Positions 1 to 64,000 of a stretch of 64,000 nt of DNA are shown piece by piece. The stretch lies in the sequence record KP869102. The stretch is one strand, 5' to 3'. This DNA comes from Escherichia coli O157 typing phage 4. The translations under genes and the position numbers were made by a program. Position 1 is the stretch's first letter, and every line of letters starts with the position of its first letter. Below the pieces are notes generated by a model. It was not told the origin of the DNA. It did not search any database and worked only from the letters and a program-made list of their open reading frames with translations.

Positions 1-499
1 TGGTTATTTCAGCCTTAATTCCCTGAAGATCCTCAAAAGCCCCAATGTCTGTTTCAACAAACCTTACGTTAAATGTCAGCATCACAGTGGCTCTATTTTC
101 ATACGTCTGCTTATTCAACGGCACTCTTTGAGGTGAGATTGTTGAATTGTTAGAGTAGGCAAAGCACGATCCCAGAGGGAAATACTTGTCATAAAACATT
201 GGAAGGTTTATTGCTTGCAATACTCTGCTAAGTGCAGCATATGCCCTGCCACGATAAGCTGTTAACAGATAAGTAACAGTGTAACTGTGGGTGACGTAAG
301 CATTACCCTCCGCATCTTGAAACTCATTATCTTCCCAAGTGGTGGGATTGATCGCCAAGGTTTGTAAAAGTACAAACTCACCTTCCGGCTTCGGTATGGT
401 AGAGCTTTCTGCCAGAACTACAGTTCTTCCTGTGGCAACCTTGACGAGCTTAGCAATGGTTGTTTCAAGATCAGAAAAAACTTTTTCGAAAGCTTCCAT
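1..499 (-). CDS. virion structural protein, partial (3-prime end lies beyond window start)
   Basis: Stop-free minus-strand frame from ATG at 499 to window edge; start overlaps upstream stop (TGATG); downstream of head genes. Confidence 0.45.
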   Translation of the reverse strand, partial: MEAFEKVFSDLETTIAKLVKVATGRTVVLAESSTIPKPEGEFVLLQTLAINPTTWEDNEFQDAEGNAYVTHSYTVTYLLTAYRGRAYAALSRVLQAINLPMFYDKYFPLGSCFAYSNNSTISPQRVPLNKQTYENRATVMLTFNVRFVETDIGAFEDLQGIKAEIT

Positions 500-924
500 C
501 AGTTTTCTCCTTCAGGCTCTTCTACCACAAAAAATCTATATCTCCCACCACCAGAGGTAACATATGCATCGCATTTTAAAACAGTAAACCATTTCAAGTC
601 ACCACGGATGTCAGGCAGCTGAATTTGGTCAGCCATTGCATATGTTCCTTCGTCCGGACTATACAACTTGGTTGAGGAGTAAACTGTAAAAGCCTCGTAC
701 TGTCTGTCACCTTCAGGGTTTATTTGAGAGGAGTAATCTTTAGCTGCCCTTCCTGTCAACGGCTGCACAACACAATCTAAGACATCAAACTCTTCATACT
801 CAAGTTCTAACCCCTCGTTGGCAAAAGGGCCACCAACTGTTTTGTTATACACTCTGTGGCGACCTTTGAATGTTTTACGAGGTATTAGTCTGTTCTTTCC
901 TATCAGCTTATAACCTGCTGCCAC
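499..924 (-). CDS. hypothetical virion/head-tail joining protein
   Basis: 141-aa ORF co-oriented with and downstream of capsid genes. Confidence 0.45.
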   Translation of the reverse strand: MAAGYKLIGKNRLIPRKTFKGRHRVYNKTVGGPFANEGLELEYEEFDVLDCVVQPLTGRAAKDYSSQINPEGDRQYEAFTVYSSTKLYSPDEGTYAMADQIQLPDIRGDLKWFTVLKCDAYVTSGGGRYRFFVVEEPEGEN

Positions 925-940
925 TCAACCCCCTTATTTT

Positions 941-1411
941 TTACTGTCCGATTTTAAAGGTTGCAGATTCAAGCAGCACATCGTAATGCCGCATAGCCTC
1001 GTTGAAGCCTTTCTCTTGTGCCCACTGCTCGCTAACAGTAGGATTACTAAACTGCCCAGCCTCAATAACAAACTGGATAGCTTTGGCCCCTGTGTCCCCC
1101 ATCTGCTTAAGAATAGCCTCTGCACTTGATCCCCTAGCCATAGCTCTCAACAATTTTTCTGTCAAGGTCTGTAGTTGAGTGCTGTGAAATGCAAAAGCTG
1201 TCTCCATGAAATTGCGAACAGGCAGCCCGTTCCAACCGAAGTTGTGAATGGCTGCCAATGTTGCCATATTTAAGCCTGACGGGTGAGGTTCGTCATAAAA
1301 GCCGTAGGTTATTGTTTTACTTTCAAGTCTCACAAGTTCTTTGTAGAAGCGATCTAAACGCTTTAGGTTGAAACTTGTTTGACATTTAACCTTTAGCATT
1401 ATATTCCTCAC
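941..1411 (-). CDS. hypothetical virion protein
   Basis: 156-aa ORF in structural gene string. Confidence 0.45.
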   Translation of the reverse strand: MRNIMLKVKCQTSFNLKRLDRFYKELVRLESKTITYGFYDEPHPSGLNMATLAAIHNFGWNGLPVRNFMETAFAFHSTQLQTLTEKLLRAMARGSSAEAILKQMGDTGAKAIQFVIEAGQFSNPTVSEQWAQEKGFNEAMRHYDVLLESATFKIGQ

Positions 1412-1452
1412 TAATGTATTTTACCACAAAGATACATCAAAAGCAACAATTT

Positions 1453-2073
1453 TTAAAAACTGCGTTTGCGTCTTGGGTGGCGAGGAGGTTGATTATTTAG
1501 ACCACTGATAGGTGTAATCCCCTGAACATCGAACGGTCCGTTACTGTTTTCATTAAATTTAACCCGAATTCCTTCGTCTACACGAACACCACCAATGATA
1601 ATCATTCTGCTATAAGCATCTAGCTCAGAGTCTACATAATCTGGGTGTGCCAGCAGCCAATCAAGAAAATCTTTCCACTGAGCGTAGGAAGATCCACCAC
1701 GAATCTCTATGGTCTCATCACCTATTTTTTCCAGACGAGAAGTTATACTTGCATTACCACTGGAAACTTCCTGCATCATCAGCCACCGCACAAGCTGCAC
1801 AAGCACATTGTACTTAAGCAGGGGTAGCTTATCAGGGTCTGCCGGATAATTTAGTTTCAGCTTCTCCATGTCAAGGAATGTTTTAATTACCCCATCAGGG
1901 AGTGTTTCCTCATCAACATTTCCAAGCAATAACCTCATAATATCAATAAGAGGTTGGTCTGGATCAGGTTCTGGGGGCACAGGATCTTCTTTTGGTGGTT
2001 CTTCTGGGGTATCGACTACACCATCATGGTTAGGCGGTGACGGGATAATCTCTTCATCTTCATACCATGCCAT
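1453..2073 (-). CDS. hypothetical virion protein (Pro/Glu-rich N-terminus)
   Basis: ORF trimmed to internal ATG (MAWYEDEE) with GAGG RBS; track ORF 1453..2130. Confidence 0.4.
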   Translation of the reverse strand: MAWYEDEEIIPSPPNHDGVVDTPEEPPKEDPVPPEPDPDQPLIDIMRLLLGNVDEETLPDGVIKTFLDMEKLKLNYPADPDKLPLLKYNVLVQLVRWLMMQEVSSGNASITSRLEKIGDETIEIRGGSSYAQWKDFLDWLLAHPDYVDSELDAYSRMIIIGGVRVDEGIRVKFNENSNGPFDVQGITPISGLNNQPPRHPRRKRSF

Positions 2074-2132
2074 TTGAAAATACCTCGTAAAAATAAAGCC
2101 CCATTCCTGATTTGGAAGGGGCCTTAACAAAA

Positions 2133-2987
2133 TTATGCCAGTGCAGCCTCAAAATCTTTCATCATATTTTGGAAAGTTTTTGCCTTACTTAAGGTAACAC
2201 CGTGCTCTTTAGCGAAGGTTTGGAGTGCATCTTTCGAACCACTTTTGTCATCTTCGTTGTTAAGAGCTGAGGCTTGCTGTAGTATGGCATCAATATCATT
2301 ACCGGAAGATCTTGATTCTTGTGCCTGTTCAGGATCCTGCTTAGTTCCTTCCGTACCATCCGGTGCGGTAGGGCCTGGTGATTCCTCACTGCCACCACCA
2401 GGTTCAGTAGGACCTACAGGTGGCTCCGGCTCTGGTTCAGGTTCTGGGGCTACTGTAGAAGTCAGCCCAAGATTTACAACCTGAGAACGTTTCTTAGGCC
2501 ACTCAATGGTGAAAGTCTGGGTATCTTCTGCATAAGCAACATCGCATTGCTCATCGTTTATGGTCACTTTTTTGGGCATCCCTTCAGGGTCCCACAGATG
2601 ACCTTCTGCTACGGAAACCTTGAAAGCAGCATCTACCTCTTTAAACACCGAAGGAGTGAGTGTAATATTGACATCACCGCTTTGAAGTGTTAAAGTGCTT
2701 TCATCAAGATTTTCTGTGAAGAACAGAAGAATAACACCCATACGGATGGTTGAAATGCCTGTATCAATTGGCAGGCCTGTGTGTTTTGCAATCTTCTCGA
2801 AGAAGTCTACAATCGTTCTGCATGGATAGTGAACACTTCCAATAACGAACTCTGTTGGTGGAAGCAGGGCTGATAAACCAACATTGATTTCTGGATTGTA
2901 TTGTGCTAAAAATTGATAAAAACTTAACTGATTGTTGAAAACTCTTAATAGAGGATCATACTCGACTGGATATACGGCTCTCTTCAC
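2133..2987 (-). CDS. virion structural protein with PEPEPEPEP linker
   Basis: 284-aa ORF directly downstream of major capsid gene; two domains joined by Pro-Glu repeat. Confidence 0.5.
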   Translation of the reverse strand: MKRAVYPVEYDPLLRVFNNQLSFYQFLAQYNPEINVGLSALLPPTEFVIGSVHYPCRTIVDFFEKIAKHTGLPIDTGISTIRMGVILLFFTENLDESTLTLQSGDVNITLTPSVFKEVDAAFKVSVAEGHLWDPEGMPKKVTINDEQCDVAYAEDTQTFTIEWPKKRSQVVNLGLTSTVAPEPEPEPEPPVGPTEPGGGSEESPGPTAPDGTEGTKQDPEQAQESRSSGNDIDAILQQASALNNEDDKSGSKDALQTFAKEHGVTLSKAKTFQNMMKDFEAALA

Positions 2988-3068
2988 GGGACACTCCTGT
3001 TAAACCCTAATAAATAAAAAAGGGGAGGGGAGAACCCCCTCCCCATATGGGATGAATCACATTAGTGA

Positions 3069-4091
3069 TTATTCACTTTTCAGAGTTACTTTAACAACCA
3101 GCTCTGGGCGGGTGTTAACTGCCAGCATGGAAGTTTCAGATTCGATTTTCTGTTCTCTCAGGTAGGCAGAGTGTTTATACCACATATACAGCTCTTGAGC
3201 TGGGGTATTTGCATCTTCCAGAGTGTCAGCCGGAGCAAAGTGCAGCTGGAACATCTGATCGATACCCATAGGCATCAGACGAGCCTCACCGTCCGGAATG
3301 TTGCCAGAGATGTCTTCGATGAAGGTCATACCCTTGTGTTCAAACACACGGTAAATGCTCTGTTCACCACCTGCACCCAGACGACGACGCAGCGGTTCCT
3401 GAGAAGAGCTGTAGTAGGTGTAAGCCAGCTCTACCAGCGGGTGATGAACCAGTGCTGAGAAGAATTTCGGAGAGCACAGCGCGATGATGTTATAAGCACC
3501 AGCGTTGTCACCAGCCTGCAGAGCAATGTGCAGACGTGCATCTTCGATTACTTCCATCGGGTCCTGTGCTGCATTTTTAGGATCGATTTCGATAGATTTC
3601 TGGGAAACGCCCCACAGTTTGTAATAGTCATACTGACAGGTGGTGTCGCCAGGGGCATATGATTTACCCAGAACTGCAGCAAACAGCGCTTTTTCACGCA
3701 GAGTTTCGTGGGTCAGACGGATACGACGAACCACACGGGTAACTACGTCCTGAACAGTTTTCGGTGCATCAGGGGTGAAGTAGCGACGGAAGTTCTGAAC
3801 ATCCGCAGCGGTGATGCCTTTATCCAGCGGGAAGAACGGGATGTTCAGGTTTTTGATCTGAGCACGTTCGCTACCAACGTAGTTACGTTCACCACCACGG
3901 CGACGTGCAGCAATATCACCAACCACTTCATCTACACGTTCAATCTGTGCGATTGTTGAGGTGCCTAGATGAGTTTCAAACAGATCCATACCAGTGATCA
4001 GTCGGAATTGGCGCGGAACCAGTTCAAGAGTAGCACCTAAATCAACAATACCAAAATCATCTTTACGGGTGTTAGCCATTATTTTCTCCAA
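3069..4091 (-). CDS. major capsid protein
   Basis: 340-aa ORF at the lambda gpE position (portal-scaffold-decoration-capsid order); GC-richer codon usage than surroundings. Confidence 0.75.
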   Translation of the reverse strand: MEKIMANTRKDDFGIVDLGATLELVPRQFRLITGMDLFETHLGTSTIAQIERVDEVVGDIAARRRGGERNYVGSERAQIKNLNIPFFPLDKGITAADVQNFRRYFTPDAPKTVQDVVTRVVRRIRLTHETLREKALFAAVLGKSYAPGDTTCQYDYYKLWGVSQKSIEIDPKNAAQDPMEVIEDARLHIALQAGDNAGAYNIIALCSPKFFSALVHHPLVELAYTYYSSSQEPLRRRLGAGGEQSIYRVFEHKGMTFIEDISGNIPDGEARLMPMGIDQMFQLHFAPADTLEDANTPAQELYMWYKHSAYLREQKIESETSMLAVNTRPELVVKVTLKSE

Positions 4092-4125
4092 ATAACTTTA
4101 AAATTTATTTCCCAAAGATCTAGGA

Positions 4126-4500
4126 TTATTCCTGAACTTTGTTGCCTTTGGCTTCAAGCGCTGCCAGAACTGCTTCAGCTGCCGCTGTGCCGCCAGCAAC
4201 TTTCAAATGAGCTTTAGCGAAGGTTACACCGCGAACAGCAACAACCAGCTTGTACTTCTCGCCAACTTTCAGCGGTTCTGCAAGATTTACACGACCAGCA
4301 GAGTCGGGCAGAAGCGCACGGTCAACCAGCACACCAAAGGTGTCTGAACCATCTTGATTAGCCAGAGTACCGGTTTTGGTAACTACTGCGCCAGCAACGT
4401 GATCAGCAGTGAGAGTGATTTCAATTTCTTTAAAGTTGAAACCTGCATCGCTAGAATCAACTTTGCCGAGCACGATATCAGAATATTGAGTGGTGATCAT
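4126..4500 (-). CDS. putative head decoration protein
   Basis: 124-aa ORF between scaffold and capsid genes (lambda gpD position); sequence itself not clearly gpD-like. Confidence 0.45.
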   Translation of the reverse strand: MITTQYSDIVLGKVDSSDAGFNFKEIEITLTADHVAGAVVTKTGTLANQDGSDTFGVLVDRALLPDSAGRVNLAEPLKVGEKYKLVVAVRGVTFAKAHLKVAGGTAAAEAVLAALEAKGNKVQE

Positions 4501-4521
4501 TATTTTCCCCTATTAAACAAA

Positions 4522-5502
4522 TTATTTATTGGATTCTTTACGTGCGCGAGCCAGAGCTTTAGCGACGTTTTCAGCAATAATGTCTTCAGCAGATTTAGCA
4601 ATGTCGTCCACCACGACATCACCATCTTTACCTTGCTCTGTGGTTGCGAACTCTTCTTTAGCTTTTTCAACTTTAGCTTCCAGTTCAGCAATACGAGCTT
4701 GAGCTTTTTCCAGCAATTCAACAACAGGGGCGTTAGCTTTATCCAGCATGAATTCGACCAGAGGTGCGTGGTCTTCTTCAGTGGTGAAGCTTAACGCCTG
4801 AGCTTTTTCCAGCATTTTAGCTTTTTCAACTTCTACCTGAGCCTTGATGATTTCTTCAGCTTTTTCATTGGTAGCTTTCAGTTCTTCGAACTGTTTCAGC
4901 AGGTCCAGGTACTCTTGAGACTTGGTTACGTCTTCCACCGGATTCTCCTCGGTATTTGCGGATTTATCAACATTGTCCACAGCGTCTGTAACAACTTCTT
5001 CTGTGGTTTCCTGTGCCGCTTTAATAAGTTTCCCTTCTTCATCGAAGAGATCAGCGGTCATCTGCTCAAAAACTTGTTGGGTTTTCAACAGAGTGTATTG
5101 GTCAACAATACTTAAATCTTTACCTTCTTTAGCAGCTTTGTGAATGGTTACGTTATCACAACGTTCTTCTAACCACTGCACACAAGCCTCTGCATCAGCC
5201 TGTGCCCACTCCCAATCTGGGTGTTCTTTTGCCCAAGCTTCTTCCTCAATCTCGAACCCAAGCAGGTGAGCCAGTGCCTTAGCATCGTCATACCACATAT
5301 CGAAAAAACGACGCAGGTATTCTTCAAAGCTAAGTTCAACAGTAACTTGGCGAAGAGCCTTAACGATATCCTCTGTTAACTGCTCGGGCTTAAGATCGCT
5401 CTTCATTAAAAGAGATACAGGCCTATTGTTAGCGCTATAGCCTTGCGCCTTGTGGCACAGGGCAATCCCTTTCTCTTTAATAGTGATTGTTTTTTCAGAC
5501 AT
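4522..5502 (-). CDS. putative capsid scaffolding protein
   Basis: 326-aa acidic, coiled-coil-rich protein (AELEAKVEKAKEE) upstream of capsid gene. Confidence 0.5.
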   Translation of the reverse strand: MSEKTITIKEKGIALCHKAQGYSANNRPVSLLMKSDLKPEQLTEDIVKALRQVTVELSFEEYLRRFFDMWYDDAKALAHLLGFEIEEEAWAKEHPDWEWAQADAEACVQWLEERCDNVTIHKAAKEGKDLSIVDQYTLLKTQQVFEQMTADLFDEEGKLIKAAQETTEEVVTDAVDNVDKSANTEENPVEDVTKSQEYLDLLKQFEELKATNEKAEEIIKAQVEVEKAKMLEKAQALSFTTEEDHAPLVEFMLDKANAPVVELLEKAQARIAELEAKVEKAKEEFATTEQGKDGDVVVDDIAKSAEDIIAENVAKALARARKESNK

Positions 5503-5933
5503 TACTCATTGCCCTCTTCTACAACACTGATCCCGAAGTTTACGTTGGTGATCTCGCCAGTTTCTTCATCAACATTGCCAGTTGCCTGAATGCTTAGTCC
5601 ACCAACAATGCCAGCCTTCTTAGCTTCCCATAATTCAGGATTGTTGTATTTAACTTTAGCAACCCAAGAGCCAGCCTTGATGACCTGCTCAGTACCAATT
5701 ACCACAACATCAAACTCTTCTTGAATCCACGTCTTTTCAATAGTGAATGCATCTGTGGAGGTCAAGTGGAAAAGGTTTTCAGAAACTAGGCCTGCGGCGT
5801 ATGCTGCGTCCCAATTATCTTTAGCCTTTTTGATGGTGTCTTTACTCATCCACTCACCGTGAGCGTCTTTAGTGTCCGGTTCGTAGATGATTTCGTAGGA
5901 AATCATTTCTTCCTGTGGCATCTTATTCCCCAT
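5502..5933 (-). CDS. hypothetical head morphogenesis protein (protease position)
   Basis: ORF between portal and scaffold; trimmed to internal ATG to avoid portal overlap. Confidence 0.3.
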   Translation of the reverse strand: MGNKMPQEEMISYEIIYEPDTKDAHGEWMSKDTIKKAKDNWDAAYAAGLVSENLFHLTSTDAFTIEKTWIQEEFDVVVIGTEQVIKAGSWVAKVKYNNPELWEAKKAGIVGGLSIQATGNVDEETGEITNVNFGISVVEEGNE

Positions 5934-5988
5934 GTGGATTATTTTATCACGCCAAAGGAGGTTTTGCAACCCCCTGTGTTGATAATTT

Positions 5989-7545
5989 TTAATTTTCCAT
6001 GTTGGATATGGAATTATCTCTGGTTGATGACATCTTAGAAGTGCCGTTGCCAGTGGATCCTGCAGCCATACCATCACCAGCCCTGCTGATATCCTGGCCC
6101 AAGAGCTTCATCAGCTCTTCTTGATCCATGTCTTCGTCAAATCTTTCATCAAACCCGCCTACTTCAAGAATCTTATTAATTACTGCAGGAGTTTTTGGCA
6201 AGTAACCTACAGCACCGATCCTCTGGACAAACTTGGAGAAGCTCTCCATGTCCACTTCTTCAATCAGACCAGGTTTCAGTTTAGGCATATCATCATCTTC
6301 AAGGATGATACCATTCAATGCCAGAAGCTGTGGAATAAGATCCTTATTGAAGGCTTCAGTGATAATATCTATATCACGCTGAACAAAATGACCATGGATA
6401 GACTGTTTTGACTCAGACAGAGAGAAGGATCCAACGTTATCGTTACCGAGGTTAATAAAGCCAGCACCGAAACGGTCAAGAATCGCCTTCTTACGGGCAT
6501 CGATCAAATCTTTAGTGGAATATTGCTTACCCATACCGTCAACCCCCTTCAGGGTCATGGAGTAAAGCTCTTTACCAGACTTATCTCTATCAGACGGAAG
6601 TATAAAGAAACTTTGCTCACCACTATGGGCGTTTGCTGCGTCAAGCATAAGGTCTGCAACCATTCTCCCTTCCATTGAATTCGGGTCAATACTGGCCTTG
6701 TTCAAAATATTGGAAGGAATTTTCAGCTCAAGCACCCCACCAAGGTCTTTGGAACAGCCAACAACCTCAAGGTTTTCAATCAGAACTTTCTCACGGAAAG
6801 ATCTGTAGCAACCTATCATCGGTGACACACCTGCAGGGTTAGATTCTGTTCCTGACAGGGTCATGAGCATAAGCTTTTTAGCAGGGATGAAAATTTCAGG
6901 CTCATTAAAGCCTTTTGAAGGCATTGCAGCAAGAGGTCCAGCCCAGCGTGCATTCTGAGTGTTTAGAAATGCATTAGGTGACTGATAAATACCTGTCAGT
7001 GTTCTACTATTCTTGTCAAAGACAAACGGCTCTGATCTGGACAAACTGGCCTGAGGTCGGAATGCAATTTTATCAATAAGAAGCATCCCGGCATATTTAC
7101 CTTCTTTCTCTCTGCGGTATACTTTCTCAAACAGTGAAAAACCATACTCGTTAAAGGTAGCTGCGCTTCTTGCAATATCCCGAAGGGTTTGTTGGTTTGC
7201 CAAATTACGCAAAGAATACTCTATAAGCTCGGCAGCTTTCTTAGAGTCTTCACTTTTAACATTATAAAGGATCTTAAAATCATTGAATGCTTTCGTGATG
7301 AAAACATATTTTGTATCTAAGGCAGTAGCAACTGTGGAATCACATTTCATAGTCTCCACTGTGGCAATCAGCTGAGGCCAACGCAATTCCTCAACCATCA
7401 TAGATTGCGATTCTGCCATAATTTGGGAAAGTGCGCCAGAACCGATCTCACTCATACGAACATTATGAGTTGGTGCGCCTGCGTTCCCAGATTTATTCAC
7501 AGTTTTGGCTGTGGCGTTGTGTTTCCTGCGGTTCTTTTTGGACAC
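5989..7545 (-). CDS. portal protein
   Basis: 518-aa ORF immediately downstream of terminase large subunit; size and synteny. Confidence 0.65.
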   Translation of the reverse strand: MSKKNRRKHNATAKTVNKSGNAGAPTHNVRMSEIGSGALSQIMAESQSMMVEELRWPQLIATVETMKCDSTVATALDTKYVFITKAFNDFKILYNVKSEDSKKAAELIEYSLRNLANQQTLRDIARSAATFNEYGFSLFEKVYRREKEGKYAGMLLIDKIAFRPQASLSRSEPFVFDKNSRTLTGIYQSPNAFLNTQNARWAGPLAAMPSKGFNEPEIFIPAKKLMLMTLSGTESNPAGVSPMIGCYRSFREKVLIENLEVVGCSKDLGGVLELKIPSNILNKASIDPNSMEGRMVADLMLDAANAHSGEQSFFILPSDRDKSGKELYSMTLKGVDGMGKQYSTKDLIDARKKAILDRFGAGFINLGNDNVGSFSLSESKQSIHGHFVQRDIDIITEAFNKDLIPQLLALNGIILEDDDMPKLKPGLIEEVDMESFSKFVQRIGAVGYLPKTPAVINKILEVGGFDERFDEDMDQEELMKLLGQDISRAGDGMAAGSTGNGTSKMSSTRDNSISNMEN

Positions 7546-7647
7546 AAGCTTTACCCCTCAAAACAGTATAACAAAATAGCCCTCGTGTTAGAGGGCTAGT
7601 ATCTCCGATTACTCTATTCTACCACATCTAATTAAGATTGGCAACAC

Positions 7648-8736
7648 TTAGATAAAACGCTTGAACATAGAAGGTGATGAGATTGATGGAATCACACAAG
7701 GAAGTGCTACCTCCTCTTTCTCCAGGAAATTAATCGCAGAAGCTACACAGTCGGCCCAGTCGTCTTTCCTGTTAAATGTTGATCTTTCCCCGTTGAATTT
7801 TTCAAGTTCAGTCAGAAATGCTTCCAGAGTATCAGGATGGAAACTGGATTTTACAATCCTAACCATTCCTTGTTGGGCAAGATTGGCAAAAGGTGAGAAC
7901 CTTGTCAGTTTAGATTTGTTGGAAGGCATTGGGTCTTCTTCAACCCTAAACCCTTCGGCGAGCAAGGATCTGGAGGATGTTAAGAACTCACTCTTACCTG
8001 CCTGACCGGGGTCCACAGAGAATACGATTATACAATCATCACCATCAAACTGCGCCTGTTTCCTGATGATCACATCTCGTTCACCAGCCTTTTTACAGAA
8101 CTTGCCTTCCAGACCTGTGGAATACCTCCCGTCATCCACGTTCTCAGGACAATAATCACCGGACAGGTAATAAAAGCCGTCGCTATCTTTACTTACCTTA
8201 ACACTGGCGGTAAAGTCAGGAAATTTATTACCGGAAGTTCTCTCGGTTCCTGCCTTATCCCATGCCCTGCAAGATACTGATCCAAGGGGTACTCTATCGG
8301 CATCACGAAGGAAAGATCTTTGAAAATAGTTTGCACCCTCAGGCTTTGCAAACCAGTTGCCATGAAGAAGCTGGGCTTTTTCAAGCTCGGGCAGACCTTC
8401 AAGAAAAGCAAGGTATTCTGGGTTGTCTCTCAAGCAGACAGGATTATCGAAGATTGTTGCGCCTATAAACGAGAATGACAACGGTCTTGGCTTGATCTCT
8501 ACACCAAGTCCGTTAACCGTGGTGTATTTCTCTATCAACTCTTCCTTAGAGTCTCCCCAAATAAATTCACCGTCGCGTCGGATAAAATATCTTTTCTTAC
8601 CGCATTTCTCCGGATCTGGATACCCTTCATCGTCCAACCACCATCTAACCAGTTTGGCAAGCATGTGTTCTGAATCTGGGTTACAGCTGATAACCATTCT
8701 TGATGGATACTTTGACTGAGATCGCAGACGAGACAT
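7648..8736 (-). CDS. terL: terminase large subunit, C-terminal nuclease part (exon 2 or separately translated half)
   Basis: 362 aa with terminase-like VISCNP segment; continues the Walker A/B-containing ORF at 9650..10078. Confidence 0.75.
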   Translation of the reverse strand: MSRLRSQSKYPSRMVISCNPDSEHMLAKLVRWWLDDEGYPDPEKCGKKRYFIRRDGEFIWGDSKEELIEKYTTVNGLGVEIKPRPLSFSFIGATIFDNPVCLRDNPEYLAFLEGLPELEKAQLLHGNWFAKPEGANYFQRSFLRDADRVPLGSVSCRAWDKAGTERTSGNKFPDFTASVKVSKDSDGFYYLSGDYCPENVDDGRYSTGLEGKFCKKAGERDVIIRKQAQFDGDDCIIVFSVDPGQAGKSEFLTSSRSLLAEGFRVEEDPMPSNKSKLTRFSPFANLAQQGMVRIVKSSFHPDTLEAFLTELEKFNGERSTFNRKDDWADCVASAINFLEKEEVALPCVIPSISSPSMFKRFI

Positions 8737-9649
8737 CAGGTAGTCTATCTGTTCCCATTCGAATTGTGTCGTTTATGTTCAGGCAAGGTCGCTAGTCTTG
8801 CCCCGCCATTTTCAGGCAGCTGCATGTCTCCATGCAGACCAGACTATATCTTATGAATGTGTAAATACTCTGCCGCTCTAAGAATAGTTTCCTCATCTTC
8901 TTGGAAGAAACCTAAAGCTCTGTTGCATTTATCACAAAGCAACCCTCTTACAGCACCAGTTTTATGGTCATGATCAACACAAAAGAAATCTCTGTACCCT
9001 TGCGTCCTATACTCATCGAGAGATATTCTACAAATGGCACACTTATGATCTTGATCTGAGAGTAGACGATAGTATTCATCTTTTGTTATGTGAAATTTCT
9101 TCTCAATCTGATAAAACTTTTCACACATCTTACACCTGTTCGTAACCAGATATACTTTACCATAGTCACGTTTTGTGTAAAAACTATCAGCGAGCATACT
9201 TTCATGACAAGATTTGCATTCAAAAAGTTCACCTTTCTTCAGCAAGTCTTGAATAAATAATGCTGCGTCATCTCTCTTAACCATATTTTTGTTTTTACGA
9301 GATCCACCCTTCCTGTAGTACATATAGCATTCCTTGCATGTACCTGAGTATCCATCCTTGCTCTTAGATGATAAAAAGAAATCATCAATAGGTAGAACTC
9401 TTTGGCAATCCATACATTTTTTAGTATTACACATTCACCCTCCCGTTTCGAATCGCTTGATTCTACGTCTTTCGACTAGTCGTTGAACGTTCATCCTCTC
9501 GGATGCTTCGCTGCGGATTATCTAAACTAACACACTGTTACCATACCTTCGATCTCTCTTCGAAGCCTCTATCATGTTACCATGACAGGTTGGTGGTGTC
9601 AATAATAAAGATTTCCCCGCAATTAGGGAGGTTTTACGAGAGCTACAAA
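8737..9649 (-). mobile_element. intervening sequence in terL: candidate group I intron (or free-standing HEG insertion)
   Basis: ~910 bp between the two terL halves; contains endonuclease ORF flanked by 215-nt and ~107-nt non-coding segments. Confidence 0.6.
8844..9434 (-). CDS. homing endonuclease, endonuclease VII/HNH family
   Basis: Cys-rich N-terminus plus CVDHDHKTGAVRGLLCDKCN motif (Endo VII-type HNH). Confidence 0.75.
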   Translation of the reverse strand: MCNTKKCMDCQRVLPIDDFFLSSKSKDGYSGTCKECYMYYRKGGSRKNKNMVKRDDAALFIQDLLKKGELFECKSCHESMLADSFYTKRDYGKVYLVTNRCKMCEKFYQIEKKFHITKDEYYRLLSDQDHKCAICRISLDEYRTQGYRDFFCVDHDHKTGAVRGLLCDKCNRALGFFQEDEETILRAAEYLHIHKI

Positions 9650-10078
9650 TTAACCCTCATCGAAGCAAACCATGGTGTACTCAAGCCCTTGATGGTTAAG
9701 CTTATCTTGTACATACTCCATGTGGCAGTATTTTACAACAGCTCCCTTTTTGCTTCTATCCCACTTGCCAGTGTTCGGATCAAACCGTGGAAAAATGAAC
9801 TTATGATCCTTCTCTCTGAACTTTGGCTTAATGTTTTCAGGCAGATCGCTATAAATAGCTACTGCTTTAGGCCATAGTCCACCCTCACCTTCCAACTGTG
9901 GGGTTGTTCTTCGGAACATAACCACAGAGCTGTGGGGGTCATCAATAATTTTAAGTGGCATCAACTGCAAGAGAAACGACTTGCCAGACCCTGCGGCACC
10001 GCCGATTACCAAAATATCTGCATCGTTTTCGAGGATCATCTTCTGCTTTTCAGAACACGGTCCGTAAATCTTAGACAT
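9650..10078 (-). CDS. terL: terminase large subunit, N-terminal ATPase part (exon 1)
   Basis: Walker A GGAAGSGKS and Walker B VCFDE; ORF ends at a stop right after Walker B. Confidence 0.8.
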   Translation of the reverse strand: MSKIYGPCSEKQKMILENDADILVIGGAAGSGKSFLLQLMPLKIIDDPHSSVVMFRRTTPQLEGEGGLWPKAVAIYSDLPENIKPKFREKDHKFIFPRFDPNTGKWDRSKKGAVVKYCHMEYVQDKLNHQGLEYTMVCFDEG

Positions 10079-10365
10079 TAACCTCTCTCCTTTGGAAACA
10101 GTGTTCTAATATAGTCTTGCAAAATGATCAATTTAGCTCTATCATTGCTACAAGACAAATTATTATCCCTCATAATGCCAGAATTTACTGCATCTGGAGC
10201 ACCTTTCTTCAAAGGCATAGCTTTAGCAGGTGGTTTCATGGCACCTTCCGGGGGTTTAACAATCAACCTTCCTACATCTGGAGGGTCAATCTTGTATTCT
10301 CTCTCAACGCTGGTTGCACACCCACATAATAAAAAGCACACAATAAACAGTGCAGCAACTCTCAT
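10078..10365 (-). CDS. o-spanin (Rz1-like outer membrane lipoprotein)
   Basis: Signal peptide with lipobox LLCGC, Pro-rich body; 4-bp overlap with upstream i-spanin. Confidence 0.55.
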   Translation of the reverse strand: MRVAALFIVCFLLCGCATSVEREYKIDPPDVGRLIVKPPEGAMKPPAKAMPLKKGAPDAVNSGIMRDNNLSCSNDRAKLIILQDYIRTLFPKERG

Positions 10366-10760
10366 CGATCCTCCTGATTGATACTCTCATTATAAATATC
10401 TATAAGCTGATCAGGGAGTGTTGACTTCTTACCTTCAGGTGATTGGAGGTAGATAATCTGCTTTTCTCTACCTGCCCTCTCAGCTATATTTAATTTATCC
10501 TGCAGATCAGAAAGAGATTTTTCAAGGTTTTTAACCTCCTCTGCGTGGCCCATTTTAATCTTGTCGGCCTGCTTTTGTTGCTGATCAAGGATCCGTTCCC
10601 ACTTTAACTCTGTTGCTGACACACCCTCCTGGTAGGCATCATTAAGCTTGGAGTTAAACCAATACACGGCCCCAAGATAAGCTGTACCTATCGCAGCTGC
10701 AAAAACTAAACCTTTTATGATCCCTTTATACCTACTCAGCCATGTTAAAACTGAAATCAT
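10362..10760 (-). CDS. i-spanin (Rz-like)
   Basis: N-terminal TM helix followed by coiled-coil periplasmic domain; paired with lipoprotein gene. Confidence 0.55.
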   Translation of the reverse strand: MISVLTWLSRYKGIIKGLVFAAAIGTAYLGAVYWFNSKLNDAYQEGVSATELKWERILDQQQKQADKIKMGHAEEVKNLEKSLSDLQDKLNIAERAGREKQIIYLQSPEGKKSTLPDQLIDIYNESINQEDR

Positions 10761-10769
10761 TTTAAGGCT

Positions 10770-10806
10770 CCAGAAACGAAAAAACCCCGCAGCTATGCAG
10801 CTAACG
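10770..10806 (-). terminator. rho-independent terminator
   Basis: On minus strand: CCCCG stem / 15-nt loop / CGGGG followed by TTTTTT. Confidence 0.5.
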
Positions 10807-10865
10807 GGGCGGGTTAAAATTGAGTAACCTAAATAGATCGAAACTAACTAAAAGGAGACTAATAC

Positions 10866-11135
10866 TTATCGAGGCACTCGGTGGATGATTCTAACAGTAA
10901 CTGCATTTTCATTCATCAAGTATGCATCTACATCTCTGTAAATATAAAACTTCTGCTCACTATCAACAACACAAGCTACTGCCCCTTCAGAGTTGTCTTC
11001 AAAAAAGACCACCACTGCATCGCAGCTGAGTTCATGATATGACTCTCGAAGATTTACAGCCAGAGGATTGAAATCGTCACGAAAATCTACGGTATGGGTT
11101 GGATTTACACGCTCTACAATTTTAAGTGTATACAT
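10866..11135 (-). CDS. hypothetical protein
   Basis: ORF trimmed to ATG at 11135 (AAAGGA RBS) so it does not overlap tRNA-Pro. Confidence 0.4.
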   Translation of the reverse strand: MYTLKIVERVNPTHTVDFRDDFNPLAVNLRESYHELSCDAVVVFFEDNSEGAVACVVDSEQKFYIYRDVDAYLMNENAVTVRIIHRVPR

Positions 11136-11181
11136 TTTAAAGGTTCCTTTTGTTTGTATATGTTTAAAGTATAACTGAAAG

Positions 11182-11258
11182 TGGTCTCCACGGAGTGATT
11201 CGAACACTCGACCTCCTGATCCCAAATCAGGCGCTCTACCAAGCTGAGCTACGCGGAG
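11182..11258 (-). tRNA. tRNA-Pro (anticodon TGG)
   Basis: Cloverleaf folded by hand: C1-G72 acceptor, T-arm GAGTG-TTCGAAT-CACTC, anticodon loop TTTGGGA, CCA encoded. Confidence 0.75.
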
Positions 11259-11269
11259 TATTCATTATT

Positions 11270-11344
11270 TGGTGGCCCTGGGTGGAATTGAACCACCGTC
11301 TGGCGATTATGAGTCGCTTGCTTGAACCTTCCAGCTACAGGGCC
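11270..11344 (-). tRNA. tRNA-Met/Ile2 (anticodon CAT)
   Basis: Acceptor GGCCCTG/CAGGGCC, T-arm GGTGG-TTCAATT-CCACC, anticodon loop CTCATAA, CCA encoded. Confidence 0.7.
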
Positions 11345-11345
11345 A

Positions 11346-11421
11346 TGGTGCTGATGGCAGGACTTGAACCTGCAACCTATTGATTACAAATCAATTGCAC
11401 TACCAATTGTGCTACATCAGC
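11346..11421 (-). tRNA. tRNA-Thr (anticodon TGT)
   Basis: Perfect acceptor GCTGATG/CATCAGC, T-loop TTCAAGT, anticodon loop TTTGTAA, CCA encoded. Confidence 0.75.
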
Positions 11422-11426
11422 AAAAA

Positions 11427-11517
11427 GGTGCTAGGTGATGGAGTCGAACCACCCGAATCGCAATGATAACAGATTTACAGTCTGCCCCGCTACCCCTACG
11501 GAATTAACTCACCTAAA
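11427..11517 (-). tRNA. tRNA-Tyr-like (anticodon GTA), long variable arm; possibly aberrant
   Basis: Anticodon arm GCAGA-CTGTAAA-TCTGT, T-arm GGTGG-TTCGACT-CCATC, variable hairpin; acceptor stem pairs imperfectly. Confidence 0.45.
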
Positions 11518-11643
11518 TACTAATATTTAAATTCTTTTTAAAATAGCTAGTGTTCTCACCACTAACTATGAGGTATCGGTAAAGTGGTTACCGCCACTTG
11601 CCGAAGATTTACTCTGCTAAAGTAAGCTACATTAAAAAGAACT

Positions 11644-11718
11644 TGGCACCCCGTACTGGACTCGAACCAGTGTCAACGGCTTAGAAGGCCGCTGCTTTAT
11701 CCACTAAGCTAACAGGGC
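11644..11718 (-). tRNA. tRNA-Arg (anticodon TCT)
   Basis: Acceptor with two G-U pairs, T-arm ACTGG-TTCGAGT-CCAGT, anticodon loop CTTCTAA, CCA encoded. Confidence 0.7.
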
Positions 11719-11814
11719 ACTGGGTGGCTTTCTTTTACACCTTAGCCGCCAGAAAAGGTGGGAGACCATGTTTACAATATTACACTGTTAAGCAAAGTTT
11801 GTCAAGAAAATATT

Positions 11815-12153
11815 TTAGCTATTGCTAACAGGCTGTATTTCTGTGGTAAACGGCATAAAAGGTGCTGGTTTTTCAGCCTCTTCTACTACCACCTCTTCCT
11901 CTTCACCAAACATCTCATCATATTCTTCCTGCATTCGGTCTGCCTTATCAAGAACATACTCTGCAATGCTTTGACGAATATTTTGTTTGGTTTTCGGGTC
12001 CAACATCAGCTCTCTTAAAACTTTGTGAGCTTCTGGAACCATCGCTATAAAAGATTCCTTCATATCAAGGATGTTCTTCTCTAGCTGAATGGCGTTGGAC
12101 TCCTCTTTCAGAGGTCTGCCTCTACGGCGACGCTTTTTAGTTGTATCCGCCAT
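11815..12153 (-). CDS. putative terminase small subunit / DNA-binding packaging protein
   Basis: 112 aa from ATG at 12153 (GGAGGA RBS); basic N-terminus KKRRRRGRP, acidic C-terminus; upstream of terL. Confidence 0.4.
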   Translation of the reverse strand: MADTTKKRRRRGRPLKEESNAIQLEKNILDMKESFIAMVPEAHKVLRELMLDPKTKQNIRQSIAEYVLDKADRMQEEYDEMFGEEEEVVVEEAEKPAPFMPFTTEIQPVSNS

Positions 12154-12501
12154 GTTTCCTCCATTATCACGTGATAGGTGGATTTTATCACAGCAAATAC
12201 TGATTGTCAAGTTCGCCGCAGGGTGGTGTTCCCTGCGACTTGTCCAGCGTCCTGGACCAGCAAGACCCAACAAGTGGGTTTTCCAGCTATACCCATTACC
12301 GCGCTCAGGCTCGACCTTATTACAGGTTGGCTGGGGTCACATCGTCATGTGCTGGCTGCCCCTACCATTTTAAGTGTGGTGCACTATCAAGCCCTCTAAG
12401 GGGAACTCAGTCTTCTCCGAACCCTGTTTCAAAGCATCCGGAGATAAAGCCATCAAATTCATCTTTAAATTGGATATTCATCATGATACACGAAAACAAC
12501 C

Positions 12502-12744
12502 TCATTGTAAAGCGCAAATAAATAAAACATACTTAATTTGTTTGTTATCAGGCTCAGGGTAGAAGTAGAAGATCTTGCTATCACCGATCTGAACACCACC
12601 ATCCCAACAGCATAGCCCATAACCTGTATTCATACAAGCTAAGTCGTTGGCAAAATCTATTGCATCATCCAGTGCACGAAATTCACCTTCATCTTCTAAA
12701 TAATCCTCATTCATGGAACGAAAAACGAGCTTAACCTTAAACAT
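12502..12744 (-). CDS. hypothetical protein
   Basis: 80-aa minus-strand ORF. Confidence 0.35.
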   Translation of the reverse strand: MFKVKLVFRSMNEDYLEDEGEFRALDDAIDFANDLACMNTGYGLCCWDGGVQIGDSKIFYFYPEPDNKQIKYVLFICALQ

Positions 12745-12820
12745 AGCATTACCTGTAGACCTCGTAAGTTAAAATTGTAGCACATCATATTGCAGATCTT
12801 ATCAGGTAACACTGTTTTTG

Positions 12821-13030
12821 TCAACAGATTCCGGCCTTATCTCGCCTGTCTGCGTATTCTTTAATCGCAACCTCATCTGCATTAGTGACCAGGTCTTCAA
12901 AGTAACTCTCAAGCTCCTCGTCAATGTCAGGAGACCAGCTCTTTTTCCTGTCAGTGTGAATTGCAGACTTGTTGAACTTATTACAGTTCTTTGCTACCGG
13001 GTTATTCATTAAGCGCTCCTCAGCGTTCAT
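12821..13030 (-). CDS. hypothetical protein
   Basis: 69-aa acidic ORF, short overlap with upstream gene. Confidence 0.3.
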   Translation of the reverse strand: MNAEERLMNNPVAKNCNKFNKSAIHTDRKKSWSPDIDEELESYFEDLVTNADEVAIKEYADRRDKAGIC

Positions 13031-13598
13031 AGTAAATTTTATTTAACATTACCTCATCCTTTGCAGAAAGAATACCGAGATATGCATCACCGAATCTACC
13101 TGCAACAACCTCTGCATGATACATTACTTCGTTAATATCGTCAAGAGTGATAACTGGATGACCGTATCTCTCTGAGTATTGTCTCAGAGTGCGATGTAGA
13201 GAGTCATCATCATAGGCAGACTTTTTAATATCACAAACACGACGAATAGCCTTGATGTCGAAAAACCCTGTACGATACCAACCAAGAAAAAGGTTTCGTG
13301 CAGTGTCAACATCTACATCAATACCATCAAGAACCTTATCTACAAGATAGCTATCATCCTTTGGACTCGCTTCCTTAGTGCGGATATAGTTGCCATCTTT
13401 TCCAGGTGACAGCTCCTTCTCATCACCAGCCTTCATGTCATCATTTGGCGGGGTTAGCCACTTATCCGGATGCTTACGATCACGAGCGTTAGAATGATTA
13501 CGCTGGAAACCTGGCTGCCACTTGAAAGTTTTCTCCATCTGTTCTTCATTCTGATAACGTTTTGCAATCTTTTCACGGTCATCTTTGCGTGAACTCAT
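13020..13598 (-). CDS. hypothetical protein
   Basis: 192-aa ORF. Confidence 0.5.
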   Translation of the reverse strand: MSSRKDDREKIAKRYQNEEQMEKTFKWQPGFQRNHSNARDRKHPDKWLTPPNDDMKAGDEKELSPGKDGNYIRTKEASPKDDSYLVDKVLDGIDVDVDTARNLFLGWYRTGFFDIKAIRRVCDIKKSAYDDDSLHRTLRQYSERYGHPVITLDDINEVMYHAEVVAGRFGDAYLGILSAKDEVMLNKIYYER

Positions 13599-14102
13599 AG
13601 CTGCCTCCTCTTCAAGTTATAGAAAAACTCACTGTATCGCTTTGTAACGAGCTTTTCTATCAAACTGGTGCGATTGCATTACTTGGTATGGTTTATATAG
13701 CTGTGGAGCGATTTAGGGTCCTTCTTGTCCGTTTCCACACATAAACTTTATCCAAACTCGCGCGGGAGGCTCTCAACCGACTCCTTACGGCGCTGGCAAG
13801 CTTTCGTCGGTGGCCCACATTAGTGCTCGGCCTTTGGCCTGCGCTATCGCTTCGCTCCCACACATGTTAACAGACCTGCATGTATGCACTTCTGTTATTG
13901 TGTGCACTATGGAGGCCCGGCATCTCGCCCCTCGTAGGCGAGTGCCAATGAAGGGCCGACACTACCCATAGTAAGTAATAAATTTAAAACATGGTACTTA
14001 GGATCTAATATATTCTACATAAGTTAAGTATATGTACTTTAGTACCATAAGTACTAGATCTTTTATTTTTTATTATTCAGTTATTTTAGTTATATTCTTT
14101 AT

Positions 14103-14170
14103 GTGTCCGTATCACGGACAGTTAGTGTCCGTATTACGGGCAGTAGTGTCCGTATCACGGACAGTTAGTG
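14103..14170. repeat. three tandem palindromes TGTCCGT-N3-ACGGACA (candidate operator or origin sites)
   Basis: 18-bp inverted repeat present three times at ~21-23 bp spacing; middle copy degenerate. Confidence 0.6.
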
Positions 14171-14238
14171 GACTCTGTTCCAGAGCGAACATAAAACATA
14201 CGAATCCTTATAGTACAGATATTTAAGTTTTTACTGGT

Positions 14239-14589
14239 CTAACCAGTTGTTGACATCCGAATAACCTCTTCTGGTGGCAAAACTTTGGAAAATGTGCATC
14301 TTTTACCTCTCCCTTGTGTGGATGTTTCAACCACCCCCGCACACTCTAAAGTTTTAACGCACGCTGCTGCTTTTGTTTTCTTTATCCCAACATCTGCTGC
14401 AATTTTCCTTGTGCTTGGTGTGAAGCGTGAATTTCCTCCAAGCTTATACCAGTTGTGCAGGTAGCAGTATACAATCTTGTCATACAAGTCAAGAACAACA
14501 ACCTCTCCAGTTGTGTCATTCAAAACTTTTGACATAGACAGTATTTCAAGGGGGACTTTAAGATATAGCAGCTTATCCCCATCTTTCAT
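14239..14589 (-). CDS. putative HTH DNA-binding protein
   Basis: 116 aa with helix-turn-helix-like segment TRKIAADVGIKKTKAAACVKTLECAGVV. Confidence 0.45.
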   Translation of the reverse strand: MKDGDKLLYLKVPLEILSMSKVLNDTTGEVVVLDLYDKIVYCYLHNWYKLGGNSRFTPSTRKIAADVGIKKTKAAACVKTLECAGVVETSTQGRGKRCTFSKVLPPEEVIRMSTTG

Positions 14590-14636
14590 ATCTCCTGATT
14601 CTCCTTGTGTGGCAATTTTCTTTAAAATAGCAGGGA

Positions 14637-15191
14637 TTACTCCCCGCTGTCAATAGCAAAACTCATTGCAATACGGTATGCTTCTTCTAATGGTAAGAGT
14701 CTCCCCCACACATCCCAACCGACATCAAGCTGCCTGCCAAACAACTGTTGTGTGGTTCCGTGAGCATGACCGAACAGTTGGACTGATCCATGAGGCTTTC
14801 TGTTCCACTTTGCAAACTGGTAATGGCTCATACAGATCAAATTCTTGTTGTGGCGAAGCTCGTAATAATCTACAACCTCGTGATAGAACTCTTTCATAAT
14901 TCTGACAGTCGTCCTTGTGTCATGGTTGCCACGAACAAGAATAATATGTCCGTTCAACATATTTAGAATATCCGGGAGTAAGTTGTTGATATTCTTATCA
15001 TTAGTGCACGCAATATCTCCCAAGTGGAACACAGTGTCTGCAGGTGACACAACAGAGTTCCACTCGGCGATGATTCCTGCATTCATACTGTCAAGATTGT
15101 GATCATACTGAGATCTGTGTTTTTGACATGAATCAAACTCCATGACCCGCTGGTGGAGAAAGTGTGTGTCGCTTGTTACAAAGTATTTCAT
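14637..15191 (-). CDS. calcineurin-like metallophosphoesterase
   Basis: Motifs DTHF, GDIAC, GNHD; start trimmed to ATG at 15191 with GAGGA RBS. Confidence 0.7.
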   Translation of the reverse strand: MKYFVTSDTHFLHQRVMEFDSCQKHRSQYDHNLDSMNAGIIAEWNSVVSPADTVFHLGDIACTNDKNINNLLPDILNMLNGHIILVRGNHDTRTTVRIMKEFYHEVVDYYELRHNKNLICMSHYQFAKWNRKPHGSVQLFGHAHGTTQQLFGRQLDVGWDVWGRLLPLEEAYRIAMSFAIDSGE

Positions 15192-15198
15192 ACATTCC

Positions 15199-15609
15199 TC
15201 ATTTAAGTTTAATGCAGTTTTTAAGCTGGCGTTCCATACGATCCACAACCCTGTCTGGAACATCATGAATGCTTTTATTACCGTGGCGGTTTTCAACCAC
15301 GATCACGGTATAACTATACCCATGACTGATTGCCATGTCAACATATTCCTGCACATGTTTTTCTTTTGTAAACGTATTACTTACCACGATACGGTCGTAT
15401 CCCATACGCATCATATCTTCTACGTTATCTTTGCACCATTTTGCTGCGAGTGTTACTTTACTTGCATCCCAGTTGTAATTGCCGTCATCGTCATACCAGA
15501 ACATGTCGTTCTCAAAATGTGGATACAGACCTTCTAAAGATAGCGCATTTGCCAGTGTTGATTTGCCAGACCCTGGCAGACCACGCACGATATATAGCAT
15601 TTTAGACAT
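15199..15609 (-). CDS. P-loop kinase (polynucleotide kinase-like)
   Basis: Walker A GLPGSGKST near N-terminus; start at ATG 15609 with GGAGGA RBS. Confidence 0.6.
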   Translation of the reverse strand: MSKMLYIVRGLPGSGKSTLANALSLEGLYPHFENDMFWYDDDGNYNWDASKVTLAAKWCKDNVEDMMRMGYDRIVVSNTFTKEKHVQEYVDMAISHGYSYTVIVVENRHGNKSIHDVPDRVVDRMERQLKNCIKLK

Positions 15610-15709
15610 AGCAATCCTCCGTTTTAATTTTAATGATAGTATACCTAACTGTTTTGTTAATTTCAAGTGTTGACACTAGGTTATTTGTGTGGCAGGATAG
15701 ACTGACAAA

Positions 15710-16645
15710 ATGACAAATGAGGAACGTATGATGAAGTATTTTAATGCAGACGATCTAGTTGACAAAGGTCTTGTAACCAGCAGATATTACCCAGATCTTG
15801 GATTAAAGATTTATAAATATGCCAGAAAAGTATTTTACAACAATTTATGGCATTTGTCCCCTCGTTTGCTGGAGTGCCGAGGCATTGTTGTCGGTAATGA
15901 AGGAAATGTTGTGGCATGGCCCTTCACAAAAGTGTTTAACTTGGGAGAAAATCACACCAACCTGCCTGACAATAAGCTTGTGACGGCGGTAGAGAAAAAG
16001 AACGGATTCCTCGGTGTGGTGTCATCTCATAAAGGTGAACTATTGTTCTCAACAACCGGATCTCTTGATTCCCCATATTGTAACCTCGCAAAGGAAACCA
16101 TCCGGGAGCAATGTGGTAATTTAGATCTTATCAAGAAGGTTATGGGCAATGAAAACATGACATTCATGTTTGAAATTTGTCACCCTTCAGATCCGCATAT
16201 TGTTCAGGAAGATCATGGCGCATATTTGATAGGTTGCAGATATAATGATTCTGGAATAATGCTACCAGAAGCAGCTTTAGATGGGATTGCCAAATACCTT
16301 GGCGCAAAACGTCCTCACACTGTGCGTGAAATTCCGTTCAGCTATGCAAAAGAATTGGCTGCAGAAACAAGAGGTGAAGGGTATATGATTCGTAAGCCTT
16401 ACTACCCTTATGATCTGCAGCTGAAGATCAAGTCTCCATACTATCTGGCACGGAAGGCCGTAATGAGGGGTAAAGCTTGGAAGATTTGGGATGATGATAT
16501 CTTTAAACGTGTTGACGAAGAGTTTTACGGCATGGTAAACTTCATTCGTAGCAATTACACAGAAGATGTGTGGAACTGCCTACTGGAGCAGGAACGCAGG
16601 GAGATACTCGACCACTATTTCCACAACGAGGACTATATGCAATGA
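15710..16645 (+). CDS. putative RNA ligase (nucleotidyltransferase superfamily)
   Basis: Lysine motif VEKKNGF (KxNG) in 311-aa protein; divergent from flanking kinase/phosphoesterase. Confidence 0.5.
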   Translation: MTNEERMMKYFNADDLVDKGLVTSRYYPDLGLKIYKYARKVFYNNLWHLSPRLLECRGIVVGNEGNVVAWPFTKVFNLGENHTNLPDNKLVTAVEKKNGFLGVVSSHKGELLFSTTGSLDSPYCNLAKETIREQCGNLDLIKKVMGNENMTFMFEICHPSDPHIVQEDHGAYLIGCRYNDSGIMLPEAALDGIAKYLGAKRPHTVREIPFSYAKELAAETRGEGYMIRKPYYPYDLQLKIKSPYYLARKAVMRGKAWKIWDDDIFKRVDEEFYGMVNFIRSNYTEDVWNCLLEQERREILDHYFHNEDYMQ

Positions 16646-16992
16646 AGAAGTTGATTGTGTGGCTGGATGATTTGAGAGATCCGTCAAATTATGGACTCCC
16701 AGACGCTGTTTGGCTGAAGAATTCCTCCGAGTTTATGGATTTTATTAACGATAAGGGAAAGCTCTACAGACGCGTTTCTGAGTGGCATATGGACAACGAC
16801 CTAGGAGAAGTATTCGAAGGATATGATTGCCTATCCATGTTGGAGGAAAAATTTGTATTCGGTAAGCCTCCCGTGGTTGACAACGTGAAGATTTTCGTAC
16901 ATACTTCTAATCCATCAGCGGCTCGTAAATTCATGCTTGCAGCTGACTCGTTTAAAAAGTTTGGAATAGAGATTAAACAAAACATCTACTGA
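16642..16992 (+). CDS. hypothetical protein
   Basis: ATGA overlap with ligase stop; 116 aa. Confidence 0.4.
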   Translation: MKKLIVWLDDLRDPSNYGLPDAVWLKNSSEFMDFINDKGKLYRRVSEWHMDNDLGEVFEGYDCLSMLEEKFVFGKPPVVDNVKIFVHTSNPSAARKFMLAADSFKKFGIEIKQNIY

Positions 16993-17000
16993 GGACACTT

Positions 17001-17762
17001 ATGCGACGACTGATTATTATCTCCGGTGCTGGTTTGAGCGCTGAATCTGGTATTCCCACTTTCCGATCTGGTAGCACTGCAATGTGGGAGAATTTCAGCA
17101 TCGATGAGGTGTGCAACATCCACACCTTTGCCAAGAACTACTATAAGGTGCATGACTTTTACAATGCACGTCGCGTAGCTCTGGGCAGTGTTGATCCTAA
17201 CCTTGCACATCTTCGGATCGCTGAGTGGTATTCCCGCTGGTCTGGTCGTGTGATCAACCTTACCACCAATGTAGATGATTTGCTGGAGCGTGCTGGTGTA
17301 AAACATGAAGATATTTTACATGTCCACGGGTATTTGCCTGAAATCACCTACGAAGATGCTGAAGGTAATGATGTAATTAAAAATATCGGATACACGGAGG
17401 TAGATACAGGCAAGTATACCTGGGTTAAGCCCAATGTAGTGTTCTTCGGTGAGGTTGCTCCTAAGTATACAGACATGTATGACCTGTTGACATCTCTCAC
17501 AAGCAATGATATGGTGATCCTGGTAGGTTGTTCTAACACAGTTATTAATTTTAACTGGGAATTGTTTCCTGCTACTTGTAAAGGCACAAAACTGCTGATT
17601 GTAAACAAGTATGATTCGCAGAGTGCAGATGGAAGTGGCATTTCACGTAGCGACCTTTATCAATATGAGGATCGCGGGATCCCTGTATGGTTTAACGGTG
17701 CTGTTGACGCTTTCTCTGATAAAGTATTTATTGAAACTGTAGAAAACTTTATGGAACTTTAA
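17001..17762 (+). CDS. Sir2-family NAD-dependent deacetylase / ADP-ribosyltransferase
   Basis: Sirtuin motifs GAGLSAESGIPTFR, NxDxL-like TTNVDDL and HG. Confidence 0.7.
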   Translation: MRRLIIISGAGLSAESGIPTFRSGSTAMWENFSIDEVCNIHTFAKNYYKVHDFYNARRVALGSVDPNLAHLRIAEWYSRWSGRVINLTTNVDDLLERAGVKHEDILHVHGYLPEITYEDAEGNDVIKNIGYTEVDTGKYTWVKPNVVFFGEVAPKYTDMYDLLTSLTSNDMVILVGCSNTVINFNWELFPATCKGTKLLIVNKYDSQSADGSGISRSDLYQYEDRGIPVWFNGAVDAFSDKVFIETVENFMEL

Positions 17763-17775
17763 AAGGAGACCTTTA

Positions 17776-18489
17776 ATGCTGAATACTAAACTGATCGACA
17801 ACCTGGAAAAACTGTCTCAGCCTGAAAACTACCTTTGGTCTGCCAACTGGGTGGAAAACTGGAACCGTGTGGCAGCTAAGGTGAAAAAATCATACACACC
17901 ATTCGAATTACAGCTTAGCTTCATTGAGGAAGAGTTCAATGAAGTTTTGGAAGAGCTGGAGAAAGGTGATGGTGGAGATCACTTGCTAAAAGAGGCCTGC
18001 GATCTTCATGTTGTCACAAGTTATGCCGCTTATCTTGTTAATGACAATCACGAAAAGTGGTCAAACCTGTTTGATAATCCACGAGGTATTAAGTTCAAGA
18101 TTGGTGAGTTCTATGATACACTGATCGCTGCGAAAAACACCTCTAAGCAAAGAGCGTCTGCTTACCGCTTAGCAGAGTTGTCAACAGCTTTGCTGTTCCA
18201 GCTTCGCGGCGATGTGTGCGGGATGATGCGTAAGGTTCTCAAATCGAATGACAGCAAGTTTGCACGGGTCAACCATCTACGGTATTCACACGGTGCCAGT
18301 GCAGATATGCCTGCTGAACAACTCATCGAGTTGGAGATTAAAGATCTTGAGCGACGCTTTGATGGTCGATATGAAGGTTTTGTTGCTAAGGAAGAATTCT
18401 ACAACGGTAATAAAGTTATCATATTCCTTGACAGTAAAGGTAAGATCATGAAGCCTTCAAGCTTCAAGGATGTAACAGAGTATATTTAA
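17776..18489 (+). CDS. putative MazG-like nucleotide pyrophosphohydrolase
   Basis: EEEFNEVLEELE...EACDL resembles the MazG EExxE motif; weak. Confidence 0.35.
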   Translation: MLNTKLIDNLEKLSQPENYLWSANWVENWNRVAAKVKKSYTPFELQLSFIEEEFNEVLEELEKGDGGDHLLKEACDLHVVTSYAAYLVNDNHEKWSNLFDNPRGIKFKIGEFYDTLIAAKNTSKQRASAYRLAELSTALLFQLRGDVCGMMRKVLKSNDSKFARVNHLRYSHGASADMPAEQLIELEIKDLERRFDGRYEGFVAKEEFYNGNKVIIFLDSKGKIMKPSSFKDVTEYI

Positions 18490-18522
18490 CAACATAGCCG
18501 GGATCACCCGGCTTTACTTGTT

Positions 18523-18861
18523 GTGGAAAGTATGCAAGTGAGGCAGATAGTTATGTACAAGCACTCTAGAGATCTTGAAAACGATGCTGTGTTTGGGGAT
18601 CAGATGAAAGAGTTGGTTAAACTCATAGGCAGGATAGAGGATAAGTTTGACACTAAGATCTACATCGACAGCAAAGTATTCAACCACAAAATATGGACAA
18701 ATCTGTGTGTTGGACTACATGGAGATAAAGATGTTGTAAATTTAGTTGTAATTAGGTTCATAGTGTGGCAGAATAAAACTATAAATTATTACGATCCACA
18801 CCTGCTTGTTTACCCGATAAAAGACCTATTAGATAAGGAGGACTGCAATGCCGTTATTTAA
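18523..18861 (+). CDS. hypothetical protein
   Basis: 112-aa ORF. Confidence 0.4.
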   Translation: MESMQVRQIVMYKHSRDLENDAVFGDQMKELVKLIGRIEDKFDTKIYIDSKVFNHKIWTNLCVGLHGDKDVVNLVVIRFIVWQNKTINYYDPHLLVYPIKDLLDKEDCNAVI

Positions 18862-19117
18862 TCTTGCTAAACCTGTAGAAGCACACCAGTTTGACGGAAG
18901 CTCTTCATCAGTATCTGATCTGCAACGGTGGATTGATACAGGTGTGTTTACATCGTCACCTGTTCGGACCAGAGATCTTCGTCGTATGTGTGAGCTTGTA
19001 GAGCCGTTTGGTAACCTAGTCTTGTACCAGGGTGATTGGCTTGTTGATTTTATGGGGGACTGGTTGGTAATGAGTAAAGAAGAGATGTTTAAAATTTTTA
19101 AGGAAGAGGTAGAGTAA
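18848..19117 (+). CDS. hypothetical protein
   Basis: 89-aa ORF overlapping neighbours by a few nt. Confidence 0.4.
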   Translation: MPLFNLAKPVEAHQFDGSSSSVSDLQRWIDTGVFTSSPVRTRDLRRMCELVEPFGNLVLYQGDWLVDFMGDWLVMSKEEMFKIFKEEVE

Positions 19118-20400
19118 TGCATCAAATCAAAACAACACTGTACGCACTGAACAAAGATGGCAGCTACCAACAGTGGAAAGTATTCACGGATGGTGATAAG
19201 GTTATCGTAGAGTTTGGCAAGCTTGATGGTAAACTGCAATACAAAGAGACGATCTGCACACCTAAGAACGTAGGTCGTGCCAACGAGACTACAGCTGAGC
19301 AACAGGCCGAGCTTGAGGCTATCAGTAAGTGGGAAAAACAAGTCCGTCTGGGGTATGTTGAAAACATGGAAGATTGCGAGCAGGGTGTTGACCTTTTACC
19401 CATGCTGGTGCATGACTATCTGAAGCGTGGCAAGGCACTTAAATTACCTTGCTGGATCTTGCGTAAGTTAGATGGCCTTCGTCTGCTTGTTGTTTTCCAA
19501 AATGGTGAGCCTAAATTTATTTCCCGTGGTAATAAGTCCTACCCTATTCAAGGAAAGCTTTTAGAGCAACTTCGTTCTTTCCATTCTACCACTGGGATTA
19601 AACAACTTGATGGGGAACTATACATTCATGGTCTTCCTTTGCAGAAAATAGTGTCTCTTGCTAAACGGTGGCGCACACAGGAAGAGATTCAGGCCGAGAT
19701 CGATAAAGACTATGAGGCAGATAAAAAACGCCGTCATGCCGCAATTAAGGCAGGCTTATCAACATACAAAAACTTCAACAAGGTAGATATTCCTGTCGAT
19801 GTTGATCCTGTTCGTGATGATTTGCGTTACGGTGGGTACTGTAGCTACGATCTGGAGTATCACATTTTTGATATTCCTAGCGACAAGGTGTGGTGGGATC
19901 CAGAAACAGAGTCTGGACGCTGCAAGGATCTTATGGATGCAGAGGATACCGTTACCACTCTGATGCTTGACCATATCAAGGTTGTTGACGCAGAGCTTGC
20001 GTACACAGTTGATCATTGCGAAGAATCTGTTGGTATATTCATGTCCGAAGGATATGAAGGTACCATTATGCGTAACTTCTGTGGTAAATATGAGTACGGT
20101 CAGCGAACATCTGAAGCATTGAAATGGAAAAAGTTCAACGACGCAGAGGTGAAAGTTATTGACGTTGAGAAAGATAAGAATGATGAAGGTGTTCTTATCT
20201 GTGTTGACAAGGAAGGTATTGTTGTTAAAATGAAGATGAAAGGTACGCACGAGGAGCGTAGCTATGACAGAATGCAGGAAATGATCGGCAAGTTTGTCAC
20301 CTTCAAATATCAAGCAAGGACAGAAGACAACAACTACCAATTCCCTGTCGGTATCTGCGTCCGAAATGTTAACCCAGACACTTGGGAGGTGCTGGAATAA
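19117..20400 (+). CDS. ATP-dependent DNA ligase
   Basis: Adenylation motif I RKLDGLR (KxDG) and EGTIMR motif; 427 aa. Confidence 0.75.
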   Translation: MHQIKTTLYALNKDGSYQQWKVFTDGDKVIVEFGKLDGKLQYKETICTPKNVGRANETTAEQQAELEAISKWEKQVRLGYVENMEDCEQGVDLLPMLVHDYLKRGKALKLPCWILRKLDGLRLLVVFQNGEPKFISRGNKSYPIQGKLLEQLRSFHSTTGIKQLDGELYIHGLPLQKIVSLAKRWRTQEEIQAEIDKDYEADKKRRHAAIKAGLSTYKNFNKVDIPVDVDPVRDDLRYGGYCSYDLEYHIFDIPSDKVWWDPETESGRCKDLMDAEDTVTTLMLDHIKVVDAELAYTVDHCEESVGIFMSEGYEGTIMRNFCGKYEYGQRTSEALKWKKFNDAEVKVIDVEKDKNDEGVLICVDKEGIVVKMKMKGTHEERSYDRMQEMIGKFVTFKYQARTEDNNYQFPVGICVRNVNPDTWEVLE

Positions 20401-20542
20401 TTTAGGTATGTTTAGTAGCCAATTGAATAAGTGTTTTCAATTTGCACCTACATATGCCCTGATGTATGAACTGTGCAACCTAGCCACACCACACAGTGGT
20501 GCTGATCGGGGCTCGTTATGAGTGAACTGGAGAGTATGAAAA

Positions 20543-21013
20543 ATGAAACTTGATAAAAATGTTCAACGAAAGGCTTTCTTGGATATGATCGCATATTCGG
20601 AAGGCACAGATAATGGTAGACAACCTACCAAGGATCGGGGATACGATGTCATAGTCGGAGGCAAGCTGTTCAGCGATTACAGCAAGCATCCCGGTGTTTA
20701 CGTTAAGCTAAATGCTAAACTTACCTCCTCCGCTGCTGGGCGTTACCAGGTTTTGGAGAAGTTTGCTAAACACTACATGGAACAGTTAGGATTGCCAGAT
20801 TTTGGCCCTGCCAGTCAGGACAAGATTGCGTTGCAACTGATCCGTGAGTGCAAGGCTCTCGCCGACATTGACGAAGGGCGTATCCACGAGGCTATCCATA
20901 AATGCCGTTCCCGCTGGGCTTCGTTACCTGGTGCTGGATATGGTCAGCATGAACAGAAGATCGAGAAGTTGATCGAGGTGTTTAAAAAGGCAGGCGGTGT
21001 TGTCCTTGATTGA
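20543..21013 (+). CDS. endolysin, lambda R-type lytic transglycosylase
   Basis: Near-colinear similarity to lambda R recalled from memory (QRKAFLDMIAYSEGTDNGRQ, GRYQ, WASLPGAGYGQHE, FKKAGG). Confidence 0.85.
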   Translation: MKLDKNVQRKAFLDMIAYSEGTDNGRQPTKDRGYDVIVGGKLFSDYSKHPGVYVKLNAKLTSSAAGRYQVLEKFAKHYMEQLGLPDFGPASQDKIALQLIRECKALADIDEGRIHEAIHKCRSRWASLPGAGYGQHEQKIEKLIEVFKKAGGVVLD

Positions 21014-21076
21014 TCATTGACATAACCACACGGACGTGGTATTGTTACCTCATAAAATGTTTAGGAGGGTTTAACC

Positions 21077-21283
21077 ATGAAAGATTTTCTGTTGGCAATT
21101 TTGTTCATGGCCGCATGTCTGGCCTGTGGTGTCGTGTTTGCAGGTGAAACAGCGTATCTTGTCGATGTATACCGGGACAATGGTAAACGTATTTGCCTTT
21201 ATGAGACAAGCCAAGGTGAGCTCTACGAGCTTGTGAAACAAGGTGAGGCAGGTTCCTGCCCTCGCACCCATTTCTTTGAATGA
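21077..21283 (+). CDS. small secreted or membrane-anchored protein
   Basis: N-terminal hydrophobic segment LLAILFMAACLACG; 68 aa. Confidence 0.35.
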   Translation: MKDFLLAILFMAACLACGVVFAGETAYLVDVYRDNGKRICLYETSQGELYELVKQGEAGSCPRTHFFE

Positions 21284-21311
21284 GGGAGAACACGTGGAAG
21301 ACGGACGTTTA

Positions 21312-21758
21312 ATGAAGTCTGAACGCAGGCTTATTGTGCAACTGATCCCAGAAACAGCTTGGTATAATAACCTCCGAAACGCTGTGAAGAAGGGTGAGTG
21401 GGATAAGATCCGCAAGAAGTGCTATAGAGAAGCCAACTACACCTGTGAGGTGTGCGGCGGTAAAGGCAGCAAACACCCAGTGGAGTGTCATGAACTTTAC
21501 ACTTTCGAAGAGGGAGTGATCCGGCTTGTCGGACTGATAGCGTTGTGCCCAGATTGTCACACATCGGTGCATCCTGGGTTAGCAAATATCCGTGGAAAGT
21601 ATGCTCAGGCAGTTAATCAGTTGGCTAAGGTGAATAAGATCACCAAAGGTATGGCAGAGGCGTATTACCGAGACTGCTTTGCAGAGTGGCGTGAGCTTAG
21701 TAAAGTTCCAGAATGGAAGACTGACTTTTCGTGGATAGAGGGTTACCTTGATGGCTAA
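21312..21758 (+). CDS. putative HNH-type nuclease
   Basis: CEVCG...ECHELY...CPDCH zinc/HNH-like arrangement; start trimmed to ATG 21312. Confidence 0.45.
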   Translation: MKSERRLIVQLIPETAWYNNLRNAVKKGEWDKIRKKCYREANYTCEVCGGKGSKHPVECHELYTFEEGVIRLVGLIALCPDCHTSVHPGLANIRGKYAQAVNQLAKVNKITKGMAEAYYRDCFAEWRELSKVPEWKTDFSWIEGYLDG

Positions 21759-22041
21759 GAGACCTGTAAAAGAGAAATTTGATAAGACAGCTTTTGTATT
21801 CGATACACCTTTGGACGATATCATCAGAGGTATGCAAGCTTTGTATCGGAAGGCTGAATCGGAGCAGCTGTCAGAATCAGAGCTTTACTGGTTGGGTTGG
21901 TGGGAGCTTAATCTACCTAAAGCTGAAAGATCTGATCTAAAAACCGTTAAAACGTGTGCCCAAGAAAATGCTGCACTTGGAATTTACCACAAAAGAAAAA
22001 GATCAACAAAAAGCTCTCCAAGAAAGACTAAAAAGTCTTGA
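21748..22041 (+). CDS. hypothetical protein
   Basis: 97-aa ORF with basic C-terminus. Confidence 0.35.
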   Translation: MMAKRPVKEKFDKTAFVFDTPLDDIIRGMQALYRKAESEQLSESELYWLGWWELNLPKAERSDLKTVKTCAQENAALGIYHKRKRSTKSSPRKTKKS

Positions 22042-22067
22042 CAAATGAGTCTCTGATCTGATATTAT
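22038..22067 (+). promoter_or_regulatory. sigma70-like promoter
   Basis: TTGACA - 18 nt - TATTAT upstream of gene at 22101. Confidence 0.5.
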
Positions 22068-22100
22068 CAGTTAACTATTTATTAACTAGGAGAACTAGGT

Positions 22101-22409
22101 ATGCTTAAAATTTTCATTGTTGAAGATAAAGATATCGTCCAGTTGTATGCAAATGAGAATCACAAAGGTATGATTCTGAAGAAGGCAAAAAACCTTCATG
22201 AAAACACAATTCAACCGGGCGATGTAATTAAGATCTGTGGTTATATGATACCAGACTCCTTGATGAAAATAACCTACCACTGGGGGTCTAATCCGTTCCT
22301 TTTTGAAAAGTATTGGGATGTTGAGTCACTTATTGCAGAGAGTGATGATGCATTCCATTACAGCATCCAACCATCTTGCAGAATAACTAACAGGAGGGTC
22401 TTTGAGTAG
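22101..22409 (+). CDS. hypothetical protein
   Basis: 102-aa ORF with AGGAG RBS. Confidence 0.4.
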   Translation: MLKIFIVEDKDIVQLYANENHKGMILKKAKNLHENTIQPGDVIKICGYMIPDSLMKITYHWGSNPFLFEKYWDVESLIAESDDAFHYSIQPSCRITNRRVFE

Positions 22410-23541
22410 AGAATATCCACTTATTGAGTCCATAGATTGTCTGGCTGATCTTCTTGAACCTGACGCTATAGTTTATTATGACTTCGATCAGGTTGCATAT
22501 CAAGCTGCAGCAAGTTGTGAAAAAAGGACAATTGAGGTAACACACAAAGCCTCCGGACGTAAGAAGATGTTTAAAACACGAACAGAGTTCTGGGGGCGGC
22601 AGAAGAACACCGTTGGTGGTTGGTTAAAAGCTGAGAATACCAACCGTGAAGCTGCATGTAAAAAGGCTGGCAAGGAGTTTATTCCGTGGACACGGGAAGA
22701 TTTCGATGTCTTGGATATCCAAACCCCTGATCCTGTAGAGAACTGCTTGCACACAATTAAGTGTAAAGCTAATGCAGTCCTTAATTATCTCGGTATTCCG
22801 GAAGATCGGTGCGTGGGGGTACTTGGAGGCACAGGTAATTTCAGACTAGATCTTCCCATGCCGGAAAGATATAAAGCCAACCGTAACAATACTCTTCGAC
22901 CACTGCTGCTTGGAGATGCAAGACAGTATCTCCAAAAGCAGTATAATGCTCAAGTGATCAACGGTATCGAGGCTGATGACTGGTTAGCTATCCAGCAATT
23001 TGAAGGTTGGAACCACTACCAAAAAACAGGTAAGTTCAACAAGTTTATTATCTCTATTGATAAGGACCAAAGAACACTACCGGGGCTTGTGTTCGATCCC
23101 ATGCGAAACGATAAGGGAGATTTTGTAAGGGAAACCCCTATGCTGATCGATAACGGTATGGGTAACATCTTCATGAAGCCTAATGGAGAGGTTGGTGGTT
23201 ACGGAATGCTGTTCTTCGGATACCAAATGCTGTGTGGTGACTCTGCTGACAACATCAAGCCGTATCAAGGACTTATCGGTAAGGGTAAGTTCGGGGATGC
23301 CTCAGCATTCTACCTGCTGTCTCAGTGCAGCACTCCAAAGGAGATGTGGGTGGCTATTATTGATCAGTACAAGAAGTGGTTCCCGAAAGGTGTTGTTAAG
23401 TATACTGATTTCAATGGTATTGATCGTAGAATTTCCGTAGGTCAGTGGATGAGTATAATTTTTGACTGTTTGTATATGAAGCGAACATTCAATGATCAAA
23501 CAAAACTTGTTAACGTTCTTAGAAATGTTGGAGCAATTTGA
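22402..23541 (+). CDS. 5-prime-3-prime exonuclease / flap endonuclease
   Basis: GIEADDWLA motif typical of FEN/Pol I 5-prime nuclease family; 379 aa. Confidence 0.55.
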   Translation: MSREYPLIESIDCLADLLEPDAIVYYDFDQVAYQAAASCEKRTIEVTHKASGRKKMFKTRTEFWGRQKNTVGGWLKAENTNREAACKKAGKEFIPWTREDFDVLDIQTPDPVENCLHTIKCKANAVLNYLGIPEDRCVGVLGGTGNFRLDLPMPERYKANRNNTLRPLLLGDARQYLQKQYNAQVINGIEADDWLAIQQFEGWNHYQKTGKFNKFIISIDKDQRTLPGLVFDPMRNDKGDFVRETPMLIDNGMGNIFMKPNGEVGGYGMLFFGYQMLCGDSADNIKPYQGLIGKGKFGDASAFYLLSQCSTPKEMWVAIIDQYKKWFPKGVVKYTDFNGIDRRISVGQWMSIIFDCLYMKRTFNDQTKLVNVLRNVGAI

Positions 23542-23873
23542 TGACTAAAAACTCTGTAGATAGTGCAATTATGGAAGCTGTTTTTGAGGATGATCATACA
23601 ACAGGGGCCCTTAAAACAAAAAATACATTCGTTGTTGCCACAGGTATGTGGCGGTTGTATGAAGATGACACCATTTCATACATCCTGTACACAGATGATT
23701 ACGCAGATGACCGTGTATGGTCTGCTGTTTTAAAAGAGGATTGTGAGTTGATTGAGGGCGAGCGGTTATGCATGTTCACCAGTGTGGAAACAGATGTTAA
23801 GCTTTGCTCTCTCGTCTTGTTCAAAGATAAGGCTTATGCTCCTGATGAAGGAGAGGAGGATGAGGAAGCATGA
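23538..23873 (+). CDS. hypothetical acidic protein
   Basis: 111-aa ORF, ATGA overlap with upstream gene. Confidence 0.4.
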   Translation: MMTKNSVDSAIMEAVFEDDHTTGALKTKNTFVVATGMWRLYEDDTISYILYTDDYADDRVWSAVLKEDCELIEGERLCMFTSVETDVKLCSLVLFKDKAYAPDEGEEDEEA

Positions 23874-24499
23874 GAGAGCGTCTATTATCCATAGACCAGT
23901 CGTTGACACACACAGCTTGCGTTGTATGGGACGATGGAAAGCCTGTTCACAAGGTTGTGTTACGAACTCAAAGCTCATCTGCAAAAGAGAAGAAACCAGG
24001 GACGGTTTCTTTTGCAACAGCTGCTGAGCGTATTGACTGGATCTGCAAACAGGTCAGATATTATATCCACACGCACGGCGTTGACACCGTGGTTATGGAA
24101 GGGCTTTCCTTTGGATCACGCGGGGATGCCACACGTGAACTGGCTGGGTTGTTTTACGGTCTTGAAGTTATGCTTTGGGATGCTTTGGCTGATTGTGAAA
24201 ATGACGGCCTGTTTAAGGTCCACACAGTGACACCAACAACTGCCAAAAAGTTTGCTCGTAGTCATCTTCCTGAGGAACTTGCTTTTGAGGAGAAGAAAAA
24301 GCTTGACAAAAAGACAGGTAAAGAGCATACTGTGAAGAAACCTGTTACGATGGATAAAAAGTTGATGGTTAAGGCCTGCGAAGTATCTGAACCTGGGTTC
24401 CTAGACGGGATCAATTTGGTACAAGGTAAGGCCGATCTCGCAGATGCTTATTGGATAGGCAGGGCGCATCTGGAGGGATTATCGCAAAGCGTAAAATAA
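23870..24499 (+). CDS. RuvC-like Holliday junction resolvase
   Basis: LSIDQSLTHTACVVW (catalytic Asp) and MEGLSFGSRGDA segments resemble RuvC fold motifs. Confidence 0.5.
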   Translation: MRERLLSIDQSLTHTACVVWDDGKPVHKVVLRTQSSSAKEKKPGTVSFATAAERIDWICKQVRYYIHTHGVDTVVMEGLSFGSRGDATRELAGLFYGLEVMLWDALADCENDGLFKVHTVTPTTAKKFARSHLPEELAFEEKKKLDKKTGKEHTVKKPVTMDKKLMVKACEVSEPGFLDGINLVQGKADLADAYWIGRAHLEGLSQSVK

Positions 24500-25056
24500 G
24501 AAAGAAAGCTGTCAAAGCACCCGTTCATAACGGGTGGCTAAAAGATTCTAAGGACATAGCCAACTTTCGAAAAGAATTGTCAGAGGAGCAGGATGGTCTT
24601 GATCCGATCTTGTGCGAGCCACTTCGTAAGCCTTGTTTAGATCATGATCATCTGACTGGTCGTTGCAGGGGTGTTTTGTCTCAGTGCACTAATACCTTTG
24701 AGGGGTATGTGCTTAAATACTGGATGAAATACTGTAACGAGTATACAGATTGCAGTTTATCAGAGGCGTTGCGCCGGATGGCTGACTATTTGGAGAAAGA
24801 CTACAGCGACTTCCCGCTCCACAAAAACTACAGAGATGATATGACAAAGTTCTTGAGGAGATGCTCTAAAGCTACGATCATTGCACGAGCAGAATCAGAT
24901 CTCAATCTTGTCATTAATCCAGAGTGCACCAAGCATGAGGCTATTGAGCTCTACATGCAGGAGTTTATAAAGAAAACTGAGGAGAGAGATTTCTATGGGG
25001 ATGAAAAAGGTATTCAATCCTTGCGACTCAGTCCTGATCAGGATGAAATACCGTAA
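24451..25056 (+). CDS. endonuclease VII-family protein
   Basis: CLDHDHLTGRCRGVLSQCTN motif; 49-nt overlap with upstream gene suggests a later non-ATG start. Confidence 0.5.
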   Translation: MDRQGASGGIIAKRKIRKKAVKAPVHNGWLKDSKDIANFRKELSEEQDGLDPILCEPLRKPCLDHDHLTGRCRGVLSQCTNTFEGYVLKYWMKYCNEYTDCSLSEALRRMADYLEKDYSDFPLHKNYRDDMTKFLRRCSKATIIARAESDLNLVINPECTKHEAIELYMQEFIKKTEERDFYGDEKGIQSLRLSPDQDEIP

Positions 25057-25216
25057 CTGGAAAGGTGTTGTTGCAGATCGCTGCGTTACTGAGCCCAATT
25101 TATGGTTTGGCTCTACAGAGTATCATAAAGAAGAGCAGTGGTTGATGCGTGCCTTCGATGTAGACAAGGGCGAATATCGTGACTTCGCTTTAAAAGACAT
25201 TCTTCAGTTTTACTAA
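25043..25216 (+). CDS. hypothetical protein
   Basis: Short ORF from internal ATG of track ORF 24995..25216. Confidence 0.3.
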   Translation: MKYRNWKGVVADRCVTEPNLWFGSTEYHKEEQWLMRAFDVDKGEYRDFALKDILQFY

Positions 25217-25228
25217 GGAATCTTAACG

Positions 25229-26212
25229 ATGATGACAAAGTTAACTCTTGAGCAAATTTTAACACTAAAGCAACAAGGATACACTAATAGACAAATTGCT
25301 CGTGAATTTTTAGGCCGTGAGTCACGTGAGAGCTGGATCCGACTACAGCTTAAACGTGCACAAGAGAATATGTCAGAGATTGTAGGAGAAGCAACGGAGC
25401 GCTTCCTTGAAGAGCACAAAGGTGCTAAAGTTTGGGTGTATGATACAGAGACATCCCCAACAAACGGCTGGTTCTTTGGGCACTATAAGACCAACATTCA
25501 AACCTGTGGTATTGAAGTTATGCCCTATATGCTAACTTTCGCAGGTAAGTGGTTAGACAGCCCTAGTGTGGTTGACTGCGCTCTTCCAGATTACAAAATG
25601 TGGGATGAGGATATTCACAATGATCTCGAATTGATTCAGGATTTGTGGTATTATCTGGATAAATGCGATGTCGCAGTAGCCCACAATTCAGGTTTTGACT
25701 GCGGGTGGGCCAACCAACGATTTGCATTTCACGGGTTGCCTCCAACAAGCCCCTACAAAGATGTTGACACCCTTAAAATGATCAAAAAGGCATTCCGTTT
25801 GAATGCAAACACTTTGGAGTATGCATGCAAATACTTCCAACTGGCCCGACAGAAACTTATTGATCACACATTTGAAATGTGGATCAAGTGTGTCCATGGT
25901 GATCTTGAGGCATTTAAACAGATGCGGGAGTATAATGTTGGTGATATCCTGTCTCTGGAAGGACTGTATTTGCTGGCTCGCCCGTTTGCTAAGCAGCACC
26001 CAAACATGTCATTGTACTACCAGGACGAGGAGCCAAAGGTTCGTTGCCCACGCTGTGGTGGAGAACACCTTCACGAGGAAGAAGCTTTGGCATATACTCA
26101 GCTGAGTGCATTTAAAACATACCGCTGTGAAGGTTGTGGATCTGTTGTTCGTGATCGTAACAACATCCGTACCCGAGAAGAGATGAAAAACACCCTGATT
26201 CAGATAATCTAA
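25229..26212 (+). CDS. DnaQ-like 3-prime-5-prime exonuclease with N-terminal HTH
   Basis: Exo I VYDTETS and Exo II HNSGFD motifs; C-terminal zinc ribbon CPRCG...CEGCG. Confidence 0.65.
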   Translation: MMTKLTLEQILTLKQQGYTNRQIAREFLGRESRESWIRLQLKRAQENMSEIVGEATERFLEEHKGAKVWVYDTETSPTNGWFFGHYKTNIQTCGIEVMPYMLTFAGKWLDSPSVVDCALPDYKMWDEDIHNDLELIQDLWYYLDKCDVAVAHNSGFDCGWANQRFAFHGLPPTSPYKDVDTLKMIKKAFRLNANTLEYACKYFQLARQKLIDHTFEMWIKCVHGDLEAFKQMREYNVGDILSLEGLYLLARPFAKQHPNMSLYYQDEEPKVRCPRCGGEHLHEEEALAYTQLSAFKTYRCEGCGSVVRDRNNIRTREEMKNTLIQII

Positions 26213-26220
26213 CAAGTATA

Positions 26221-26245
26221 GGGAGGCGCAAGCCTCCCTTTTCCT
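26221..26245 (+). terminator. rho-independent terminator
   Basis: GGAGGC-GCAA-GCCTCC hairpin followed by T-rich run. Confidence 0.7.
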
Positions 26246-26257
26246 TTTGGAGGCACT

Positions 26258-27076
26258 TTGAGTAAGAAAGAGTCCAACGACAAATATTACACAAACCCTG
26301 AGTATGCAGAATATCTTGTTGGTAAAGTAAAAGATAAGTATGGGAATTGTGCATACGTTGAGCCTTCTGCTGGAAGAGGTTCTTTTTCAAAACTATTTTC
26401 AGAGATACTGTCGTACGATTTAGTACCAGATCCTGAATTTGAAGGACCAACACCGTGCATTCAGGCAAACTTCTTGGAGGTGCACCCCAAGGCAGATGTC
26501 TTCATAGGTAACCCACCGTTTGGTAAGAATTCATCTTTAGCTTGCAAATTCTTTAACCATTGTGCATCATTGCTAGAGCTTGGCGGGGCTATAGCCTTCA
26601 TCTTGCCACGGACATTTGAAAAAATATTTTTTTCAAACAAACTGGACATGTCTATGCACCTTGTCTACAGCGAAAGGTGCCCTAAGAACTCGTTTTTACT
26701 TAATGGCAAACCTTATGACGTGCCATGTGTTTTCCAAATTTGGGAGAAAAAGGCGTGCAATAGGGATCCTGTAGATATTGGAGAGAATAAGTTATTTTCT
26801 TTTAGCACACCGGATGACTACGACTTCTGTGTAAGACGTGTTGGGTATAACGCTGGAAAAGTATTGGGTGATGATGATCCAAAATCTGAAGAATCTACAT
26901 ATTTCATAAAATCTTTAGTTGACGGTGTTGACAGAGTGTTTGCTGAATGCTATTCTTCTTTTCAAGAAGAAGCAGGTAAGACTGCTGGAATGAAGAGTAT
27001 AGGCAAGAAAGAACTACAATACATTTTGGAGACCCGGTATGATCAAAAGCATAGACTTGACCAAAGAACTTACTGA
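26258..27076 (+). CDS. DNA N6-adenine methyltransferase
   Basis: Motif I EPSAGRGSF and motif IV IGNPPFG; apparent TTG start. Confidence 0.7.
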   Translation: MSKKESNDKYYTNPEYAEYLVGKVKDKYGNCAYVEPSAGRGSFSKLFSEILSYDLVPDPEFEGPTPCIQANFLEVHPKADVFIGNPPFGKNSSLACKFFNHCASLLELGGAIAFILPRTFEKIFFSNKLDMSMHLVYSERCPKNSFLLNGKPYDVPCVFQIWEKKACNRDPVDIGENKLFSFSTPDDYDFCVRRVGYNAGKVLGDDDPKSEESTYFIKSLVDGVDRVFAECYSSFQEEAGKTAGMKSIGKKELQYILETRYDQKHRLDQRTY

Positions 27077-27497
27077 TGCAAAAGCTTTTGGTGAGACAGC
27101 GGTACAAAGAGGCCAGGCTATGGGACTGGCACTACCTTTCGTCTTAAAAGAGCACTTTACAGATTTTCAACTTATCAAGGGTGATAAGGGAATTCTTATC
27201 CTGGAGCATAAGTTGAGTAAGAAACGCTATAAAGTTGTTTTTAATTCTAAAGCTCCAACAAAACTGGGATTCAGAACTTACAATCTTAACCCATCCTACA
27301 CTAAGGGTGTAGGAAGAGTAGAACAACAGCATTTCAGTGCTAGAGCTTCTTTAGCTCCCTTGATGCTAAATTTTTCAGGGGTGGCTTTAGGATACCTTGA
27401 CAAGAAAAGAGTTCTTCATGTCCGTTTCACAGACTTTGTAACGCTTTTAGCTAACAATGAGGTAGATGAAAAGGGACGTGTAAAAACAAACTTCTAA
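27039..27497 (+). CDS. hypothetical protein
   Basis: 152-aa ORF. Confidence 0.4.
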   Translation: MIKSIDLTKELTDAKAFGETAVQRGQAMGLALPFVLKEHFTDFQLIKGDKGILILEHKLSKKRYKVVFNSKAPTKLGFRTYNLNPSYTKGVGRVEQQHFSARASLAPLMLNFSGVALGYLDKKRVLHVRFTDFVTLLANNEVDEKGRVKTNF

Positions 27498-27512
27498 TAA
27501 CGCATAGTATGA

Positions 27513-27716
27513 TTGGAGACCGCAATGACACTAAAGTTAACAGTTCCAGACAGCTTTTCAGAAAACTTTATCCCAGAAATGATGGATAAGATGCGATCAT
27601 TGCTTGATCAGATTGAAGAGGCTGTTTGGGAAGACGATGCTGTAGTGGCTAACGAGCTGGTAGATAAGTGTAAAAGTATTATTGATGCAGTTGAAGAATA
27701 CCACGGAGGTTTTTGA
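27513..27716 (+). CDS. hypothetical acidic protein
   Basis: 67-aa ORF. Confidence 0.4.
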   Translation: METAMTLKLTVPDSFSENFIPEMMDKMRSLLDQIEEAVWEDDAVVANELVDKCKSIIDAVEEYHGGF

Positions 27717-28330
27717 TGGATATTATTGTTCTTAACGCCCCACCTAGTAGTGGTAAGGATCACATTGCAGATCTCTTGTTGGAAGCTATTCCTAACTCAC
27801 ACCATCGTGAGGTTAAGGAGATGCTCTTCAGCGTGGCAATTAAGGCAGCTGGTGTAACTCCTCAACTCTGGAATGCACTTTATGACCGCCACTACAAAGA
27901 AGAGCCTTGCCCTTTCTTAATGATAGACGGTAAGCATGTTTCTCCGCGAGAGTGGATGATCCATTGTAGTGAAAATCTGATTAAACCTATCTTTGGTGAA
28001 GATGCTTTCGGTAAGGCCGCAGTCACATCCTTGAAGAAAGATTTCCCTAAAGGTAAAGGGGTTGTTGTTTACTCCGATGGTGGATTCAAAGAGGAGCTGG
28101 CATGCCTTAGTGAGTACGCATACAGCACAGGTGGAGATCTGTTGTTGTTCCGTATTCACCGTGTTGGATATGACTGGGGAAATGATTCCAGAACCTATCT
28201 AAGTCTGGAAAAGAACGGAATAAAAGGGATTGAGTTCGATGTTGTAAATCCTGAAGGTGCACCTTGGGAATGTGCATCGGAGATTGTGTGCAAGTATATT
28301 GATGCTAAAGAGGCCCAAGAAGAATGTTAA
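27713..28330 (+). CDS. putative deoxynucleoside monophosphate kinase
   Basis: N-terminal P-loop NAPPSSGKD; 205 aa. Confidence 0.5.
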   Translation: MMDIIVLNAPPSSGKDHIADLLLEAIPNSHHREVKEMLFSVAIKAAGVTPQLWNALYDRHYKEEPCPFLMIDGKHVSPREWMIHCSENLIKPIFGEDAFGKAAVTSLKKDFPKGKGVVVYSDGGFKEELACLSEYAYSTGGDLLLFRIHRVGYDWGNDSRTYLSLEKNGIKGIEFDVVNPEGAPWECASEIVCKYIDAKEAQEEC

Positions 28331-28918
28331 TCGGAATTGATGTAGATTTGACACTGGTAGATTCAGGAACAGCATGGTGGGAGTGGTTGGAGCGTTTGTA
28401 TGGTCCAGCCAGTAAGACAGTCGTTAAACCTTCTAATGGGCTGATGTATTACGATCTGTCAAAGTATTGGCCTGATCGCCCCAAAGAAAACATCATAGGA
28501 CCTTTTGATTTCTGGAGTGATCCGTTCCTCTACGACTTTCTTAAGCCTGAAGAGGGGGGCTATTGAGGTTATGAAAGATTTGGTGGCTCGCGGTCACAAG
28601 CTCGCATTTATCTCGGTATGCAAGAAAGGTCACCTTGCATCTAAATCAAGGTTCTTAAAGCGTTGGACCAGTGATTTTATGGATCTGGATGATCACACCC
28701 AGGGTCACGGCTTCTACGCCACACATTTTAAAGGAAATGTGGCTGTAGATGTTATAATTGACGACAGGCATGAATACCTGAACCAATTCGCTTCACGACC
28801 TGAAGTTATTAAAATCCTAAAAGATACGCCTTATGAGCAATTTGAGGAGTTAAAGGTCAGTGTTGACTATACCGCTGATAGCTGGTATAAAATAGGAAAG
28901 TTTTTAGAAGGTATTTGA
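28324..28918 (+). pseudogene. HAD-family hydrolase interrupted by a frameshift at a G-homopolymer
   Basis: Motif I IDVDLTLVDS in frame A stops at 28566; continuation (GAIEVMKDL...VIIDD) in another frame; GGGGGG run at ~28552-28557. Confidence 0.55.
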
Positions 28919-28919
28919 A

Positions 28920-29120
28920 ATGGGCAGATGTTCTAAAGGTGGCGATCCTGTAGTCAGATACGGTGACTGGCTAGAGGTGTATGATCTGGGAGGTAAGCTA
29001 GTGTATGCCTCCAGGATCACCCAAGATATGTGCTCTGACATGTTTAACAGATACCTTGCATTTAAGGCCAACATAAACCCAGACGAAATTTCCAAAATTA
29101 AAACAAGGAGAGCTAAATAA
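28920..29120 (+). CDS. hypothetical protein
   Basis: 66-aa ORF. Confidence 0.4.
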   Translation: MGRCSKGGDPVVRYGDWLEVYDLGGKLVYASRITQDMCSDMFNRYLAFKANINPDEISKIKTRRAK

Positions 29121-30103
29121 TGCTAAAACTGTGCACTGCAAAGATTATTGCTGACAGCATTTCCGAGAAAGGTAAGCGTATCACCACTTTTGAACTAGAG
29201 TATCCTCGAATTATTCACTCAGAGCTTATGACGCACCGAGTGTTCAGCCGAAACGCCATGTCTTCCCGTGCAGTGCCTGTCGGCAAGATGCTGCAACAGA
29301 TTGTGGAGAATCCGGCAATGCCAGTTCGCTTCGGTGTAAATAAGCGAGGGATGGAAGATGGTGGGGAACACGATCAAAAGATCCGTGTAGAGTACACTGA
29401 CATGGAGTTAACTCCTGAAGAGTTTTGGAAAGAAGCTGCAAAAAACGCCGCTTGGCATGCAGAGAAGTTCGCCCTTGCTGGTTACCATAAGCAAGTATGT
29501 AACCGTTTAGTGGAGCCGTTTCAGCGCATGAAAACAGTTGTAACAAGCACAGAGTGGAATAATTTCTTCCATCTCCGTTGCTGGCACGATGCTGACCCTA
29601 CTATTCAGATGTTAGCGAATTGCATGTGGGAGGCTCTTATGAATAGCACTCCTGAAATCCTTAAACCTGGTCAATGGCACACACCATATGTAGAGCACGT
29701 TTATTTGGACGGCGAGTTTAACTATGCTGTACGTGACACAGAAGGAAAGCTTTGCATTCTCGATACTGGAGAAGCTCTGTCTATTAGTGCTAGTTGCTGT
29801 GCACAAGTATCTTATCGAAATATTGACAGCACGTTTGAAAAGGCAGACAGTGTGGCTAAAAAACTAATTGGTGGGGATCGTATTCATGCAAGCCCTTACG
29901 AGCACCAGGCAACACCTATGGATCATGATAACGCAATGGAACGTTTAAACTACTACCTGTCTTCATGTGAAATCACACAAGACATTAGTACTTGGCAGGA
30001 AGGTGTAACCCATCAAGACCGTGATGGTAAATTCTGGTCTGCCAACTTTTGTGGGTGGGTTCAGCACAGACAGCTGCTTAATAACCACTTCGTGAAAGGT
30101 TAA
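29120..30103 (+). CDS. thyX: flavin-dependent thymidylate synthase
   Basis: ThyX-like MTHRVFSRNAMSSR segment and TEWNNFFHLR segment; 327 aa. Confidence 0.7.
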   Translation: MLKLCTAKIIADSISEKGKRITTFELEYPRIIHSELMTHRVFSRNAMSSRAVPVGKMLQQIVENPAMPVRFGVNKRGMEDGGEHDQKIRVEYTDMELTPEEFWKEAAKNAAWHAEKFALAGYHKQVCNRLVEPFQRMKTVVTSTEWNNFFHLRCWHDADPTIQMLANCMWEALMNSTPEILKPGQWHTPYVEHVYLDGEFNYAVRDTEGKLCILDTGEALSISASCCAQVSYRNIDSTFEKADSVAKKLIGGDRIHASPYEHQATPMDHDNAMERLNYYLSSCEITQDISTWQEGVTHQDRDGKFWSANFCGWVQHRQLLNNHFVKG

Positions 30104-30132
30104 TCCTATCACAGCGATAGGTAACTTTTGTG

Positions 30133-30161
30133 TTGACTAATAGTATCAGATAATCTATAAT
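30133..30161 (+). promoter_or_regulatory. sigma70-like promoter
   Basis: TTGACT - 17 nt - TATAAT immediately upstream of gene at 30163. Confidence 0.6.
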
Positions 30162-30162
30162 A

Positions 30163-30663
30163 ATGGCTCACTTTGTTAGTGAGCCAGAAATGGAGACAGA
30201 TATGAGTAATGTTATGATTCCTAAAAAGACATTTATTTCAGTTACTTTGGATTTCCTATCTACCGTTCCCGGGTTTAACGTTCGCACACGAAACGGTCTC
30301 CGAGCTGCACTCTTTGCCGTAGGGTTTGATTTAAAAAGTATTGATGTTCTTCGTGGAAAAAACGTTCGATGCAAAAATAAGCCAACACATTATCGAAAGG
30401 CAGATGTATTTGCTGGTGTCATGCGTGCAGACTTTAGATACCCGCAAATGTATAACGGTGTAGATATTTTAGATGTAGATAAAGCACCCGGTGAGGCAAT
30501 GCTTGTTCAAGATCTTCCGTATGATATCCCTGTGGAGGATCGTGTTAATGTAAGAAAGTATACAAAACAATCTGAAAAGGCTGAAGATATTCATATTGTT
30601 GATGAACCTTTCAATTTTGAAGATCTGCATCGCCTGGAAAAATTATTCGGTATTGAAAGCTAA
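30163..30663 (+). CDS. hypothetical protein
   Basis: 166-aa ORF. Confidence 0.45.
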   Translation: MAHFVSEPEMETDMSNVMIPKKTFISVTLDFLSTVPGFNVRTRNGLRAALFAVGFDLKSIDVLRGKNVRCKNKPTHYRKADVFAGVMRADFRYPQMYNGVDILDVDKAPGEAMLVQDLPYDIPVEDRVNVRKYTKQSEKAEDIHIVDEPFNFEDLHRLEKLFGIES

Positions 30664-30673
30664 GGTGGTGAAG

Positions 30674-30904
30674 ATGAGTCATAACTCCAAGTGGAAGGAT
30701 CTTGGTTTTGCAAGTCGGGCAGAGTATGTTGGTTGGCTTTGGTTCAATGGCCTGACAAACGATATTAAAATGTATGATGATGTCTATTATGACGAGTATA
30801 CAGGTAAAATTATAAATATCTCTGTAGAAGAGGATACTTTTATCCAGCAAGATACTGATACCTGCCTTGATAAATACGTTAGTGAAGTGGAGGAAGCAAA
30901 TTGA
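30674..30904 (+). CDS. hypothetical protein
   Basis: ATG at 30674 with AAGGTGG RBS; 76 aa. Confidence 0.4.
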   Translation: MSHNSKWKDLGFASRAEYVGWLWFNGLTNDIKMYDDVYYDEYTGKIINISVEEDTFIQQDTDTCLDKYVSEVEEAN

Positions 30905-33216
30905 TCACCAAGGTAATTAAAAGCAACGGATGTGAAGTGGCATTCGATCCAGAACGTTTAAATAAGGCAGCTATTTTCGGTGACGACGGTAACGGCAATT
31001 GGTCACACATTGCACTGGATGCATACAAACGACTGTATGATGGATGTACAACCAAAGAAGTTAACCAAGCTATCATAGACTCCTGTGTTAGCCGTAAAGA
31101 CGAAGCACATTCCCGTATGGCTGGTCGTGTTCTTATTGGTCAGATTTATAAAGAGGCTTTTGGAGGGTTTACAAAGATCCCTTCCTTACCATCATTTTAC
31201 AATACCATGGTTGAGAAAGGGTATTGGGAGGATATGGGATATAGCTTTACCGAGCTAAACACTTTAGACGCTGTTATTGACCACAGTAAAGATCTCGGTT
31301 ATGGCTATGCAGTCCTTAAACAGTTTCGCGACAAATACGGGATCAAGGATACTCTTAAAGACACCTTGTTTGAATCTCCCCAGATGATGTTTATGGGGAT
31401 AGCAATGGCTGTCATGAAGAATATGCCGAAAGAACGTCGTATCAACGATGTTGTAAAATTATACACTTATCTGTCCGACTTAAAGATCAATGCCCCAACA
31501 CCGTACTTAAACGGGCTGCGCACAGGTAAGACAGGGTATGCATCTTGTTGTGTAATAAAAGCTGACGATACAGCAAAATCTATTGGTGTGGCACGTGAAG
31601 TTGCGTACACAATGACGGTTAACCAAGCAGGTATCGGCTACTATTTATCATCAAGATCTGCAGGCGATGGTGTTCGTGGTAACACTATTAAACACATGGG
31701 TAAGATTCCATATTATCGAGGTATTGATGCTGGGGTTAAGGAGAACAGACAACAATCACGTGGCGGTTCTGCAACAGTATCATTCCTTGCACTAGACCCA
31801 CAGATTGATGAGCTAATCCGTTTGAGAAACCCTATGACTGTTGCTTCAAAAAGAATCAACACCATGGACTACTCTATAGGTATTAACAGGTCGTTTATCA
31901 ACCGTGTGGCTAAGAATTTAGATTGGATGCTTGTTTCTTATAAGCACGCGCCTCAACTGCATGAAGGTATCTTCACCATGTCTATGGAGGAGTTTGATGC
32001 AGAGGTTGATCGTATCGCTAAAGATGACAGTATTCCTAAAACATGGATCCGAGCTAGAGATCTTGCTGTTGAGCTGATCACGCAGCGTACCGAAGTGGGA
32101 AGGCTGTACGTATACTGGACAGATGAGATGAATAGACATACACCTTTTAAAGATGTGATCTATTCAAGTAACCTGTGTGCAGAAATAGCCCTCCCGACAA
32201 AAGGCTATTCAGATATGCGTAATATCTTCAAGTACGATGTTGATGATGGTGAGGTTGCATTGTGCTTCCTGTCATCTCTTGTAGCTGGAAGGGTTACCCC
32301 AGAGGAGTATGAGGATGTTGCATACTATACGGTGCTTATGATTGACAATGTTATGGAAATCATGACATATCCATATGAAAATATGGAGAGCACTGTTAAA
32401 AAACGCAGATCCATCGGGGTTGGCCTTACCAATGTTGCACATTTTATTGCCAGCCACAAGGTTACTTACGGATCTCCTGAAAGTAAACAGCTTGTTCACG
32501 ATCTTGCAGAACTTCACAGCTACAGCTTGCATAAGGCAAGTTTACGGTTGGCAAAAGAGCGTGGTGTCTGCGAGTGGATGCATAAAACAAAATATCCAGA
32601 AGGTTGGTTACCAATCGACACCTATAACAAAGAGGTAGATAGCGTGGTGAAAGATCCTTCTCTTAAACAGGATTGGGAAGGGTTACGTAAAGAAATCATT
32701 GAAAATGGTGGGCTACGTAATAGCGTTCTTGAAGCATATATGCCTAATGAAAGCTCTTCGCTGGCAACAAACACCACTAATGGGGTTTATCCTGTCCGTG
32801 AGCACATCATCTTTAAAAAATCGCCACAAGGGCAGGTGCTGTTTATCGTTCCTGACTATGATGAGTTGAAAGAGTATTACACCTCGGCTTGGGACGTTGA
32901 TACTAACGACATGATCGATATGTATGCTGTGATTCAAAAATTCACAGGTCAGGCAATCAGCGCGGATTTATACATAGACTACACCAAGTTGAAAGATGGT
33001 AAAATTTCAATGAAGGAGCAGCTAGGGTACCTTATCCGTGCCACTAAATTTGGGATGAAGACATGGTATTATTTAAACTCTAGGGTTGGTGCTGGTGACT
33101 CCTTGGCAGAGGAACTTCATGCCAAGAAACAGGCTGAAGATGAAACCAGAAAGAACTACCCTTTGATTGCAGATAGTTCAGTTGAAGATCCGTATTGCGA
33201 AAGCTGTGCACTATAA
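30901..33216 (+). CDS. nrdA: ribonucleotide reductase class Ia large subunit
   Basis: 771 aa, N-terminal ATP cone, active-site NLCAEIALPT; apparent TTG start. Confidence 0.85.
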   Translation: MITKVIKSNGCEVAFDPERLNKAAIFGDDGNGNWSHIALDAYKRLYDGCTTKEVNQAIIDSCVSRKDEAHSRMAGRVLIGQIYKEAFGGFTKIPSLPSFYNTMVEKGYWEDMGYSFTELNTLDAVIDHSKDLGYGYAVLKQFRDKYGIKDTLKDTLFESPQMMFMGIAMAVMKNMPKERRINDVVKLYTYLSDLKINAPTPYLNGLRTGKTGYASCCVIKADDTAKSIGVAREVAYTMTVNQAGIGYYLSSRSAGDGVRGNTIKHMGKIPYYRGIDAGVKENRQQSRGGSATVSFLALDPQIDELIRLRNPMTVASKRINTMDYSIGINRSFINRVAKNLDWMLVSYKHAPQLHEGIFTMSMEEFDAEVDRIAKDDSIPKTWIRARDLAVELITQRTEVGRLYVYWTDEMNRHTPFKDVIYSSNLCAEIALPTKGYSDMRNIFKYDVDDGEVALCFLSSLVAGRVTPEEYEDVAYYTVLMIDNVMEIMTYPYENMESTVKKRRSIGVGLTNVAHFIASHKVTYGSPESKQLVHDLAELHSYSLHKASLRLAKERGVCEWMHKTKYPEGWLPIDTYNKEVDSVVKDPSLKQDWEGLRKEIIENGGLRNSVLEAYMPNESSSLATNTTNGVYPVREHIIFKKSPQGQVLFIVPDYDELKEYYTSAWDVDTNDMIDMYAVIQKFTGQAISADLYIDYTKLKDGKISMKEQLGYLIRATKFGMKTWYYLNSRVGAGDSLAEELHAKKQAEDETRKNYPLIADSSVEDPYCESCAL

Positions 33217-33223
33217 TTTTAAA

Positions 33224-33242
33224 GGGGCTTCGGCCCCATTTT
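33224..33242 (+). terminator. rho-independent terminator
   Basis: GGGGC-TTCG-GCCCC hairpin followed by ATTTT. Confidence 0.6.
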
Positions 33243-33254
33243 AGAGGTAGAATA

Positions 33255-34343
33255 ATGGCTGTATTTAATGCTGAGAACACCGCTCATAAAACTGGTGACT
33301 ATCCGCTGTTTCTGGGACAGCAAATGGGTATGTACGACTCTATCAACAAAAAATATCCACAACTGTTCGAACTGTACAAAAAACAAAAAGAACAAGACTG
33401 GGCAGAGGATGAAGTGGATTTGTCGCAATCTATTTCAGATTTTGTAACATGCTCCAAGTCAACTTATGATGTGATGGTGCAGACCTTGATGTGGCAATGG
33501 GAGGCTGATAGCGTTGCGGCAAGATCGATCATCTGCCTCTTTTCACCATTCATCACTAATAGTGAGCTTTTCACTCTATTGATGAAACAGTCAGAGATTG
33601 AAGTTCTTCACGCACTAACTTACTCAGAGATTGTTAGACAATGCCTCCCCAATGCCCGTGAGATTATAGAAGAGATTCAGGAAAACCAAAACGTTCTGAG
33701 CAGATCTGGCGTTATTGTCAAATACATGCAAGAGCTTGAGGTTATTGGTGCAAAATACCGACTGGATCCTTCTAGTGTTGAAGAAGATATTGTGCGGAAA
33801 TGCATTCTTAGAGCGCTTTTTGCACTTTTAGCCCTGGAAAGTATTGAGTTTATTGCAAGTTTTGCATGCACTTTCGCAGTAGCTGAACAGGGTATTTTTG
33901 TTCAGGTGGCGCAGCTTGTTCAAAAAATCATGCTTGACGAAATGCTACATTCGAAAGGTGATTTTGCCATCATTGATATCCTGCTTAATGATCCGGCATG
34001 GGAGAAAAGCTTCCTTGAGATAAAAGGGGAGTTAAAAGAGATTCTTGATGAAGTACGAACCAAAGAGTACGGTTGGAGTGACTATATTTTCAGCGAAGGA
34101 AGAGCGATTATAGGTCTTAACTCACCGTTGCTTAAAGAATGGGTTGACTATAACTGCTCACCGATTTATGATTACTACGGCATCGACAAAGACTTTGTGC
34201 CGCCAACAAAGGACCCTCTACCGTTTATGCAGGTGTGGATGAAACCTTCATTGCAACAGACGGCGAACCAAGAAATGTCGAACACTGACTACCGCGTCAA
34301 CACAACTGTTAATGACGCTGAAGAAGAAATTTGGGAGTTTTAA
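33255..34343 (+). CDS. nrdB: ribonucleotide reductase class Ia small subunit
   Basis: Follows nrdA; ATG at 33255 with GAGG RBS; ferritin-like di-iron protein length. Confidence 0.8.
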   Translation: MAVFNAENTAHKTGDYPLFLGQQMGMYDSINKKYPQLFELYKKQKEQDWAEDEVDLSQSISDFVTCSKSTYDVMVQTLMWQWEADSVAARSIICLFSPFITNSELFTLLMKQSEIEVLHALTYSEIVRQCLPNAREIIEEIQENQNVLSRSGVIVKYMQELEVIGAKYRLDPSSVEEDIVRKCILRALFALLALESIEFIASFACTFAVAEQGIFVQVAQLVQKIMLDEMLHSKGDFAIIDILLNDPAWEKSFLEIKGELKEILDEVRTKEYGWSDYIFSEGRAIIGLNSPLLKEWVDYNCSPIYDYYGIDKDFVPPTKDPLPFMQVWMKPSLQQTANQEMSNTDYRVNTTVNDAEEEIWEF

Positions 34344-34346
34344 TAC

Positions 34347-34625
34347 ATGAGCTGTGAAAAATCTTTTTTCTTTATTATTTACGGTAAAGATAACTGCCCA
34401 CATTGTGTAAGAGCAAAAGAATTTGCAGTCAGTAAAGGTCTGCCTTTTGTATATAAGACACTTGGCGAGGGTTACACAAAAGAAGAGCTTATCGAGAAGT
34501 GCAGTCCAATCGTACCCAGAACGTTGCCGCAGATCTTCTTAGAAAGCAATCTTGAAAGTGTCCATATAGGCGGTGCCGACGATTTCATCTCTTTTGTTAA
34601 GAATGGTTTTGGAGAGAAAAAGTGA
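34347..34625 (+). CDS. glutaredoxin / NrdH-like redoxin
   Basis: CPHC active-site motif in 92-aa protein between RNR genes. Confidence 0.65.
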   Translation: MSCEKSFFFIIYGKDNCPHCVRAKEFAVSKGLPFVYKTLGEGYTKEELIEKCSPIVPRTLPQIFLESNLESVHIGGADDFISFVKNGFGEKK

Positions 34626-36745
34626 AAGTTGTAAAACGGGACGGTAGAGAAGAGGTCTATAACGGAATTAAGGTGATCAAGGCGGCAGAGTCCGCCTTAC
34701 TTGAGTCTGGACATACTGAAGAAGAAGCTTACCGGATCGCCTGCGCGGTTAATGAAGTTGTTGCTAACAATCTACCAACCGACCAGTGCACGATCTCTGT
34801 AAAAAATATCCATATCCTTGTTGAAGACGCTCTTATGGATATGGGTTTAAAATGTGCAGCCAGAGAATACATCCAGTATAGGCAGACAAGAGATAATAAC
34901 AGAGAGGCAGGTGGAAAACTGCTTGCAGATATTAGTGGCTTCTTGGATCGCACTTGTGATGAATTTACAAAAGAAAACGCAAATAAGCCTACCAATCATG
35001 TACACACTCATCGTGACCTGCTTGCAGGCATCCTTAGCAAACACCTTGCATCAACACAGATCCTGCCAGACCGTGTCTCAGAAGAGCACAATAAAGGCTT
35101 CATCCATGTGCATGATCTTGACTACTTGATCAGTCCGTTAACAAACTGTTGTTTGGTAAATTATCCAGATATGTTGGAAAACGGATTCAACATTGGCAAC
35201 GCCCATGTCAGTAAGCCGAAGTCAATAGGGGTTGCAACAACAATCCTTAGCCAAATCTCTAGTGCAGTAGCTAGTGCTCAATATGGAGGTCAGACTATGA
35301 GCCATATTGATCATTATCTGGCACAGTATGCTGAGGCGACCTATGAGAAGAATCTTAAATTTTGCCAGGAACACTGGTTGCCAGATGCTGAGACTGTTGC
35401 AATGCAAATGACAGATAAAGACGTATTTGACAGCATGCAGACTTTGCTCTATCAAATCAATACGTTAACCTCTGTCAACGGGCAAACTCCATTCATCACA
35501 TTAAGTTTAGGACTGGATACCTCGGTCTTTGGTAGAATGATTACCAAAAACTACTTGAAAGTCCACAAAATGGGTCTTGGTGAAGAACGTATCACACCTG
35601 TGTTCCCTAAAGTGCTGTTCTTCCTAGAAGAGGGTGTCAACATGAGCCCTGGAGATCCCAACTATGATTTGAAACGATTAGCTCTGGAATGCTCTGCAGA
35701 GCGGATTTATCCTGACTTTGTTTCTGTTCCACTAAATCGTAAAGTGACAGGCTCGACAGATGGCAAAGTAACGAGCATGGGTTGCCGGAGTTTTCTTAGC
35801 AAATACAATGACTTGGAAACAGGCGAGGAGAAATACCTTGGTAGATTTAACTTAGGCGTTGTTAGCCTTAACCTGCCAATGATTGCGGCAAAAGCTAAAA
35901 CGGAAGGTGTTGATTTCTTTGCAGTTCTTGACGAATACCTGGATCTTGCATACGAGGCTCACCTTGTAAGGGTTAACCGTCTAAAAGGAACAAAGGCAGG
36001 GCAGAACCCTATCATGTGGTGTGAAGGCGCTCTTGCTCGCCTGGATCCTGAAGAGAGTATTGATAAACTCTTCTATGACGGGTACGCTTCCATCAGTATT
36101 GGGTATATTGGTGTGTATGAAACCTGTCAGATTTTGGGCAGGGAGGGTGACAAGGCTTTAGCTCTTGGAATACTCCAGCACATGAGAGATGCTTGTGAGC
36201 GATACAAGAAGGAAAGTAGACTAGCGTTTAGCTTGTACGGCACCCCTTCTGAGAGTCTATGCTATAAAGCTGCAACCTGTCTGGATCGTGAATATCCTGA
36301 AGTGTTGAAGCATGAGCATGAATACCTCACCAACAGTTTCCATCAGCCAGTATGGATAAATAGCTCTCCTTTTGATAAGTGGGAATACGAGGAAGGTTTT
36401 GCTATGATCTCCTCTGGTGGCAACATCGGATACGTAGAGACACCAAATCTGAAAAACAACTTAGATGCTTTAGAGGCTCTTGTTGACTTCGGGTATAAAC
36501 ACATTATGTATTTTGGTATCAACCAGCCTGTGGATAAATGTCTTAAGTGTGGTTTCTCTGGTGAGTTCAGTGCAACAGCTAAGGGATTCGTATGCCCGGA
36601 GTGTGGAAACCATGAAGAGGGAACGATCAGTGTGATCAGACGTGTATCCGGGTACCTGTCTAGTCCAAACTCCCGTCCTTACAATAAAGGTAAGCAAGCG
36701 GAAGTTATAGAACGGGTTAAGCACTACGGAAGTTGTGGTTGCTGA
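34622..36745 (+). CDS. nrdD: anaerobic ribonucleoside-triphosphate reductase
   Basis: 707 aa, C-terminal glycyl-radical-like RRVSGYLSS and Cys cluster; followed by activase gene. Confidence 0.8.
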   Translation: MKVVKRDGREEVYNGIKVIKAAESALLESGHTEEEAYRIACAVNEVVANNLPTDQCTISVKNIHILVEDALMDMGLKCAAREYIQYRQTRDNNREAGGKLLADISGFLDRTCDEFTKENANKPTNHVHTHRDLLAGILSKHLASTQILPDRVSEEHNKGFIHVHDLDYLISPLTNCCLVNYPDMLENGFNIGNAHVSKPKSIGVATTILSQISSAVASAQYGGQTMSHIDHYLAQYAEATYEKNLKFCQEHWLPDAETVAMQMTDKDVFDSMQTLLYQINTLTSVNGQTPFITLSLGLDTSVFGRMITKNYLKVHKMGLGEERITPVFPKVLFFLEEGVNMSPGDPNYDLKRLALECSAERIYPDFVSVPLNRKVTGSTDGKVTSMGCRSFLSKYNDLETGEEKYLGRFNLGVVSLNLPMIAAKAKTEGVDFFAVLDEYLDLAYEAHLVRVNRLKGTKAGQNPIMWCEGALARLDPEESIDKLFYDGYASISIGYIGVYETCQILGREGDKALALGILQHMRDACERYKKESRLAFSLYGTPSESLCYKAATCLDREYPEVLKHEHEYLTNSFHQPVWINSSPFDKWEYEEGFAMISSGGNIGYVETPNLKNNLDALEALVDFGYKHIMYFGINQPVDKCLKCGFSGEFSATAKGFVCPECGNHEEGTISVIRRVSGYLSSPNSRPYNKGKQAEVIERVKHYGSCGC

Positions 36746-36748
36746 TAC

Positions 36749-36780
36749 TTGACAAAAGCCACAAGGATGTGGCATATTAT
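36749..36780 (+). promoter_or_regulatory. sigma70-like promoter with embedded palindrome GCCACAAGGATGTGGC
   Basis: TTGACA then inverted repeat then ATATTAT; near-identical element at 43.7 kb. Confidence 0.5.
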
Positions 36781-36808
36781 TGACACACAGTGAGCTAGGA
36801 GGTACAGT

Positions 36809-36925
36809 ATGTCTACAGGTATTTATAAAATTTGCAAGTGTGGTTGTCGTTGCAATCTTCGTTGGTGCAAGGCACTGGACGATTTTATTTGGCATTGCCC
36901 TAAATGTGATGCGGAGTATCTATGA
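36809..36925 (+). CDS. small zinc-ribbon protein (38 aa)
   Basis: AGGAGG RBS 7 nt upstream; CKCGCRC...CPKC; ATGA overlap with nrdG start; too short for the ORF track. Confidence 0.4.
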   Translation: MSTGIYKICKCGCRCNLRWCKALDDFIWHCPKCDAEYL

Positions 36926-37395
36926 ATATTGCCGGATACACAGAAATATCTTACACCGAAGGGCCAGGTATTAGAACTGCCTTATGGGTATCTGGGTGCC
37001 CACACGCTTGCCCTGGTTGCTTTAATCAGGCATTTTGGTCAAAAGATAAGGGGAGAGAGTTTACTGAAGAAGACTTGCAAAAAATCTTGTCAGATTTAGA
37101 TAACCCGTCTGTGTGCGGTATCTCTCTGCTGGGTGGAGAACCCTTAGCATACTATAATGAGCCAGATATTATTAGCCTGATGGAGAAAATTAAGGAAAAA
37201 TTTGGTGACAAGAAAACTATTCTTGTATATACTGGGTTCACATTTGACCATATCTCTAGTGATGTTCTTAAACTGGCTGATATCATCATTGACGGTAAGT
37301 ATGTAAAAGATTTACCAACCAAGAAACCGTTCCGAGGCAGTGATAACCAAAGAATGTTTAAAAAAGTATCAGGCGGTTGGGTCCAGGTAGACTAG
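36922..37395 (+). CDS. nrdG: anaerobic ribonucleotide reductase activating protein (radical SAM)
   Basis: CPHACPGC radical-SAM cysteine motif; downstream of nrdD. Confidence 0.8.
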   Translation: MNIAGYTEISYTEGPGIRTALWVSGCPHACPGCFNQAFWSKDKGREFTEEDLQKILSDLDNPSVCGISLLGGEPLAYYNEPDIISLMEKIKEKFGDKKTILVYTGFTFDHISSDVLKLADIIIDGKYVKDLPTKKPFRGSDNQRMFKKVSGGWVQVD

Positions 37396-37398
37396 CTG

Positions 37399-37429
37399 TT
37401 GACAAAGCTTTGTTTAGATAGGTATAATT
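37399..37429 (+). promoter_or_regulatory. sigma70-like promoter
   Basis: TTGACA - 19 nt - TATAAT. Confidence 0.5.
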
Positions 37430-37459
37430 ATCGTAAAATGAAAGCAGAGGAGGTGCCAA

Positions 37460-37573
37460 ATGGCTAAAAAAGCCTTGAAGAAGGCGTACAAAAAAGAAAT
37501 TGCGCTTGAGCTCAAGAAAAAACACAAGCGTGAAAAGAAACATCATGAGGATGAAGAGGGGGTGCAACAGTGA
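37460..37573 (+). CDS. small basic protein (37 aa)
   Basis: GAGGAGG RBS; Lys-rich peptide; GTGA overlap with next gene. Confidence 0.3.
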   Translation: MAKKALKKAYKKEIALELKKKHKREKKHHEDEEGVQQ

Positions 37574-37920
37574 CACAAGAACGTATCGATTTGGCTAATA
37601 AGTTTGTAGATCTCATTTTGCCACGGTTAGTTACTCAACATGCAGACGCTATTTCTACTAATCTTGATGGCTTACGCCTAATGCTGAATCGCACAGATGA
37701 CCCTCGTATTCGGGCTGATTTAGAAGCCTCTGCCAACAAACTGGAAAAGTTCTTGCAAGTAGACACGCAAGAAGCCTTACACAAGATTATGGTGGAAGGT
37801 TTCTCTAAAGAATTTACCATTAAAGAGCTTAAGGAGCTGATCCACCAAGAAGAGATGAATATCCGAGTTCAGGCTGTTGCAAGCAGCATGGAAGCGGCTA
37901 TTGAAAAACTGTTGCAGTAA
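37570..37920 (+). CDS. hypothetical protein
   Basis: 116-aa ORF, apparent GTG start. Confidence 0.45.
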   Translation: MTQERIDLANKFVDLILPRLVTQHADAISTNLDGLRLMLNRTDDPRIRADLEASANKLEKFLQVDTQEALHKIMVEGFSKEFTIKELKELIHQEEMNIRVQAVASSMEAAIEKLLQ

Positions 37921-37958
37921 AAGTACTTGGCACATCTCAATCTGAAAGGAGTCCCAAC

Positions 37959-38747
37959 ATGGGTCGAGCTAAAGAAACAAAACGCATGCGTGATGAAGCT
38001 AGAGAGGCTCGCAAATCTGATCGCCTGCGTAAGGCTGCTGAGAAATTTGCTGACGAAAGAGAGCACACCGCTCCAGCTCTCCGACCAATGAATAAGAAGC
38101 AGCAAAAGTATCTTGATTATCTAGGGTCACGTAAGATTATCATTGTAAACGGTGTGTTTGGATCTGGTAAGACATTCATGGCATCTGCCTATGCAGGTGA
38201 TCTTCTGCGTAAGAACGAGATTGATAAGATCATTGTTGCACGTCCTTACGTTCAGACAGGAAAGACTTCAGGATTTAAACCTGGAAATGCAATGCAGAAA
38301 CTGTGGCCCTATCTTCGAAGCATGATGGACACGATTTGTCGTCGTGTTGGCAAAGGTGCTTTTGCCGCAATGCTGGGAGACGGTCAGAACAGCCGTATCG
38401 AGATTTGTGAGGTTGAAAGCATTCGTGGTCGTAGTTTCGATGAGCGATGCTTTGTCCTGATTGACGAGGCACAGCAAACTAACCCTGAAGAAATGTTGTC
38501 AATTATCACAAGGATCTCTGATCAGGCCACCCTTGTAATTATGGGCGATAATAGCCAACGTGACATCCCTGGTAAATCTGGCCTTGCATGGGTGACGGAT
38601 TTCTTTACTCGTCATCCAGATCCTGAGGTTGGAATGATCAGCTTTGATAGTCCAGACGATGTTGTTCGTTCCGGGTTGGGTCGTCAGATTGCACTCAATC
38701 TTATTGAGGATCGTGCAAATCATATTTGGACCCCTGTTTCCGAGTAA
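37959..38747 (+). CDS. phoH: PhoH-like ATPase
   Basis: Walker A GVFGSGKTF and Walker B VLIDEAQ in 262-aa protein. Confidence 0.8.
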   Translation: MGRAKETKRMRDEAREARKSDRLRKAAEKFADEREHTAPALRPMNKKQQKYLDYLGSRKIIIVNGVFGSGKTFMASAYAGDLLRKNEIDKIIVARPYVQTGKTSGFKPGNAMQKLWPYLRSMMDTICRRVGKGAFAAMLGDGQNSRIEICEVESIRGRSFDERCFVLIDEAQQTNPEEMLSIITRISDQATLVIMGDNSQRDIPGKSGLAWVTDFFTRHPDPEVGMISFDSPDDVVRSGLGRQIALNLIEDRANHIWTPVSE

Positions 38748-38791
38748 TACAGAAGGGTGGTTATTCCACCCTTAGATATCTAAAACAGTTG

Positions 38792-38820
38792 TTGACAAAC
38801 AGGTAAGATTTAGATATTAT
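38792..38820 (+). promoter_or_regulatory. sigma70-like promoter
   Basis: TTGACA - 17 nt - TATTAT upstream of gene at 38851. Confidence 0.55.
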
Positions 38821-38850
38821 TACCGGACAAGACAAGGAGAAGGAGATAGT

Positions 38851-39162
38851 ATGGCTACAATACAAGAGAGACTGAATAAAATATACTGCCTGTTTGTCTA
38901 TAACGGCGAGACAATTTTGGCAAATAAAGGATCCAAGAATGTGTGGATCAAGGACAGGGGTGGTAATATAATCAACTTAGCGTTGCTACGTGAGCGCCGA
39001 CACAGATTCTTTATCGAGTCTCGGATTATTGAAAGCAGCACCTGCTACAGAACAGGCGATAAAGTAATTGTTGACAATGATACGTGGTATGTGGTAGACT
39101 GGCAATCATTGAGCTGTGATGCTTCTGACAATCGTAAGTATTCCCTAGTGATTGCTAAATAA
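38851..39162 (+). CDS. hypothetical protein
   Basis: 103-aa ORF with GGAGAAGGAG RBS. Confidence 0.45.
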   Translation: MATIQERLNKIYCLFVYNGETILANKGSKNVWIKDRGGNIINLALLRERRHRFFIESRIIESSTCYRTGDKVIVDNDTWYVVDWQSLSCDASDNRKYSLVIAK

Positions 39163-39222
39163 AGGTAAATGTGAATCAGGTTTAAATAAATAGCTTTCAA
39201 CTTCCAATATTAAGGATTTCTC

Positions 39223-40272
39223 ATGAATTTAACACCTCGCAGCACCATGGTACACGGCATGAAAGAAAAACAGAACGGTTTCGAACCTATGAGTAATAAA
39301 ATGTTTGGTATGCCGGGTGGTATTATGGAAACATACAGCTACCCAACACCTGTTGTTGACCACGTTCTTTATATCGACGATTTGGAAGACTTACAAGATC
39401 ATATGTCTCGTCTGCAGACGATCCGTATGGCTCAGCCGGAAGAAAGCATTCGGGTGATCATCAATAGCCCTGGGGGTTGCGTGCACATTGCAATGGCTTA
39501 TCTGCAGGCATTCCGCGAGTCTCAGGCAAGCGTTGTTGCACATGCTGAAGGGATGTGCTGCTCTGCTGGAACAATCTTATGGCTTGGTTGTAAAGAACGT
39601 ACTGTGGCTCCGGACACAGAGTTTATGTTCCACTACTATCAAGGTGGCACTTATGGTAACGGTGTGAACATGAATACTCAGGTCAGCTACTGGAAAAAAC
39701 GTTTTGAACGCCTGATCGAAAAATACTACGGTGGGGTGCTGACAGAAGATGAGATCGCATCCATCACAGCTGGTGGCGAAGTGTGGTTGGACGGAGAAGA
39801 GCTGGCAGCACGCACTGGAGCTATTATTCTGGATGAAGGCAACATACAACGCATCCAGAACGGACAAAAACCGAAAAAGCTTCTGGCAAAAGGTGATGAA
39901 GAAGGCGTGTTAGGTGAAGCAGGTCTTCCGGAGATTCACCAGTGCACATCTTTAGATGAGTTAGTTCATGCTGTTGAATCTGCAAAAGCGGGTGGTTCGA
40001 AAGGTGATGTTCACACTGTGTTCCTGAATCTGCAGATGGAAAGTGGCGAGACCGTCAGAATTGCCCTGGGTGAGATTACTTCAGAAGATCTGCAGAGATT
40101 CTCTGTCGTTGAACTTCAGGATATTCTGTCTCAATTGAAGACTACTCTGAACGGCGGTGAAGAGGTTAAGGTGAAAGATAAGACGCGCAAGCGTCTGGTG
40201 GACAATATTATTAAAACAGCAAAAGAGCTCAATGAAAAAATCCTGGGTGCAGGAATTGTCGAAGAAGCTTAA
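39223..40272 (+). CDS. ClpP-like serine protease with C-terminal extension
   Basis: INSPGG and CCSAGT motifs (ClpP/S14-like) in N-terminal ~200 aa; ~150-aa acidic C-terminal extension. Confidence 0.6.
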   Translation: MNLTPRSTMVHGMKEKQNGFEPMSNKMFGMPGGIMETYSYPTPVVDHVLYIDDLEDLQDHMSRLQTIRMAQPEESIRVIINSPGGCVHIAMAYLQAFRESQASVVAHAEGMCCSAGTILWLGCKERTVAPDTEFMFHYYQGGTYGNGVNMNTQVSYWKKRFERLIEKYYGGVLTEDEIASITAGGEVWLDGEELAARTGAIILDEGNIQRIQNGQKPKKLLAKGDEEGVLGEAGLPEIHQCTSLDELVHAVESAKAGGSKGDVHTVFLNLQMESGETVRIALGEITSEDLQRFSVVELQDILSQLKTTLNGGEEVKVKDKTRKRLVDNIIKTAKELNEKILGAGIVEEA

Positions 40273-40284
40273 ACATTAATTCTA

Positions 40285-40307
40285 AAGCCCTCTTCGGAGG
40301 GCTTTTA
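40285..40307 (+). terminator. rho-independent terminator
   Basis: AAGCCCTC-TTCG-GAGGGCTT hairpin followed by TTT. Confidence 0.7.
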
Positions 40308-40323
40308 TGATCTGGAGATTTGC

Positions 40324-40857
40324 ATGACTTGTGCTAGAAAACCTGATGAACAACGTAACGCCTACGATGAGTATGTGACACCGGAGTGGTGTGCAGAAGG
40401 GCTGTATGACCTTATTCCGTTCCCAGAAGACTGGACCTACTTAGAGCCTTGCAGGAATAGTGCCTCAGGTGTGTTCTACTCCCGTATGCCGTTAGGATCT
40501 GCATGGGGAGAAATCCAAGAAGGTGTTGACTATCTGAATACAGAATACAACCATGTTGACTGTATTATCACCAACCCGCCGTACAGCCTGGCTCGTGAGT
40601 TTGTGGACAAGGCGTTGAAAGATGCCGACGTAGTTATTATGCTTTTGCGTCTTAATTTTCTGGAAAGCAAGGCCAGATTTGAATGGTGGCTTGATAATGC
40701 ACCTACCACTGTGATCACAATATCTAAGCGCCCGTCATTCCAATCCAATGGTAGAACGGATGGGCAGGCATATGCATATTTTGTATGGGACAAGAAAAAC
40801 CGTCTAGACTTGCCGCCATTTATGTGGTTGGCACCACCAGAGGCAGATTTGAAATGA
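40324..40857 (+). CDS. DNA methyltransferase (NPPY-type, N6-adenine or N4-cytosine)
   Basis: IITNPPY motif; 177 aa. Confidence 0.6.
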   Translation: MTCARKPDEQRNAYDEYVTPEWCAEGLYDLIPFPEDWTYLEPCRNSASGVFYSRMPLGSAWGEIQEGVDYLNTEYNHVDCIITNPPYSLAREFVDKALKDADVVIMLLRLNFLESKARFEWWLDNAPTTVITISKRPSFQSNGRTDGQAYAYFVWDKKNRLDLPPFMWLAPPEADLK

Positions 40858-41138
40858 AAATGAGTGCTAAGGACAAGTTGCACCAGTTAGCGCTAAAACG
40901 TCCTGTAACGCTCCCTGACGAGCTTAACTCCATTTATGATGCGATTGTAGGGGAGATACAAAATAAAGCGTTAGCAGGCTTTCTGGGATGCGGATTTTCG
41001 ATAAATCTACCCTCACATCTCTCAGATTACTTCCCGCATATTGTTGGGGATTTGAGGGCAGGAGGTCTGCAGGTAGATGTTGTTGGCATCTCTCCAGAGA
41101 AAAATAACACGGTTGCCTACTTGACAGTAACCTGGTAG
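40854..41138 (+). CDS. hypothetical protein
   Basis: ATGA overlap with methyltransferase stop. Confidence 0.4.
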   Translation: MKMSAKDKLHQLALKRPVTLPDELNSIYDAIVGEIQNKALAGFLGCGFSINLPSHLSDYFPHIVGDLRAGGLQVDVVGISPEKNNTVAYLTVTW

Positions 41139-41140
41139 TT

Positions 41141-41413
41141 ATGTATTGTTGTTCTCAACAAGGGGGGTCATTTATGTACAAGTCATTTTCAATTTACTCA
41201 AGACAGGCGAAACACTACACAGAGATCCTGATTACTCAGAAAAAATCTGTAGAAGGTGAGTGGGAATATCACCATAAAATGTTGCGTCCAGATTGGGTTT
41301 TTGATAGACTTATTGCTATGATCCCTCTTGGAGAAGTATACCCTCTGACAGGTCATAGGGATGCTTGGGATTTAATTGATTACATAGATTCATTTAAGGA
41401 GCCCAGTGTATGA
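41141..41413 (+). CDS. hypothetical protein
   Basis: 90-aa ORF. Confidence 0.4.
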   Translation: MYCCSQQGGSFMYKSFSIYSRQAKHYTEILITQKKSVEGEWEYHHKMLRPDWVFDRLIAMIPLGEVYPLTGHRDAWDLIDYIDSFKEPSV

Positions 41414-41808
41414 AGATTGAGATCACTAAAGAAGGTAAGAAAGTGTCTGGAGACTATGCAACAGTAATTCGAGATTTAATGTTTGAAACCACCAAGTTCG
41501 GCACATCTAAAGTTGGTCAAACGGTGAGTGTGCAAGGTAATATCACCTCAGGAGAGAAGATAATCATCGTGATCAAAGGACAAGATCCTGTGGAAGGAAC
41601 AGTGGGCCGAGGAGGCTACCTGTGCATTTCTGAAGAACCGCGCATGCTGGTTGCTGATGACTCCACAGGTAAAAAGCGGGTATGTAACACTGACGAGGTG
41701 ATGATTATCTATCCAGTCAACCCAGATGATCCTGCAACATGGATTGTGGGGAATGAAATCTTCTCTTTAGAAGAGTTATCATTCCCAGCTCCGCGCTCTG
41801 TTCAGTAA
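41410..41808 (+). CDS. hypothetical protein (MKIEIT N-terminus)
   Basis: 132-aa ORF; N-terminus resembles other small proteins in this region. Confidence 0.45.
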   Translation: MKIEITKEGKKVSGDYATVIRDLMFETTKFGTSKVGQTVSVQGNITSGEKIIIVIKGQDPVEGTVGRGGYLCISEEPRMLVADDSTGKKRVCNTDEVMIIYPVNPDDPATWIVGNEIFSLEELSFPAPRSVQ

Positions 41809-41847
41809 TAATTTATCTTACCAGGGACGGTAGAAGTAGGAGGTAGC

Positions 41848-42081
41848 ATGAAAGTTAAATTTCTTACAGATTTAGGGTACCCTTCCTTGGTTGACTGCGT
41901 TGGTAAAATTGTGGAAGCAAAACGACTATCTGCAAACGATAATGTTGTCATGGTTAAGGGAAAAGATTTACTATCTGCAGGTGCAGAGTCTGGCAGGATC
42001 TCTCCTGACTATACGTATTACCTGTCTTTAAGTAATCTACCAGAACGAGGCGGCAAAGGCCTTGAAGTTGTGGAGGAGTGA
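41848..42081 (+). CDS. small acidic protein, KGxDLxxAGA paralog family
   Basis: MKVKFL start, VKGKDLLSAGA motif, acidic C-terminus VVEE. Confidence 0.45.
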   Translation: MKVKFLTDLGYPSLVDCVGKIVEAKRLSANDNVVMVKGKDLLSAGAESGRISPDYTYYLSLSNLPERGGKGLEVVEE

Positions 42082-42605
42082 CAGGTATGCTACTGGTTGA
42101 TTGGAAAGATTTTTATGGCGATAAAGACCCGAAAGCATTTATATATAAGCCTTGGAGATACTCAGAGAGTCAAATTGCTGCAATAAACCTTACAGCAAAG
42201 CGCCGAAAAATTATTGAAAGTAAATATAGATACGCCCAGCTAGTGGCTGGTGTTTCTCCACAGGTAGAGGGTTTTGTACTTAAACTGTACGAAAAGTTTA
42301 TGAATTACGATTTGTCATTCGTGAAGGTGGGCGAGGATTTATCCCCTGGTAACAACGTAACTCGTTGGAAAGTTTCGTGTGACAAAAAACTCCCGATCAG
42401 TATTGAGGTGTGTCGATACTGGGGGTATCATGATTGTGGATTGTATGACTACCATGATGTGGAAATAAAGCCACGCAATCATCTAAGCGACACAGAAAAA
42501 GATTACTTGAAGCATGTGATTCTTTCCATGTTTGGAGGGTATATCACAGAGAAAAATAGCGAAGACAGAGTATCCTTTCTTAACAGTTTGAACCAGGAGA
42601 TGTAA
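42078..42605 (+). CDS. hypothetical protein
   Basis: 175-aa ORF. Confidence 0.45.
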   Translation: MTGMLLVDWKDFYGDKDPKAFIYKPWRYSESQIAAINLTAKRRKIIESKYRYAQLVAGVSPQVEGFVLKLYEKFMNYDLSFVKVGEDLSPGNNVTRWKVSCDKKLPISIEVCRYWGYHDCGLYDYHDVEIKPRNHLSDTEKDYLKHVILSMFGGYITEKNSEDRVSFLNSLNQEM

Positions 42606-42606
42606 T

Positions 42607-42843
42607 ATGGCCATAGATACTGTGTTGGTTTGGTATTGCGCATTGACCTTTCTGACAATGGTTGTTTTAGCAACTCTTTGCATCATATCTTGTAGAAAAA
42701 TTAAGTTTGACGACTTTATAACTATAATCACTGCCGCACCTTTTTGGCCTGTCGTTCTCTTCATTGTTGTTATGTGCTTGGTAGATCACTGTAAAACCGT
42801 CAGAAAAATGAAGGAGGCAGATAAGAATGGTAACAGTGACTGA
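42607..42843 (+). CDS. small membrane protein (two predicted TM helices)
   Basis: Two hydrophobic stretches in 78 aa. Confidence 0.45.
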   Translation: MAIDTVLVWYCALTFLTMVVLATLCIISCRKIKFDDFITIITAAPFWPVVLFIVVMCLVDHCKTVRKMKEADKNGNSD

Positions 42844-42957
42844 AACTGTTTATACTGTTCTTAGGGAGATTGCATTCTATACAGACCTTAGTTCAGTATC
42901 TTCATGGGAAAAGAGTGTGTATTTAAAATGGTGCGTGAAATTAGAGGGGACCTTCTA

Positions 42958-43077
42958 ATGTTTCAAGCCATGTTTATTGAAATGCTCTCCGGAGTATTAC
43001 TGCTGGTAGCCATTTTGGGTGGTGCGGCACTAATGTATAATTATCTTGAAAAAGGAGACAGCAATGGTAAAAAATAA
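42958..43077 (+). CDS. small membrane peptide (39 aa)
   Basis: Hydrophobic core SGVLLLVAILGGAALM; AGAGGGGA RBS; overlaps the next call, so one of the two may be wrong. Confidence 0.3.
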   Translation: MFQAMFIEMLSGVLLLVAILGGAALMYNYLEKGDSNGKK

Positions 43078-43249
43078 ATCTTTAGAGCAGGCTGAAAACC
43101 TTCTCCACGAGCTGGTAAAGGAGTGGAAAGTTGAATACTCAGATTTTAATGCACGAGAGGGTGAAGATTATTGGCCTACGGAGCGCTCAGAGGGTGAATG
43201 GTATCAAGATTTTATAGAGTGGTTATATCAGACGTGCGATGAGGGGTGA
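43064..43249 (+). CDS. hypothetical protein
   Basis: ATG at 43064 with AAGGAG RBS (track ORF 43046..43249). Confidence 0.4.
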   Translation: MVKNKSLEQAENLLHELVKEWKVEYSDFNAREGEDYWPTERSEGEWYQDFIEWLYQTCDEG

Positions 43250-43707
43250 CGATGTTTGTTAAATATGTAAAAACGTGCCTCAACAGCCTTGGCAGAGAGC
43301 ATTGGTACACCTTGCTTGAAAAAGGAGAGATTTTAACAAAATCTGGAAAGATAACTTTGATACCTCTTGACAGTAAAGACCCGTCACTACTTGTTATAGA
43401 TGATTACGTTACAGGTGTGACGTTCGAGGTCTCTGTGGAGAGGTTAATACGCAGAGCTGGCGGCCCTTGTGATCAAAGAGAGTATGTTTTCGATTCCGTT
43501 ACAGAGAGGGATCATCCGTCTTTAATGTTCAGGATGGTAATCAGAGATATGAGGTCATCTATAGATAGGATCGTAAAGGACATTAAGGAACCTTTTAGAG
43601 TAAAAGTTAAGAAGTTTTTTGATTCTAAGATTAACATACTTGCCGTTGTGCTAGGCGTAATTCAACTTCTGTTAATTTTGCACTATTTTGAACTGTTGTC
43701 TAAGTAG
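43246..43707 (+). CDS. hypothetical protein with C-terminal TM helix
   Basis: 153 aa, C-terminal ILAVVLGVIQLLLILHYF. Confidence 0.45.
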   Translation: MTMFVKYVKTCLNSLGREHWYTLLEKGEILTKSGKITLIPLDSKDPSLLVIDDYVTGVTFEVSVERLIRRAGGPCDQREYVFDSVTERDHPSLMFRMVIRDMRSSIDRIVKDIKEPFRVKVKKFFDSKINILAVVLGVIQLLLILHYFELLSK

Positions 43708-43767
43708 TGTGCAACAAGGCACAAAGGATGTGCCATAATTAAACAAATTAAGAAAGAGGTAGAGAGA

Positions 43768-44115
43768 ATGTCAAAGATTAAATCGATATTAATGTGGGTA
43801 GCTGTTGTGGCTTTTATAGGGTACTGGGTTTGGGAAACTGAATTAAAAGATATCGGATATACCAGTCTTGAGAGCAAGGCGTGCATTGGCATAACCGATG
43901 CGTTCAGGCAAAACGCTATGGATCACGAATGTGTTGATGCAGATATAGATGAGAAACTGTCTAAGGACAAAGATTTTTACCATGGGCATGCTTTGCTTGA
44001 TAGTGGTGACACTGTAGAGTTCTGGTCGTGGTTCCGTGAAGATGGAACAATAAAAACAGCAGTAAAGATCTCTAACAAAGAGTTAATGCTGTTGCAGCAG
44101 AAGGAGGCTCAATGA
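43768..44115 (+). CDS. hypothetical protein with N-terminal TM helix
   Basis: 115 aa, AGAGG RBS. Confidence 0.45.
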   Translation: MSKIKSILMWVAVVAFIGYWVWETELKDIGYTSLESKACIGITDAFRQNAMDHECVDADIDEKLSKDKDFYHGHALLDSGDTVEFWSWFREDGTIKTAVKISNKELMLLQQKEAQ

Positions 44116-44399
44116 TCTGGATATCCTATACTGATGGCACCATGCTGTATACTGCAGGTACCCGATATGAGGTTCAGGAGGACGATAAAAAATTTATCGT
44201 AAAAACATTTGACAAGGACGACAACCTTTTGCTAGAATTGACTTACAAGGTTGGAGAGGTATCCGATATCCAATTGGATTGTGGTCATAAAGATAATCCA
44301 CTCAAAAAACCTGGAATAGGCAAGGCTTCAGAAGAACGTTTGTCTCGTATTGCAGAAAGCGTTTCTCCCCAAAAATCTAAGAAGAGGAGTAGAAAATGA
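44112..44399 (+). CDS. hypothetical protein
   Basis: 95 aa, ATGA overlap. Confidence 0.45.
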   Translation: MIWISYTDGTMLYTAGTRYEVQEDDKKFIVKTFDKDDNLLLELTYKVGEVSDIQLDCGHKDNPLKKPGIGKASEERLSRIAESVSPQKSKKRSRK

Positions 44400-44596
44400 G
44401 TGACAAAATTCTTAAATTTAATACCTACTATGAGAATGATTTGAACGATCTGTATTATATAGTGCGTAGCGAAAACCCGAATGTAGTACTGTTTTGCCGA
44501 GAACCTTTCAAAGGAGAGGAGATTGAATCTACCATGAATGTGGATCAGATTTCACACCTGCTGCTCCTTGGATCATTAAAAGAGGCTGTATTCTAA
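44396..44596 (+). CDS. hypothetical protein
   Basis: 66 aa, ATGA overlap. Confidence 0.4.
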   Translation: MSDKILKFNTYYENDLNDLYYIVRSENPNVVLFCREPFKGEEIESTMNVDQISHLLLLGSLKEAVF

Positions 44597-44615
44597 ACCA
44601 GGGTGGAGGGTTTTT

Positions 44616-44801
44616 ATGAAGCACTATTGTCTGTCTGGTAGAATGGGTGCAGATTGTGATTGGGTTTTCTTAAAACTTGTCAGTATTCGAGAGTTCATTC
44701 CAGAGGAAGAGCAAGAAAGTGAGCTGATGTCATGGATCAACCATTACGGTAACACTTTTCGGCATGTTAAGGTGGAAGAGTTGCCAAGCGAGGCTGATTG
44801 A
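44616..44801 (+). CDS. hypothetical protein
   Basis: 61 aa. Confidence 0.4.
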   Translation: MKHYCLSGRMGADCDWVFLKLVSIREFIPEEEQESELMSWINHYGNTFRHVKVEELPSEAD

Positions 44802-44803
44802 CT

Positions 44804-44893
44804 ATGATTGCATCAATATTAACGTTTATGGGTGGCGTGGCATTCGGATTCATTGTTTGCCTGTTTATAGTGATTATGTCTATGCGAGGCTGA
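44804..44893 (+). CDS. small membrane peptide (29 aa)
   Basis: Fully hydrophobic peptide filling the gap between neighbouring genes. Confidence 0.3.
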   Translation: MIASILTFMGGVAFGFIVCLFIVIMSMRG

Positions 44894-44896
44894 ATT

Positions 44897-45190
44897 ATGA
44901 AACTTTTTGAGTGGTTTAAAAAGTTTAAATATAAAGCTGTAGCCATCGTGCCGTGGTCCATTCAGTGGGTGGACGATGAGGGATTACCAATTCCAGGTGA
45001 TAAAGACACGGGATACTGGATCATGCTTGAGAACGGGTTCGGTAAACGGAAATATTCCTGCACGGATACCTCAGGAGCATCTTTTAGGAGAATTCCTGGG
45101 TATAAATGTATGATTGTGTGGAAGATGTCTGGTGTACCTCCGGCCAATGCACAATATCTTACTACCAATCCAACCACAGAAGAGGACTAA
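44897..45190 (+). CDS. hypothetical protein
   Basis: 97 aa. Confidence 0.4.
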   Translation: MKLFEWFKKFKYKAVAIVPWSIQWVDDEGLPIPGDKDTGYWIMLENGFGKRKYSCTDTSGASFRRIPGYKCMIVWKMSGVPPANAQYLTTNPTTEED

Positions 45191-45193
45191 GTA

Positions 45194-45475
45194 ATGAAAA
45201 AGATTTGCGATACAGATGTGGAGTTCAAGGTGTGTAGTAAGGAGACCTATTGGGAAGTGAGACAAAAGGTATATTTGTTTGGACTTATCCCATATTGGTC
45301 TAAATTCTACTGGGGAGCAGATGAATTAGGGAGATATGCCACCAAAGCTATGGCGCTTATAGGTATAGCTGAATATATTGCTGCTAGGGACAGGGCTGGA
45401 AAAACCTGCTACTACACTGCTGACGAGATTCGTAACAGTGTTTACGTCCCCCAACCACCTGAAGGAGACCGTTGA
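45194..45475 (+). CDS. hypothetical protein
   Basis: 93 aa. Confidence 0.4.
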   Translation: MKKICDTDVEFKVCSKETYWEVRQKVYLFGLIPYWSKFYWGADELGRYATKAMALIGIAEYIAARDRAGKTCYYTADEIRNSVYVPQPPEGDR

Positions 45476-45699
45476 TGAAAGTTAAAGTTTTAGATTCAAG
45501 CTTCTATATTGGTCAGGAGCCTTTAGTGGGTAAAGTGTTTACCGCTGTCCCTAACGAAGATTATCCTGATCTTTTAAAAATAAAGGGCGCAGATCTTATT
45601 GCCGCTGGTGCATCTCAGGACTGCTTTGACAGCCAGTGGACCTACAACTTTGCCCTAGGTGAGGATGTAGAGATAGTGGAGGATGATCATGAAGGTTAA
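45472..45699 (+). CDS. small acidic protein, KGxDLxxAGA paralog family
   Basis: MKVKVLD start, IKGADLIAAGA motif, acidic tail. Confidence 0.45.
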   Translation: MMKVKVLDSSFYIGQEPLVGKVFTAVPNEDYPDLLKIKGADLIAAGASQDCFDSQWTYNFALGEDVEIVEDDHEG

Positions 45700-45943
45700 A
45701 ATTCTTGACTCTAACGTCTACTTGGGGCAATCCTTCCTGAAAGGAAAGGTCATCCCTGCGGTATACTTTGAAGGGTTGCCGTGGGATGATCCTGTGCGGC
45801 AACATCACAGTTATGTAGGCCACAACGTGGTGTTTATCTTAGGATCAGACCTGATCACCGCTGGTGCACCTGAATATTATTTCGGGGAAGAGTCCTATTA
45901 TGCCTTTGGGGTAGGGTCAGATGCAGATATTGTAGAGCTGTGA
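45689..45943 (+). CDS. small acidic protein, KGxDLxxAGA paralog family
   Basis: MKVKILD start, GSDLITAGA motif; start chosen at ATG 45689 after GGAGGA RBS. Confidence 0.45.
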   Translation: MKVKILDSNVYLGQSFLKGKVIPAVYFEGLPWDDPVRQHHSYVGHNVVFILGSDLITAGAPEYYFGEESYYAFGVGSDADIVEL

Positions 45944-45955
45944 TGGGTAACCGTT

Positions 45956-46354
45956 GTGAAAAATAAACTGTTCAAAGTTACAATGAAAATTCGCGGAGCT
46001 TGGAGCGTAAAGCAAGGGCGTATCCCAGAATTTGAGAAAGATTTCTACGTAGTCTCCACCTCGGAGGAGGCTGCATGCTGGCAGGCTGGCTATGCCTATG
46101 CAAGAACCTGGTACGAAGGATACCAGACTGGGGGCTATGACGGAGAAATTATCAGCAAGGGTGTAGAAGAAATTAATGTGTTGACAAGTGAAAAAGTTTT
46201 TGTTATAGTGCATCCAGATTCCAGAGTGAAGCATTACTGGAATGCCAGAACAAAAACTTGGACACCGTTTGCAGATTCTGCTACGCCACTTTTAAACCAG
46301 AAAGCTCTTGACTCTGCCCCAAGTTATGGGGTTGTTGAAGAAAAGCTAAACTGA
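45956..46354 (+). CDS. hypothetical protein (paralog of 48165..48560)
   Basis: Shares HPxS...YW...WTP segment with 48165 gene; apparent GTG start. Confidence 0.45.
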   Translation: MKNKLFKVTMKIRGAWSVKQGRIPEFEKDFYVVSTSEEAACWQAGYAYARTWYEGYQTGGYDGEIISKGVEEINVLTSEKVFVIVHPDSRVKHYWNARTKTWTPFADSATPLLNQKALDSAPSYGVVEEKLN

Positions 46355-46371
46355 AACAGTGAGGTGTCACC

Positions 46372-46662
46372 ATGATGGATTTAATTCTAAATATTGATAA
46401 CGCAGAAGAATTTAAAGACGATGGTGTAACAAGCATGGGCAAACCATGCTCTGCTAAGGTTGACTCAAAATGGACCTACAAGTTTGACGGAGAGATCTTC
46501 GCAAATGATGAGAAGGTTGTAGATGCTGCAGCCATTTTAAACGCTCTAGGGTACGACCCTGTGAATTCTTTGATCAAGGATCCTGTTGAGTTTGCAGAGT
46601 ATGTTCGAAAAATGGCAGATCTTGCTGTGGATATTTTAAAAACTATCGACAACAAGCTGTAA
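46372..46662 (+). CDS. hypothetical protein
   Basis: 96 aa. Confidence 0.45.
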   Translation: MMDLILNIDNAEEFKDDGVTSMGKPCSAKVDSKWTYKFDGEIFANDEKVVDAAAILNALGYDPVNSLIKDPVEFAEYVRKMADLAVDILKTIDNKL

Positions 46663-46668
46663 AAACTG

Positions 46669-46697
46669 TTGACACAACGCTTCAGATTTAGTATCAT
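46669..46697 (+). promoter_or_regulatory. sigma70-like promoter
   Basis: TTGACA - 17 nt - TATCAT upstream of hpf-like gene. Confidence 0.55.
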
Positions 46698-46744
46698 TGT
46701 TTTCAAAGAGGGTTTGGTTCCCTCTTCTTTAAAAGGAACATGTT

Positions 46745-47062
46745 GTGCAAATTGAAATCACTGGCAACGTAGAGATCACTGAAGGTATGGTGTCTTTCAT
46801 TTCCCACAAAATGTCTAAGCTGGAGCGTTTGCACCCCTCTGCCAACTATGCACGTGTGAGTGTAAAAGTTGAAAATGATCACCAGGAAGTCATGGCGTTC
46901 ATTTTTGACACTTCCGGAAAAGAAGTTATTGCCAAAGCTAAAGGCAGTAACGCTTACGAGGCAACTGACCGTATGGTAGATGTTGCAGCACGTCAGTTGG
47001 CTAAATGCGGTGGAAAGAAAGGTAAAGGGAAAGGCAAAGTAAAGATTGACTTTGGAGAATGA
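46745..47062 (+). CDS. hpf: ribosome hibernation promoting factor homolog (HPF/RaiA/YfiA family)
   Basis: N-terminal MQIEITGNVEITEGM and overall pattern match the HPF fold family; Lys/Gly-rich C-terminus; GTG start. Confidence 0.6.
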   Translation: MQIEITGNVEITEGMVSFISHKMSKLERLHPSANYARVSVKVENDHQEVMAFIFDTSGKEVIAKAKGSNAYEATDRMVDVAARQLAKCGGKKGKGKGKVKIDFGE

Positions 47063-47071
47063 GGTGCTACA

Positions 47072-47173
47072 ATGGGCGTGATTAAGAAATTAGTCCCAAA
47101 TGTAGAGATTGCATGCTTTGAAATTATGTTTGCAATCGCAGTTGTAGTTAATGTGTTAGGTTACGGCTATTAA
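47072..47173 (+). CDS. small membrane peptide (33 aa)
   Basis: GAGGTG RBS, hydrophobic core FEIMFAIAVVVNVLG. Confidence 0.3.
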   Translation: MGVIKKLVPNVEIACFEIMFAIAVVVNVLGYGY

Positions 47174-47199
47174 TATCAAATAATTGAGGAGACCTCTAA

Positions 47200-47469
47200 A
47201 TGAAAATTAAATTATTCAAAACTGAGCTGGCAGACAAAAACTGTGGACTGGTTGAAGGCATGATCGTTGAAGCACAACCAGTGGACTACATGAAGGTAGT
47301 TCGTGATGCCTTGGGTGAAGGCTTTGATCTGATGGAGCCAGCTCTGCGAGAAGATGTTATCGAGATGGCTAAAAAGCACACACCTGAAGGCTTGGTGGTG
47401 TTTGTTGCACCGGGTAACGGAGAAGAGTTGATTGTAACTCCTGATGTGTATGAGATTGTAGAAGAGTAA
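47200..47469 (+). CDS. small acidic protein (MKIKLF N-terminus)
   Basis: 89 aa, acidic tail IVEE. Confidence 0.45.
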   Translation: MKIKLFKTELADKNCGLVEGMIVEAQPVDYMKVVRDALGEGFDLMEPALREDVIEMAKKHTPEGLVVFVAPGNGEELIVTPDVYEIVEE

Positions 47470-47564
47470 TCCTGCTCGGATTAGCATACTTCTCTCAATA
47501 AAAAGAAAAGTTTGTAATTATTTGTGGGAAAGGAATCCCCATCTCTTGCCAGAGGTGATACTAT

Positions 47565-47828
47565 ATGATTGTTTATTTTAAAACTTCAGGTGGATACCCT
47601 GATTCTCAAAGCTTGATCGGAAAAACGTGCACAGCATACTCACCTCTTGATGAGGAGGTAAGCGATATTCTACGAGATATGTATCGGATTGATCCCCAAA
47701 AAGCTTTTGATCAAAACCTTGTATTTGTCAAGGGCTCAGACATGAAGTCTTTGGGAGCATTCCCTGAAGCAGATGATGATGCCGTTTATTCGTTCATGAC
47801 TCCTTTTGAAGCTATGGTTGTTGGGTGA
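47565..47828 (+). CDS. small acidic protein, KGxDLxxAGA-related
   Basis: VKGSDMKSLGA motif; 87 aa. Confidence 0.45.
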   Translation: MIVYFKTSGGYPDSQSLIGKTCTAYSPLDEEVSDILRDMYRIDPQKAFDQNLVFVKGSDMKSLGAFPEADDDAVYSFMTPFEAMVVG

Positions 47829-47832
47829 GAAT

Positions 47833-48165
47833 ATGAAAGTACGATTTATTGGTGAAACAATTCCTGTGCATCTCCGGTCGCCTGAAGATTCTGCAGATCT
47901 TGCATCTCAGAAGGCGAGAGGTTATGATAAGAAAGTAATCTCAAACGCTGTAGAACTTGAGGCTACTAGTTTACCTGACCCTGCCGCATTCTTTAATCAT
48001 TATGGATACTATTTCAGCAATCTGATGAATATCGGTGAGCTTGTGTTTATTAGTGGTGGAGAAATTGTTAGCAAGCTTGGCGGCGATCCGGATGTCTTTC
48101 ATGAAACCTGTCCTTTTGCATTTGTGGTAGGTTCAGATGTGGAAGTTATTGAGGAGGTGCGGTAA
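47833..48165 (+). CDS. small acidic protein (MKVRFIG N-terminus)
   Basis: Start at ATG 47833; acidic tail VEVIEEVR. Confidence 0.45.
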   Translation: MKVRFIGETIPVHLRSPEDSADLASQKARGYDKKVISNAVELEATSLPDPAAFFNHYGYYFSNLMNIGELVFISGGEIVSKLGGDPDVFHETCPFAFVVGSDVEVIEEVR

Positions 48166-48560
48166 TGGTAAGACTATACCGTGTTGAGTATAGCTCAGAT
48201 ACTGTATACAACGTAAGAAGCAAAGATCGCAGCGACAGAGTGCAAGAAATGTATGTTCTTGCCGACAGTCCGTTATCTGCAGCGTTCAAGGCAGGGTCTC
48301 TTGCATCTCGTTGGAAATTTGAAGGTGGATCTTTCTATGAAGAAACCCTTGAAGATTCTGTTGTTATTTCTTCTGCAGAGGTTTCAGATGACTACGAAGG
48401 GAAAAAGTTCGTAATGCGGCACCCACACAGCAACATTGCGTACTACTGGGATGTTCTGAACAACGAGTGGACCCCAGATCTTCAGAAGGCCACTGTGCTA
48501 ACACCGTTTTTGGCAGATAAGTTTCCACCAGAAGGTAATTTATCCGCACTGTTTCAGTAA
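48165..48560 (+). CDS. hypothetical protein (paralog of 45956..46354)
   Basis: Shared motif RHPHSNIAYYW...EWTP. Confidence 0.45.
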   Translation: MVRLYRVEYSSDTVYNVRSKDRSDRVQEMYVLADSPLSAAFKAGSLASRWKFEGGSFYEETLEDSVVISSAEVSDDYEGKKFVMRHPHSNIAYYWDVLNNEWTPDLQKATVLTPFLADKFPPEGNLSALFQ

Positions 48561-48578
48561 TTTTCTTGCACACAGGTG

Positions 48579-48608
48579 TTGACAACGCCAACCCTGTGTG
48601 AAATAATA
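48579..48608 (+). promoter_or_regulatory. sigma70-like promoter flanked by inverted repeat CACAGG/CCTGTG
   Basis: TTGACA with -10-like AATAAT; palindrome arms bracket the -35. Confidence 0.45.
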
Positions 48609-48636
48609 CCTTCATCTTAACAAGACAGGAGACCGA

Positions 48637-48897
48637 TTGATGAAGATTAAATTGAAAAACCTTGAAACGGCAGAGATTCAGGACGGTGTGGATTTCCGTT
48701 CTAAAGATGGTGACATCTTAGAGGTAAATATTCCAACCTACGAGCTGATCAAAGGTTTTGGCAACGTCCCCGAGGAAGGTATCGCAGACGTTCTTATAAT
48801 GTTAATCGTTAGTGGGACAGTGTTCTTGGGGGAAGGTGAGAACGCTATTGCAATCCCAAGCCATTTTTATGAAGTAGTTGACGAAGAGGCGCTGTAA
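48637..48897 (+). CDS. small acidic protein (MKIKL N-terminus)
   Basis: 86 aa, acidic tail VVDEEAL. Confidence 0.45.
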   Translation: MMKIKLKNLETAEIQDGVDFRSKDGDILEVNIPTYELIKGFGNVPEEGIADVLIMLIVSGTVFLGEGENAIAIPSHFYEVVDEEAL

Positions 48898-49248
48898 ATG
48901 AAAGTAGAAATTACTGGTTTTGATGTGAATGTGGTTCCGGAAGATATTTTAGCTAAACTCCCGGAAGGTTTTGGTAACGGTGTTGTGGTGGATGCTGTTC
49001 CTCCTACCAAAGACATTCTGCTGCAGTATGGTGTAGCAGAGGAAGATGTTGATAAAGTTCTTACAATGATGGCAATCGATCGTGTTGTCGTTGTTAAAGG
49101 TCTCGATAATTTTGAGAGTGATCCTCTGATTATTCGTGGAGATGACTACAAAATCATCGATAATGAAGGCCAAGAGTTCTATGAGCCTTGTGCAGAAGAT
49201 ATTCTTAACTTATTACTGGAAGCAGGCACCGAAGAGGAGGACGAATAA
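48898..49248 (+). CDS. small acidic protein (MKVEITG N-terminus)
   Basis: 116 aa, acidic tail TEEEDE. Confidence 0.45.
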   Translation: MKVEITGFDVNVVPEDILAKLPEGFGNGVVVDAVPPTKDILLQYGVAEEDVDKVLTMMAIDRVVVVKGLDNFESDPLIIRGDDYKIIDNEGQEFYEPCAEDILNLLLEAGTEEEDE

Positions 49249-49577
49249 TGAAGATTGACCCGTTACTGAAGGCTCGTGCAGAAAAAGCGTACACCATTAA
49301 GCTGACCAACCTGGTTCCTACTTGTCATCCAGATGTAGGTTGGCCCGAAGGTTTGGTGGAGGGAACTGTAACAGCTGCATACCTTCCTAACATCAAATAC
49401 CTCATGGAGATCTTAGAGATGGATGAGGAAACTGCAGAACAGTTCCAGTTGGATATGAAACAGAGTGGGACTCTGGTTATTCACGGGTGGTATAATACTA
49501 AAGATGCAGAAGACCCTCTGGTAACTTCTAATCTGGCATATGAAATCTTAGGGCCTTTGAACCTGGAGGAAGACTAA
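49248..49577 (+). CDS. hypothetical protein
   Basis: 109 aa, overlapping start/stop. Confidence 0.45.
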   Translation: MKIDPLLKARAEKAYTIKLTNLVPTCHPDVGWPEGLVEGTVTAAYLPNIKYLMEILEMDEETAEQFQLDMKQSGTLVIHGWYNTKDAEDPLVTSNLAYEILGPLNLEED

Positions 49578-49864
49578 TGAAAGATCTGGTTAAGATTAAG
49601 ATTAAAGATACCAATGGGGAGCTCAGCCATTTTGGAATTAATGATGGTGACGAGCTGATCGCACACCTGCCTACCAAGGAGGTTGTAAGCAAAGCAGTTG
49701 CCGGAGAAGAAGCTGCAATGCAGGCTGCAGGTGTGGATGAAAACTATGTAGCTATGTGCATGTGCCGAGATCAGGTTGTTCTGTATAAAGCGTATCGACC
49801 AAACGGAGCCACGGAGTGGCTTGTATTCCGACCCGAAGGATATGAAATCTTAGAGGCACTATGA
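49577..49864 (+). CDS. hypothetical protein
   Basis: 95 aa. Confidence 0.45.
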   Translation: MKDLVKIKIKDTNGELSHFGINDGDELIAHLPTKEVVSKAVAGEEAAMQAAGVDENYVAMCMCRDQVVLYKAYRPNGATEWLVFRPEGYEILEAL

Positions 49865-49953
49865 TAAATCTTGCCAAGGTTGCAACGGCACTGTTAATTA
49901 TTTGCTGGTCAGTAACCTTAACACTGTGTCTTGTATTTCAGTGAGGTGCTTGT

Positions 49954-50217
49954 ATGAACATCCTGATGTGGGTTATAGCAGTGGCGTTTGTTGCATGTTT
50001 TTGCTGCTGGGTTGCGGTGAGGATTTCTGTAGCTACCCTTCGGAAGTTGGGGTTCTCAGAATGGGATATTAATATCCTTTCTTTTCGCAATGAGACAATA
50101 TCAGCCGCCCTGCTTTGTAAGAAATTCAAGTGGGAACCTTGTGAGGTCATGAACTATCTAAGAACGGGAGATATCCCTGAAAGATTTAAAAAAGTTCTTG
50201 ACGGTAAGGATAAATGA
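49954..50217 (+). CDS. small membrane protein
   Basis: N-terminal TM helix; 87 aa. Confidence 0.4.
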   Translation: MNILMWVIAVAFVACFCCWVAVRISVATLRKLGFSEWDINILSFRNETISAALLCKKFKWEPCEVMNYLRTGDIPERFKKVLDGKDK

Positions 50218-50245
50218 TAGTATAGTGACTAACAAGAGGTGAGGA

Positions 50246-50386
50246 ATGACAGATTTTACTGAAGCTTTAATGATGGCCTTGTCTGTTTTAGCGCTATCGG
50301 TGTGTTTTGGGGCGTTATTCACATCTCTGGTTAAAGTTTTACATACAGTATTATTACCCAAGGAGCGCAGTAATGACGAAGATTGA
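50246..50386 (+). CDS. small membrane peptide (46 aa)
   Basis: GAGGTGAGGA RBS; hydrophobic core; overlaps next gene start. Confidence 0.3.
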   Translation: MTDFTEALMMALSVLALSVCFGALFTSLVKVLHTVLLPKERSNDED

Positions 50387-50624
50387 CTTGAATGCTGGCG
50401 ACCATGTTGTTGTCAAATGCATCGGAGATTATCTTGGATTCACAATCGGCAATACTTACGAGGCGGTAGTGGCGAAGGTTTATCATGATAAAGTCCTCAG
50501 TCTTGTATTTGACTGCGATGATGATGGGGATGACCGATACGTCTGTGAGGTGCTGGCACGAGACGATAGTGAAGACCAGAAATTCCTGGTTATTGAACTG
50601 AACGGTATTTTTGTAGAACGTTAA
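50373..50624 (+). CDS. hypothetical acidic protein
   Basis: ATG at 50373 with AAGGAG RBS. Confidence 0.4.
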   Translation: MTKIDLNAGDHVVVKCIGDYLGFTIGNTYEAVVAKVYHDKVLSLVFDCDDDGDDRYVCEVLARDDSEDQKFLVIELNGIFVER

Positions 50625-50652
50625 TTTAAAACAACATAAGGAGACTCTTACT

Positions 50653-50958
50653 ATGGCTAAATCTAAAGTTGAACTGTTCACCTCTCTTCCTTCTGACACT
50701 GCAGAGCGTGATCGCCTTCGCAAAACAATCGAAGAACTGGTGGAACTCCAACTTCAGATTAAAGATCTGAAAGATGCCATCAAGGATATCATTCTTGTTG
50801 AGAAGCAGGATCATCTGTATTCTCCTAAATTCATCAAATCTCTGGTGGCTACCGAGTTCGATATTCGATATGAGGCTGAAAAACGTCGAGCTAAAATCGA
50901 AGAAGAGGTTGAGCACATGTCCGAGGCAGACATTCTGTTCAAACGCTCTGTAGAATAA
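50653..50958 (+). CDS. hypothetical coiled-coil protein
   Basis: 101 aa, AAGGAG RBS. Confidence 0.45.
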   Translation: MAKSKVELFTSLPSDTAERDRLRKTIEELVELQLQIKDLKDAIKDIILVEKQDHLYSPKFIKSLVATEFDIRYEAEKRRAKIEEEVEHMSEADILFKRSVE

Positions 50959-50964
50959 TGACAA

Positions 50965-50990
50965 AGAGAGGGGCTTGGGCCCCTCTTTTT
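50965..50990 (+). terminator. rho-independent terminator
   Basis: GAGAGGGGC-TTG-GGCCCCTCT hairpin followed by TTTT. Confidence 0.7.
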
Positions 50991-51013
50991 ACTATCTATG
51001 AAGGAGATTTGAG

Positions 51014-51340
51014 ATGGGTATACCGATCACTGTAAAAGAATTGAATGAACGTGATGCAGGTGGTCTATGGCCTGCACGAAAAATACGCTGCGTCTACATG
51101 AAAGAGAACCTTGAACATCTTGATCAACAGATCAAGGTCGGTGATATTTTCGAGGTCTTCTATTCCAATCGTCGCAACTGGGAAACCATTCAGCCTTCTG
51201 GTTTTGTTCTTGCCAAACTTGACACTGGAGAAGTGATTATCCCAGGGTTGGATATTGTCTTCGAAATTATCCAGGAGTGGGATCCGGATAAGATTAGATA
51301 TGAAGAGTTATTCGGTGAAGGTATTATCAAACCTGTGTGA
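51014..51340 (+). CDS. hypothetical protein
   Basis: 108 aa, AAGGAG RBS. Confidence 0.45.
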   Translation: MGIPITVKELNERDAGGLWPARKIRCVYMKENLEHLDQQIKVGDIFEVFYSNRRNWETIQPSGFVLAKLDTGEVIIPGLDIVFEIIQEWDPDKIRYEELFGEGIIKPV

Positions 51341-51648
51341 GGTGGATTATGTCTACAAAGACGGCTAAATACTCCTACATGCCATCAACCTCTGCAGAGG
51401 TAGATTTTAGTTTCGATGTGTTTCCACTGTTTGAGGTGGTTCTGGCATACCCAACAATACTATCTACTCCGGAATCACTTGTGCCTGTTAAGTTGCAGAA
51501 CGCCATGCATTCTATGCACTACAACAATAAATGCAGGCACAGATGGTGTCAGGACGAGGAAAAAGATCTGGATAGTTTGAGAGATTTTGACAGTCACCTT
51601 TTGACACCTTTCAGCTACTCCAACCTTGATAAGCCATCATGGGTATAG
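51337..51648 (+). CDS. hypothetical protein
   Basis: 103 aa, ATGA overlap. Confidence 0.4.
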   Translation: MRWIMSTKTAKYSYMPSTSAEVDFSFDVFPLFEVVLAYPTILSTPESLVPVKLQNAMHSMHYNNKCRHRWCQDEEKDLDSLRDFDSHLLTPFSYSNLDKPSWV

Positions 51649-51861
51649 CAAAATATCAAATTTAAGACACCTAGGACGCTCTGTGGCGTCCTTTTCTTTA
51701 TCTGGTGCACGATTGCATACCTTGGACAGATAATCTCCTTACAGAGCGTTTAAGAGCTTCCTACAAACAACTCTCTTTTTCGAGCGTAGCGAGAACGCAC
51801 GTCCGTTTTGACCAAAATCACCATACGCTCGGATTTTAACCAAACCCTCGCGGCGTTTCTG

Positions 51862-51891
51862 TTGACACATTGCCGCTCCAGTGATAATATC
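51862..51891 (+). promoter_or_regulatory. sigma70-like promoter
   Basis: TTGACA - 18 nt - TAATAT. Confidence 0.5.
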
Positions 51892-51910
51892 CACACATCA
51901 TTTGGAGAAT

Positions 51911-52012
51911 ATGGAATACACAATGAAAACATTGTCCGAAGTTTTAGTGGTGATCCTGATGATCATTACGTCCATAGCGGCTGTTGCCGGAATACTCACG
52001 GGTGGAACATGA
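51911..52012 (+). CDS. small membrane peptide (33 aa)
   Basis: GGAG RBS; hydrophobic LVVILMIITSIAAVAGIL; ATGA overlap with next gene. Confidence 0.3.
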   Translation: MEYTMKTLSEVLVVILMIITSIAAVAGILTGGT

Positions 52013-52221
52013 TCAACACACATGCATCTGAAGAGACATCAAAAGGAGTGACTATATGTCCCTTGGCTGAGCCAGTGAAAGAGGAAAACTTCGATTCTGA
52101 AGATTCTCCATCTTCGCTCCAGGTAGACCCTGAGGCTGATGACCTAACGTGGGAAGACATCGTAGATATCTGGTTCTCTGTTATGCCTGAGCACGAAGAG
52201 TTCAGGGGTGGTAGACTATGA
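52009..52221 (+). CDS. hypothetical acidic protein
   Basis: Internal ATG of track ORF 51808..52221; the upstream part of that ORF would run through the promoter. Confidence 0.35.
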   Translation: MINTHASEETSKGVTICPLAEPVKEENFDSEDSPSSLQVDPEADDLTWEDIVDIWFSVMPEHEEFRGGRL

Positions 52222-52342
52222 AGCACCGAGCCCACACAAGTTCCTCATGCTAAAGCATGGCCTGAAGAGGCAAACGTGCATAATTCCTGTGCATCGGAAC
52301 GTATGAAACCTTGTTCACACTCTCATTTCCAGAGGAGATTTT

Positions 52343-52558
52343 ATGAAGATAGAAATATTTGGTGGAGCTGACAACACTCGTGGCCTGATTTACCTTGAAT
52401 TCGATGAATCATACCTACCAGAGGTGTTAAATATAGACTCTGTTGCGGAGGCTTTGGGAGTAAACCCTAAAGAACTCCACTCTTGTGCTGAGATCGATGG
52501 TTGGGAAGAGACCATGAACATTGATTTCAGTGAAGTAGAGGATGAACCGCTGGACTGA
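52343..52558 (+). CDS. small acidic protein (MKIEIFG N-terminus)
   Basis: 71 aa, GGAG RBS, acidic tail. Confidence 0.4.
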   Translation: MKIEIFGGADNTRGLIYLEFDESYLPEVLNIDSVAEALGVNPKELHSCAEIDGWEETMNIDFSEVEDEPLD

Positions 52559-52793
52559 CACACAATTAGCTGCCCGGCTAAAGTGCTGGAAGCACCTATA
52601 ACACATCTTTCAACTAAATTTCCCACCACAACAATCACTTACCTCCCATACATGACTGTTTGCTTGTTTAGTGAGCAGTCATGCCTTGACATTCTTGCCT
52701 ATCCTGATAAAATTAAGTTCTTCTCTTTTCTTTTACCGAGTAATTCGGGTTTTCTGTTCTCTTCGGTTTGAAGGGGTATGGAGATACACCTGA

Positions 52794-52893
52794 NNNNNNN
52801 NNNNNNNNNNNNNNNNNNNNNNNNNNNNNNNNNNNNNNNNNNNNNNNNNNNNNNNNNNNNNNNNNNNNNNNNNNNNNNNNNNNNNNNNNNNNN
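52794..52893. other. assembly gap (run of N)
   Basis: 100 consecutive N. Confidence 0.99.
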
Positions 52894-52944
52894 TTAGTGG
52901 CGGGAAGTTTTCCCGCCTGTGTTTTTAATTATACTTATTGAGAT

Positions 52945-53205
52945 TTACTTGTCAACACTATTTTTTAAATTATTGTGGCGCAAAATGTTTAAAATCTCTT
53001 CAACGTCATCAACACGGCGGCAATTTTTAAACGCTACCAATTGCCCCATGATTTTAATCACTGGGCGGCCTTGCCAGTGCCCCTGGAGAAAGCGCGCCTT
53101 GACTTTATCAGTGGAACTATCACGCCACCAAACGGCCTTGTTATTGCAGTAGTAAAAATTATTCAGGACAATATCAACTTTATCAAAATTTTTTAATTTA
53201 CGCAT
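52945..53205 (-). CDS. hypothetical protein
   Basis: 86-aa minus-strand ORF. Confidence 0.4.
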   Translation of the reverse strand: MRKLKNFDKVDIVLNNFYYCNNKAVWWRDSSTDKVKARFLQGHWQGRPVIKIMGQLVAFKNCRRVDDVEEILNILRHNNLKNSVDK

Positions 53206-53413
53206 AGTGTTTACTCCTTCCTTCTTGCTTTGATGTGGTTAGTATATCCGGACTATTCCAAGGTGTCAAGCTTTAAATAAAATCACTGTCAATGATATTT
53301 TTAACACCATAAAACGGCCCTGGGTGATGTTTTCAGGCTAAGAAAGGGGATTGCATAGGTAGGGGCTTTTGTGGCGTTTGTGGGGCCAACCAGGGGCGCT
53401 ATTCGTAGGATAG

Positions 53414-53442
53414 AAATAAAAAGCCCCGCACAATGGCGGGGC
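53414..53442 (-). terminator. rho-independent terminator
   Basis: On minus strand GCCCCGC-CATTGT-GCGGGGC followed by TTTTTATTT. Confidence 0.55.
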
Positions 53443-53531
53443 GTTGGTTGTTATTTGTCTTTATGGCGGTATCGTTCCGCTTGTCGTTCACGTTCCAAAA
53501 GTAGGCCCGGCAATTTACGATCATAATGATT

Positions 53532-53633
53532 CCNNNNNNNNNNNNNNNNNNNNNNNNNNNNNNNNNNNNNNNNNNNNNNNNNNNNNNNNNNNNNNNNNNN
53601 NNNNNNNNNNNNNNNNNNNNNNNNNNNNNNNNN
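53532..53633. other. assembly gap (run of N)
   Basis: About 100 consecutive N. Confidence 0.99.
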
Positions 53634-53949
53634 TGGCCTGAATCGCCCGGATACGGCGTTTTATAACCTCCTGATCCGTGCAATCGTATCCCCAAAAGTC
53701 TACAATTTTCGCGCCGCCAGCTTTTAAGCGGTATAATGTTTCTTGCATTTTGTAAGCTGGGATCGGTCGCGGTGTTACCTGGTCGCCTTTTTCATCCTTG
53801 TACTTGATTATGTAGTCCTCGTTGTCGTTGAATACCCAAAAAGGGTACTCTGTAAGGGCGTTGCTTTCTTTTTCGTTTTTAGATTGGATCTTGTTTACAA
53901 TTAAAGCCGTAGCAATAGCGCCAATAATAAAACTAGCCCCGCTGATCAT
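53634..53949 (-). CDS. hypothetical protein with N-terminal TM helix, partial (runs into gap)
   Basis: Minus ORF from ATG ~53949; 3-prime end lost in N run. Confidence 0.35.
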
Positions 53950-54024
53950 GTTACTTTCTCCTTTCATTGTGTTGATAAACTATCTTTATAGATGGCCCTG
54001 TTACCAGGACCACCGAAAAAATAA

Positions 54025-54270
54025 CTATTTCACAATGCCTACAAAACAGATCCCGCCTTCACCTATATAGGCAATATCGGTAATTTTATAATTTGTCAAG
54101 ATCCGCGTGTTCAGATCATTAATAAAATCGGTCATCGCGTTGGTGTAGTTGTCTTCCGTGTCTAAGGCATAATCCCAGGTGTAAACCTTTTTACGTCCGA
54201 AGCCTTTTACCATGATACGGGCGCTTTTGGTGTTGGTAGGGGCATAATATTTGGTGATTAGTGCTGCCAT
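54025..54270 (-). CDS. hypothetical protein
   Basis: 81 aa, AGGAG RBS. Confidence 0.4.
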   Translation of the reverse strand: MAALITKYYAPTNTKSARIMVKGFGRKKVYTWDYALDTEDNYTNAMTDFINDLNTRILTNYKITDIAYIGEGGICFVGIVK

Positions 54271-54359
54271 GGTTTTAACTCCTCTGAATTAGTTCAGTGT
54301 TAACAGTATAAAGTTTACTTTATTGATGGCCCTGAAGTCAAGGCCATCTAAAAATAAAC

Positions 54360-54701
54360 TTACTCGTTTTCTTCCAGCTCCGCAAGCTCTTCTTTTGCTT
54401 CTTCTAACTCTGTCTGTAGTTCCTGGTATTCTTCATCGTCCTCAATATCCAGGCTGTCGATGTAGTCGCTAAATCCGCAGCGGTAAGCGATAGGATCTAG
54501 CTCCTTGAGGATACGCGACGGAAGAAAAGAAATGTTTCCGATCATAATTTCGCCGTAGATCTCGTCTAACCATTCATCATAGTTTTCGTCGTACTTGTCC
54601 TCGTCGATTTCAAAGTTATCGATCTTGTTCTCAAGGTCTGCGATCTGTTTTTTCAGCGCGGCGATCTGCATAGCTTTTTCTGCGGCGGTCATAGTAGTCA
54701 T
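54360..54701 (-). CDS. hypothetical acidic coiled-coil protein
   Basis: 113 aa, AAGGAG RBS. Confidence 0.45.
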   Translation of the reverse strand: MTTMTAAEKAMQIAALKKQIADLENKIDNFEIDEDKYDENYDEWLDEIYGEIMIGNISFLPSRILKELDPIAYRCGFSDYIDSLDIEDDEEYQELQTELEEAKEELAELEENE

Positions 54702-54980
54702 GGTGTTTTCTCCTTTTGTGTGCTCTGGGAAGTTTTCCCGTTTACGTGTTTAAGTATAGCGATCTAAGTTAGTTTGTCAATTAAAAATTTAAGAAAAATT
54801 TTGCAAAACTGTTAGCGCTACTCATTAACATTTGCGCCAGGATGTAACCAATGATGCAAACGATAATAGTTACCTTTGTGTGCTGGCGTGTAGTACTCAT
54901 CTTTAAGCCCCCCTTTCCGCTCAACTGTGGTTAGTTTACTTTATTGATGGCCCTGGAGTCAAGGCCATCTAAAAATAAAC

Positions 54981-55376
54981 TCAGTACGTTTTCAGTACTT
55001 TCCCGTCCAACCTGTCTAACTGAATCTCAATAGCTGCAGAAAACCTATTGTAAACCACATCGCCCAAGGAGTCCAGCCAATCTATAACGTTATACACCTG
55101 CTCTTTATTCTTGCAAGTCCGGATCCGTTTCATTACGTAAGACGGATCAATATTAGTACTCCCGTTGTTGTGGTCATGCGCCTGGCCTGCTGCACTGGTT
55201 ATAGATTTTACAACCACCTGAAAGGGCTTTAAGGTGCCTTTTGCGTTCATCTCACGCGCTTTTGCGGCGCGGTTGTTATATGTTACACAACGGCGGCAAA
55301 TGTTGAATAAATGCATGTCAATAATTTTTTCATCGTTTGCCAGTTCGTTCATGATGCGGCGTACGTTCTTATTCAT
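54981..55376 (-). CDS. hypothetical protein
   Basis: 131 aa, AGAGGA RBS. Confidence 0.45.
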   Translation of the reverse strand: MNKNVRRIMNELANDEKIIDMHLFNICRRCVTYNNRAAKAREMNAKGTLKPFQVVVKSITSAAGQAHDHNNGSTNIDPSYVMKRIRTCKNKEQVYNVIDWLDSLGDVVYNRFSAAIEIQLDRLDGKVLKTY

Positions 55377-55460
55377 AGCTTTTCCTCTGTGTTGGCGGGA
55401 TGTTTCCCGCCTTTTGTGTCTAGTTTACTTGAATTTTGCAGCGTGTCAATAATTTTTTTT

Positions 55461-55859
55461 TTATTCGTGGGCACATGTTACAATGTGCTTTTTATAGCCC
55501 AGGTGGGCAGCAAGTGCCGCCAAAAACTCATCTTCATAGATCCAGCCGTTGGCAGTGATCCCCATAGCATTTAATGCGCTCTCAAGTGCTGCGTTAGCTT
55601 TATCATAACCGTGACCGCTCGCCTTGCCGCCAGTATAACCGTACTTATTGTTCTTGTTGTCGTGTATCCAAAAAACGCAGTAGTTAGTGTTACCGCTGGC
55701 GGCGGCATAGTACCGGATCTCCGCTACTTCGTGCAAATTATTATCATCGTCCAGGCCAACCAGATTATAAGCCTTGTAAAATCCACGATCACGGCGGCAG
55801 TTCTTGACATCAGAAAAAGAGAAGTCGGCATTGTCAAAATTAAAGGTTGTGGTTTTCAT
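55461..55859 (-). CDS. hypothetical protein
   Basis: 132-aa ORF. Confidence 0.45.
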   Translation of the reverse strand: MKTTTFNFDNADFSFSDVKNCRRDRGFYKAYNLVGLDDDNNLHEVAEIRYYAAASGNTNYCVFWIHDNKNNKYGYTGGKASGHGYDKANAALESALNAMGITANGWIYEDEFLAALAAHLGYKKHIVTCAHE

Positions 55860-55923
55860 GATTTTATCCTCTTAGTGTCTTTTGTGATTTCAGTATATTT
55901 TGTGTCGGGGCGTATGTCAATAC

Positions 55924-56121
55924 TTATTTTTTATTAAACCAGTGATTGATCTGACCTTTTGTCAGGGCGCAACGATTAAGCTGTTGCAGGGTATAGCTAT
56001 GACCGCGACGAAATTTATAAAGGCCTTGCCCGTTGTTGATGGTTACATCCACCAGGCAAACCACTTGATCGGTGACCACCTGGCGAGTGTTGCGACGTAC
56101 TTTGATTCCGTATGCGTTCAT
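55924..56121 (-). CDS. hypothetical basic protein
   Basis: 65-aa ORF. Confidence 0.35.
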   Translation of the reverse strand: MNAYGIKVRRNTRQVVTDQVVCLVDVTINNGQGLYKFRRGHSYTLQQLNRCALTKGQINHWFNKK

Positions 56122-56209
56122 GATTTTTTATCCTCTCTGTTAATTAGTGTGGTGTTGTTCACCTTGCGAGGATAAGAATAACAAGAACTGTCCGAGCTGT
56201 CAACCATTA

Positions 56210-56362
56210 GTTAAAATTATTTTTGCCCCTGCCAGGTTAACCATCATTTTTTCGTACTCTTCTTTATGTTCCAACGCTCCCGCCATAGCCTTTTCAACCA
56301 GGGCGATAGCCTCAGCGTCATTAATAGCTACATTTTCCAGGGGGATCATATTACCTTTCATT
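56210..56362 (-). CDS. small hypothetical protein (~50 aa)
   Basis: Minus ORF MKGNMIPLENVAINDAEAIALVEK... with AAGGGGAGG RBS; below ORF-track length cutoff. Confidence 0.3.
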
Positions 56363-56544
56363 TTTGTACCTCCCCTTCAATTGTTACCTATCCTATAGCA
56401 TAGGCCCACCAGGTTTACAAGCCTTCATTCTCTCCTGCCTGGTCAGTTAGGTCCTGCCAGGCTGGCCCCGCCAGGTTGCAGCGGTTAGCGCATCAGGTTA
56501 GAAAAATTTTTTGAAAAGTGTTGACAGCGGCCCCGCCAGGTGGC
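56231..56544. repeat. iteron-like array of CYGCCAGGT motifs (about 7 copies)
   Basis: cctgccaggtt, cccaccaggtt, cctgcctggtc, cctgccaggct, ccccgccaggtt, catcaggtt, ccccgccaggtg read directly. Confidence 0.55.
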
Positions 56545-56894
56545 ACAATATACCTATCGAAAGGACGGCAGGCACCGGTGACGGGGGAGGCAACCACCGG
56601 GGATGGACGCTGCATAAAATGAGAACGGTTATCATTATCATTTAAAAATTTATGCAAAAAATCCTTGCTTTCTTTGTCCTGTGTGATACTATAATAACAA
56701 GCCGGGGCAACAGGGGCCGGGAGACAATCACCGGGCCTGCCCGTTATTCTGCAAACGAGAATGATTATCATTCAAAATTCTAAATGAGAACTCCTCGCAT
56801 TTAATAAATTTAATTAGCATGCTAATTACCCTCCGTAACAATTTCCTATAAAACAGTATCCCATAAAATATTTCCATATAGAAATTTTAAAAAT

Positions 56895-57069
56895 CCATTT
56901 CTGAAAACGAAAAATCGATTTCGTCCCCAAAAATTTCAGGTCGAGATCCGGAACGATTTCCAGAAAATCCGATTTAGAAAACGAAAAACAGATCGAGTAC
57001 TGAGAAATTTATCGAGAAAAATTTTCAGAAAATTCAATCTTTGAAACGAAAAACAGATCGAGTACCTGG
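56895..57069. repeat. AT-rich direct repeats (unit ending GAAAACGAAAAACAGATCGAGTAC), two full copies and one partial
   Basis: Near-identical ~44-bp copies at ~56957-57000 and ~57023-57066, partial copy ~56895-56925. Confidence 0.6.
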
Positions 57070-57377
57070 AAAGCTGCACTGCAACTTCAAGATAGTGGTT
57101 AGATTATTACCATAAAAGGTCAAGGGTAAGTGGAGGAAGTTCTAGTAGAAGGATGTGAGCATGTGTGGGAAATCTATAATGGTGGCCTGGAATATGGTGC
57201 AAACGATAGGATGAGTTATTCAGCTTGTCGCGCCTACTCTGAAAAATCCATTTTAGTTTTCGATCCATTTTCTGATTTTCTAAGAATTTTAAAATATCCA
57301 GCCCGGTGAAATATCAAAAGGAGGAAATCCATTTTAGAAATCCCCCTTATACTTGATATGCCAGGAATTTTCAAGTA

Positions 57378-57707
57378 TCAGTTGTCTTTGTTTTTAGGTT
57401 TGTACATGCGCAGAGGTATGGTCTTTGTAACATTCCATTTCCTCAACCCTTCCCAGCTCCAGTTGTGGGCGTGGTATCCGGTTATGCATGCACTACTGGA
57501 GTGATCGTAAGCATAAGAGAACGCTAAGCGCACCAGGTGGGGCCAGTCCTTCCATGGTTGTGGACCGTAAGCTTTTCTCCAACACCGACACAAACTAAAT
57601 GTCTCAAGGATAGGAAGGATAACAAACCCATACACTGTCACCAAAATAGTCAGTGCAATGATTGTCAGGAACACATACCCTGCAGTTGAAATGATGATCT
57701 CTGTCAT
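57378..57707 (-). CDS. membrane protein
   Basis: N-terminal TM helices; 109 aa. Confidence 0.4.
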   Translation of the reverse strand: MTEIIISTAGYVFLTIIALTILVTVYGFVILPILETFSLCRCWRKAYGPQPWKDWPHLVRLAFSYAYDHSSSACITGYHAHNWSWEGLRKWNVTKTIPLRMYKPKNKDN

Positions 57708-57907
57708 TTGTCGTCCCCTTTCTTACGGATATAGATGTGAGAACCTGCCTGTATATAAATTTCTCGACCATCTTCTGCGAAGATGTGGAATACACGGTCA
57801 CCTTCGTACTCAATACGAGATATCTTCATAATGGTCTTTCCACCTGGGATACGGATCTCGTCCCCCACAGCGATGTTCCATGCAGATTTAAGCTTAAACA
57901 TCTGCAC
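57704..57907 (-). CDS. hypothetical protein
   Basis: 67 aa, overlapping stop/start. Confidence 0.4.
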   Translation of the reverse strand: MQMFKLKSAWNIAVGDEIRIPGGKTIMKISRIEYEGDRVFHIFAEDGREIYIQAGSHIYIRKKGDDK

Positions 57908-58139
57908 CCTCCTTTGGGAACTTGAACTCTGGCATAGCCATATACGCTACAACAGGGTTGTGATCAAAGTAGAACTGACCGTTAATTATCCCGGTTTTAC
58001 TCACATAGTTACCAGATCCTGCAAGAACAACCTCGCAAGCTCCGAAATCTACATTGCCATCCTCATCAGCCATGGCTACGATATACTTTCCTAGAGGCAT
58101 GTTTTTAACGCCGTCTACAAATGTCCACCCTTTGTTCAT
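57894..58139 (-). CDS. hypothetical protein
   Basis: 81 aa. Confidence 0.4.
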   Translation of the reverse strand: MNKGWTFVDGVKNMPLGKYIVAMADEDGNVDFGACEVVLAGSGNYVSKTGIINGQFYFDHNPVVAYMAMPEFKFPKEGADV

Positions 58140-58159
58140 ACTTTATCTCCTGCACTTTC

Positions 58160-58492
58160 TTAAGGTAACCAGTAAACAATCTCGCCTTTCAGCTTCATGT
58201 CGTTTCCAACATAAATTTCCCAGCCATCCATCTTAGCAACTGTAGGCCCAAAGTCATCCGCACCCCTTACCTCTTTCCAGGCTCCGTAGTCAGGTTGCCA
58301 GATATAGAATCCACCTTCTTTGTCCCATGCTCCGTACACTACGTTTAACAGGTTTCCCATTGCAACAATGGTGGGCCGTGGGAATAATACATCTACAGAT
58401 GCGCCACAATTTCGGGTATCTTTTAAGTTGCAATCCCAAAAGATGTCTGCCAGTGTGGCGGCGATAGCTTTACGTCTTTCCAATGTTACCAT
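58160..58492 (-). CDS. hypothetical protein
   Basis: 110 aa. Confidence 0.4.
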   Translation of the reverse strand: MVTLERRKAIAATLADIFWDCNLKDTRNCGASVDVLFPRPTIVAMGNLLNVVYGAWDKEGGFYIWQPDYGAWKEVRGADDFGPTVAKMDGWEIYVGNDMKLKGEIVYWLP

Positions 58493-58502
58493 GGCACGAT
58501 AC

Positions 58503-58694
58503 TCACTTGTTGTTAATAAGTTCTAAAACTTTCTGTCTTACTTTGTCAAGGTCTGTTGATTCAAAAACTGTGCGATATCCCCAACTTTGCCCATAGGAGT
58601 GACTGCAATCTCCGTAGCACCATTGCTCAATTTGATAGTATTCAAGGAAGGGGTGCTGTCTAACTATGATGCCATCCCGGTTAAAAATTACCAT
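58503..58694 (-). CDS. hypothetical protein
   Basis: 63 aa. Confidence 0.35.
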   Translation of the reverse strand: MVIFNRDGIIVRQHPFLEYYQIEQWCYGDCSHSYGQSWGYRTVFESTDLDKVRQKVLELINNK

Positions 58695-58757
58695 AATACG
58701 TCGCTCTCTGTTAGTCTGTGCGTATATTATACACTGTAGTTTTCAGATGTCAATCTT

Positions 58758-59009
58758 TTACAGGTTACTCCAGTATACTCGGCATTTACATTTCGGGCAA
58801 TGAGGCTCTTTTATGTAATAACCATCAGTCTTTGGAACACTTTTTGGTGCAGTTTTAAGATTGTACCGAGTAAAACACCGGAAGCAGGTTACCTCTCCAA
58901 CCTGTTGATCGTTTATCCACTCGCCAGAGTAAAGCTCTCTCTTGTTTCTCATAATTCTCTCCCAAATCCTCTGCAATCTTATACCAAAATCTCCAGCCAG
59001 AAAGCACAC
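58758..59009 (-). CDS. zinc-ribbon protein
   Basis: CFRCFTRYNL...HCPKCKC Cys pairs. Confidence 0.4.
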   Translation of the reverse strand: MCFLAGDFGIRLQRIWERIMRNKRELYSGEWINDQQVGEVTCFRCFTRYNLKTAPKSVPKTDGYYIKEPHCPKCKCRVYWSNL

Positions 59010-59202
59010 GGGAACACTTTGATGATTGAATCTTTACCTGGTTCAGCAGTTCTTTTTCCGTAGGGTAGGTAGAAATACCCTCCTGCAGATTCGAACACAG
59101 CCCCTTCGGTTGTATCTATCACAGCCAGAATTAAGATTTTAGTCTCCATAGTGCTCCCTCTCTCAATCGTTGTGGTGACTATACCATCTCAAAAACCCGC
59201 TG

Positions 59203-59760
59203 TCAACACTTTTTGTACTCCACCACGATAATATTCATATCAAAAGTGGCAAGGTTAATAACGTCCTCTACGTGCTCCCACTTCAAACCGCCTATGCCGC
59301 ACCCGATCTTAGGGATGTAGAATGGTAAAGTCGATCCACTGAATACCTCATTGACTAGCTCAAAGCCTTTCAGGATTGAGAAATATTCAGCATTAGGTCC
59401 TGGGTAGAACTGAGTATACAGATTGATTCCGTAGACAATACCTCTCGGAGATAAGTGCTCCCATCGGGAGAACGCACCCAGTTTACTTAGGCAACCGTGT
59501 CTGGTCTCTTTGTCAGCTGCCAATGCTTGAGGGAACTCACGGGCAATCTGTTTTGCTATCCCCTTGCCCATTGTGTGGAAGCAGTTACAACCGTGGATCA
59601 GGTGACCAGCACCGCTCTTAAAAAGGGAGATTAAATCTCCCTCTACAGTATCAATAATCACGGTATGCCAGCTCCTCTTCCGCAATTTCAAAAAACTCAT
59701 CCCAACCTTGTGGCATATTTGAGTTGCCGAAGTGGCTTTCATAGTAAAGGTTCTCACCAC
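59203..59760 (-). CDS. macro-domain protein (ADP-ribose binding/processing)
   Basis: HLIHGCNCFHTMGKGIAKQIAREFP resembles the macro-domain core; true start probably an internal ATG. Confidence 0.55.
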   Translation of the reverse strand: MVRTFTMKATSATQICHKVGMSFLKLRKRSWHTVIIDTVEGDLISLFKSGAGHLIHGCNCFHTMGKGIAKQIAREFPQALAADKETRHGCLSKLGAFSRWEHLSPRGIVYGINLYTQFYPGPNAEYFSILKGFELVNEVFSGSTLPFYIPKIGCGIGGLKWEHVEDVINLATFDMNIIVVEYKKC

Positions 59761-60076
59761 TTGGGAGATAGAAATCTGTTACCTCGTAGAATCCACAATC
59801 GTCGCACTCGCCTTCTTCAAACTTGGCCTCAACCTTAATACCGAGGAAGGTGAAAAGTTTATGAATATCTTCAGTTTCGAACTCCCAGTGAATGTTGTTT
59901 TCCGCATCGGTGTAGAACTGGATCAGCAGACCATTGTCCAGTTTACCAAAATACTCTGTGAAGTAACTTCCTTCCCAGAAATCTCTATGACAAATAATAT
60001 CCATGCGTTTGCCCATAATAATGGTGTGAGCGTTTTGGGCATCGTCGCGAATCAGTTTTGGCATTTCATAGATCAT
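59651..60076 (-). CDS. hypothetical acidic protein
   Basis: 141-aa ORF; 3-prime end overlaps macro-domain ORF. Confidence 0.4.
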   Translation of the reverse strand: MIYEMPKLIRDDAQNAHTIIMGKRMDIICHRDFWEGSYFTEYFGKLDNGLLIQFYTDAENNIHWEFETEDIHKLFTFLGIKVEAKFEEGECDDCGFYEVTDFYLPSGENLYYESHFGNSNMPQGWDEFFEIAEEELAYRDY

Positions 60077-60144
60077 CTTAGTTCTCCGGGTTCAACAGGT
60101 GGTGGTGCTACAGGAAGATCATAAAACATAGCTATCACAGTCTC

Positions 60145-60342
60145 TTACACAGGAATTGCTTCAAACAGGCCGTTATCTATACCGTCCTTCAGATAGAGAT
60201 TATATTCTATATCGGTATCTGTATAAAGGGCAGCATCCAGCATTCTATCTGTGAGTCCATCCATTGGGTGGAGAAACCACCACCCACGCCAGTCAAAGTA
60301 ACAGCCTGGTGCATCTTCTCTTACACGGATTCGATAAATCAT
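60145..60342 (-). CDS. hypothetical protein (gene A; second copy starts at 61334)
   Basis: 65 aa; identical N-terminus seen again at 61285-61334. Confidence 0.4.
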   Translation of the reverse strand: MIYRIRVREDAPGCYFDWRGWWFLHPMDGLTDRMLDAALYTDTDIEYNLYLKDGIDNGLFEAIPV

Positions 60343-60438
60343 GGGCAGTGGCCTCCTGTTAGTTATACATCCCAGTTTTCTTCGTTCATCGCGTCCTCCC
60401 GTTATATGAAGTTATAATTGCACACCTTTCAACCTGTG

Positions 60439-60855
60439 TCAACAGAAAACTTCAACAAATTCTTCCACAGTTTTAATGTCGTGGGAAAAAGGTTTACGGC
60501 TATAACGGGCAATAGCACTATCAACCACCGCCCGGTACTCCAAATCTTCAGAATATTTCATGAAGCATTGCAGCGTCTCTGGGCAGATAGCTAAATAGCT
60601 CCACCACCCTTCTTCAGATTGGTAGTCGAATCCCATACTCTCCAACCATGAAGCATATACTCCTGCACCCTCAAGCCAGTGAGTATTTTCATCCAGAAAC
60701 TTGTTAATAGACATGTGAGCTTCTAAGCATTTATCTAGCTCTTTTCCGTTAACCAGCCACGCACTGACCGTGGCGCATCCAAGGTCTACAGATTGAGTTG
60801 ACAGGTTGTATTGGTCATAGTTCTCAGGTTTAACAATGATATCTTCTAATGTCAT
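60439..60855 (-). CDS. hypothetical protein (gene B, copy 1)
   Basis: 138 aa; ~98 percent identical to 61431..61847. Confidence 0.45.
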   Translation of the reverse strand: MTLEDIIVKPENYDQYNLSTQSVDLGCATVSAWLVNGKELDKCLEAHMSINKFLDENTHWLEGAGVYASWLESMGFDYQSEEGWWSYLAICPETLQCFMKYSEDLEYRAVVDSAIARYSRKPFSHDIKTVEEFVEVFC

Positions 60856-60874
60856 TTTTCAGATCTCCTTATAC

Positions 60875-60903
60875 AAAAATGCCCCACCCTTTCGGGCAGG
60901 GCT
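60875..60903 (-). terminator. rho-independent terminator (second copy at ~61867-61895)
   Basis: On minus strand GCCCTGCCC-GAAA-GGGTGGGGC followed by ATTTTT. Confidence 0.65.
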
Positions 60904-60917
60904 ATGTTAACTAATTG

Positions 60918-61184
60918 TTAAAAAGGGATGTCATCATCAAAGGAGTACTGTGCTGGATTCTGATCCATTGGGTCATCTTCCTCATCATTTACAGGAGGAG
61001 CGTCTACAGTGTTTTGCTGTGGAGCTGCTTCCTGTTTGGTAGCCTGAGGTTCTTGATGGTCAGTTGACCCAGCACCGTTCTTGATCCAATCGTACAACGG
61101 CTCAGCCAGATTAGTCAAGACATCTTTTGCTTCTGCAGTAATTGCCGCTGCAAAATCATCAACTTTCGTTTTCTTGTCAATACG
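60918..61184 (-). CDS. SSB-like protein, C-terminal fragment ending DDDIPF (5-prime part lost in gap)
   Basis: Gly/Pro/Gln-rich linker then acidic tip ...PAQYSFDDDIPF-stop. Confidence 0.4.
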   Translation of the reverse strand, partial: RIDKKTKVDDFAAAITAEAKDVLTNLAEPLYDWIKNGAGSTDHQEPQATKQEAAPQQNTVDAPPVNDEEDDPMDQNPAQYSFDDDIPF

Positions 61185-61284
61185 NNNNNNNNNNNNNNNN
61201 NNNNNNNNNNNNNNNNNNNNNNNNNNNNNNNNNNNNNNNNNNNNNNNNNNNNNNNNNNNNNNNNNNNNNNNNNNNNNNNNNNNN
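61185..61284. other. assembly gap (run of N)
   Basis: 100 consecutive N. Confidence 0.99.
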
Positions 61285-61430
61285 TCAAAGTAACAGCCTG
61301 GTGCATCTTCTCTTACACGGATTCGATAAATCATGGGCAGTGGCCTCCTGTTAGTTATACATCCCAGTTTTCTTCGTTCATCGCGTCCTCCCGTTCTATG
61401 AAGTTATAATTGCACACCTTTCCACCTGTG

Positions 61431-61847
61431 TCAACAGAAAACTTCAACAAACTCTTCCACAGCTTTAATGTCGTGGGAAAAAGGTTTACGGCTATAACGG
61501 GCAATAGCACTATCAACCACCGCCCGGTACTCCAAATCTTCAGAATATTTCATGAAGCATTGCAGCGTCTCTGGGCAGATAGCTAAATAGCTCCACCACC
61601 CCTCTTCAGATTGGTAGTCGAATCCCATACTCTCCAACCATGAAGCATATACTCCTGCACCCTCTAGCCAGTGGGTATTTTCATCAAGAAATTTATTCAC
61701 CGACATGTGTGCTTCCAGGCACTCGTCAAGCTCTTTTCCGTTAACCAGCCATGCACTGACTGTGGCGCATCCGAGGTCTACAGATTGAGTTGACAGGTTG
61801 TATTGGTCATAGTTCTCAGGTTTAACAATGATATCTTCTAATGTCAT
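61431..61847 (-). CDS. hypothetical protein (gene B, copy 2)
   Basis: 138 aa; differs from copy 1 at a few residues. Confidence 0.45.
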   Translation of the reverse strand: MTLEDIIVKPENYDQYNLSTQSVDLGCATVSAWLVNGKELDECLEAHMSVNKFLDENTHWLEGAGVYASWLESMGFDYQSEEGWWSYLAICPETLQCFMKYSEDLEYRAVVDSAIARYSRKPFSHDIKAVEEFVEVFC

Positions 61848-61909
61848 TTTTCAGATCTCCTTATACAAAAATGCCCCACCCTTTCGGGCAGGGCTATGTC
61901 AGTTAGGTG

Positions 61910-62533
61910 CTAAAAGTATTCATAGAGGTATCCATCGGGAGCTGGAATTTTTTCATGAATGTAGTAATCAACACATATTCCGGTTTCTCTTCTACAAGAA
62001 TTGTGGGATACCCATTCTTTAAGAACGTTGCCATTCATGTCCAGCCTCCTTACATTTTTACACCGTCTACCGCTGGTGCTTCTATGCAACAGAATATCCT
62101 CCGTCTGCTTGTCTTTATTTTCTCCCCAGGTCGTTAAACGGATATTATCAAAAGAGTACCCTTTGAAATCATCTATCCTGTCACAAGAAGGCTTTTTCCT
62201 TTTGTCGTATCCGCTGGCTACCCACTGGTCATACAACTCTTTGTAACCGTTCAGGTATAGCCACTCCTTAAACTCTTTTTTGGTGTAAGTCGGAGGAGGG
62301 TGACCTCTTTGCTTGCTGTTGCACTTTTGAGCCTTGTACAACACGCGTATTACACCTTTTTCTGAAGAGTCGTGGGAAAACTGGTCAGCCTCCCTACTGG
62401 CCTTCTTACAACACTCTTTGCACTTATTAAGATGACCGTCAGACATCTTTGGGTGTTTGTAGAACTCGGAGAGGTTTTTCACCTCTCCGCACTTGATGCA
62501 TCTCTTACAATGCGTAGATTCTACTTTTGCCAT
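61910..62533 (-). CDS. putative HNH-type homing endonuclease
   Basis: N-terminal Cys cluster [13 protein letters not shown]...CKEC, SFDNIRL...GEN segment; present only in copy 2 of the duplicated locus. Confidence 0.5.
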
Positions 62534-63027
62534 ATTGCAGACCTACCGGAGCGAAAGGAATGTCATCACAGAAGTCATACTGTGCTGGATTCTGATCCAT
62601 CGGGTCATCTTCCTCATCATTTACAGGAGGAGCGTCTACAGTGTTTTGCTGTGGAGCTGTTTCCTGTTTGGCAGCCTGAGGTTCTTGATGGTCAGTTGAC
62701 CCAGCACCGTTCTTGATCCAATCGTACAACGGCTCAGCCAGATTAGTCAAGACATCTTTTGCTTCTGCAGTAATTGCCGCTGCAAAATCATCAACTTTCG
62801 TTTTCTTGTCAATACGGCGACAAGCGTTCAACACCGCATTACCGACACTGGCACCTACTTCATCTTCAGTTCGGTTGGTGGCCTGAGCATACTCTTTCTT
62901 AAGCTCAATGGTGACTACGTGCAGTGTTTTAGCCACGCCCAGTGGGTCGTCTACCTTAAACCCGCGATCCAGGATGATCTGCAACGCATTGATGCTATGC
63001 CCCGTTTCCACACCGATAGGGTCGTAA
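62505..63027 (-). CDS. SSB-like protein (copy 2), partial, with C-terminal extension past DDIPF
   Basis: Same linker and acidic tail as 60918 copy but frame continues ...[23 protein letters not shown]; N-terminus lost at gap. Confidence 0.4.
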
Positions 63028-63127
63028 NNNNNNNNNNNNNNNNNNNNNNNNNNNNNNNNNNNNNNNNNNNNNNNNNNNNNNNNNNNNNNNNNNNNNNNNN
63101 NNNNNNNNNNNNNNNNNNNNNNNNNNN
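63028..63127. other. assembly gap (run of N)
   Basis: 100 consecutive N. Confidence 0.99.
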
Positions 63128-63416
63128 TTACGACCCTATCGGTGTGGAAACGGGGCATAGCATCAATGCGTTGCAGATCATCCTGGATCGCGGGTTTAAG
63201 GTAGACGACCCACTGGGCGTGGCTAAAACACTGCACGTAGTCACCATTGAGCTTAAGAAAGAGTATGCTCAAGCCACCAACCGAACTGAAGATGAAGTAG
63301 GTGCCAGTGTCGGTAATGCGGTGTTGAACGCTTGTCGCCGTATTGACAAGAAAACGAAAGTTGATGATTTTGCAGCGGCAATTACTGCAGAAGCAAAAGA
63401 TGTCTTGACTAATCTG
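63128..63416. repeat. inverted duplicate of 62738..63027 (probable assembly artefact)
   Basis: Reverse complement of 63128-63416 matches 62738-63027 with one mismatch; arms flank an N gap. Confidence 0.7.
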
Positions 63417-63516
63417 NNNNNNNNNNNNNNNNNNNNNNNNNNNNNNNNNNNNNNNNNNNNNNNNNNNNNNNNNNNNNNNNNNNNNNNNNNNNNNNNNNNN
63501 NNNNNNNNNNNNNNNN
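63417..63516. other. assembly gap (run of N)
   Basis: 100 consecutive N. Confidence 0.99.
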
Positions 63517-63585
63517 GAAATGGGCAAAAAAGATGCAGAGGACAGCTCAATTCGGGAGTCATATCTACTACAAGGAGCGCAATAA

Positions 63586-64000
63586 ATGATTGTAAACAGT
63601 AATGAAACTAAAGCAGTACTAACCGGAAATATGGAGGTCACCAGGGGCTCAATTTCTCTGAACAAAGAGACTTTTGGGCTAATCATTAAAGGGATTTACG
63701 AAGATAAGGTGCTGGCAAGCTGCCGTGAACCAATCTTCAATGCTGTGGACTCCCATGTTGAGTCTGGACGGGGTGATGTACCGATCATCATTCACTCTCC
63801 TACAGACCTTGAACCATACTTCTTTGTGCAGGACGTTGGATTGGGCATGTCGGAAGAGATGGTCCGCAACACTTTCATGAACCTCGGGGAGTCAACCAAG
63901 CGCAACAGCAACGCTCTGGTAGGTAATAAAGGTGTAGGTTCAAAGGCCCCGTTCAGCATGGTGGACACTTTCGATGTGATCAGTGTGCACAACGGTGTTG
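63586..64000 (+). CDS. GHKL-type ATPase (Hsp90/MutL/GyrB-like ATP-binding fold), partial at window end
   Basis: AAGGAG RBS; N-box EPIFNAVDSH, G1 box QDVGLGM, G2 box GNKGVGSKAPF; no stop before window end. Confidence 0.5.
   Translation, partial: MIVNSNETKAVLTGNMEVTRGSISLNKETFGLIIKGIYEDKVLASCREPIFNAVDSHVESGRGDVPIIIHSPTDLEPYFFVQDVGLGMSEEMVRNTFMNLGESTKRNSNALVGNKGVGSKAPFSMVDTFDVISVHNGV

What the first reader, a model, noticed from the sequence alone, without database searches (positions are those of the whole stretch)
56231..57370. About 1 kb non-coding region with iterons, AT-rich direct repeats and paired Fur-box-like palindromes
The region holds about 7 copies of CYGCCAGGT within ~320 bp, two promoter-like elements each followed by a GC-rich structured segment ending in a palindrome resembling a Fur box (GAGAATGATTATCATTC, GAGAACGGTTATCATTATCATT), then ~44-bp AT-rich direct repeats and four AAATCCATTT(T) motifs. 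Iterons plus an AT-rich unwinding region is the classic replication-origin architecture; the promoter-proximal GC-rich segments could instead be small RNAs.
Basis: seen in the sequence. Interest (0 to 1): 0.65.

Follow-up and report, generated by a model that had tools for sequence, protein, structure and literature searches.

The report
Phage non-coding hub with Fur boxes
A roughly 1-kb protein-free stretch of an rV5-like E. coli phage carries two host-type promoters for small structured RNAs, each ending in a binding-site sequence for the host iron sensor Fur, then three long phased repeats beside easily melted DNA; it is conserved across several phage genera, I found no description of it, and it may be a replication origin or an iron-responsive switch.

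Summary
The window is Escherichia phage JES2013, a Vequintavirus (rV5-like). The described features are all present and far beyond chance. The region is non-coding. ORF185 and ORF186, annotated there, fail coding tests.

The "Fur-like palindromes" belong to the true Fur-box class. A one-base variant, exact in sister genera, sits just upstream of iron-uptake genes in many bacteria.

Each box belongs to a cassette: a conserved sigma-70 promoter, a 60-90-nt structured RNA and a Fur box. The RNA is a new family with no Rfam match and some covariation. The cassettes lie on the strand opposite to all neighbouring genes.

Downstream lie the second least stable DNA of the window and three phased 40-60-bp iterons. 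Their sequence and spacing are kept in at least five genera.

The CYGCCAGGT cluster is real but lineage-specific and partly deleted in relatives. The long "AT-rich repeats" are the better iterons.

Function is unproven. My best reading is a Fur-gated early transcription unit firing into an origin-like iteron and unwinding array (confidence 0.4). GC skew, DnaA and IHF scans and neighbouring proteins give no support for an origin. I found no published description.

The parts
56200..56361 (-). ORF184, a 53-aa small gene at the left edge. It is probably real but dispensable.
   Evidence: It has a strong GGAGG ribosome-binding site and matches phrog_21957. It is frameshifted in rV5, EI-SP-GF and IMG127 and replaced by a diverged homologue in MiataMamis and IMG128.
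56229..56541 (+). Cluster of six CYGCCAGGT-like 9-mers (56229, 56406, 56435, 56454, 56468, 56533). It is also the densest CCWGG patch of the window.
   Evidence: One search gives 6 same-strand copies against about 0.08 expected. One search gives 8 CCWGG in 320 bp, the window maximum. The cluster is partly deleted in WM and EI-SP-GF.
56521..56549 (+). Promoter P_A: TTGACA, 17 nt, TGg-CACAAT (extended -10). The predicted start is about 56556.
   Evidence: It scores 10 of 12 with TG in the promoter scan. It is invariant in 11 Vequintavirus sequences.
56556..56645 (+). Unit A RNA, a diverged paralogue of the RNA-2 family. Its loop is GAGGCAACCACC in JES2013 and GAGACAACCACC in the relatives.
   Evidence: It aligns in register with RNA-2. 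The covariance-model match is weak, 5.3 bits, and the fold z-score is -0.2.
56618..56642 (.). Fur box A, made of two overlapping 19-mers.
   Evidence: It is the only site in 64 kb within 3 mismatches of GATAATGATAATCATTATC, against 0.03 expected. It has 2 mismatches to AATGAKAATNATTMTCATT.
56665..56692 (+). Promoter P_B: TTGCTT, 16 nt, TGa-TACTAT. The predicted start is about 56699.
   Evidence: Read directly. Across genera the hexamers and their spacing are kept while the spacer sequence diverges.
56698..56768 (+). Unit B RNA, a member of the new RNA-2 family. It has helices P1 and P2 with the loop GAGACAAUCACC, and helix P3 overlaps the left half of Fur box B.
   Evidence: The covariance model gives 53.6 bits, E = 2e-11. 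The fold z-score is -2.5 on the + strand against -0.9 on the - strand. Rfam gives no match.
56754..56772 (.). Fur box B.
   Evidence: It has 1 mismatch to AATGAKAATNATTMTCATT. It differs by one base from the 18-mer found upstream of iron-uptake genes in bacteria.
56783..56801 (.). Degenerate third Fur-like box, AATGAGAACTCCTCGCATT.
   Evidence: It has 4 mismatches. A well-formed second box occupies this position in GAP31, 4MG, Mydo and CR8.
56802..56900 (.). AT-rich stretch of low duplex stability, a candidate unwinding element.
   Evidence: GC content is 23-30%. The 60-bp window at 56835 is the second least stable of the 64 kb, 3.5 sd below the mean.
56872..57072 (+). Three phased iterons: 56872-56933 (degenerate), 56946-57007 and 57011-57072. 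Copies 2 and 3 end in the GATC-containing core GATCGAGTAC; the degenerate copy 1 does not.
   Evidence: The same three-copy array, with spacing of 63-67 and 74-78 bp, occurs in Seunavirus, Mydovirus, Certrevirus, a Serratia phage and IMG/VR contigs.
57073..57235 (.). Hypervariable spacer, annotated as ORF186.
   Evidence: It carries many substitutions and 1-2-nt indels. The ORF has frameshifts or stops in relatives, and substitutions fall 33:38:27 by codon position.
57236..57345 (+). Conserved right-hand block. It holds half-iterons AAATCCATTT (57244, 57261 variant, 57325) and AAATATC boxes (57292, 57309).
   Evidence: AAATATC(A) arrays lie at the same boundary in other genera.
57346..57381 (.). 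An 11-bp inverted repeat overlapping the ORF187 stop codon (57378-57380) and extending downstream of it. It may be a terminator for leftward transcription.
   Evidence: Inverted repeat I13. It has no clean T-run, so this reading is tentative.

Best explanation
This is a conserved non-coding early control module of rV5-like phages.

**Proposed working**
- Two tandem host sigma-70 promoters, P_A and P_B, lie on the strand opposite to every neighbouring gene.
- Each drives a 60-90-nt structured RNA of one previously undescribed family, here called RNA-2.
- Each transcription unit carries a canonical Fur operator at about +56 to +85.
- Transcription is aimed at the least stable DNA of the neighbourhood and at three phased 40-60-bp iterons. 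I read this array as origin-like, bound by an unidentified phage protein.
- Fur-Fe2+ bound at the boxes would block read-through into the array, would modulate the next promoter downstream, or both. Box A ends 22 nt before the -35 of P_B. In sister genera the boxes end 14-17 nt before a further promoter, P4.
- Activity of the array would thereby be tied to host iron status.

**Shown here**
- The region is non-coding.
- The boxes belong to the Fur-box class.
- The promoters are conserved.
- The RNA fold is specific to the + strand and shows some covariation.
- The iterons and the low-stability segment are conserved.

**Inferred**
- Fur actually binds.
- Fur acts by roadblock or gating.
- The array is an origin of replication.
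For: - **Non-coding.** ORF185 has in-frame stops in two relatives and substitutions of 12:14:14 by codon position. The ORF187 control gives 8:8:21. ORF186 is frameshifted in several relatives. Annotation of these ORFs is inconsistent among relatives.
- **Fur boxes.** One site lies within 3 mismatches of the 19-mer consensus, against 0.03 expected. The best boxes in the 98 of 137 kb of the genome that I scanned are here only. The related 18-mer occurs in at least 120 viral contigs, against 10 for its reversed control. In bacterial chromosomes it sits 17-140 nt upstream of TonB-dependent receptors, siderophore-binding proteins, a ZnuA-type protein and a Lys/Orn monooxygenase-like enzyme.
- **Promoters.** P_A scores 10 of 12 with an extended -10. 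The -35 and -10 hexamers and their spacing are kept across genera while the spacer diverges.
- **RNA.** A covariance model finds unit B and homologues in all the genera searched. 90% of cells pair, against 35-55% in slid controls. Four pairs carry compensatory changes, and the many G-U pairs fit only the + strand. Fold z-scores on the + strand run from -1.7 to -3.7. Every paralogue keeps its Fur box.
- **Iterons and unwinding segment.**
- **Conservation of the module.** It recurs in unannotated gaps of about 390-960 bp in Seunavirus, Mydovirus, Certrevirus and Phapecoctavirus.
- **Not the packaging site.** The direct terminal repeat of the Mydovirus KPP-1 lies elsewhere.
Against: - There is no experimental evidence for transcription, Fur binding or replication initiation.
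- The boxes do not overlap the -35 or -10 of their own promoter, the classical geometry for Fur repression.
- No intrinsic terminator follows the RNAs.
- Unit A matches the RNA model only weakly.
- The alignment used for the pair counts was fitted to the model, so it leans towards the structure.
- For the origin reading, no DnaA or IHF sites are present.
- Neighbouring proteins all have unknown function, so no initiator is identified.
- GC skew steps from about 0 on the left to about -0.13 on the right, the opposite of a bidirectional origin.
- The rV5 authors found no origin by skew analysis.
- A second copy of RNA-2 with its Fur box in Mydovirus-like genomes has no iterons downstream and lies upstream of same-strand genes. 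The cassette therefore does not need the array.
Confidence: 0.4

Rival explanations
1. This is a regulatory RNA locus and not an origin. Units A and B are trans- or cis-acting small RNAs, or leaders, whose output depends on Fur and iron. The iterons and half-iterons are operator sites for a phage transcription regulator that shuts the + strand island off or times early expression.
For: - The cassette of promoter, RNA-2 and Fur box is separable. A second copy in Mydovirus-like genomes sits about 310 nt upstream of same-strand genes with no iterons.
- The loop GAGACAAACACC is nearly invariant, like a seed sequence.
- Skew, DnaA and IHF scans and neighbouring proteins give no support for an origin.
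Against: - There is no intrinsic terminator or Hfq-type 3' end.
- No complementary target lies in this half of the genome.
- The iterons lie 100-370 bp downstream of the promoters, an odd place for operators.
- The iteron array is fused to the second least stable DNA segment of the window.
Confidence: 0.3
2. The boxes are a Fur decoy. Amplified with the replicating genome, they soak up Fur and de-repress host iron uptake for iron-dependent phage enzymes. The RNAs and repeats would be unrelated neighbours.
For: Among loci chosen for carrying the Fur 18-mer, viral loci hold clusters far more often than bacterial loci. Two or more boxes lie within 300 bp in 49 of 120 viral loci against 11 of 120 bacterial loci. 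Three or more occur in 25 against 0.
Against: - JES2013 has only two good boxes and one degenerate box per genome.
- The fixed position of a box at the 3' side of every RNA-2 paralogue points to a local cis role.
Confidence: 0.1
3. This is a packaging recognition site. The three repeats would be binding sites for the small terminase subunit, like cosB R1-R3 of lambda.
For: - Three phased repeats lie in a non-coding stretch.
- A few database records begin inside or near the module.
Against: - In the Mydovirus KPP-1 the 514-bp direct terminal repeat mapped by coverage and PhageTerm lies in a different non-coding region, yet Mydoviruses keep this module.
- Vequintaviruses are reported as headful and circularly permuted.
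- The module is far from the terminase genes.
Confidence: 0.05
4. The region codes for proteins, as annotated in GenBank (ORF185 of 92 aa and ORF186 of 53 aa).
For: Open frames exist in JES2013 and are annotated in some relatives.
Against: - Relatives carry in-frame stops and frameshifts, and substitutions show no third-position bias.
- ORF185 has no ribosome-binding site.
- The homologous sequence is unannotated and not open in other genera.
Confidence: 0.03

Closest known systems
Primary replication origin of phage T7 (tandem promoters phi1.1A and phi1.1B followed by an AT-rich segment); from my own knowledge
   Same: Two tandem promoters fire into an AT-rich, easily melted segment. The phage also encodes a T7-like primase/helicase and a DNA polymerase.
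   Different: The promoters here are host sigma-70 type. The transcripts are conserved structured RNAs. Fur boxes and three long iterons lie between and after them. No initiation has been mapped.
Phage T4 oriF and oriG (promoter plus downstream unwinding element, R-loop primer) and ColE1 RNA II; from my own knowledge
   Same: A promoter-proximal RNA is directed at an unwinding element. A structured RNA lies upstream of the putative start.
   Different: There is no evidence for an R-loop or for processing. No counter-transcript promoter was found on the - strand. Iterons are present here.
Iteron-type origins (lambda ori, P1 oriR, plasmids such as pSC101 and R6K); from my own knowledge
   Same: Direct repeats are phased on the helix next to AT-rich DNA.
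   Different: The repeat units are 40-60 bp at a 63-78-bp period, not about 20 bp in close tandem. There are no DnaA or IHF sites. No initiator gene overlaps or adjoins the array.
Fur-repressed bacterial small RNAs (RyhB, PrrF)
   Same: A small RNA gene is physically coupled to a Fur box.
   Different: In those genes the box overlaps the promoter, which I state from my own knowledge. Here it lies at +56 to +85. There is no sequence similarity or Rfam match, and no intrinsic terminator.
The classical Fur operator or 'iron box' (GATAATGATAATCATTATC; aerobactin iucA site GATAATGAGAATCATTATT)
   Same: The 19-bp dyad and the 7-1-7 layout are the same. The GAGAAT hexamer variant also occurs in the aerobactin site, which I recall from memory. 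Fur models of E. coli, P. aeruginosa and B. subtilis are highly similar (PMC2189734).
   Different: The boxes sit in a virulent phage with no iron gene nearby, and downstream of their own promoter.
Phage-encoded small RNAs reviewed in PMC12197685, and the sRNA of bioRxiv 10.1101/2024.10.31.621285 (lambda PreS, as I recall)
   Same: A phage small RNA with a possible link to replication.
   Different: These are unrelated sequences. The review does not mention rV5-like phages or Fur.

Membership tests
Fur box (Fur operator) | A 19-bp dyad matching GATAATGATAATCATTATC, or the 7-1-7 layout TGATAATnATTATCA | tested here: met
   Box A has 3 mismatches to the 19-mer, against 0.03 sites expected. Box B has 1 mismatch to AATGAKAATNATTMTCATT.
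Fur box (Fur operator) | The same sequence class lies at promoters of iron-uptake genes in bacteria | tested here: met
   The 18-mer, exact in GAP31 and phAPEC8 and one base off in JES2013, lies 17-140 nt upstream of TonB-dependent receptors (3), Peripla_BP_2 proteins (2), a ZnuA-type protein (1) and a Lys/Orn monooxygenase-like enzyme (1). These loci span Proteobacteria, Bacilli and Cyanobacteria.
Fur box (Fur operator) | Overlap with the -35 or -10 of the regulated promoter, the classical repression geometry | tested here: not met
   The boxes lie at +56 to +85 of their own unit. Box A lies at -81 to -57 relative to the P_B start (coordinates).
Fur box (Fur operator) | Binding of Fur-Fe2+ | not testable with these tools
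   This needs a gel shift, a footprint or ChIP.
Iteron-type replication origin | Three or more direct repeats with helical phasing | tested here: met
   There are three copies spaced 74 and 65 bp in JES2013, and 63-67 and 74-78 bp in five or more genera.
Iteron-type replication origin | An adjacent AT-rich unwinding element | tested here: met
   The 60-bp window at 56835-56894 is the second least stable of 64 kb.
Iteron-type replication origin | Host-factor sites (DnaA boxes, IHF) | tested here: not met
   Only one 1-mismatch DnaA-like 9-mer was found, at background rate, and no IHF consensus site.
Iteron-type replication origin | An initiator gene adjoining the array or containing it | tested here: not met
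   The flanking proteins match only PHROG families of unknown function and no Pfam family.
Iteron-type replication origin | A strand-composition switch at the site | tested here: not met
   GC skew goes from about 0 on the left to -0.13 on the right, although genes on both sides are on the - strand. This is the wrong sign for a bidirectional origin.
Iteron-type replication origin | Mapped initiation of DNA synthesis | not testable with these tools
   This needs marker-frequency or nascent-strand mapping.
Any Rfam RNA family | A covariance-model match | tested here: not met
   Only tRNAs reach gathering score in the window. Nothing credible appears at E up to 10 in the region. Five sister loci give nothing at E up to 1.
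Structured non-coding RNA (new family RNA-2) | A conserved promoter, a strand-specific fold and covariation | tested here: inconclusive
   The promoters are conserved. 90% of cells pair against 35-55% in slid controls, and 4 pairs have compensatory changes. That alignment was fitted to the model, RNAalifold on a plain MAFFT alignment finds only P3, and unit A fits poorly.
Hfq-type trans-acting sRNA | An intrinsic terminator with a U-tail | tested here: not met
   No + strand terminator-like site lies in 55800-57800.

The most novel reading that the evidence does not exclude
rV5-like phages license DNA replication through the host iron sensor. Fur-Fe2+ bound between host-type early promoters and an unwinding element with iterons would decide whether transcripts of a new structured RNA family enter and activate, or prime, the origin. 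That would make a Fur-gated, transcription-activated phage origin. More widely, clustered Fur boxes could be a common way for phages to read or manipulate host iron status.
Probability: 0.15. Interest if true: 0.85.

Novelty: new variant of a known kind. Interest (0 to 1): 0.6.

Why it matters
rV5-like phages (Vequintavirinae) and phAPEC8-like phages are widely isolated as candidates for therapy and biocontrol. The rV5 genome paper failed to locate an origin by skew analysis, and I found no description of an origin or of non-coding RNAs for these phages.

This module gives concrete things to test:
- a candidate origin;
- a new RNA family with about 30 distinct homologues;
- a direct sequence-level link between a virulent phage and the host Fur regulon.

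If Fur really acts here, infection outcome would depend on iron availability, which is limiting in the gut and in blood. That matters for phage therapy. The wider excess of clustered Fur boxes in viral contigs suggests the link is not confined to this group.

Tried and rejected
- **Rfam.** Searches at gathering and at permissive thresholds on the window and on five sister loci found no family.
- **Relatives through a flanking protein.** The search for related loci with ORF187 returned only 2 IMG/VR loci, so I fetched relatives one by one from the phage collection.
- **Mis-specified pattern.** My first RNA-1 pattern was off by one base and found nothing, which wasted a scan. The corrected pattern gave 16 loci.
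- **Iteron pattern.** A variable-gap iteron pattern was too loose. It returned mostly single chance hits, and only known relatives had multiple copies.
- **Unit A as RNA-1.** I tested whether unit A is a diverged copy of RNA-1 from the sister genera. The RNA-1 model finds nothing in the 98 kb of JES2013 that I scanned.
- **A - strand promoter over the Fur boxes.** One candidate in JES2013 (TTAAAT, 16 nt, TAGAAT) is not conserved in other genera, so I dropped it.
- **A further + strand promoter (P4) after box B.** It is present in Seunavirus, Mydovirus and L095, but only a weak, non-conserved candidate exists in Vequintavirus.
- **Target search for the RNA-2 loop.** Only self-matches turned up in the window. 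Host targets could not be searched.
- **Genome termini.** The direct terminal repeat of KPP-1 lies elsewhere.
- **GC skew, DnaA and IHF scans.** None supports an origin.
- **Literature.** Searches found no description of this region. One of those searches was too broad to be useful.
Full report
**Identity and observation**

The window is 100% identical to Escherichia phage JES2013 (KC690136, Vequintavirus, rV5-like). Window position equals record position minus 58962. All genes flanking the region are on the - strand.

- Six same-strand CYGCCAGGT-like 9-mers lie in 313 bp, against about 0.08 expected.
- GAGAAYGRTTATCATT occurs at 56621 and 56757 only.
- Three direct repeats of about 62 nt begin at 56872, 56946 and 57011. 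Their 24-nt core occurs twice, against 0 expected.
- AAATCCATTT occurs three times, only in 56891-57334.

The same sequence recurs in 121 phage records, so the features are not sequencing artefacts.

**Coding status**

GenBank places ORF184, ORF185 and ORF186 in the region. I aligned 11 Vequintavirus sequences and tested each frame.
- ORF185 has two in-frame stops in MiataMamis and IMG128. Its substitutions fall 12:14:14 over the three codon positions. The real gene ORF187 gives 8:8:21.
- ORF186 lies in a hypervariable stretch with 1-2-nt indels. It has frameshifts or stops in WM, YN3 and IMG128, and substitutions of 33:38:27.
- ORF184 looks like a real small gene. It has a good ribosome-binding site and matches phrog_21957. 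It is nonetheless disrupted in three relatives.

Other annotators leave 0.7-1.3 kb empty at this place. The stretch 56362-57377 is therefore non-coding.

**Anatomy, left to right**

1. The CYGCCAGGT cluster, which is also the densest CCWGG patch of the window.
2. P_A at 56521-56549: TTGACA, 17 nt, TGgCACAAT.
3. Unit A, about 56556-56645, ending in Fur box A at 56618-56642.
4. P_B at 56665-56692: TTGCTT, 16 nt, TGaTACTAT.
5. Unit B, about 56698-56773, ending in Fur box B at 56754-56772, followed by a degenerate third box at 56783-56801.
6. An AT-rich stretch whose 60-bp window at 56835 is the second least stable of the 64 kb.
7. Three iterons, 56872-57072.
8. A hypervariable spacer, 57073-57235.
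9. A conserved block, 57236-57345, with AAATCCATTT half-iterons and AAATATC boxes.
10. A hairpin just past the ORF187 stop codon.

**Fur boxes**

- Box A is the only site in 64 kb within 3 mismatches of the E. coli 19-mer consensus, against 0.03 expected.
- I scanned 98 of the 137 kb of JES2013. The best matches to AATGAKAATNATTMTCATT are 56754 (1 mismatch) and 56618 (2 mismatches), both in this region. A weaker box with 4 mismatches lies at 56783.
- Sister genera carry the exact 18-mer ATGAGAATGATTATCATT where JES2013 differs by one base.
Its reversed-sequence control occurs in 10.
- It also occurs in at least 120 bacterial contigs from Proteobacteria, Bacilli and Cyanobacteria.
- I took seven bacterial loci and identified the first ORF downstream of the 18-mer. 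Three are TonB-dependent receptors, two are Peripla_BP_2 siderophore-binding proteins, one is ZnuA-type and one is Lys/Orn monooxygenase-like.

This is the signature of the Fur regulon. The boxes are therefore sequence-level members of the Fur-box class. Binding itself is untested.

**RNA units**

The region 56726-56808 keeps 77-86% nucleotide identity in Mydovirus, Seunavirus, Certrevirus and Phapecoctavirus, mostly in unannotated gaps.

Reading those loci shows one module throughout:
- often a small + strand ORF;
- a near-consensus promoter driving 'RNA-1';
- a second promoter driving 'RNA-2', which runs into one to four Fur boxes;
- three iterons;
- further short repeats.

Across genera the -35 and -10 hexamers and their spacing are kept while the spacer sequence diverges. 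That pattern is what selection on promoter function would leave.

For RNA-2:
- Minimum-energy folds in four lineages share P1, P2 with the loop GAGACAAACACC, and P3. The + strand z-scores are -1.7 to -3.7, better than the - strand in each case.
- A covariance model built from ten sequences recovers unit B at 53.6 bits and 28 further copies.
- On that alignment 90% of cells pair, against 35-55% for slid partners. Four pairs have compensatory changes, and the covariation score exceeds all 500 shuffles.
- The many G-U pairs fit only the + strand.
- Two cautions apply. The alignment was fitted to the model, and RNAalifold on a plain alignment finds only P3.

Unit A shares the promoter, the loop (GAGACAACCACC in the relatives) and the box. 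It lacks P1 and P3 and scores only 5.3 bits. I read it as a diverged paralogue.

RNA-1 has a clean 10:10 A-U to G-C compensatory pair. It is absent from the JES2013 sequence that I scanned.

Neither RNA matches Rfam.

Every RNA-2 paralogue keeps a Fur box at its 3' side. This includes a second copy elsewhere in Mydovirus-like genomes and two copies in an unrelated 104-kb contig.

**Iterons**

The long repeats are the conserved ones. The consensus is AATACGATYT, a short dyad, then GATCGAG(A/T)(A/C)CC. There are three copies, except four in CB7 and L034, with main spacings of 63-67 and 74-78 bp. This holds in JES2013, GAP31, 4MG, Mydo, CR8, ChuuTotoro and L095. phAPEC8 has different AT-rich repeats at the same place.

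The CYGCCAGGT copies behave differently. They vary within the genus and are partly deleted in WM and EI-SP-GF. In other genera only GC-rich CCNGG promoter spacers stand in their place.

**Function**

An origin-like reading fits several facts:
- tandem promoters firing against the local gene direction;
- aimed at a low-stability segment;
- followed by a phased, conserved protein-site array;
- in a genome that encodes a T7-type primase/helicase and a DNA polymerase.

Packaging is unlikely. In the Mydovirus KPP-1 the 514-bp terminal repeat mapped by coverage and PhageTerm lies in another region. Vequintaviruses are reported as headful and permuted.

Nothing beyond architecture supports an origin.
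- There are no DnaA or IHF sites.
- No initiator gene is nearby.
- The GC-skew step has the wrong sign.
- The rV5 authors found none by skew analysis.

The cassette also occurs without iterons. The left and right halves may therefore be separate devices.

The Fur boxes are not over their own promoter. They are placed either to block elongation or to act on the next promoter downstream. Box A ends 22 nt before the -35 of P_B. In Seunavirus, Mydovirus and L095 the boxes end 14-17 nt before the -35 of P4.

I commit to a Fur-gated early transcription unit aimed at an origin-like array, with confidence 0.4. The main rival is a regulatory RNA locus with no role in replication, at 0.3.

**Novelty**

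The rV5 genome paper marks a 'non-coding' box in its map without discussing it. A 2025 review of phage small RNAs mentions neither these phages nor Fur. My searches found no description of the module.

The components are of known kinds. The new points are the coupling of a Fur box to a structured RNA cassette in a virulent phage, the conserved iteron array, and the RNA family itself.

Noticed in passing
IMG/VR loci L007-L126 versus bacterial loci L145-L264: Among loci chosen for carrying the Fur 18-mer, viral loci hold clusters of Fur-like boxes far more often than bacterial loci. Two or more boxes lie within 300 bp in 49 of 120 viral loci against 11 of 120 bacterial loci. Three or more occur in 25 against 0, with up to 7 in one locus. 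Some viral loci have (GAGAAT)n hexamer arrays (L021, L059, L126). In others the box lies beside DnaA-box clusters (L061) or parS-like sites (L020, L022, L032).
   Followed up: partly
L004:2306-2422, L003:2373-2489 and 19 further loci (alignment A1): Sister genera carry a second conserved structured RNA, 'RNA-1', driven by a near-consensus sigma-70 promoter just upstream of RNA-2. It has a clean 10:10 compensatory pair and no Rfam match. It also has conserved GGA motifs, so a CsrA-sponge role is an untested idea. It is absent from JES2013.
   Followed up: partly
L036:4311-4382 (-) and L278:4976-5047 (-): Mydovirus-like genomes hold a second copy of the cassette (promoter, RNA-2, Fur box). It lies about 7 kb from the main module and about 310 nt upstream of same-strand genes, without iterons.
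   Followed up: partly
L283:1880-2700 (Klebsiella phage KPP-1, record about 116.7-117.5 kb) and L036:1132-1263: Further Fur-like boxes lie next to and just beyond the published 514-bp direct terminal repeat of this Mydovirus. One sits just downstream of a TTGACA promoter.
   Followed up: no
window 60950-61130 and 62580-62760 (- strand): Two neighbouring - strand coding regions share a nearly identical segment of about 170 nt, encoding ...[28 protein letters not shown].... They appear to be paralogous small genes. They surfaced as weak chance hits of the RNA-2 model.
   Followed up: no
window 52794 onward: A run of N lies here, a masked or unresolved stretch. It is close to where GC skew changes sign at about 51-52 kb, which I take to be the switch from + strand to - strand genes.
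   Followed up: no
Phage records MG0656xx (H11-H14, H17, H18, H24, H25): Sixteen or seventeen records named 'Campylobacter phage', with host given as C. jejuni, are about 95% identical to this E. coli rV5-like phage across the region and carry no annotation. The host assignment looks doubtful.
   Followed up: no
Plasmid record CP057073.1 (137,565 bp), 17154-17747: An rV5-like phage genome is filed as a non-mobilizable E. coli 'plasmid' from cattle faeces. It is 96% identical over the module.
   Followed up: no
L269 (PQ002170.1, Salmonella phage R7): The record is classified under Demerecviridae yet carries the Seunavirus-type module. It begins inside the module, with an 80-bp 'attL' repeat annotated over the Fur box. 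This is probably an assembly-overlap artefact.
   Followed up: no
L284 (JES2013 record 132600-133925): The phage encodes a putative adenine methyltransferase. Each well-formed iteron contains GATC within a CGATCG dyad, so methylation of the array is conceivable. GATC is not depleted in the window, at 5.6 per kb.
   Followed up: no

Follow-up and report, generated by a model that had tools for sequence, protein, structure and literature searches.

The apparent duplication in the window, i.e., the 64,000-nucleotide stretch of Escherichia coli O157 typing phage 4 (KP869102) that was analysed here, very likely consists of two alleles of one locus of an rV5-like coliphage, put together from mixed material. 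We are even more confident of one part of this explanation, namely that an assembly artefact and an allelic polymorphism are jointly responsible, while it appears rather likely that the gene distinguishing the two alleles, which encodes a 207-residue nuclease, functions, or once functioned, as a homing endonuclease at the site of an SSB-like gene. According to this explanation, the sample would have contained at least two haplotypes of the phage, indistinguishable from JES2013 elsewhere in the window and differing in a patch of about 0.85 kb; the graph assembler would have put out the alternative branches as separate contigs, which the 100-N spacers then joined. The allele at the end of contig c3 would be the empty one, in which the SSB-like gene ends in ...DDDIPF-stop and is followed by the terminator, and the allele of contig c4 would carry the nuclease between the SSB-like gene and the terminator, its SSB-like gene retaining a 15-residue tail.

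The repeats and the contig ends

The two direct repeats proposed for this region were borne out by alignment (Table 1). The left repeat pairs 60293-60907 with 61285-61899 (615 nt, ungapped, 23 mismatches), and the right repeat pairs 60931-61184 with 62563-62816 (254 nt, 9 mismatches). Chance cannot account for 615 nt matching at 96%. The initial annotation had put the identity at about 98%, a figure that has to be lowered to 96.3% over the 615 nt; identity reaches 99% in the initial 300 nt, and the short interval 60673-60781 contains a cluster of 18 of the 23 mismatches. The gene content had been read correctly, in that the SSB-like gene of copy 1 is followed by the terminator, with 15 nt between its stop and the terminator stem, and that the 207-aa ORF lies between the same two elements in copy 2 only. 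The first 50 nt of the 65-aa gene recur at 61285-61334, where the second copy of this gene is cut by the contig end. The SSB-like gene itself also differs between the copies, a fact that had been overlooked. The 138-aa protein of copy 2, looked up by exact sequence, matched no record, because of a T-to-A change, and an exact 33-mer spanning two c4-specific SNPs had no match in genome_contigs, viral_contigs or metagenome_contigs. Contig-end error was considered as the source of the four c4-specific SNPs (61396-61463) and rejected, as three of them recur in other relatives, e.g., L013.

Table 1. Contigs of the window, and genes and terminators of the two copies of the locus.
Feature	Position	Strand	Remarks
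Contig c1	1-52793		100% identical to Escherichia phage JES2013 (Vequintavirus)
Contig c2	52894-53533		100% identical to JES2013
Contig c3	53634-61184	.	Tail is the endonuclease-minus, BP9-like allele (60610-61040)
65-aa gene	60145-60342	-	JES2013 ORF196 homologue, PHROG 9903
138-aa gene, copy 1	60439-60855	-	ORF197 homologue, PHROG 8967
Intrinsic terminator, copy 1	60881-60902	-	9-bp stem with 7 GC pairs, then ATTTTTGTAT
SSB-like gene, 3' end, short form	60918-61184	-	JES2013 ORF199 homologue; 'empty' allele; stop 60918-60920
Spacer c3/c4	61185-61284	.	100 N
Contig c4	61285-63027	.	Endonuclease-plus allele of the same locus as the c3 end
138-aa gene, copy 2	61431-61847	-	3 amino-acid differences from copy 1
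Intrinsic terminator, copy 2	61873-61894	-	Identical to copy 1
207-aa free-standing nuclease gene	61910-62533	-	Copy 2 only
15-codon tail and stop, SSB-like long form	62505-62552	-	
SSB-like gene upstream of tail (c4)	62553-63027	-	Cut by contig end
Contig c5	63128-63416	.	289 nt; 100% JES2013
Contig c6	63517-64000		100% identical to JES2013; carries rIIA

The window is made of six contigs (c1-c6) spaced by five runs of 100 N. Copy 2 starts, on its left, with the very base that follows the N gap, and copy 1 stops, on its right, with the very base that precedes it; c4 is an allelic overlap with the final 892 nt of c3. Neither this coincidence of edges and contig ends, nor the five N gaps, nor the third redundant piece at 63128-63416 had been recognized in the initial annotation. 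Since the rIIA piece, c6, is inverted and about 18 kb distant in JES2013, the order of the contigs in the window is not the genome order. Up to 60609, c3 is identical to JES2013 except for one additional T in the T-run at 55462, and c4 differs from JES2013 119255-120997 by 5 mismatches.

The geometry of the contig ends is regular. Contig c5 is the reverse complement of 62739-63027 with a single SNP difference (62883/63272), and since this SNP is exactly central, with 144 nt on either side, c5 is a single-SNP assembly bubble. The right end of c3 likewise falls 144 nt past its last SNP (61040), and that of c4 falls 144 nt past SNP 62883; on its left side, c4 ends 111 nt, and not 144 nt, from the first SNP of this contig. 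The 144-nt spacing from SNP to end in c3, c4 and c5 is as expected of graph assembly from a mixed sample. A de Bruijn K of 145 accounts for three of the contig ends, for the c5 length and for the c3/c5 overlap of 78 nt, and fails for the left end of c4 (111 nt) and the 143-nt hole between c2 and c3.

These observations bear directly on the proposal of a genuine tandem duplication, in which one genome would carry the 65-aa gene, 138-aa gene, terminator and SSB-like 3' end twice, with the endonuclease gained by copy 2. It is true that the window shows the copies side by side and co-oriented, and that the junction is hidden by the N gap, so that the window alone is compatible with such an arrangement. 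Nonetheless, we regard it as exceedingly improbable: both repeat boundaries are contig ends and the junction itself is 100 N; the SSB-like gene and the 65-aa gene would both be truncated by this junction; an inverted, redundant c5 and exact 144-nt SNP distances would be unexpected; and the copies differ by 34 substitutions, against 100% identity of the other 60 kb to JES2013. Moreover, two copies were found in none of the listed relatives, JES2013 included. The locus was counted at 120 places in 119 records and at 118 places in 116, one each in the listed records, and the gene order occurs once in the annotations of JES2013 and BP9. The description as a duplicated locus is not supported. The contig-end edges, the 144-nt SNP spacing, c5 and the single-copy state of all listed complete relatives uphold the other suggestion of the initial annotation, namely that population variants with and without the endonuclease were joined over the N gap.

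Allele comparison with JES2013, BP9 and other relatives

Over 60610-61040, c3 differs from JES2013 at 34 positions, of which 32 are BP9-like (31 in another 34-row tally). The c3 allele is without the nuclease gene, and c4 is JES2013-like over the same stretch and has the gene. Both contigs are mosaics: c3 has JES2013 alleles at 60404-60471 and BP9-like alleles afterwards, while c4 shows the reverse, and the switch falls across a stretch of 138 identical nucleotides; these mosaics may be due to real phasing or to path switching by the assembler.

Such a pattern could also be produced by two distinct phages, JES2013 and a BP9-like one, that were co-cultured or co-sampled and differ genome-wide, in which case c3 and c4 would be chimeric paths through short shared stretches, and neither a near-isogenic pair nor a recent conversion event would be implied. 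The exchange of haplotypes over the 138-nt identical stretch agrees with this, as does the closest similarity of the endonuclease-minus part of c3 to BP9 (99.2% over 59200-61185), and contigs of the second phage could be outside the 64-kb window. We nevertheless find two such phages improbable, since c1 (52.8 kb) and the initial 7 kb of c3 match JES2013 at 100% and without a break, and all records other than JES2013 are at most 96.3% identical over 53634-60290. In addition, BP9 differs at 10 sites in 60130-60214, and a second genome present at a depth sufficient for assembly should have broken or bubbled the contigs, as the single SNP did in c5. Two haplotypes on a JES2013-like background are preferred.

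Among the relatives, the nuclease gene was found in 51 of about 117 Vequintavirus records (~44%), always between the homologues of ORF199 and ORF197, such that close, collinear relatives differ by its presence or absence at one fixed site. Four states of the locus were seen: empty, a 192-aa variant, the 207-aa variant, and decayed footprints, with decayed or lost copies in L024 and L025. In the GenBank relatives, the 207-aa variant makes up ~27%, the 192-aa variant ~17% and the empty state ~56%; a search of IMG/VR returned two related loci only. The possibility that the SNP block at 60673-60781 is a co-conversion tract linked to the endonuclease was rejected at the population level. The association is broken by L012, where the 207-aa gene is combined with the alternative block, and by L004, where the block is combined with the 192-aa variant; the block is thus not endonuclease-linked.

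A PacI-like fold predicted for the 207-aa protein

The 207-aa protein is 100% identical to ORF198 of JES2013, annotated 'putative endonuclease VII', and it matched PHROG 1035 'endonuclease VII' at E = 4e-41; in GenBank, the gene already bears the annotations 'endonuclease VII' and 'putative homing endonuclease'. No Pfam family was matched even at E <= 10, nor any NCBIfam family, and a PDB sequence search returned a weak match to PacI alone (E 0.17). The AF2 model (pLDDT 92) had PacI as its top Foldseek match, with a probability of 1.00, and comprises a PacI-like domain that includes a zinc ribbon (CxxC...CxxC), followed by a small domain at the C-terminus. Judged by this model, the protein is a PacI-like nuclease with the beta-beta-alpha-metal fold of the HNH superfamily. 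The original designation 'HNH endonuclease' thus applies at the level of the fold only, and does not extend to a Pfam HNH match.

The residues C12, C15, C38, C41, R119, Y126 and N139 are invariant in 64 homologues, and D118 is conserved in at least 90% of them. In the motif S116-x-D118-R119-I-D, the canonical general-base His is absent; the Arg of this motif stands where HNH_3-type enzymes have His. By motif alone, D118, Y126 and N139, together with the four Cys, align with the D-R...G-Y...N of PacI. PacI is an active enzyme, in which Asp and Asn are metal ligands and Tyr replaces His as the general base (PMC4081073); these residues are named there without numbers, and the mapping is by motif only. 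Homologues of less than 60% identity occur beside other genes in 52 records (Vibrio, N4-like, Acinetobacter and other phages). At the same site, a 74%-identical nuclease is found in a clade in which the SSB-like gene is 76% identical, a parallel divergence that long vertical co-inheritance would fit equally well as recent homing.

The two ends of the SSB-like gene

The genes flanking the 207-aa ORF had no match in Pfam (E up to 10) or NCBIfam, including the SSB-like protein in Pfam. TIGR00621 aligned with the tail of this protein only (E = 0.24, 11.7 bits, cut-off 54). The protein does have an OB-fold ssDNA-binding domain, and the name 'SSB-like' can be kept on account of this match and of the acidic tip, although not as membership of a sequence family. 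Its C-terminus reads ...SFDDDIPF-stop in copy 1 (c3) and ...DFCDDIPF followed by 15 residues in copy 2 (c4). Thus, the short c3 allele presents DDDIPF with a free carboxylate, whereas 15 residues come after IPF in c4; in E. coli SSB, a single extra Gly abolished the binding of chi (PMC3045619). The long form and the nuclease ORF overlap by 29 nt (62505-62533), and the first 8-10 codons of the nuclease are overprinted on the tail.

In a set of 16 sequences, the C-terminus was [S/T/A/V]FDDDIPF-stop in the empty allele (6/6), EFDDSIPF-stop with the 192-aa variant (6/6), and DFCDDIPF plus the tail with the 207-aa variant (4/4). Allele-specific substitutions are clustered at two places, the 3'-terminal eight codons of the SSB-like gene and the 13 nt preceding the terminator, in perfect association with the allele in these 16 sequences; in other words, differences at the presumptive target site go with the endonuclease allele. 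The idea that the tail is a read-through into the endonuclease cassette, or its footprint, was rejected, because a terminator comes right after the tail in phi92, Mydo and a Salmonella phage, and because, read in the SSB frame, the substitutions are synonymous. Unexpectedly, the tail peptide is conserved, and under purifying selection, in distant phages without the endonuclease. The stop of the empty allele and its next 13 nt are homologous to the stop and 3' flank of the nuclease gene, and both ORFs end in TTT or TTC before the stop codon, which makes a microhomology deletion plausible. On this sequence evidence, the empty allele may have originated by deletion rather than being an un-invaded target.

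This homology, along with the shared ORF ends, is also what could be expected if the 207-aa gene were no longer mobile, i.e., if it were inherited vertically, as a nuclease that was retained or domesticated or as a relic without activity, its presence and absence resulting from deletions and ordinary recombination. The missing catalytic His and Pfam match, the equal divergence of the endonuclease and its neighbour between clades, and the deletion footprints in L024 and L025 point the same way. Overall, however, we consider loss of mobility unlikely. PacI, the closest structure, is active with Tyr as the general base (PMC4081073); the Asp, Tyr and Asn that align with it are conserved across the 64 homologues; the ORF is intact in 51 records; and the allele-specific substitutions are clustered exactly at the junction. 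An active homing endonuclease, present or past, is favored.

Comparison with known systems

A precedent for such an arrangement is segG of T4, a free-standing GIY-YIG homing endonuclease gene in the interval of genes 32 and 59, the product of which cuts gene 32, the T4 SSB gene (PMC2988022). In both cases, a free-standing nuclease gene adjoins the gene of a phage ssDNA-binding protein, with co-directional neighbors, and is polymorphic among related phages, with flanking markers that are co-converted or differ with the gene. They are distinct in that SegG is of the GIY-YIG type and the 207-aa nuclease is PacI-like of the HNH superfamily, and in that the latter gene is at the 3' end of the SSB-like gene, with the 29-nt overlap; furthermore, SegG has been demonstrated to cleave and to home, whereas both are only inferred for the 207-aa nuclease. 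Another precedent is mobE, a free-standing HNH homing endonuclease gene in the nrdA/nrdB interval of T4 (PMC2790892, PMC2988022). Like mobE and the promoter-less seg and mob cassettes, the gene studied here belongs to an intergenic nuclease of the HNH superfamily within a polycistronic unit upstream of a terminator, and like mobE it is present or absent among close relatives; unlike mobE, it has no detectable sequence relationship (no Pfam HNH match) and lacks the general-base His. No promoter-like match was found directly upstream of it, and it is thus probably co-transcribed with the SSB-like gene.

PacI itself (PDB 3ldy/3m7k) is a homodimeric type IIP restriction enzyme of 142 aa in the context of a cognate methyltransferase, whereas the nuclease described here has 207 aa with an additional C-terminal domain, and is encoded in a phage genome, at a locus devoid of a partner methyltransferase. 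I-HmuI of Bacillus phage SPO1 (PDB 1u3e) is an intron-encoded HNH homing (nicking) endonuclease with the canonical HNH residues, in contrast to the free-standing, PacI-like case presented here. As in surveys of other phages, near-identical genomes differ in a short patch centered on a nuclease gene. In the rV5 genome paper, a nuclease at the SSB-like site was not found, the terminase intron endonuclease being the only one mentioned (PMC3606486).

Implications

In a mixed infection, the nuclease would be predicted to cut the endonuclease-less allele near the conserved 3' end that codes for DDDIPF, and the break would then be repaired from the endonuclease-plus genome, such that the gene is copied along with flanking markers. 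The endonuclease-plus alleles would escape cutting by virtue of the clustered substitutions in their last eight codons. Homing thus predicts cutting of the empty allele only, near ...TTTGATGATGACATCCCTTTTTAA.

It may also be speculated, although we judge it improbable, that the polymorphism goes beyond the carriage of a selfish gene and couples the endonuclease to a functional dimorphism of the SSB-like protein. The endonuclease-plus allele would then retain the ancestral C-terminus, its tail (AP[VI]GLQYG...) masking the DDDIPF tip, and the endonuclease-free rV5-type allele would be a truncation with exactly the same ending as E. coli SSB, the product of which could therefore engage the SSB partners of the host. 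If so, the coexistence of the alleles, in the sample and in the GenBank relatives, might be due to homing and, in addition, to selection on the function of the SSB. For specialists, one modest point of interest may be that the SSB-like protein of this phage group has a conserved tail after a host-like DDDIPF tip, lost exactly in the endonuclease-free rV5-type allele.

In a practical sense, multi-contig records can yield 'duplications' that are allelic bubbles, and the N runs and the geometry of the contig ends should be looked at first. Biologically, the finding is an ordinary one, as polymorphisms of this kind are nothing unusual in large phages; it adds another case of a free-standing endonuclease gene that is present in some copies of a large coliphage genome and absent from others. 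Both alleles, however, may share the JES2013 backbone in one sample, and if confirmed by reads, this would be a natural snapshot of gene conversion.

Structure of the repeated locus

Alignment confirmed that the window contains repeated segments, in the form of two matching blocks. The first (60293-60907 versus 61285-61899) is ungapped, with 23 mismatches in 615 nt; its identity is thus 96.3% (99% over the first 300 nt), below the ~98% of the initial annotation. The second (60931-61184 versus 62563-62816) spans 254 nt with 9 mismatches. In copy 2, the blocks are separated by an insert of ~636 nt that is absent from copy 1. All genes at the locus lie on the minus strand.

The window has five N runs, each of exactly 100 N, and is thus composed of six contigs (c1 to c6), which were mapped on the complete genome of Escherichia phage JES2013 (KC690136, Vequintavirus).

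Contigs, spacers and features of the repeated locus
Feature	Window	Strand	JES2013	Remarks
c1	1-52793		50145-102937	100.000% identity over 52,793 nt
N spacer	52794-52893
c2	52894-53533		111814-112453	100%
N spacer	53534-53633
c3	53634-61184		112597-119885, then jump to 120524-120786
N spacer	61185-61284
c4	61285-63027		119255-120997	5 mismatches
N spacer	63028-63127
c5	63128-63416		120709-120997, reversed	100%
N spacer	63417-63516
c6	63517-64000		1569-2052, reversed	100%; rIIA
Intrinsic terminator, copy 1	60902-60881	minus		same sequence as in copy 2
Intrinsic terminator, copy 2	61894-61873	minus		same sequence as in copy 1
207-aa ORF	61910-62533	minus		inside copy 2 insert
Tail of SSB-like gene	62505-62552	minus		also L018, L019, L022, L024, L027 (phi92), L028 (Mydo), L029
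Copy 1, gene sense				SSB-like gene, terminator, 138-aa gene, 65-aa gene
Copy 2, gene sense				SSB-like gene, 207-aa gene, terminator, 138-aa gene, first 50 nt of 65-aa gene

In JES2013, c6 is inverted and ~18 kb away, and 8.9 kb (102938-111813) are absent from the window between c1 and c2 (N gap 52793/52894), which means that the spacers link independent contigs and do not represent gaps of measured size in one molecule. A further 143 nt (112454-112596) are absent at the c2/c3 gap (53533/53634), and repeats or more polymorphic sites are possible causes of both absences. Contigs c1, c2, c5 and c6 are 100.000% identical to KC690136; the window has the appearance of another draft assembly, made from the JES2013 stock or a sibling. 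The region of small early genes contains three copies (53978-54026, 54312-54360 and 54933-54981) of a 49-nt element bearing a GC-rich hairpin (GATGGCCCTG...CAAGGCCATC) and three tandem-like 62-nt units (56872-57072), all of which may be repeated regulatory elements.

The apparent duplication is an overlap of allelic contigs

The first base of c4 is also the first of copy 2, and the repeat in copy 1 runs to the very end of c3; what looks like a duplication is therefore an overlap between c4 and the terminal 892 nt of c3. At its end, c3 extends exactly 144 nt beyond 61040, the last site at which it differs from c4; c4 likewise extends exactly 144 nt beyond a SNP at 62883; and c5 is the other allele of that SNP with exactly 144 nt on either side, 289 nt in total. 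Such a geometry arises at polymorphic sites in a de Bruijn or string graph when K (or read length) is 145, and it also accounts for the 78-nt overlap of c3 and c5. Among the relatives, 119 records (120 places) and 116 records (118 places) were retrieved, with one place in every record listed, and the annotations of JES2013 and of BP9 (PP488543), an endonuclease-less relative, contain the gene order of the locus once.

A tandem duplication within one genome, the first of two readings offered by the initial annotation, is thus highly improbable, since its junction would need to truncate two genes precisely beneath the Ns and since it would leave c5 without explanation. The second reading, namely endonuclease-plus and endonuclease-minus population variants joined over the N gap, is supported by the contig ends, the single-copy relatives and the BP9-like and JES2013-like alleles described below. 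The apparent duplication is an artefact of concatenated allelic contigs, and the biology beneath it is an ordinary endonuclease-gene polymorphism.

Two probable haplotypes on a JES2013 backbone

From 53634 to 60609, c3 is identical to JES2013 except for one T, an extra residue in a T9/T10 homopolymer at 55462 that is the sole difference in the first 7 kb of the contig and probably reflects sequencing or assembly. In 60610-61040, the insert is absent and 34 sites differ from JES2013, 32 of which match BP9. Over the corresponding stretch c4 is JES2013-like and has the insert; it differs from JES2013 at four further positions in 61396-61463, three of which are natural variants, as they are found in other relatives. 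At 62883, the BP9 allele is in c4 and the JES2013 allele in c5. These allele patterns make each of c3 and c4 a mosaic of both haplotypes, with the switch across a 138-nt identical stretch, and the mosaics reflect either real phasing or path switching. The published JES2013 genome combines the c3 allele at 60404-60471, the c4 allele with the insert at 60610-61040, and the c5 allele at 62883.

The backbone is specifically that of JES2013, since the next-best GenBank record reaches only 96.3% identity over 53634-60290. A second, distinct phage in the sample, with its other contigs beyond the window, is unlikely, because no break interrupts c1 or the first 7 kb of c3, whereas a single SNP sufficed to yield c5. 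For the same reason we favor a pair of near-isogenic haplotypes, distinguished by a patch of ~0.85 kb (60404 to ~61251 in copy-1 coordinates) and by the insert.

The 207-aa nuclease has a PacI-like fold

The 207-aa protein of c4 is 100% identical to JES2013 ORF198, annotated as ‘putative endonuclease VII’, and its copies in BASEL-collection records are labelled ‘putative homing endonuclease’. Pfam, even at E = 10, and NCBIfam gave no match to it, but PHROG 1035, ‘endonuclease VII’, did (E = 4e-41). Precomputed Pfam matches in some homologues are to PF22083 and PF07453, the I-HmuI NUMOD-like and NUMOD1 families. A structure model built from 64 homologues (pLDDT 92) had PacI as its top Foldseek match (probability 1.00), and a 24-residue motif aligned with PacI VDRSDSFEGYSPQNARLACFICN. 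Thus, the earlier designation ‘HNH endonuclease’ holds at the level of superfamily and fold, but not for the classical HNH sequence families. Among the 64 homologues, C12, C15, C38, C41, R119, Y126 and N139 are invariant, and D118 is kept in at least 90%; the canonical catalytic His is absent. PacI is an active HNH-superfamily enzyme in which Asp and Asn hold the metal and Tyr replaces the usual general-base His (PMC4081073), and the missing His is therefore no evidence of inactivity.

States of the locus among relatives

In GenBank, the nuclease gene is carried by ~51 of ~117 Vequintavirus records, 31 with the 207-aa form (at least 95% identical) and 20 with a 192-aa form (80-95% identical, with a different 5' end); homologues of less than 60% identity lie beside unrelated genes in 52 further records of Vibrio, N4-like, Acinetobacter and other phages. 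Separately, ~16-20 unannotated MG0656xx records named ‘Campylobacter phage’ (host Campylobacter jejuni) are, over this region, 95-98% identical to rV5-like coliphages; probably the names are wrong or the samples were mixed.

Comparison of 16 aligned sequences and further loci revealed four states. In the empty state, the SSB-like gene has 408 aa and ends in Y[S/T/A/V]FDDDIPF*. The 192-aa variant is preceded by ...YEFDDSIPF* (stop TGA) and an 8-nt spacer; at L004, L008-L010, L016 and L017 it was observed to be 90% identical, with a shorter zinc-ribbon region and a short-form SSB-like gene before it. With the 207-aa variant, the SSB-like gene has 423 aa, ends in ...YDFCDDIPF plus a 15-residue tail, and has its stop 29 nt within the nuclease ORF. 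The fourth state consists of footprints: locus L025 has DFCDDIPF*, the signature of the 207-aa allele, with a normal stop and no nuclease gene, while L024 keeps the tail and recognizable 5' and 3' remnants of a nuclease gene with an internal deletion and its ATG changed to ACG. Judged by these sequences, the two are decay stages of the nuclease element.

The SSB-like tail is conserved without the nuclease

The same tail, ...DFDDDIPFAPIGLQYGRNF[IL]HC[IF]* or a close variant, closes the homologous gene in phi92 (gp156), Proteus phage Mydo, a Salmonella phage, and contigs L018 and L019, where it is followed by a terminator instead of a nuclease gene. Its pattern, AP[VI]GLQY[GA]xxx[IVL][YH]x[LIF], is conserved between genera, even where the phage has no endonuclease gene at the site. 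Between JES2013 and L022, 16 of its 45 nt differ, giving 10 synonymous (including AGT/TCA Ser and AGA/CGC Arg) and 2 non-synonymous codon changes in the SSB frame, versus 1 and 9 in either other frame. Read-through of the SSB-like gene into the nuclease cassette, considered as the origin of the 15 extra codons, was rejected on both grounds. Conservation and synonymous bias indicate that the tail is translated and under purifying selection, and the first 8-10 nuclease codons, free to vary, are overprinted on it.

The long form of the SSB-like gene is probably ancestral, in which case the rV5-type ‘empty’ allele, from which the tail is absent, would encode a truncated SSB with the same end as E. 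coli SSB. Since one extra C-terminal Gly in the latter abolishes chi binding and impairs in vivo function (PMC3045619), the two alleles of the window may, by analogy, differ in the usability of the SSB tip. The conserved tail and its loss in the endonuclease-free allele appear to be undescribed.

Homing or vertical inheritance

No promoter-like match was found directly upstream of the nuclease gene, which precedes the terminator at which transcription of the SSB-like gene otherwise stops; the gene is therefore probably co-transcribed with the SSB-like gene, as are the promoter-less seg/mob cassettes of T4 with their neighbors (PMC2988022). Models for a mechanism are T4 SegG with gene 32 and MobE with nrdB (PMC2988022, PMC2790892). 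By analogy, the endonuclease-less allele would be cut close to the conserved DDDIPF-coding end, the endonuclease-plus genome would serve as template for break repair, and flanking markers would be co-converted; allele-specific substitutions in the last eight codons of the SSB-like gene would confer immunity. Near the junction (within ~30 nt), the association of substitutions with state is perfect; it is broken in the dense SNP block 60673-60781, L012 and L004 being recombinants. At the same position in L021, a contig with a 35%-identical SSB-like gene, a different nuclease-like ORF (2178-2492) overlaps the tail and shares with the 207-aa protein only the N-terminal zinc ribbon (57% over 49 aa).

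We lean towards a nuclease that acts, or once acted, as a homing endonuclease at this site. Two observations can be explained equally well by vertical inheritance and occasional loss. First, nuclease and neighbor have diverged equally between clades: in one clade the SSB-like gene is 76% identical and the nuclease gene, in the same position, 74% identical. Second, the stop of the empty allele, together with the 13 nt that follow, is homologous to the stop and 3' flank of the nuclease gene itself, pointing to a possible microhomology deletion.

Free-standing genes of the homing-endonuclease type, polymorphic between close phages and surrounded by local divergence, are well known (PMC2988022, PMC10448857, PMC8594841). 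The rV5 genome paper (PMC3606486) mentions only the terminase intron endonuclease, and no paper on the present site was found in open-access text. The interest of the locus rests on the possible coexistence of both alleles on the same backbone, and on the dimorphic C-terminus of the SSB-like protein.

Follow-up and report, generated by a model that had tools for sequence, protein, structure and literature searches.

The C-terminal tip of SSB is among the best-studied protein-interaction hubs in bacteria. Partners of the E. coli SSB tip receive the final Phe in a hydrophobic pocket, and the basic residues at the rim of this pocket probably bind the C-terminal carboxyl group as well (PMC3632105). 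A first-pass annotation of the window analysed here (the whole stretch of 64,000 nt) had noticed two reading frames with a tip of this kind. One of them stops at the Phe of DDIPF and the other continues for 15 residues, where a putative HNH endonuclease gene begins. The question raised by this locus is why a second tail should carry residues beyond the Phe, and what these residues have to do with the neighbouring endonuclease gene.

Two SSB-type tails in the window

Both tails were found in the ORFs of the window as described. The HNH-less ORF (minus strand, stop at 60918) ends in ...PAQYSFDDDIPF-stop or, given at greater length, ...NPAQYSFDDDIPF-TAA. The HNH-bearing ORF, also on the minus strand, ends at 62505, 15 residues beyond the Phe of CDDIPF. 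A six-frame scan of the whole 64-kb window detected the pattern D-x-[IVLT]-P-F at just these two places, so that it is not a chance occurrence. The sequence D-D-D-I-P-F with Phe as the last residue, the mark of bacterial SSBs, is present in the HNH-less ORF (60918-60938) and not in the HNH-bearing one. Because the pockets of the E. coli partners hold a terminal Phe and probably its carboxyl group, an internal Phe should weaken contacts of this type.

The segments of the gene found in the window are the following:

60918-61184, minus strand: 3' end of the SSB gene, HNH-less allele, 88 codons and stop; ends ...YSFDDDIPF-TAA; the contig stops at 61184; this is the junction type of the HNH-less records
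62505-63027, minus strand: 3' end of the SSB gene, HNH-bearing allele, 173 codons and stop; annotated as rv5_gp209 / P766_gp199; contains a helical domain, an acidic linker, CDDIPF and the extension
63128-63416, plus strand: small separate contig with the same SSB gene, up to ...LTNL, in the opposite orientation

The tails as alleles of one gene

The window is a scaffold, in which contigs were joined by gaps of 100 N at positions 52794, 53534, 61185, 63028 and 63417. The two DDIPF-type tails sit on different contigs (53634-61184 and 61285-63027), the first of which breaks off inside the SSB gene. The second repeats the sequence of 60293-60907 with approximately 96% identity (23 SNPs in 615 nt), continues with the HNH gene and then enters the SSB gene again. 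Read in reverse complement, the small contig 63128-63416 differs from 62739-63027 at a single, synonymous position; it also shares an exact overlap of 78 nt with the end of the HNH-less contig. Every complete Vequintavirus genome among those listed has a single copy of the gene. Taken together, the separate contigs, their redundant overlaps and the single copy in these genomes argue that the two tails belong to alleles or haplotypes of a single locus, one of which has acquired an endonuclease gene, and not to paralogues; the two copies proposed by the first-pass annotation are better described as such alleles.

The whole HNH-bearing contig was found in 50 of the 116 deposited Vequintavirus records, including the type phage rV5 (98.3% identity), and in the same reading frame; the remaining records match the HNH-less junction. 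Comparison with these records identifies the source of the sequence as an rV5-like phage (Vequintavirus). Among otherwise near-identical genomes, the HNH gene is thus present or absent at one precise site.

A fragmented, N-gapped scaffold with redundant contigs is a place where a frameshift or a chimeric join could produce a longer tail, and a sequencing error had been named as one way in which the extension might prove false. The contig is, however, 99.7% identical to JES2013 over 1743 nt, and the 50 genomes that share its reading frame were deposited independently, which leaves an artefact of this kind with virtually no probability. The extension is real and moves the Phe away from the C-terminus.

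Boundaries of the insertion

The alleles cease to be homologous within the Phe codon and become so again shortly before a common terminator-like hairpin. The HNH-bearing allele therefore has an insertion of 643 nt located exactly between the Phe codon and the stop codon and terminator, composed of a 15-codon in-frame tail module and the HNH ORF:

62553-62570, minus strand: codons of C-D-D-I-P-F, the tip that is internal in the HNH-bearing allele; allele homology ends within the Phe codon at 62553/62554
62508-62552, minus strand: 15-codon extension, the conserved tail module; its codons TAT-G (Y-G) hold the HNH start in another frame
61910-62533, minus strand: ORF of a putative HNH / endonuclease VII-like homing endonuclease, 207 aa (phrog_1035, E=4e-41)
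60881-60902, minus strand: terminator-like hairpin (GCCCTGCCCGAAAGGGTGGGGC followed by a T run), 15 nt past the stop of the HNH-less allele
61873-61894, minus strand: identical terminator-like hairpin, downstream of HNH

Since the hairpin that follows the HNH gene is identical to that of the HNH-less allele, the HNH gene sits between the SSB ORF and its terminator. The alleles differ at 8 of the 30 nt next to the junction as compared with 3 of the 234 nt farther upstream. Such divergence beside a junction is commonly seen at the target sites of homing endonucleases or in co-conversion tracts.

Identification of the gene product as a probable SSB

The gene corresponds to gp209 of rV5 and gp199 of JES2013, a protein of 423 aa annotated as hypothetical; the fragment encoded in the window is 99-100% identical to JES2013 gp199. 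The full-length protein matched phrog_4477, a phage family with no assigned function, with E=4.6e-174 (residues 1-408 against profile positions 1-393). This profile stops at the Phe, residue 408 of 423, and the extension lies outside the family model. No Pfam family was matched by the window fragment or by the full-length protein, even at E<=1, and this includes the OB profile PF00436. When the family profile was compared by sequence with the PDB, the sole alignment was to the tail of E. coli SSB (...PPMDFDDDIPF, residues 152-178), so that the resemblance to the E. coli SSB tip suggested earlier is genuine.

In an AlphaFold2 model of gp209, built on 24 homologues, residues 1-140 form a beta domain that is predicted with confidence. 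A Gln-rich linker, which is disordered, connects it to a second, small beta domain (170-235), and this is followed by a bundle of four helices (250-355) and by an acidic tail (359-423) that is again disordered. The pLDDT of the tail is below 50 and the model is silent on its docking. The predicted structure resembles SSB, RPA and gp2.5-like/DUF2815 folds: Foldseek searches against viral models returned DUF2815, 'phage ssDNA-binding domain' and 'DNA helix destabilizing' proteins, and the DUF2815 structures 4klk and 4jg2 were among the top matches in the PDB, all of which were weak.

The gene is located in a replication module together with a T7-like DNA polymerase and a gp4-like (DnaB_C) primase-helicase, and the rV5-like primase-helicase ends in an acidic tip of its own, ...GFEDDETPF. 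An acidic disordered tail with an aromatic residue at its end thus coexists with a T7-like polymerase and a gp4-like primase-helicase in one genome. From the predicted fold and this context we conclude that gp209 is probably the replicative SSB of the phage, with a predicted gp2.5-like OB fold.

The first-pass annotation had left open whether the protein was an SSB or a mimic of the SSB tip, and had seen no obvious OB fold in the upstream domain. The first alternative is the one that fits the model; the second loses its ground, as the predicted OB fold lies outside the window, beyond the contig break. It had escaped notice because only the last 173 (or 88) codons of the gene are within the window.

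A conserved peptide behind the tip

The extension has the consensus AP[VI]GLQY-x4-[IL][YH]x[LIM], to which the HNH-bearing allele of the window conforms. From 124 extended sequences, the complete module was defined as D-[DESN]-x-[IVT]-P-F followed by [AS]-P-x-[GT]-L-x-[YFHE] and 7-9 further residues with a hydrophobic end, 14-16 residues in total after the tip. Its length was 14-16 residues in 122 of the 124 sequences, and in 105 of them the last residue was I, M, L, V or F.

Within the family of rV5 SSBs, 27 of 72 cluster representatives are extended (for example, ...DEDIPFAPIGLQYGISLLHAMP) and 44 end with the Phe. Extended and unextended members are found in all major clades, at identities as low as 26-30%. 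Outside this family, temperate phages and prophages (mEp013, L011, L012) have canonical PF00436 SSBs with the extension behind the tip, and the extension occurs on a 243-aa protein that has no Pfam family (L013). A search with a profile of the tail also found it on proteins named SSB at NCBI from Proteus, Providencia, E. coli, Salmonella and Klebsiella, all of which have 86 residues or fewer and are mostly fragments. It is carried as well by the primase-helicases of GAP31, SalP219, NINP13076 and about 30 Klebsiella phages. In GAP31-type genomes the motif was detected at two places in each of several records, the one on the primase-helicase being confirmed.

An exhaustive scan of 1.84 billion cluster representatives with the tail profile (E<=1e-3) gave 95 matches, of which 57 were extended and 34 were plain tips. 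The 22 longer extended proteins comprised five with PF00436, one with DUF669 and 16 without a Pfam family. The extension is therefore a module found behind the tip of non-homologous proteins.

The simplest account of the longer tail, given by the first-pass annotation, was that the stop codon had been lost where the HNH gene begins, the 15 residues being a fortuitous read-through product that is tolerated or mildly harmful. In the window itself this would fit, as the extension is found only in the HNH-bearing allele and overlaps the HNH start. The distribution of the peptide over homologues of 26-30% identity and over unrelated proteins speaks against it, as does its tight length. For the invariant F-A-P-x-G-L, 2 to 5 different codons are in use at each residue. 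When rV5 is compared with the lambdoid phage mEp013, 43 of the last 57 nt are identical (75%), and 18 of 20 residues agree in the SSB frame as compared with 8 of 19 in each of the other frames. Synonymous codon variation together with conservation in the SSB frame only points to selection on the peptide as read in that frame and leaves almost no room for fortuitous read-through, an explanation that we regard as very improbable. The same peptide also occurs where no such HNH gene is near, in SSE121, Kashira and the SSBs of temperate phages, and in phi92 with a truncated ORF only, so that the loss of a stop at an HNH gene does not explain it.

Two other candidates were discarded. A beta-clamp-binding motif (QL[SD]LF) was rejected because its pattern does not fit the extension, and HK620, with its Sak4/SSB genes, was dropped as a lead since its SSB ends in NDYPPF with no extension. 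Given the hydrophobic end of the peptide, one may speculate that it acts as a degron or as a PDZ-like C-terminus.

Association of the extension with one endonuclease family

The HNH ORF of the window begins 29 nt before the SSB stop and overlaps the end of the SSB ORF by these 29 nt. Its product matched phrog_1035 ('endonuclease VII', E=4e-41) and, weakly, HNH PHROGs, and no Pfam family; in the GAP31-type relatives a ...HGHHH...CSKCH...H motif is discernible by eye. The N-terminus is formed by a zinc-finger module of approximately 48 residues (C-x2-C...EFYKH..M.DGH.NKCK.C).

An HNH gene with this zinc-finger module directly follows the extension in at least seven contexts. Three of these are SSB genes, namely rV5, L014 (whose SSB is 76% identical) and the phi92-type SSB of phage nieznany; two are primase-helicase genes (GAP31 and SalP219), and the remaining two encode metagenomic proteins of 268 and 480 aa. 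Enzymes of the GAP31 type are homologous to one another over their full length (E values of 1e-25 to 1e-53), and the rV5-type HNH resembles them over the approximately 48 N-terminal residues only. The zinc-finger HNH was absent from the approximately ten tip-only contexts examined. These loci were picked opportunistically and are not a random sample. In the Vequintavirus SSBs and Seunavirus primase-helicases examined, the extension was accompanied by the HNH gene, and genes without the extension (4MG, KB57) had no HNH gene.

In most contexts the HNH start is an ATG formed by the Tyr codon TAT and the G of the next codon (Q-Y-G, Q-Y-A, M-Y-D). In L014 and GAP31 this ATG lies inside ...TAT GCC CTG TAA, so that M-P-C-K is read over Y-A-L-stop; in the P0148 context (L029) no HNH start codon was found. 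The SSB stop falls 11-29 nt into the HNH ORF, and in the strand analysed no promoter-like or terminator-like site was detected between the two ORFs.

This arrangement is what would be expected if the extension were conserved for the benefit of the endonuclease and had no role in the SSB, through translational coupling or reinitiation, or through a pause of the nascent peptide that exposes the HNH start. The HNH start falls in Tyr-Gly/Ala/Asp codons, the two ORFs overlap, no such control signal was detected between them, and a nascent-peptide role would likewise produce conservation at the amino acid level. Against this, the length and pattern of the peptide are maintained in genes that have no HNH, including variants without an embedded ATG (GLPYPRH... 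in Proteus-type SSBs, and GLQYPALL...), and F-A-P-x-G-L, where conservation is highest, precedes the HNH ORF. We consider this explanation unlikely as a whole, and part of the conservation may nevertheless serve expression of the endonuclease.

An upstream continuation of the HNH ORF, as part of an SSB-HNH fusion or a frameshift product, was rejected, since in rV5 this reading frame is closed by a TAG that lies 4 codons before the HNH ATG. Current annotations mis-call several of these endonucleases or place their start wrongly.

The extension in genes without the endonuclease

In L016, a relative with 83% identity, an intact extension lies beside remnants of both ends of the HNH gene. In phi92 the extension is followed only by a short truncated ORF that begins at the HNH start ('MVETSC...'), at the position where nieznany has the full enzyme. 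In SSE121, Kashira, mEp013, L011-L013, P0154 and P0161, no such HNH gene adjoins the extended gene. About eight extension-bearing genes, Proteus-type SSBs without the embedded ATG among them, have neither the HNH gene nor a recognisable remnant of it. The peptide thus persists on its own, and the module may be older than, and independent of, the HNH gene.

These genes raise the possibility that the extension is an autonomous docking motif that predates the endonuclease, in which case the HNH element would home to the conserved DNA of the motif, and tip-only alleles would have arisen by loss of the motif. In addition to the many extended genes that lack HNH or its remnants, this agrees with the presence of the extension, under selection at the protein level, on at least four unrelated scaffolds. 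Conserved coding sequences are typical targets of homing endonucleases. Moreover, in GAP31-type phages an SSB-like gene and the primase-helicase can both carry the motif, which recalls the interchangeable acidic tails of T7 gp2.5 and gp4.

Within Vequintavirus and within the primase-helicases of Seunavirus, the alleles examined that have no HNH are, however, wholly devoid of the motif, and therefore the motif behaves there as a part of the insertion and not as a pre-existing target. Also, the start and the first residues of HNH are encoded within the motif, which fits co-evolution better than a chance ATG. An origin of the motif before the endonuclease is possible in our view, though rather doubtful.

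Proposed mechanism

The explanation that we favour is that the extension and the HNH gene form one mobile unit inserted at the Phe/stop boundary, in which the peptide provides a selected replacement C-terminus; we regard the chances of this whole reading as evenly balanced. The recipient would be a protein in which a gp2.5-like OB fold is followed by a small beta domain, a bundle of four helices and an acidic tail that is disordered; the assembly caught its gene in two allelic states. The HNH start is embedded in the module (TAT-G of Tyr-Gly), and the HNH gene would be co-transcribed with the SSB gene. From their distribution, we infer that module and HNH gene may move together into genes with acidic ...D-x-P-F ends, such as those for SSBs and primase-helicases.

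The module itself would act as a selected short linear motif. It would bury the alpha-carboxylate of the Phe, which canonical SSB-tip pockets probably contact, and offer a new hydrophobic C-terminal end. The host protein would remain functional, possibly with a changed preference for partners, because the module serves as its replacement C-terminus, and the module could outlast the decay of the HNH gene.

The first-pass annotation had suggested that the extension might alter the interactions of the protein, and an effect on partner binding would be expected. The acidic tails of T7 gp2.5 (SSB) and gp4 (primase-helicase) both end in Phe. gp2.5 contacts the polymerase with its tail, in which the terminal Phe is essential, and the tail of gp4 can be mimicked by the peptide DTDF (PMC12339929). 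The extended allele retains the acidic stretch on which an electrostatic docking to the phage polymerase, in the manner of T7, would depend. By analogy with T7, the partner may be the T7-like polymerase or primase-helicase of the phage itself or, alternatively, host proteins that bind the SSB tip.

A more specific form of the proposal is that this HNH family brings an in-frame 'adapter' peptide of its own and grafts it onto the D-D-x-P-F hub of the SSB or primase-helicase that it invades, converting a free tip into an internal one and adding a second conserved docking end. We put this forward tentatively, as plausible but somewhat on the doubtful side.

Comparison with known systems

Like E. 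coli SSB (...MDFDDDIPF), the HNH-less allele and many homologues end in ...[DE]F/W-D-D-D-I-P-F after a disordered linker rich in Pro, Gln and acidic residues. Unlike in E. coli SSB, the DNA-binding domain does not belong to PF00436, and in the HNH-bearing allele 15 residues follow the Phe.

The T7 system is similar in the predicted gp2.5-like/DUF2815-like fold, in the T7-like polymerase and in the gp4-like primase-helicase with its ...DDETPF tip; in related phages SSB and primase-helicase can share the tail, extension included. The phage protein is, however, far larger than gp2.5, its 423 aa including a further beta domain and a bundle of helices, and its tip is E. coli-like and not T7-like. 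We know of no extended variant of the T7 tails.

Free-standing homing endonucleases of phages (seg and mob of T4; HNH genes between conserved genes) share with this element the presence/absence polymorphism, the precise insertion beside a conserved gene, the divergent patch at the junction and the decayed copies. The insertion in the window differs from them in that it is not purely intergenic: it adds to the host ORF, in frame, a conserved peptide whose codons overlap the start of the endonuclease. A further difference is that host genes with no homology to each other have members of one endonuclease family behind the same peptide.

Among the components of this system, the SSB tip, SSBs of the gp2.5 type and free-standing HNH genes were already known. 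What is new is that the tip bears a conserved cap, that this cap recurs on replication proteins that are not homologous and that it is linked, through overlapping coding sequences, to one endonuclease family. Full-text searches of the literature returned no description of the extension peptide, of a link between rV5 and an SSB or of a homing endonuclease in Vequintavirus.

Significance

The homologues of rV5 gp209 should be annotated as SSB. In a defined set of SSBs and primase-helicases of phages and mobile elements, the Phe lies 14-16 residues from the end, behind a peptide under selection. Three possibilities follow: the tip may work differently in these proteins, the phage may uncouple its SSB from host partners, or the added peptide may recruit something new. 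Vequintaviruses with the HNH gene (rV5, JES2013) and without it (for example, APECc02 and Murica) constitute natural isogenic pairs, and both types are available in collections.

The link to one endonuclease family suggests that homing elements may settle at the end of an essential ORF in a manner not described before. If the peptide does act as an adapter brought by the endonuclease, this would be an unrecognised means by which a selfish element can sit in an essential gene without splicing, and the peptide would represent a second hub common to the phage and prophage SSBs of Enterobacterales and Vibrio.

Scaffold structure of the window

Runs of exactly 100 N occur five times in the window (52794-52893, 53534-53633, 61185-61284, 63028-63127 and 63417-63516). 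Because of these five runs, the window must be read as separate contigs joined end to end, the order and orientation of which are partly arbitrary. Features that cross an N gap are artefacts, and the 393-aa 'ORF' at 62505-63686 is one of them. A rIIA-like gene begins in the contig 63517-64000; since rIIB closes the rV5 record, we infer that the rIIA-like gene is placed at the opposite end of the rV5 map.

Endonuclease genes that follow the extension

The rV5-type endonuclease, encoded directly after the conserved peptide that extends the D-D-x-P-F tip (window 61910-62533; 2928-3542 in L014, the locus of a 76%-identical SSB relative), has Arg at the position expected for the first catalytic His. 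Enzymes of the HNH_3 type have D-H-I-D in the corresponding stretch. A Pfam search with the rV5-type endonuclease gave no match. This endonuclease may be divergent or inactive.

Two related genes are wrongly annotated. GAP31_256 (3074-3571 of the GAP31 locus, L017) is wrongly labelled 'baseplate wedge protein gp25'; the gene is an HNH endonuclease of the extension-associated family. The 'hypothetical protein' of SalP219 (L026:1829-2203) is the same HNH enzyme, called from an internal Met, and its true start is likely the ATG within the extension.

In the lambdoid phage mEp013, where a canonical SSB carries the extension, the same ATG embedded in it is the start of mEp013_26 (L003:2544-2837), an ORF of 97 aa (MAKAGST...) which is not HNH. 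Either the beginning of a former HNH gene has become joined to a different gene here, or the annotated start coincides with this ATG by chance. At the metagenomic locus L029 (830-960), the HNH frame 3' of the extension of P0148, a 268-aa protein, is open back across the entire extension. No start codon was found in this frame back through the whole extension, TAC-G being present in place of TAT-G; either this HNH gene is decaying or it is expressed in an unusual manner.

Other regions of the window and related records

Approximately 600 nt at 56772-57377 are without a long ORF. This region contains three imperfect direct repeats of approximately 62 nt (61-77% identity), in which GAAAACGAAAAA motifs are abundant, and may be regulatory or origin-like:

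56872-56933: direct repeat
56946-57007: direct repeat
57011-57072: direct repeat

One further ORF of the window has an annotated counterpart:

59203-59760, minus strand: counterpart of the 'phosphatase' (tk.4-like), so annotated in rV5 and JES2013

Relatives gave a faint Macro-domain match.

The 'Campylobacter phage' records MG0656xx (16-21 records, host C. jejuni) show 96-98% identity to E. coli rV5-like phages, and some of them are fragmentary (75 kb). These records look mislabelled or contaminated, and a similar assembly may be the origin of the window.

The primase-helicase tip of rV5

A further acidic C-terminus is encoded outside the window:

L019 (rV5 locus), 3545-5623: gp225, gp4-like primase-helicase, ending in ...GFEDDETPF-stop

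The gp225 tip is a second acidic PF tip in the rV5 replisome, an arrangement that parallels gp4 and gp2.5 of T7.
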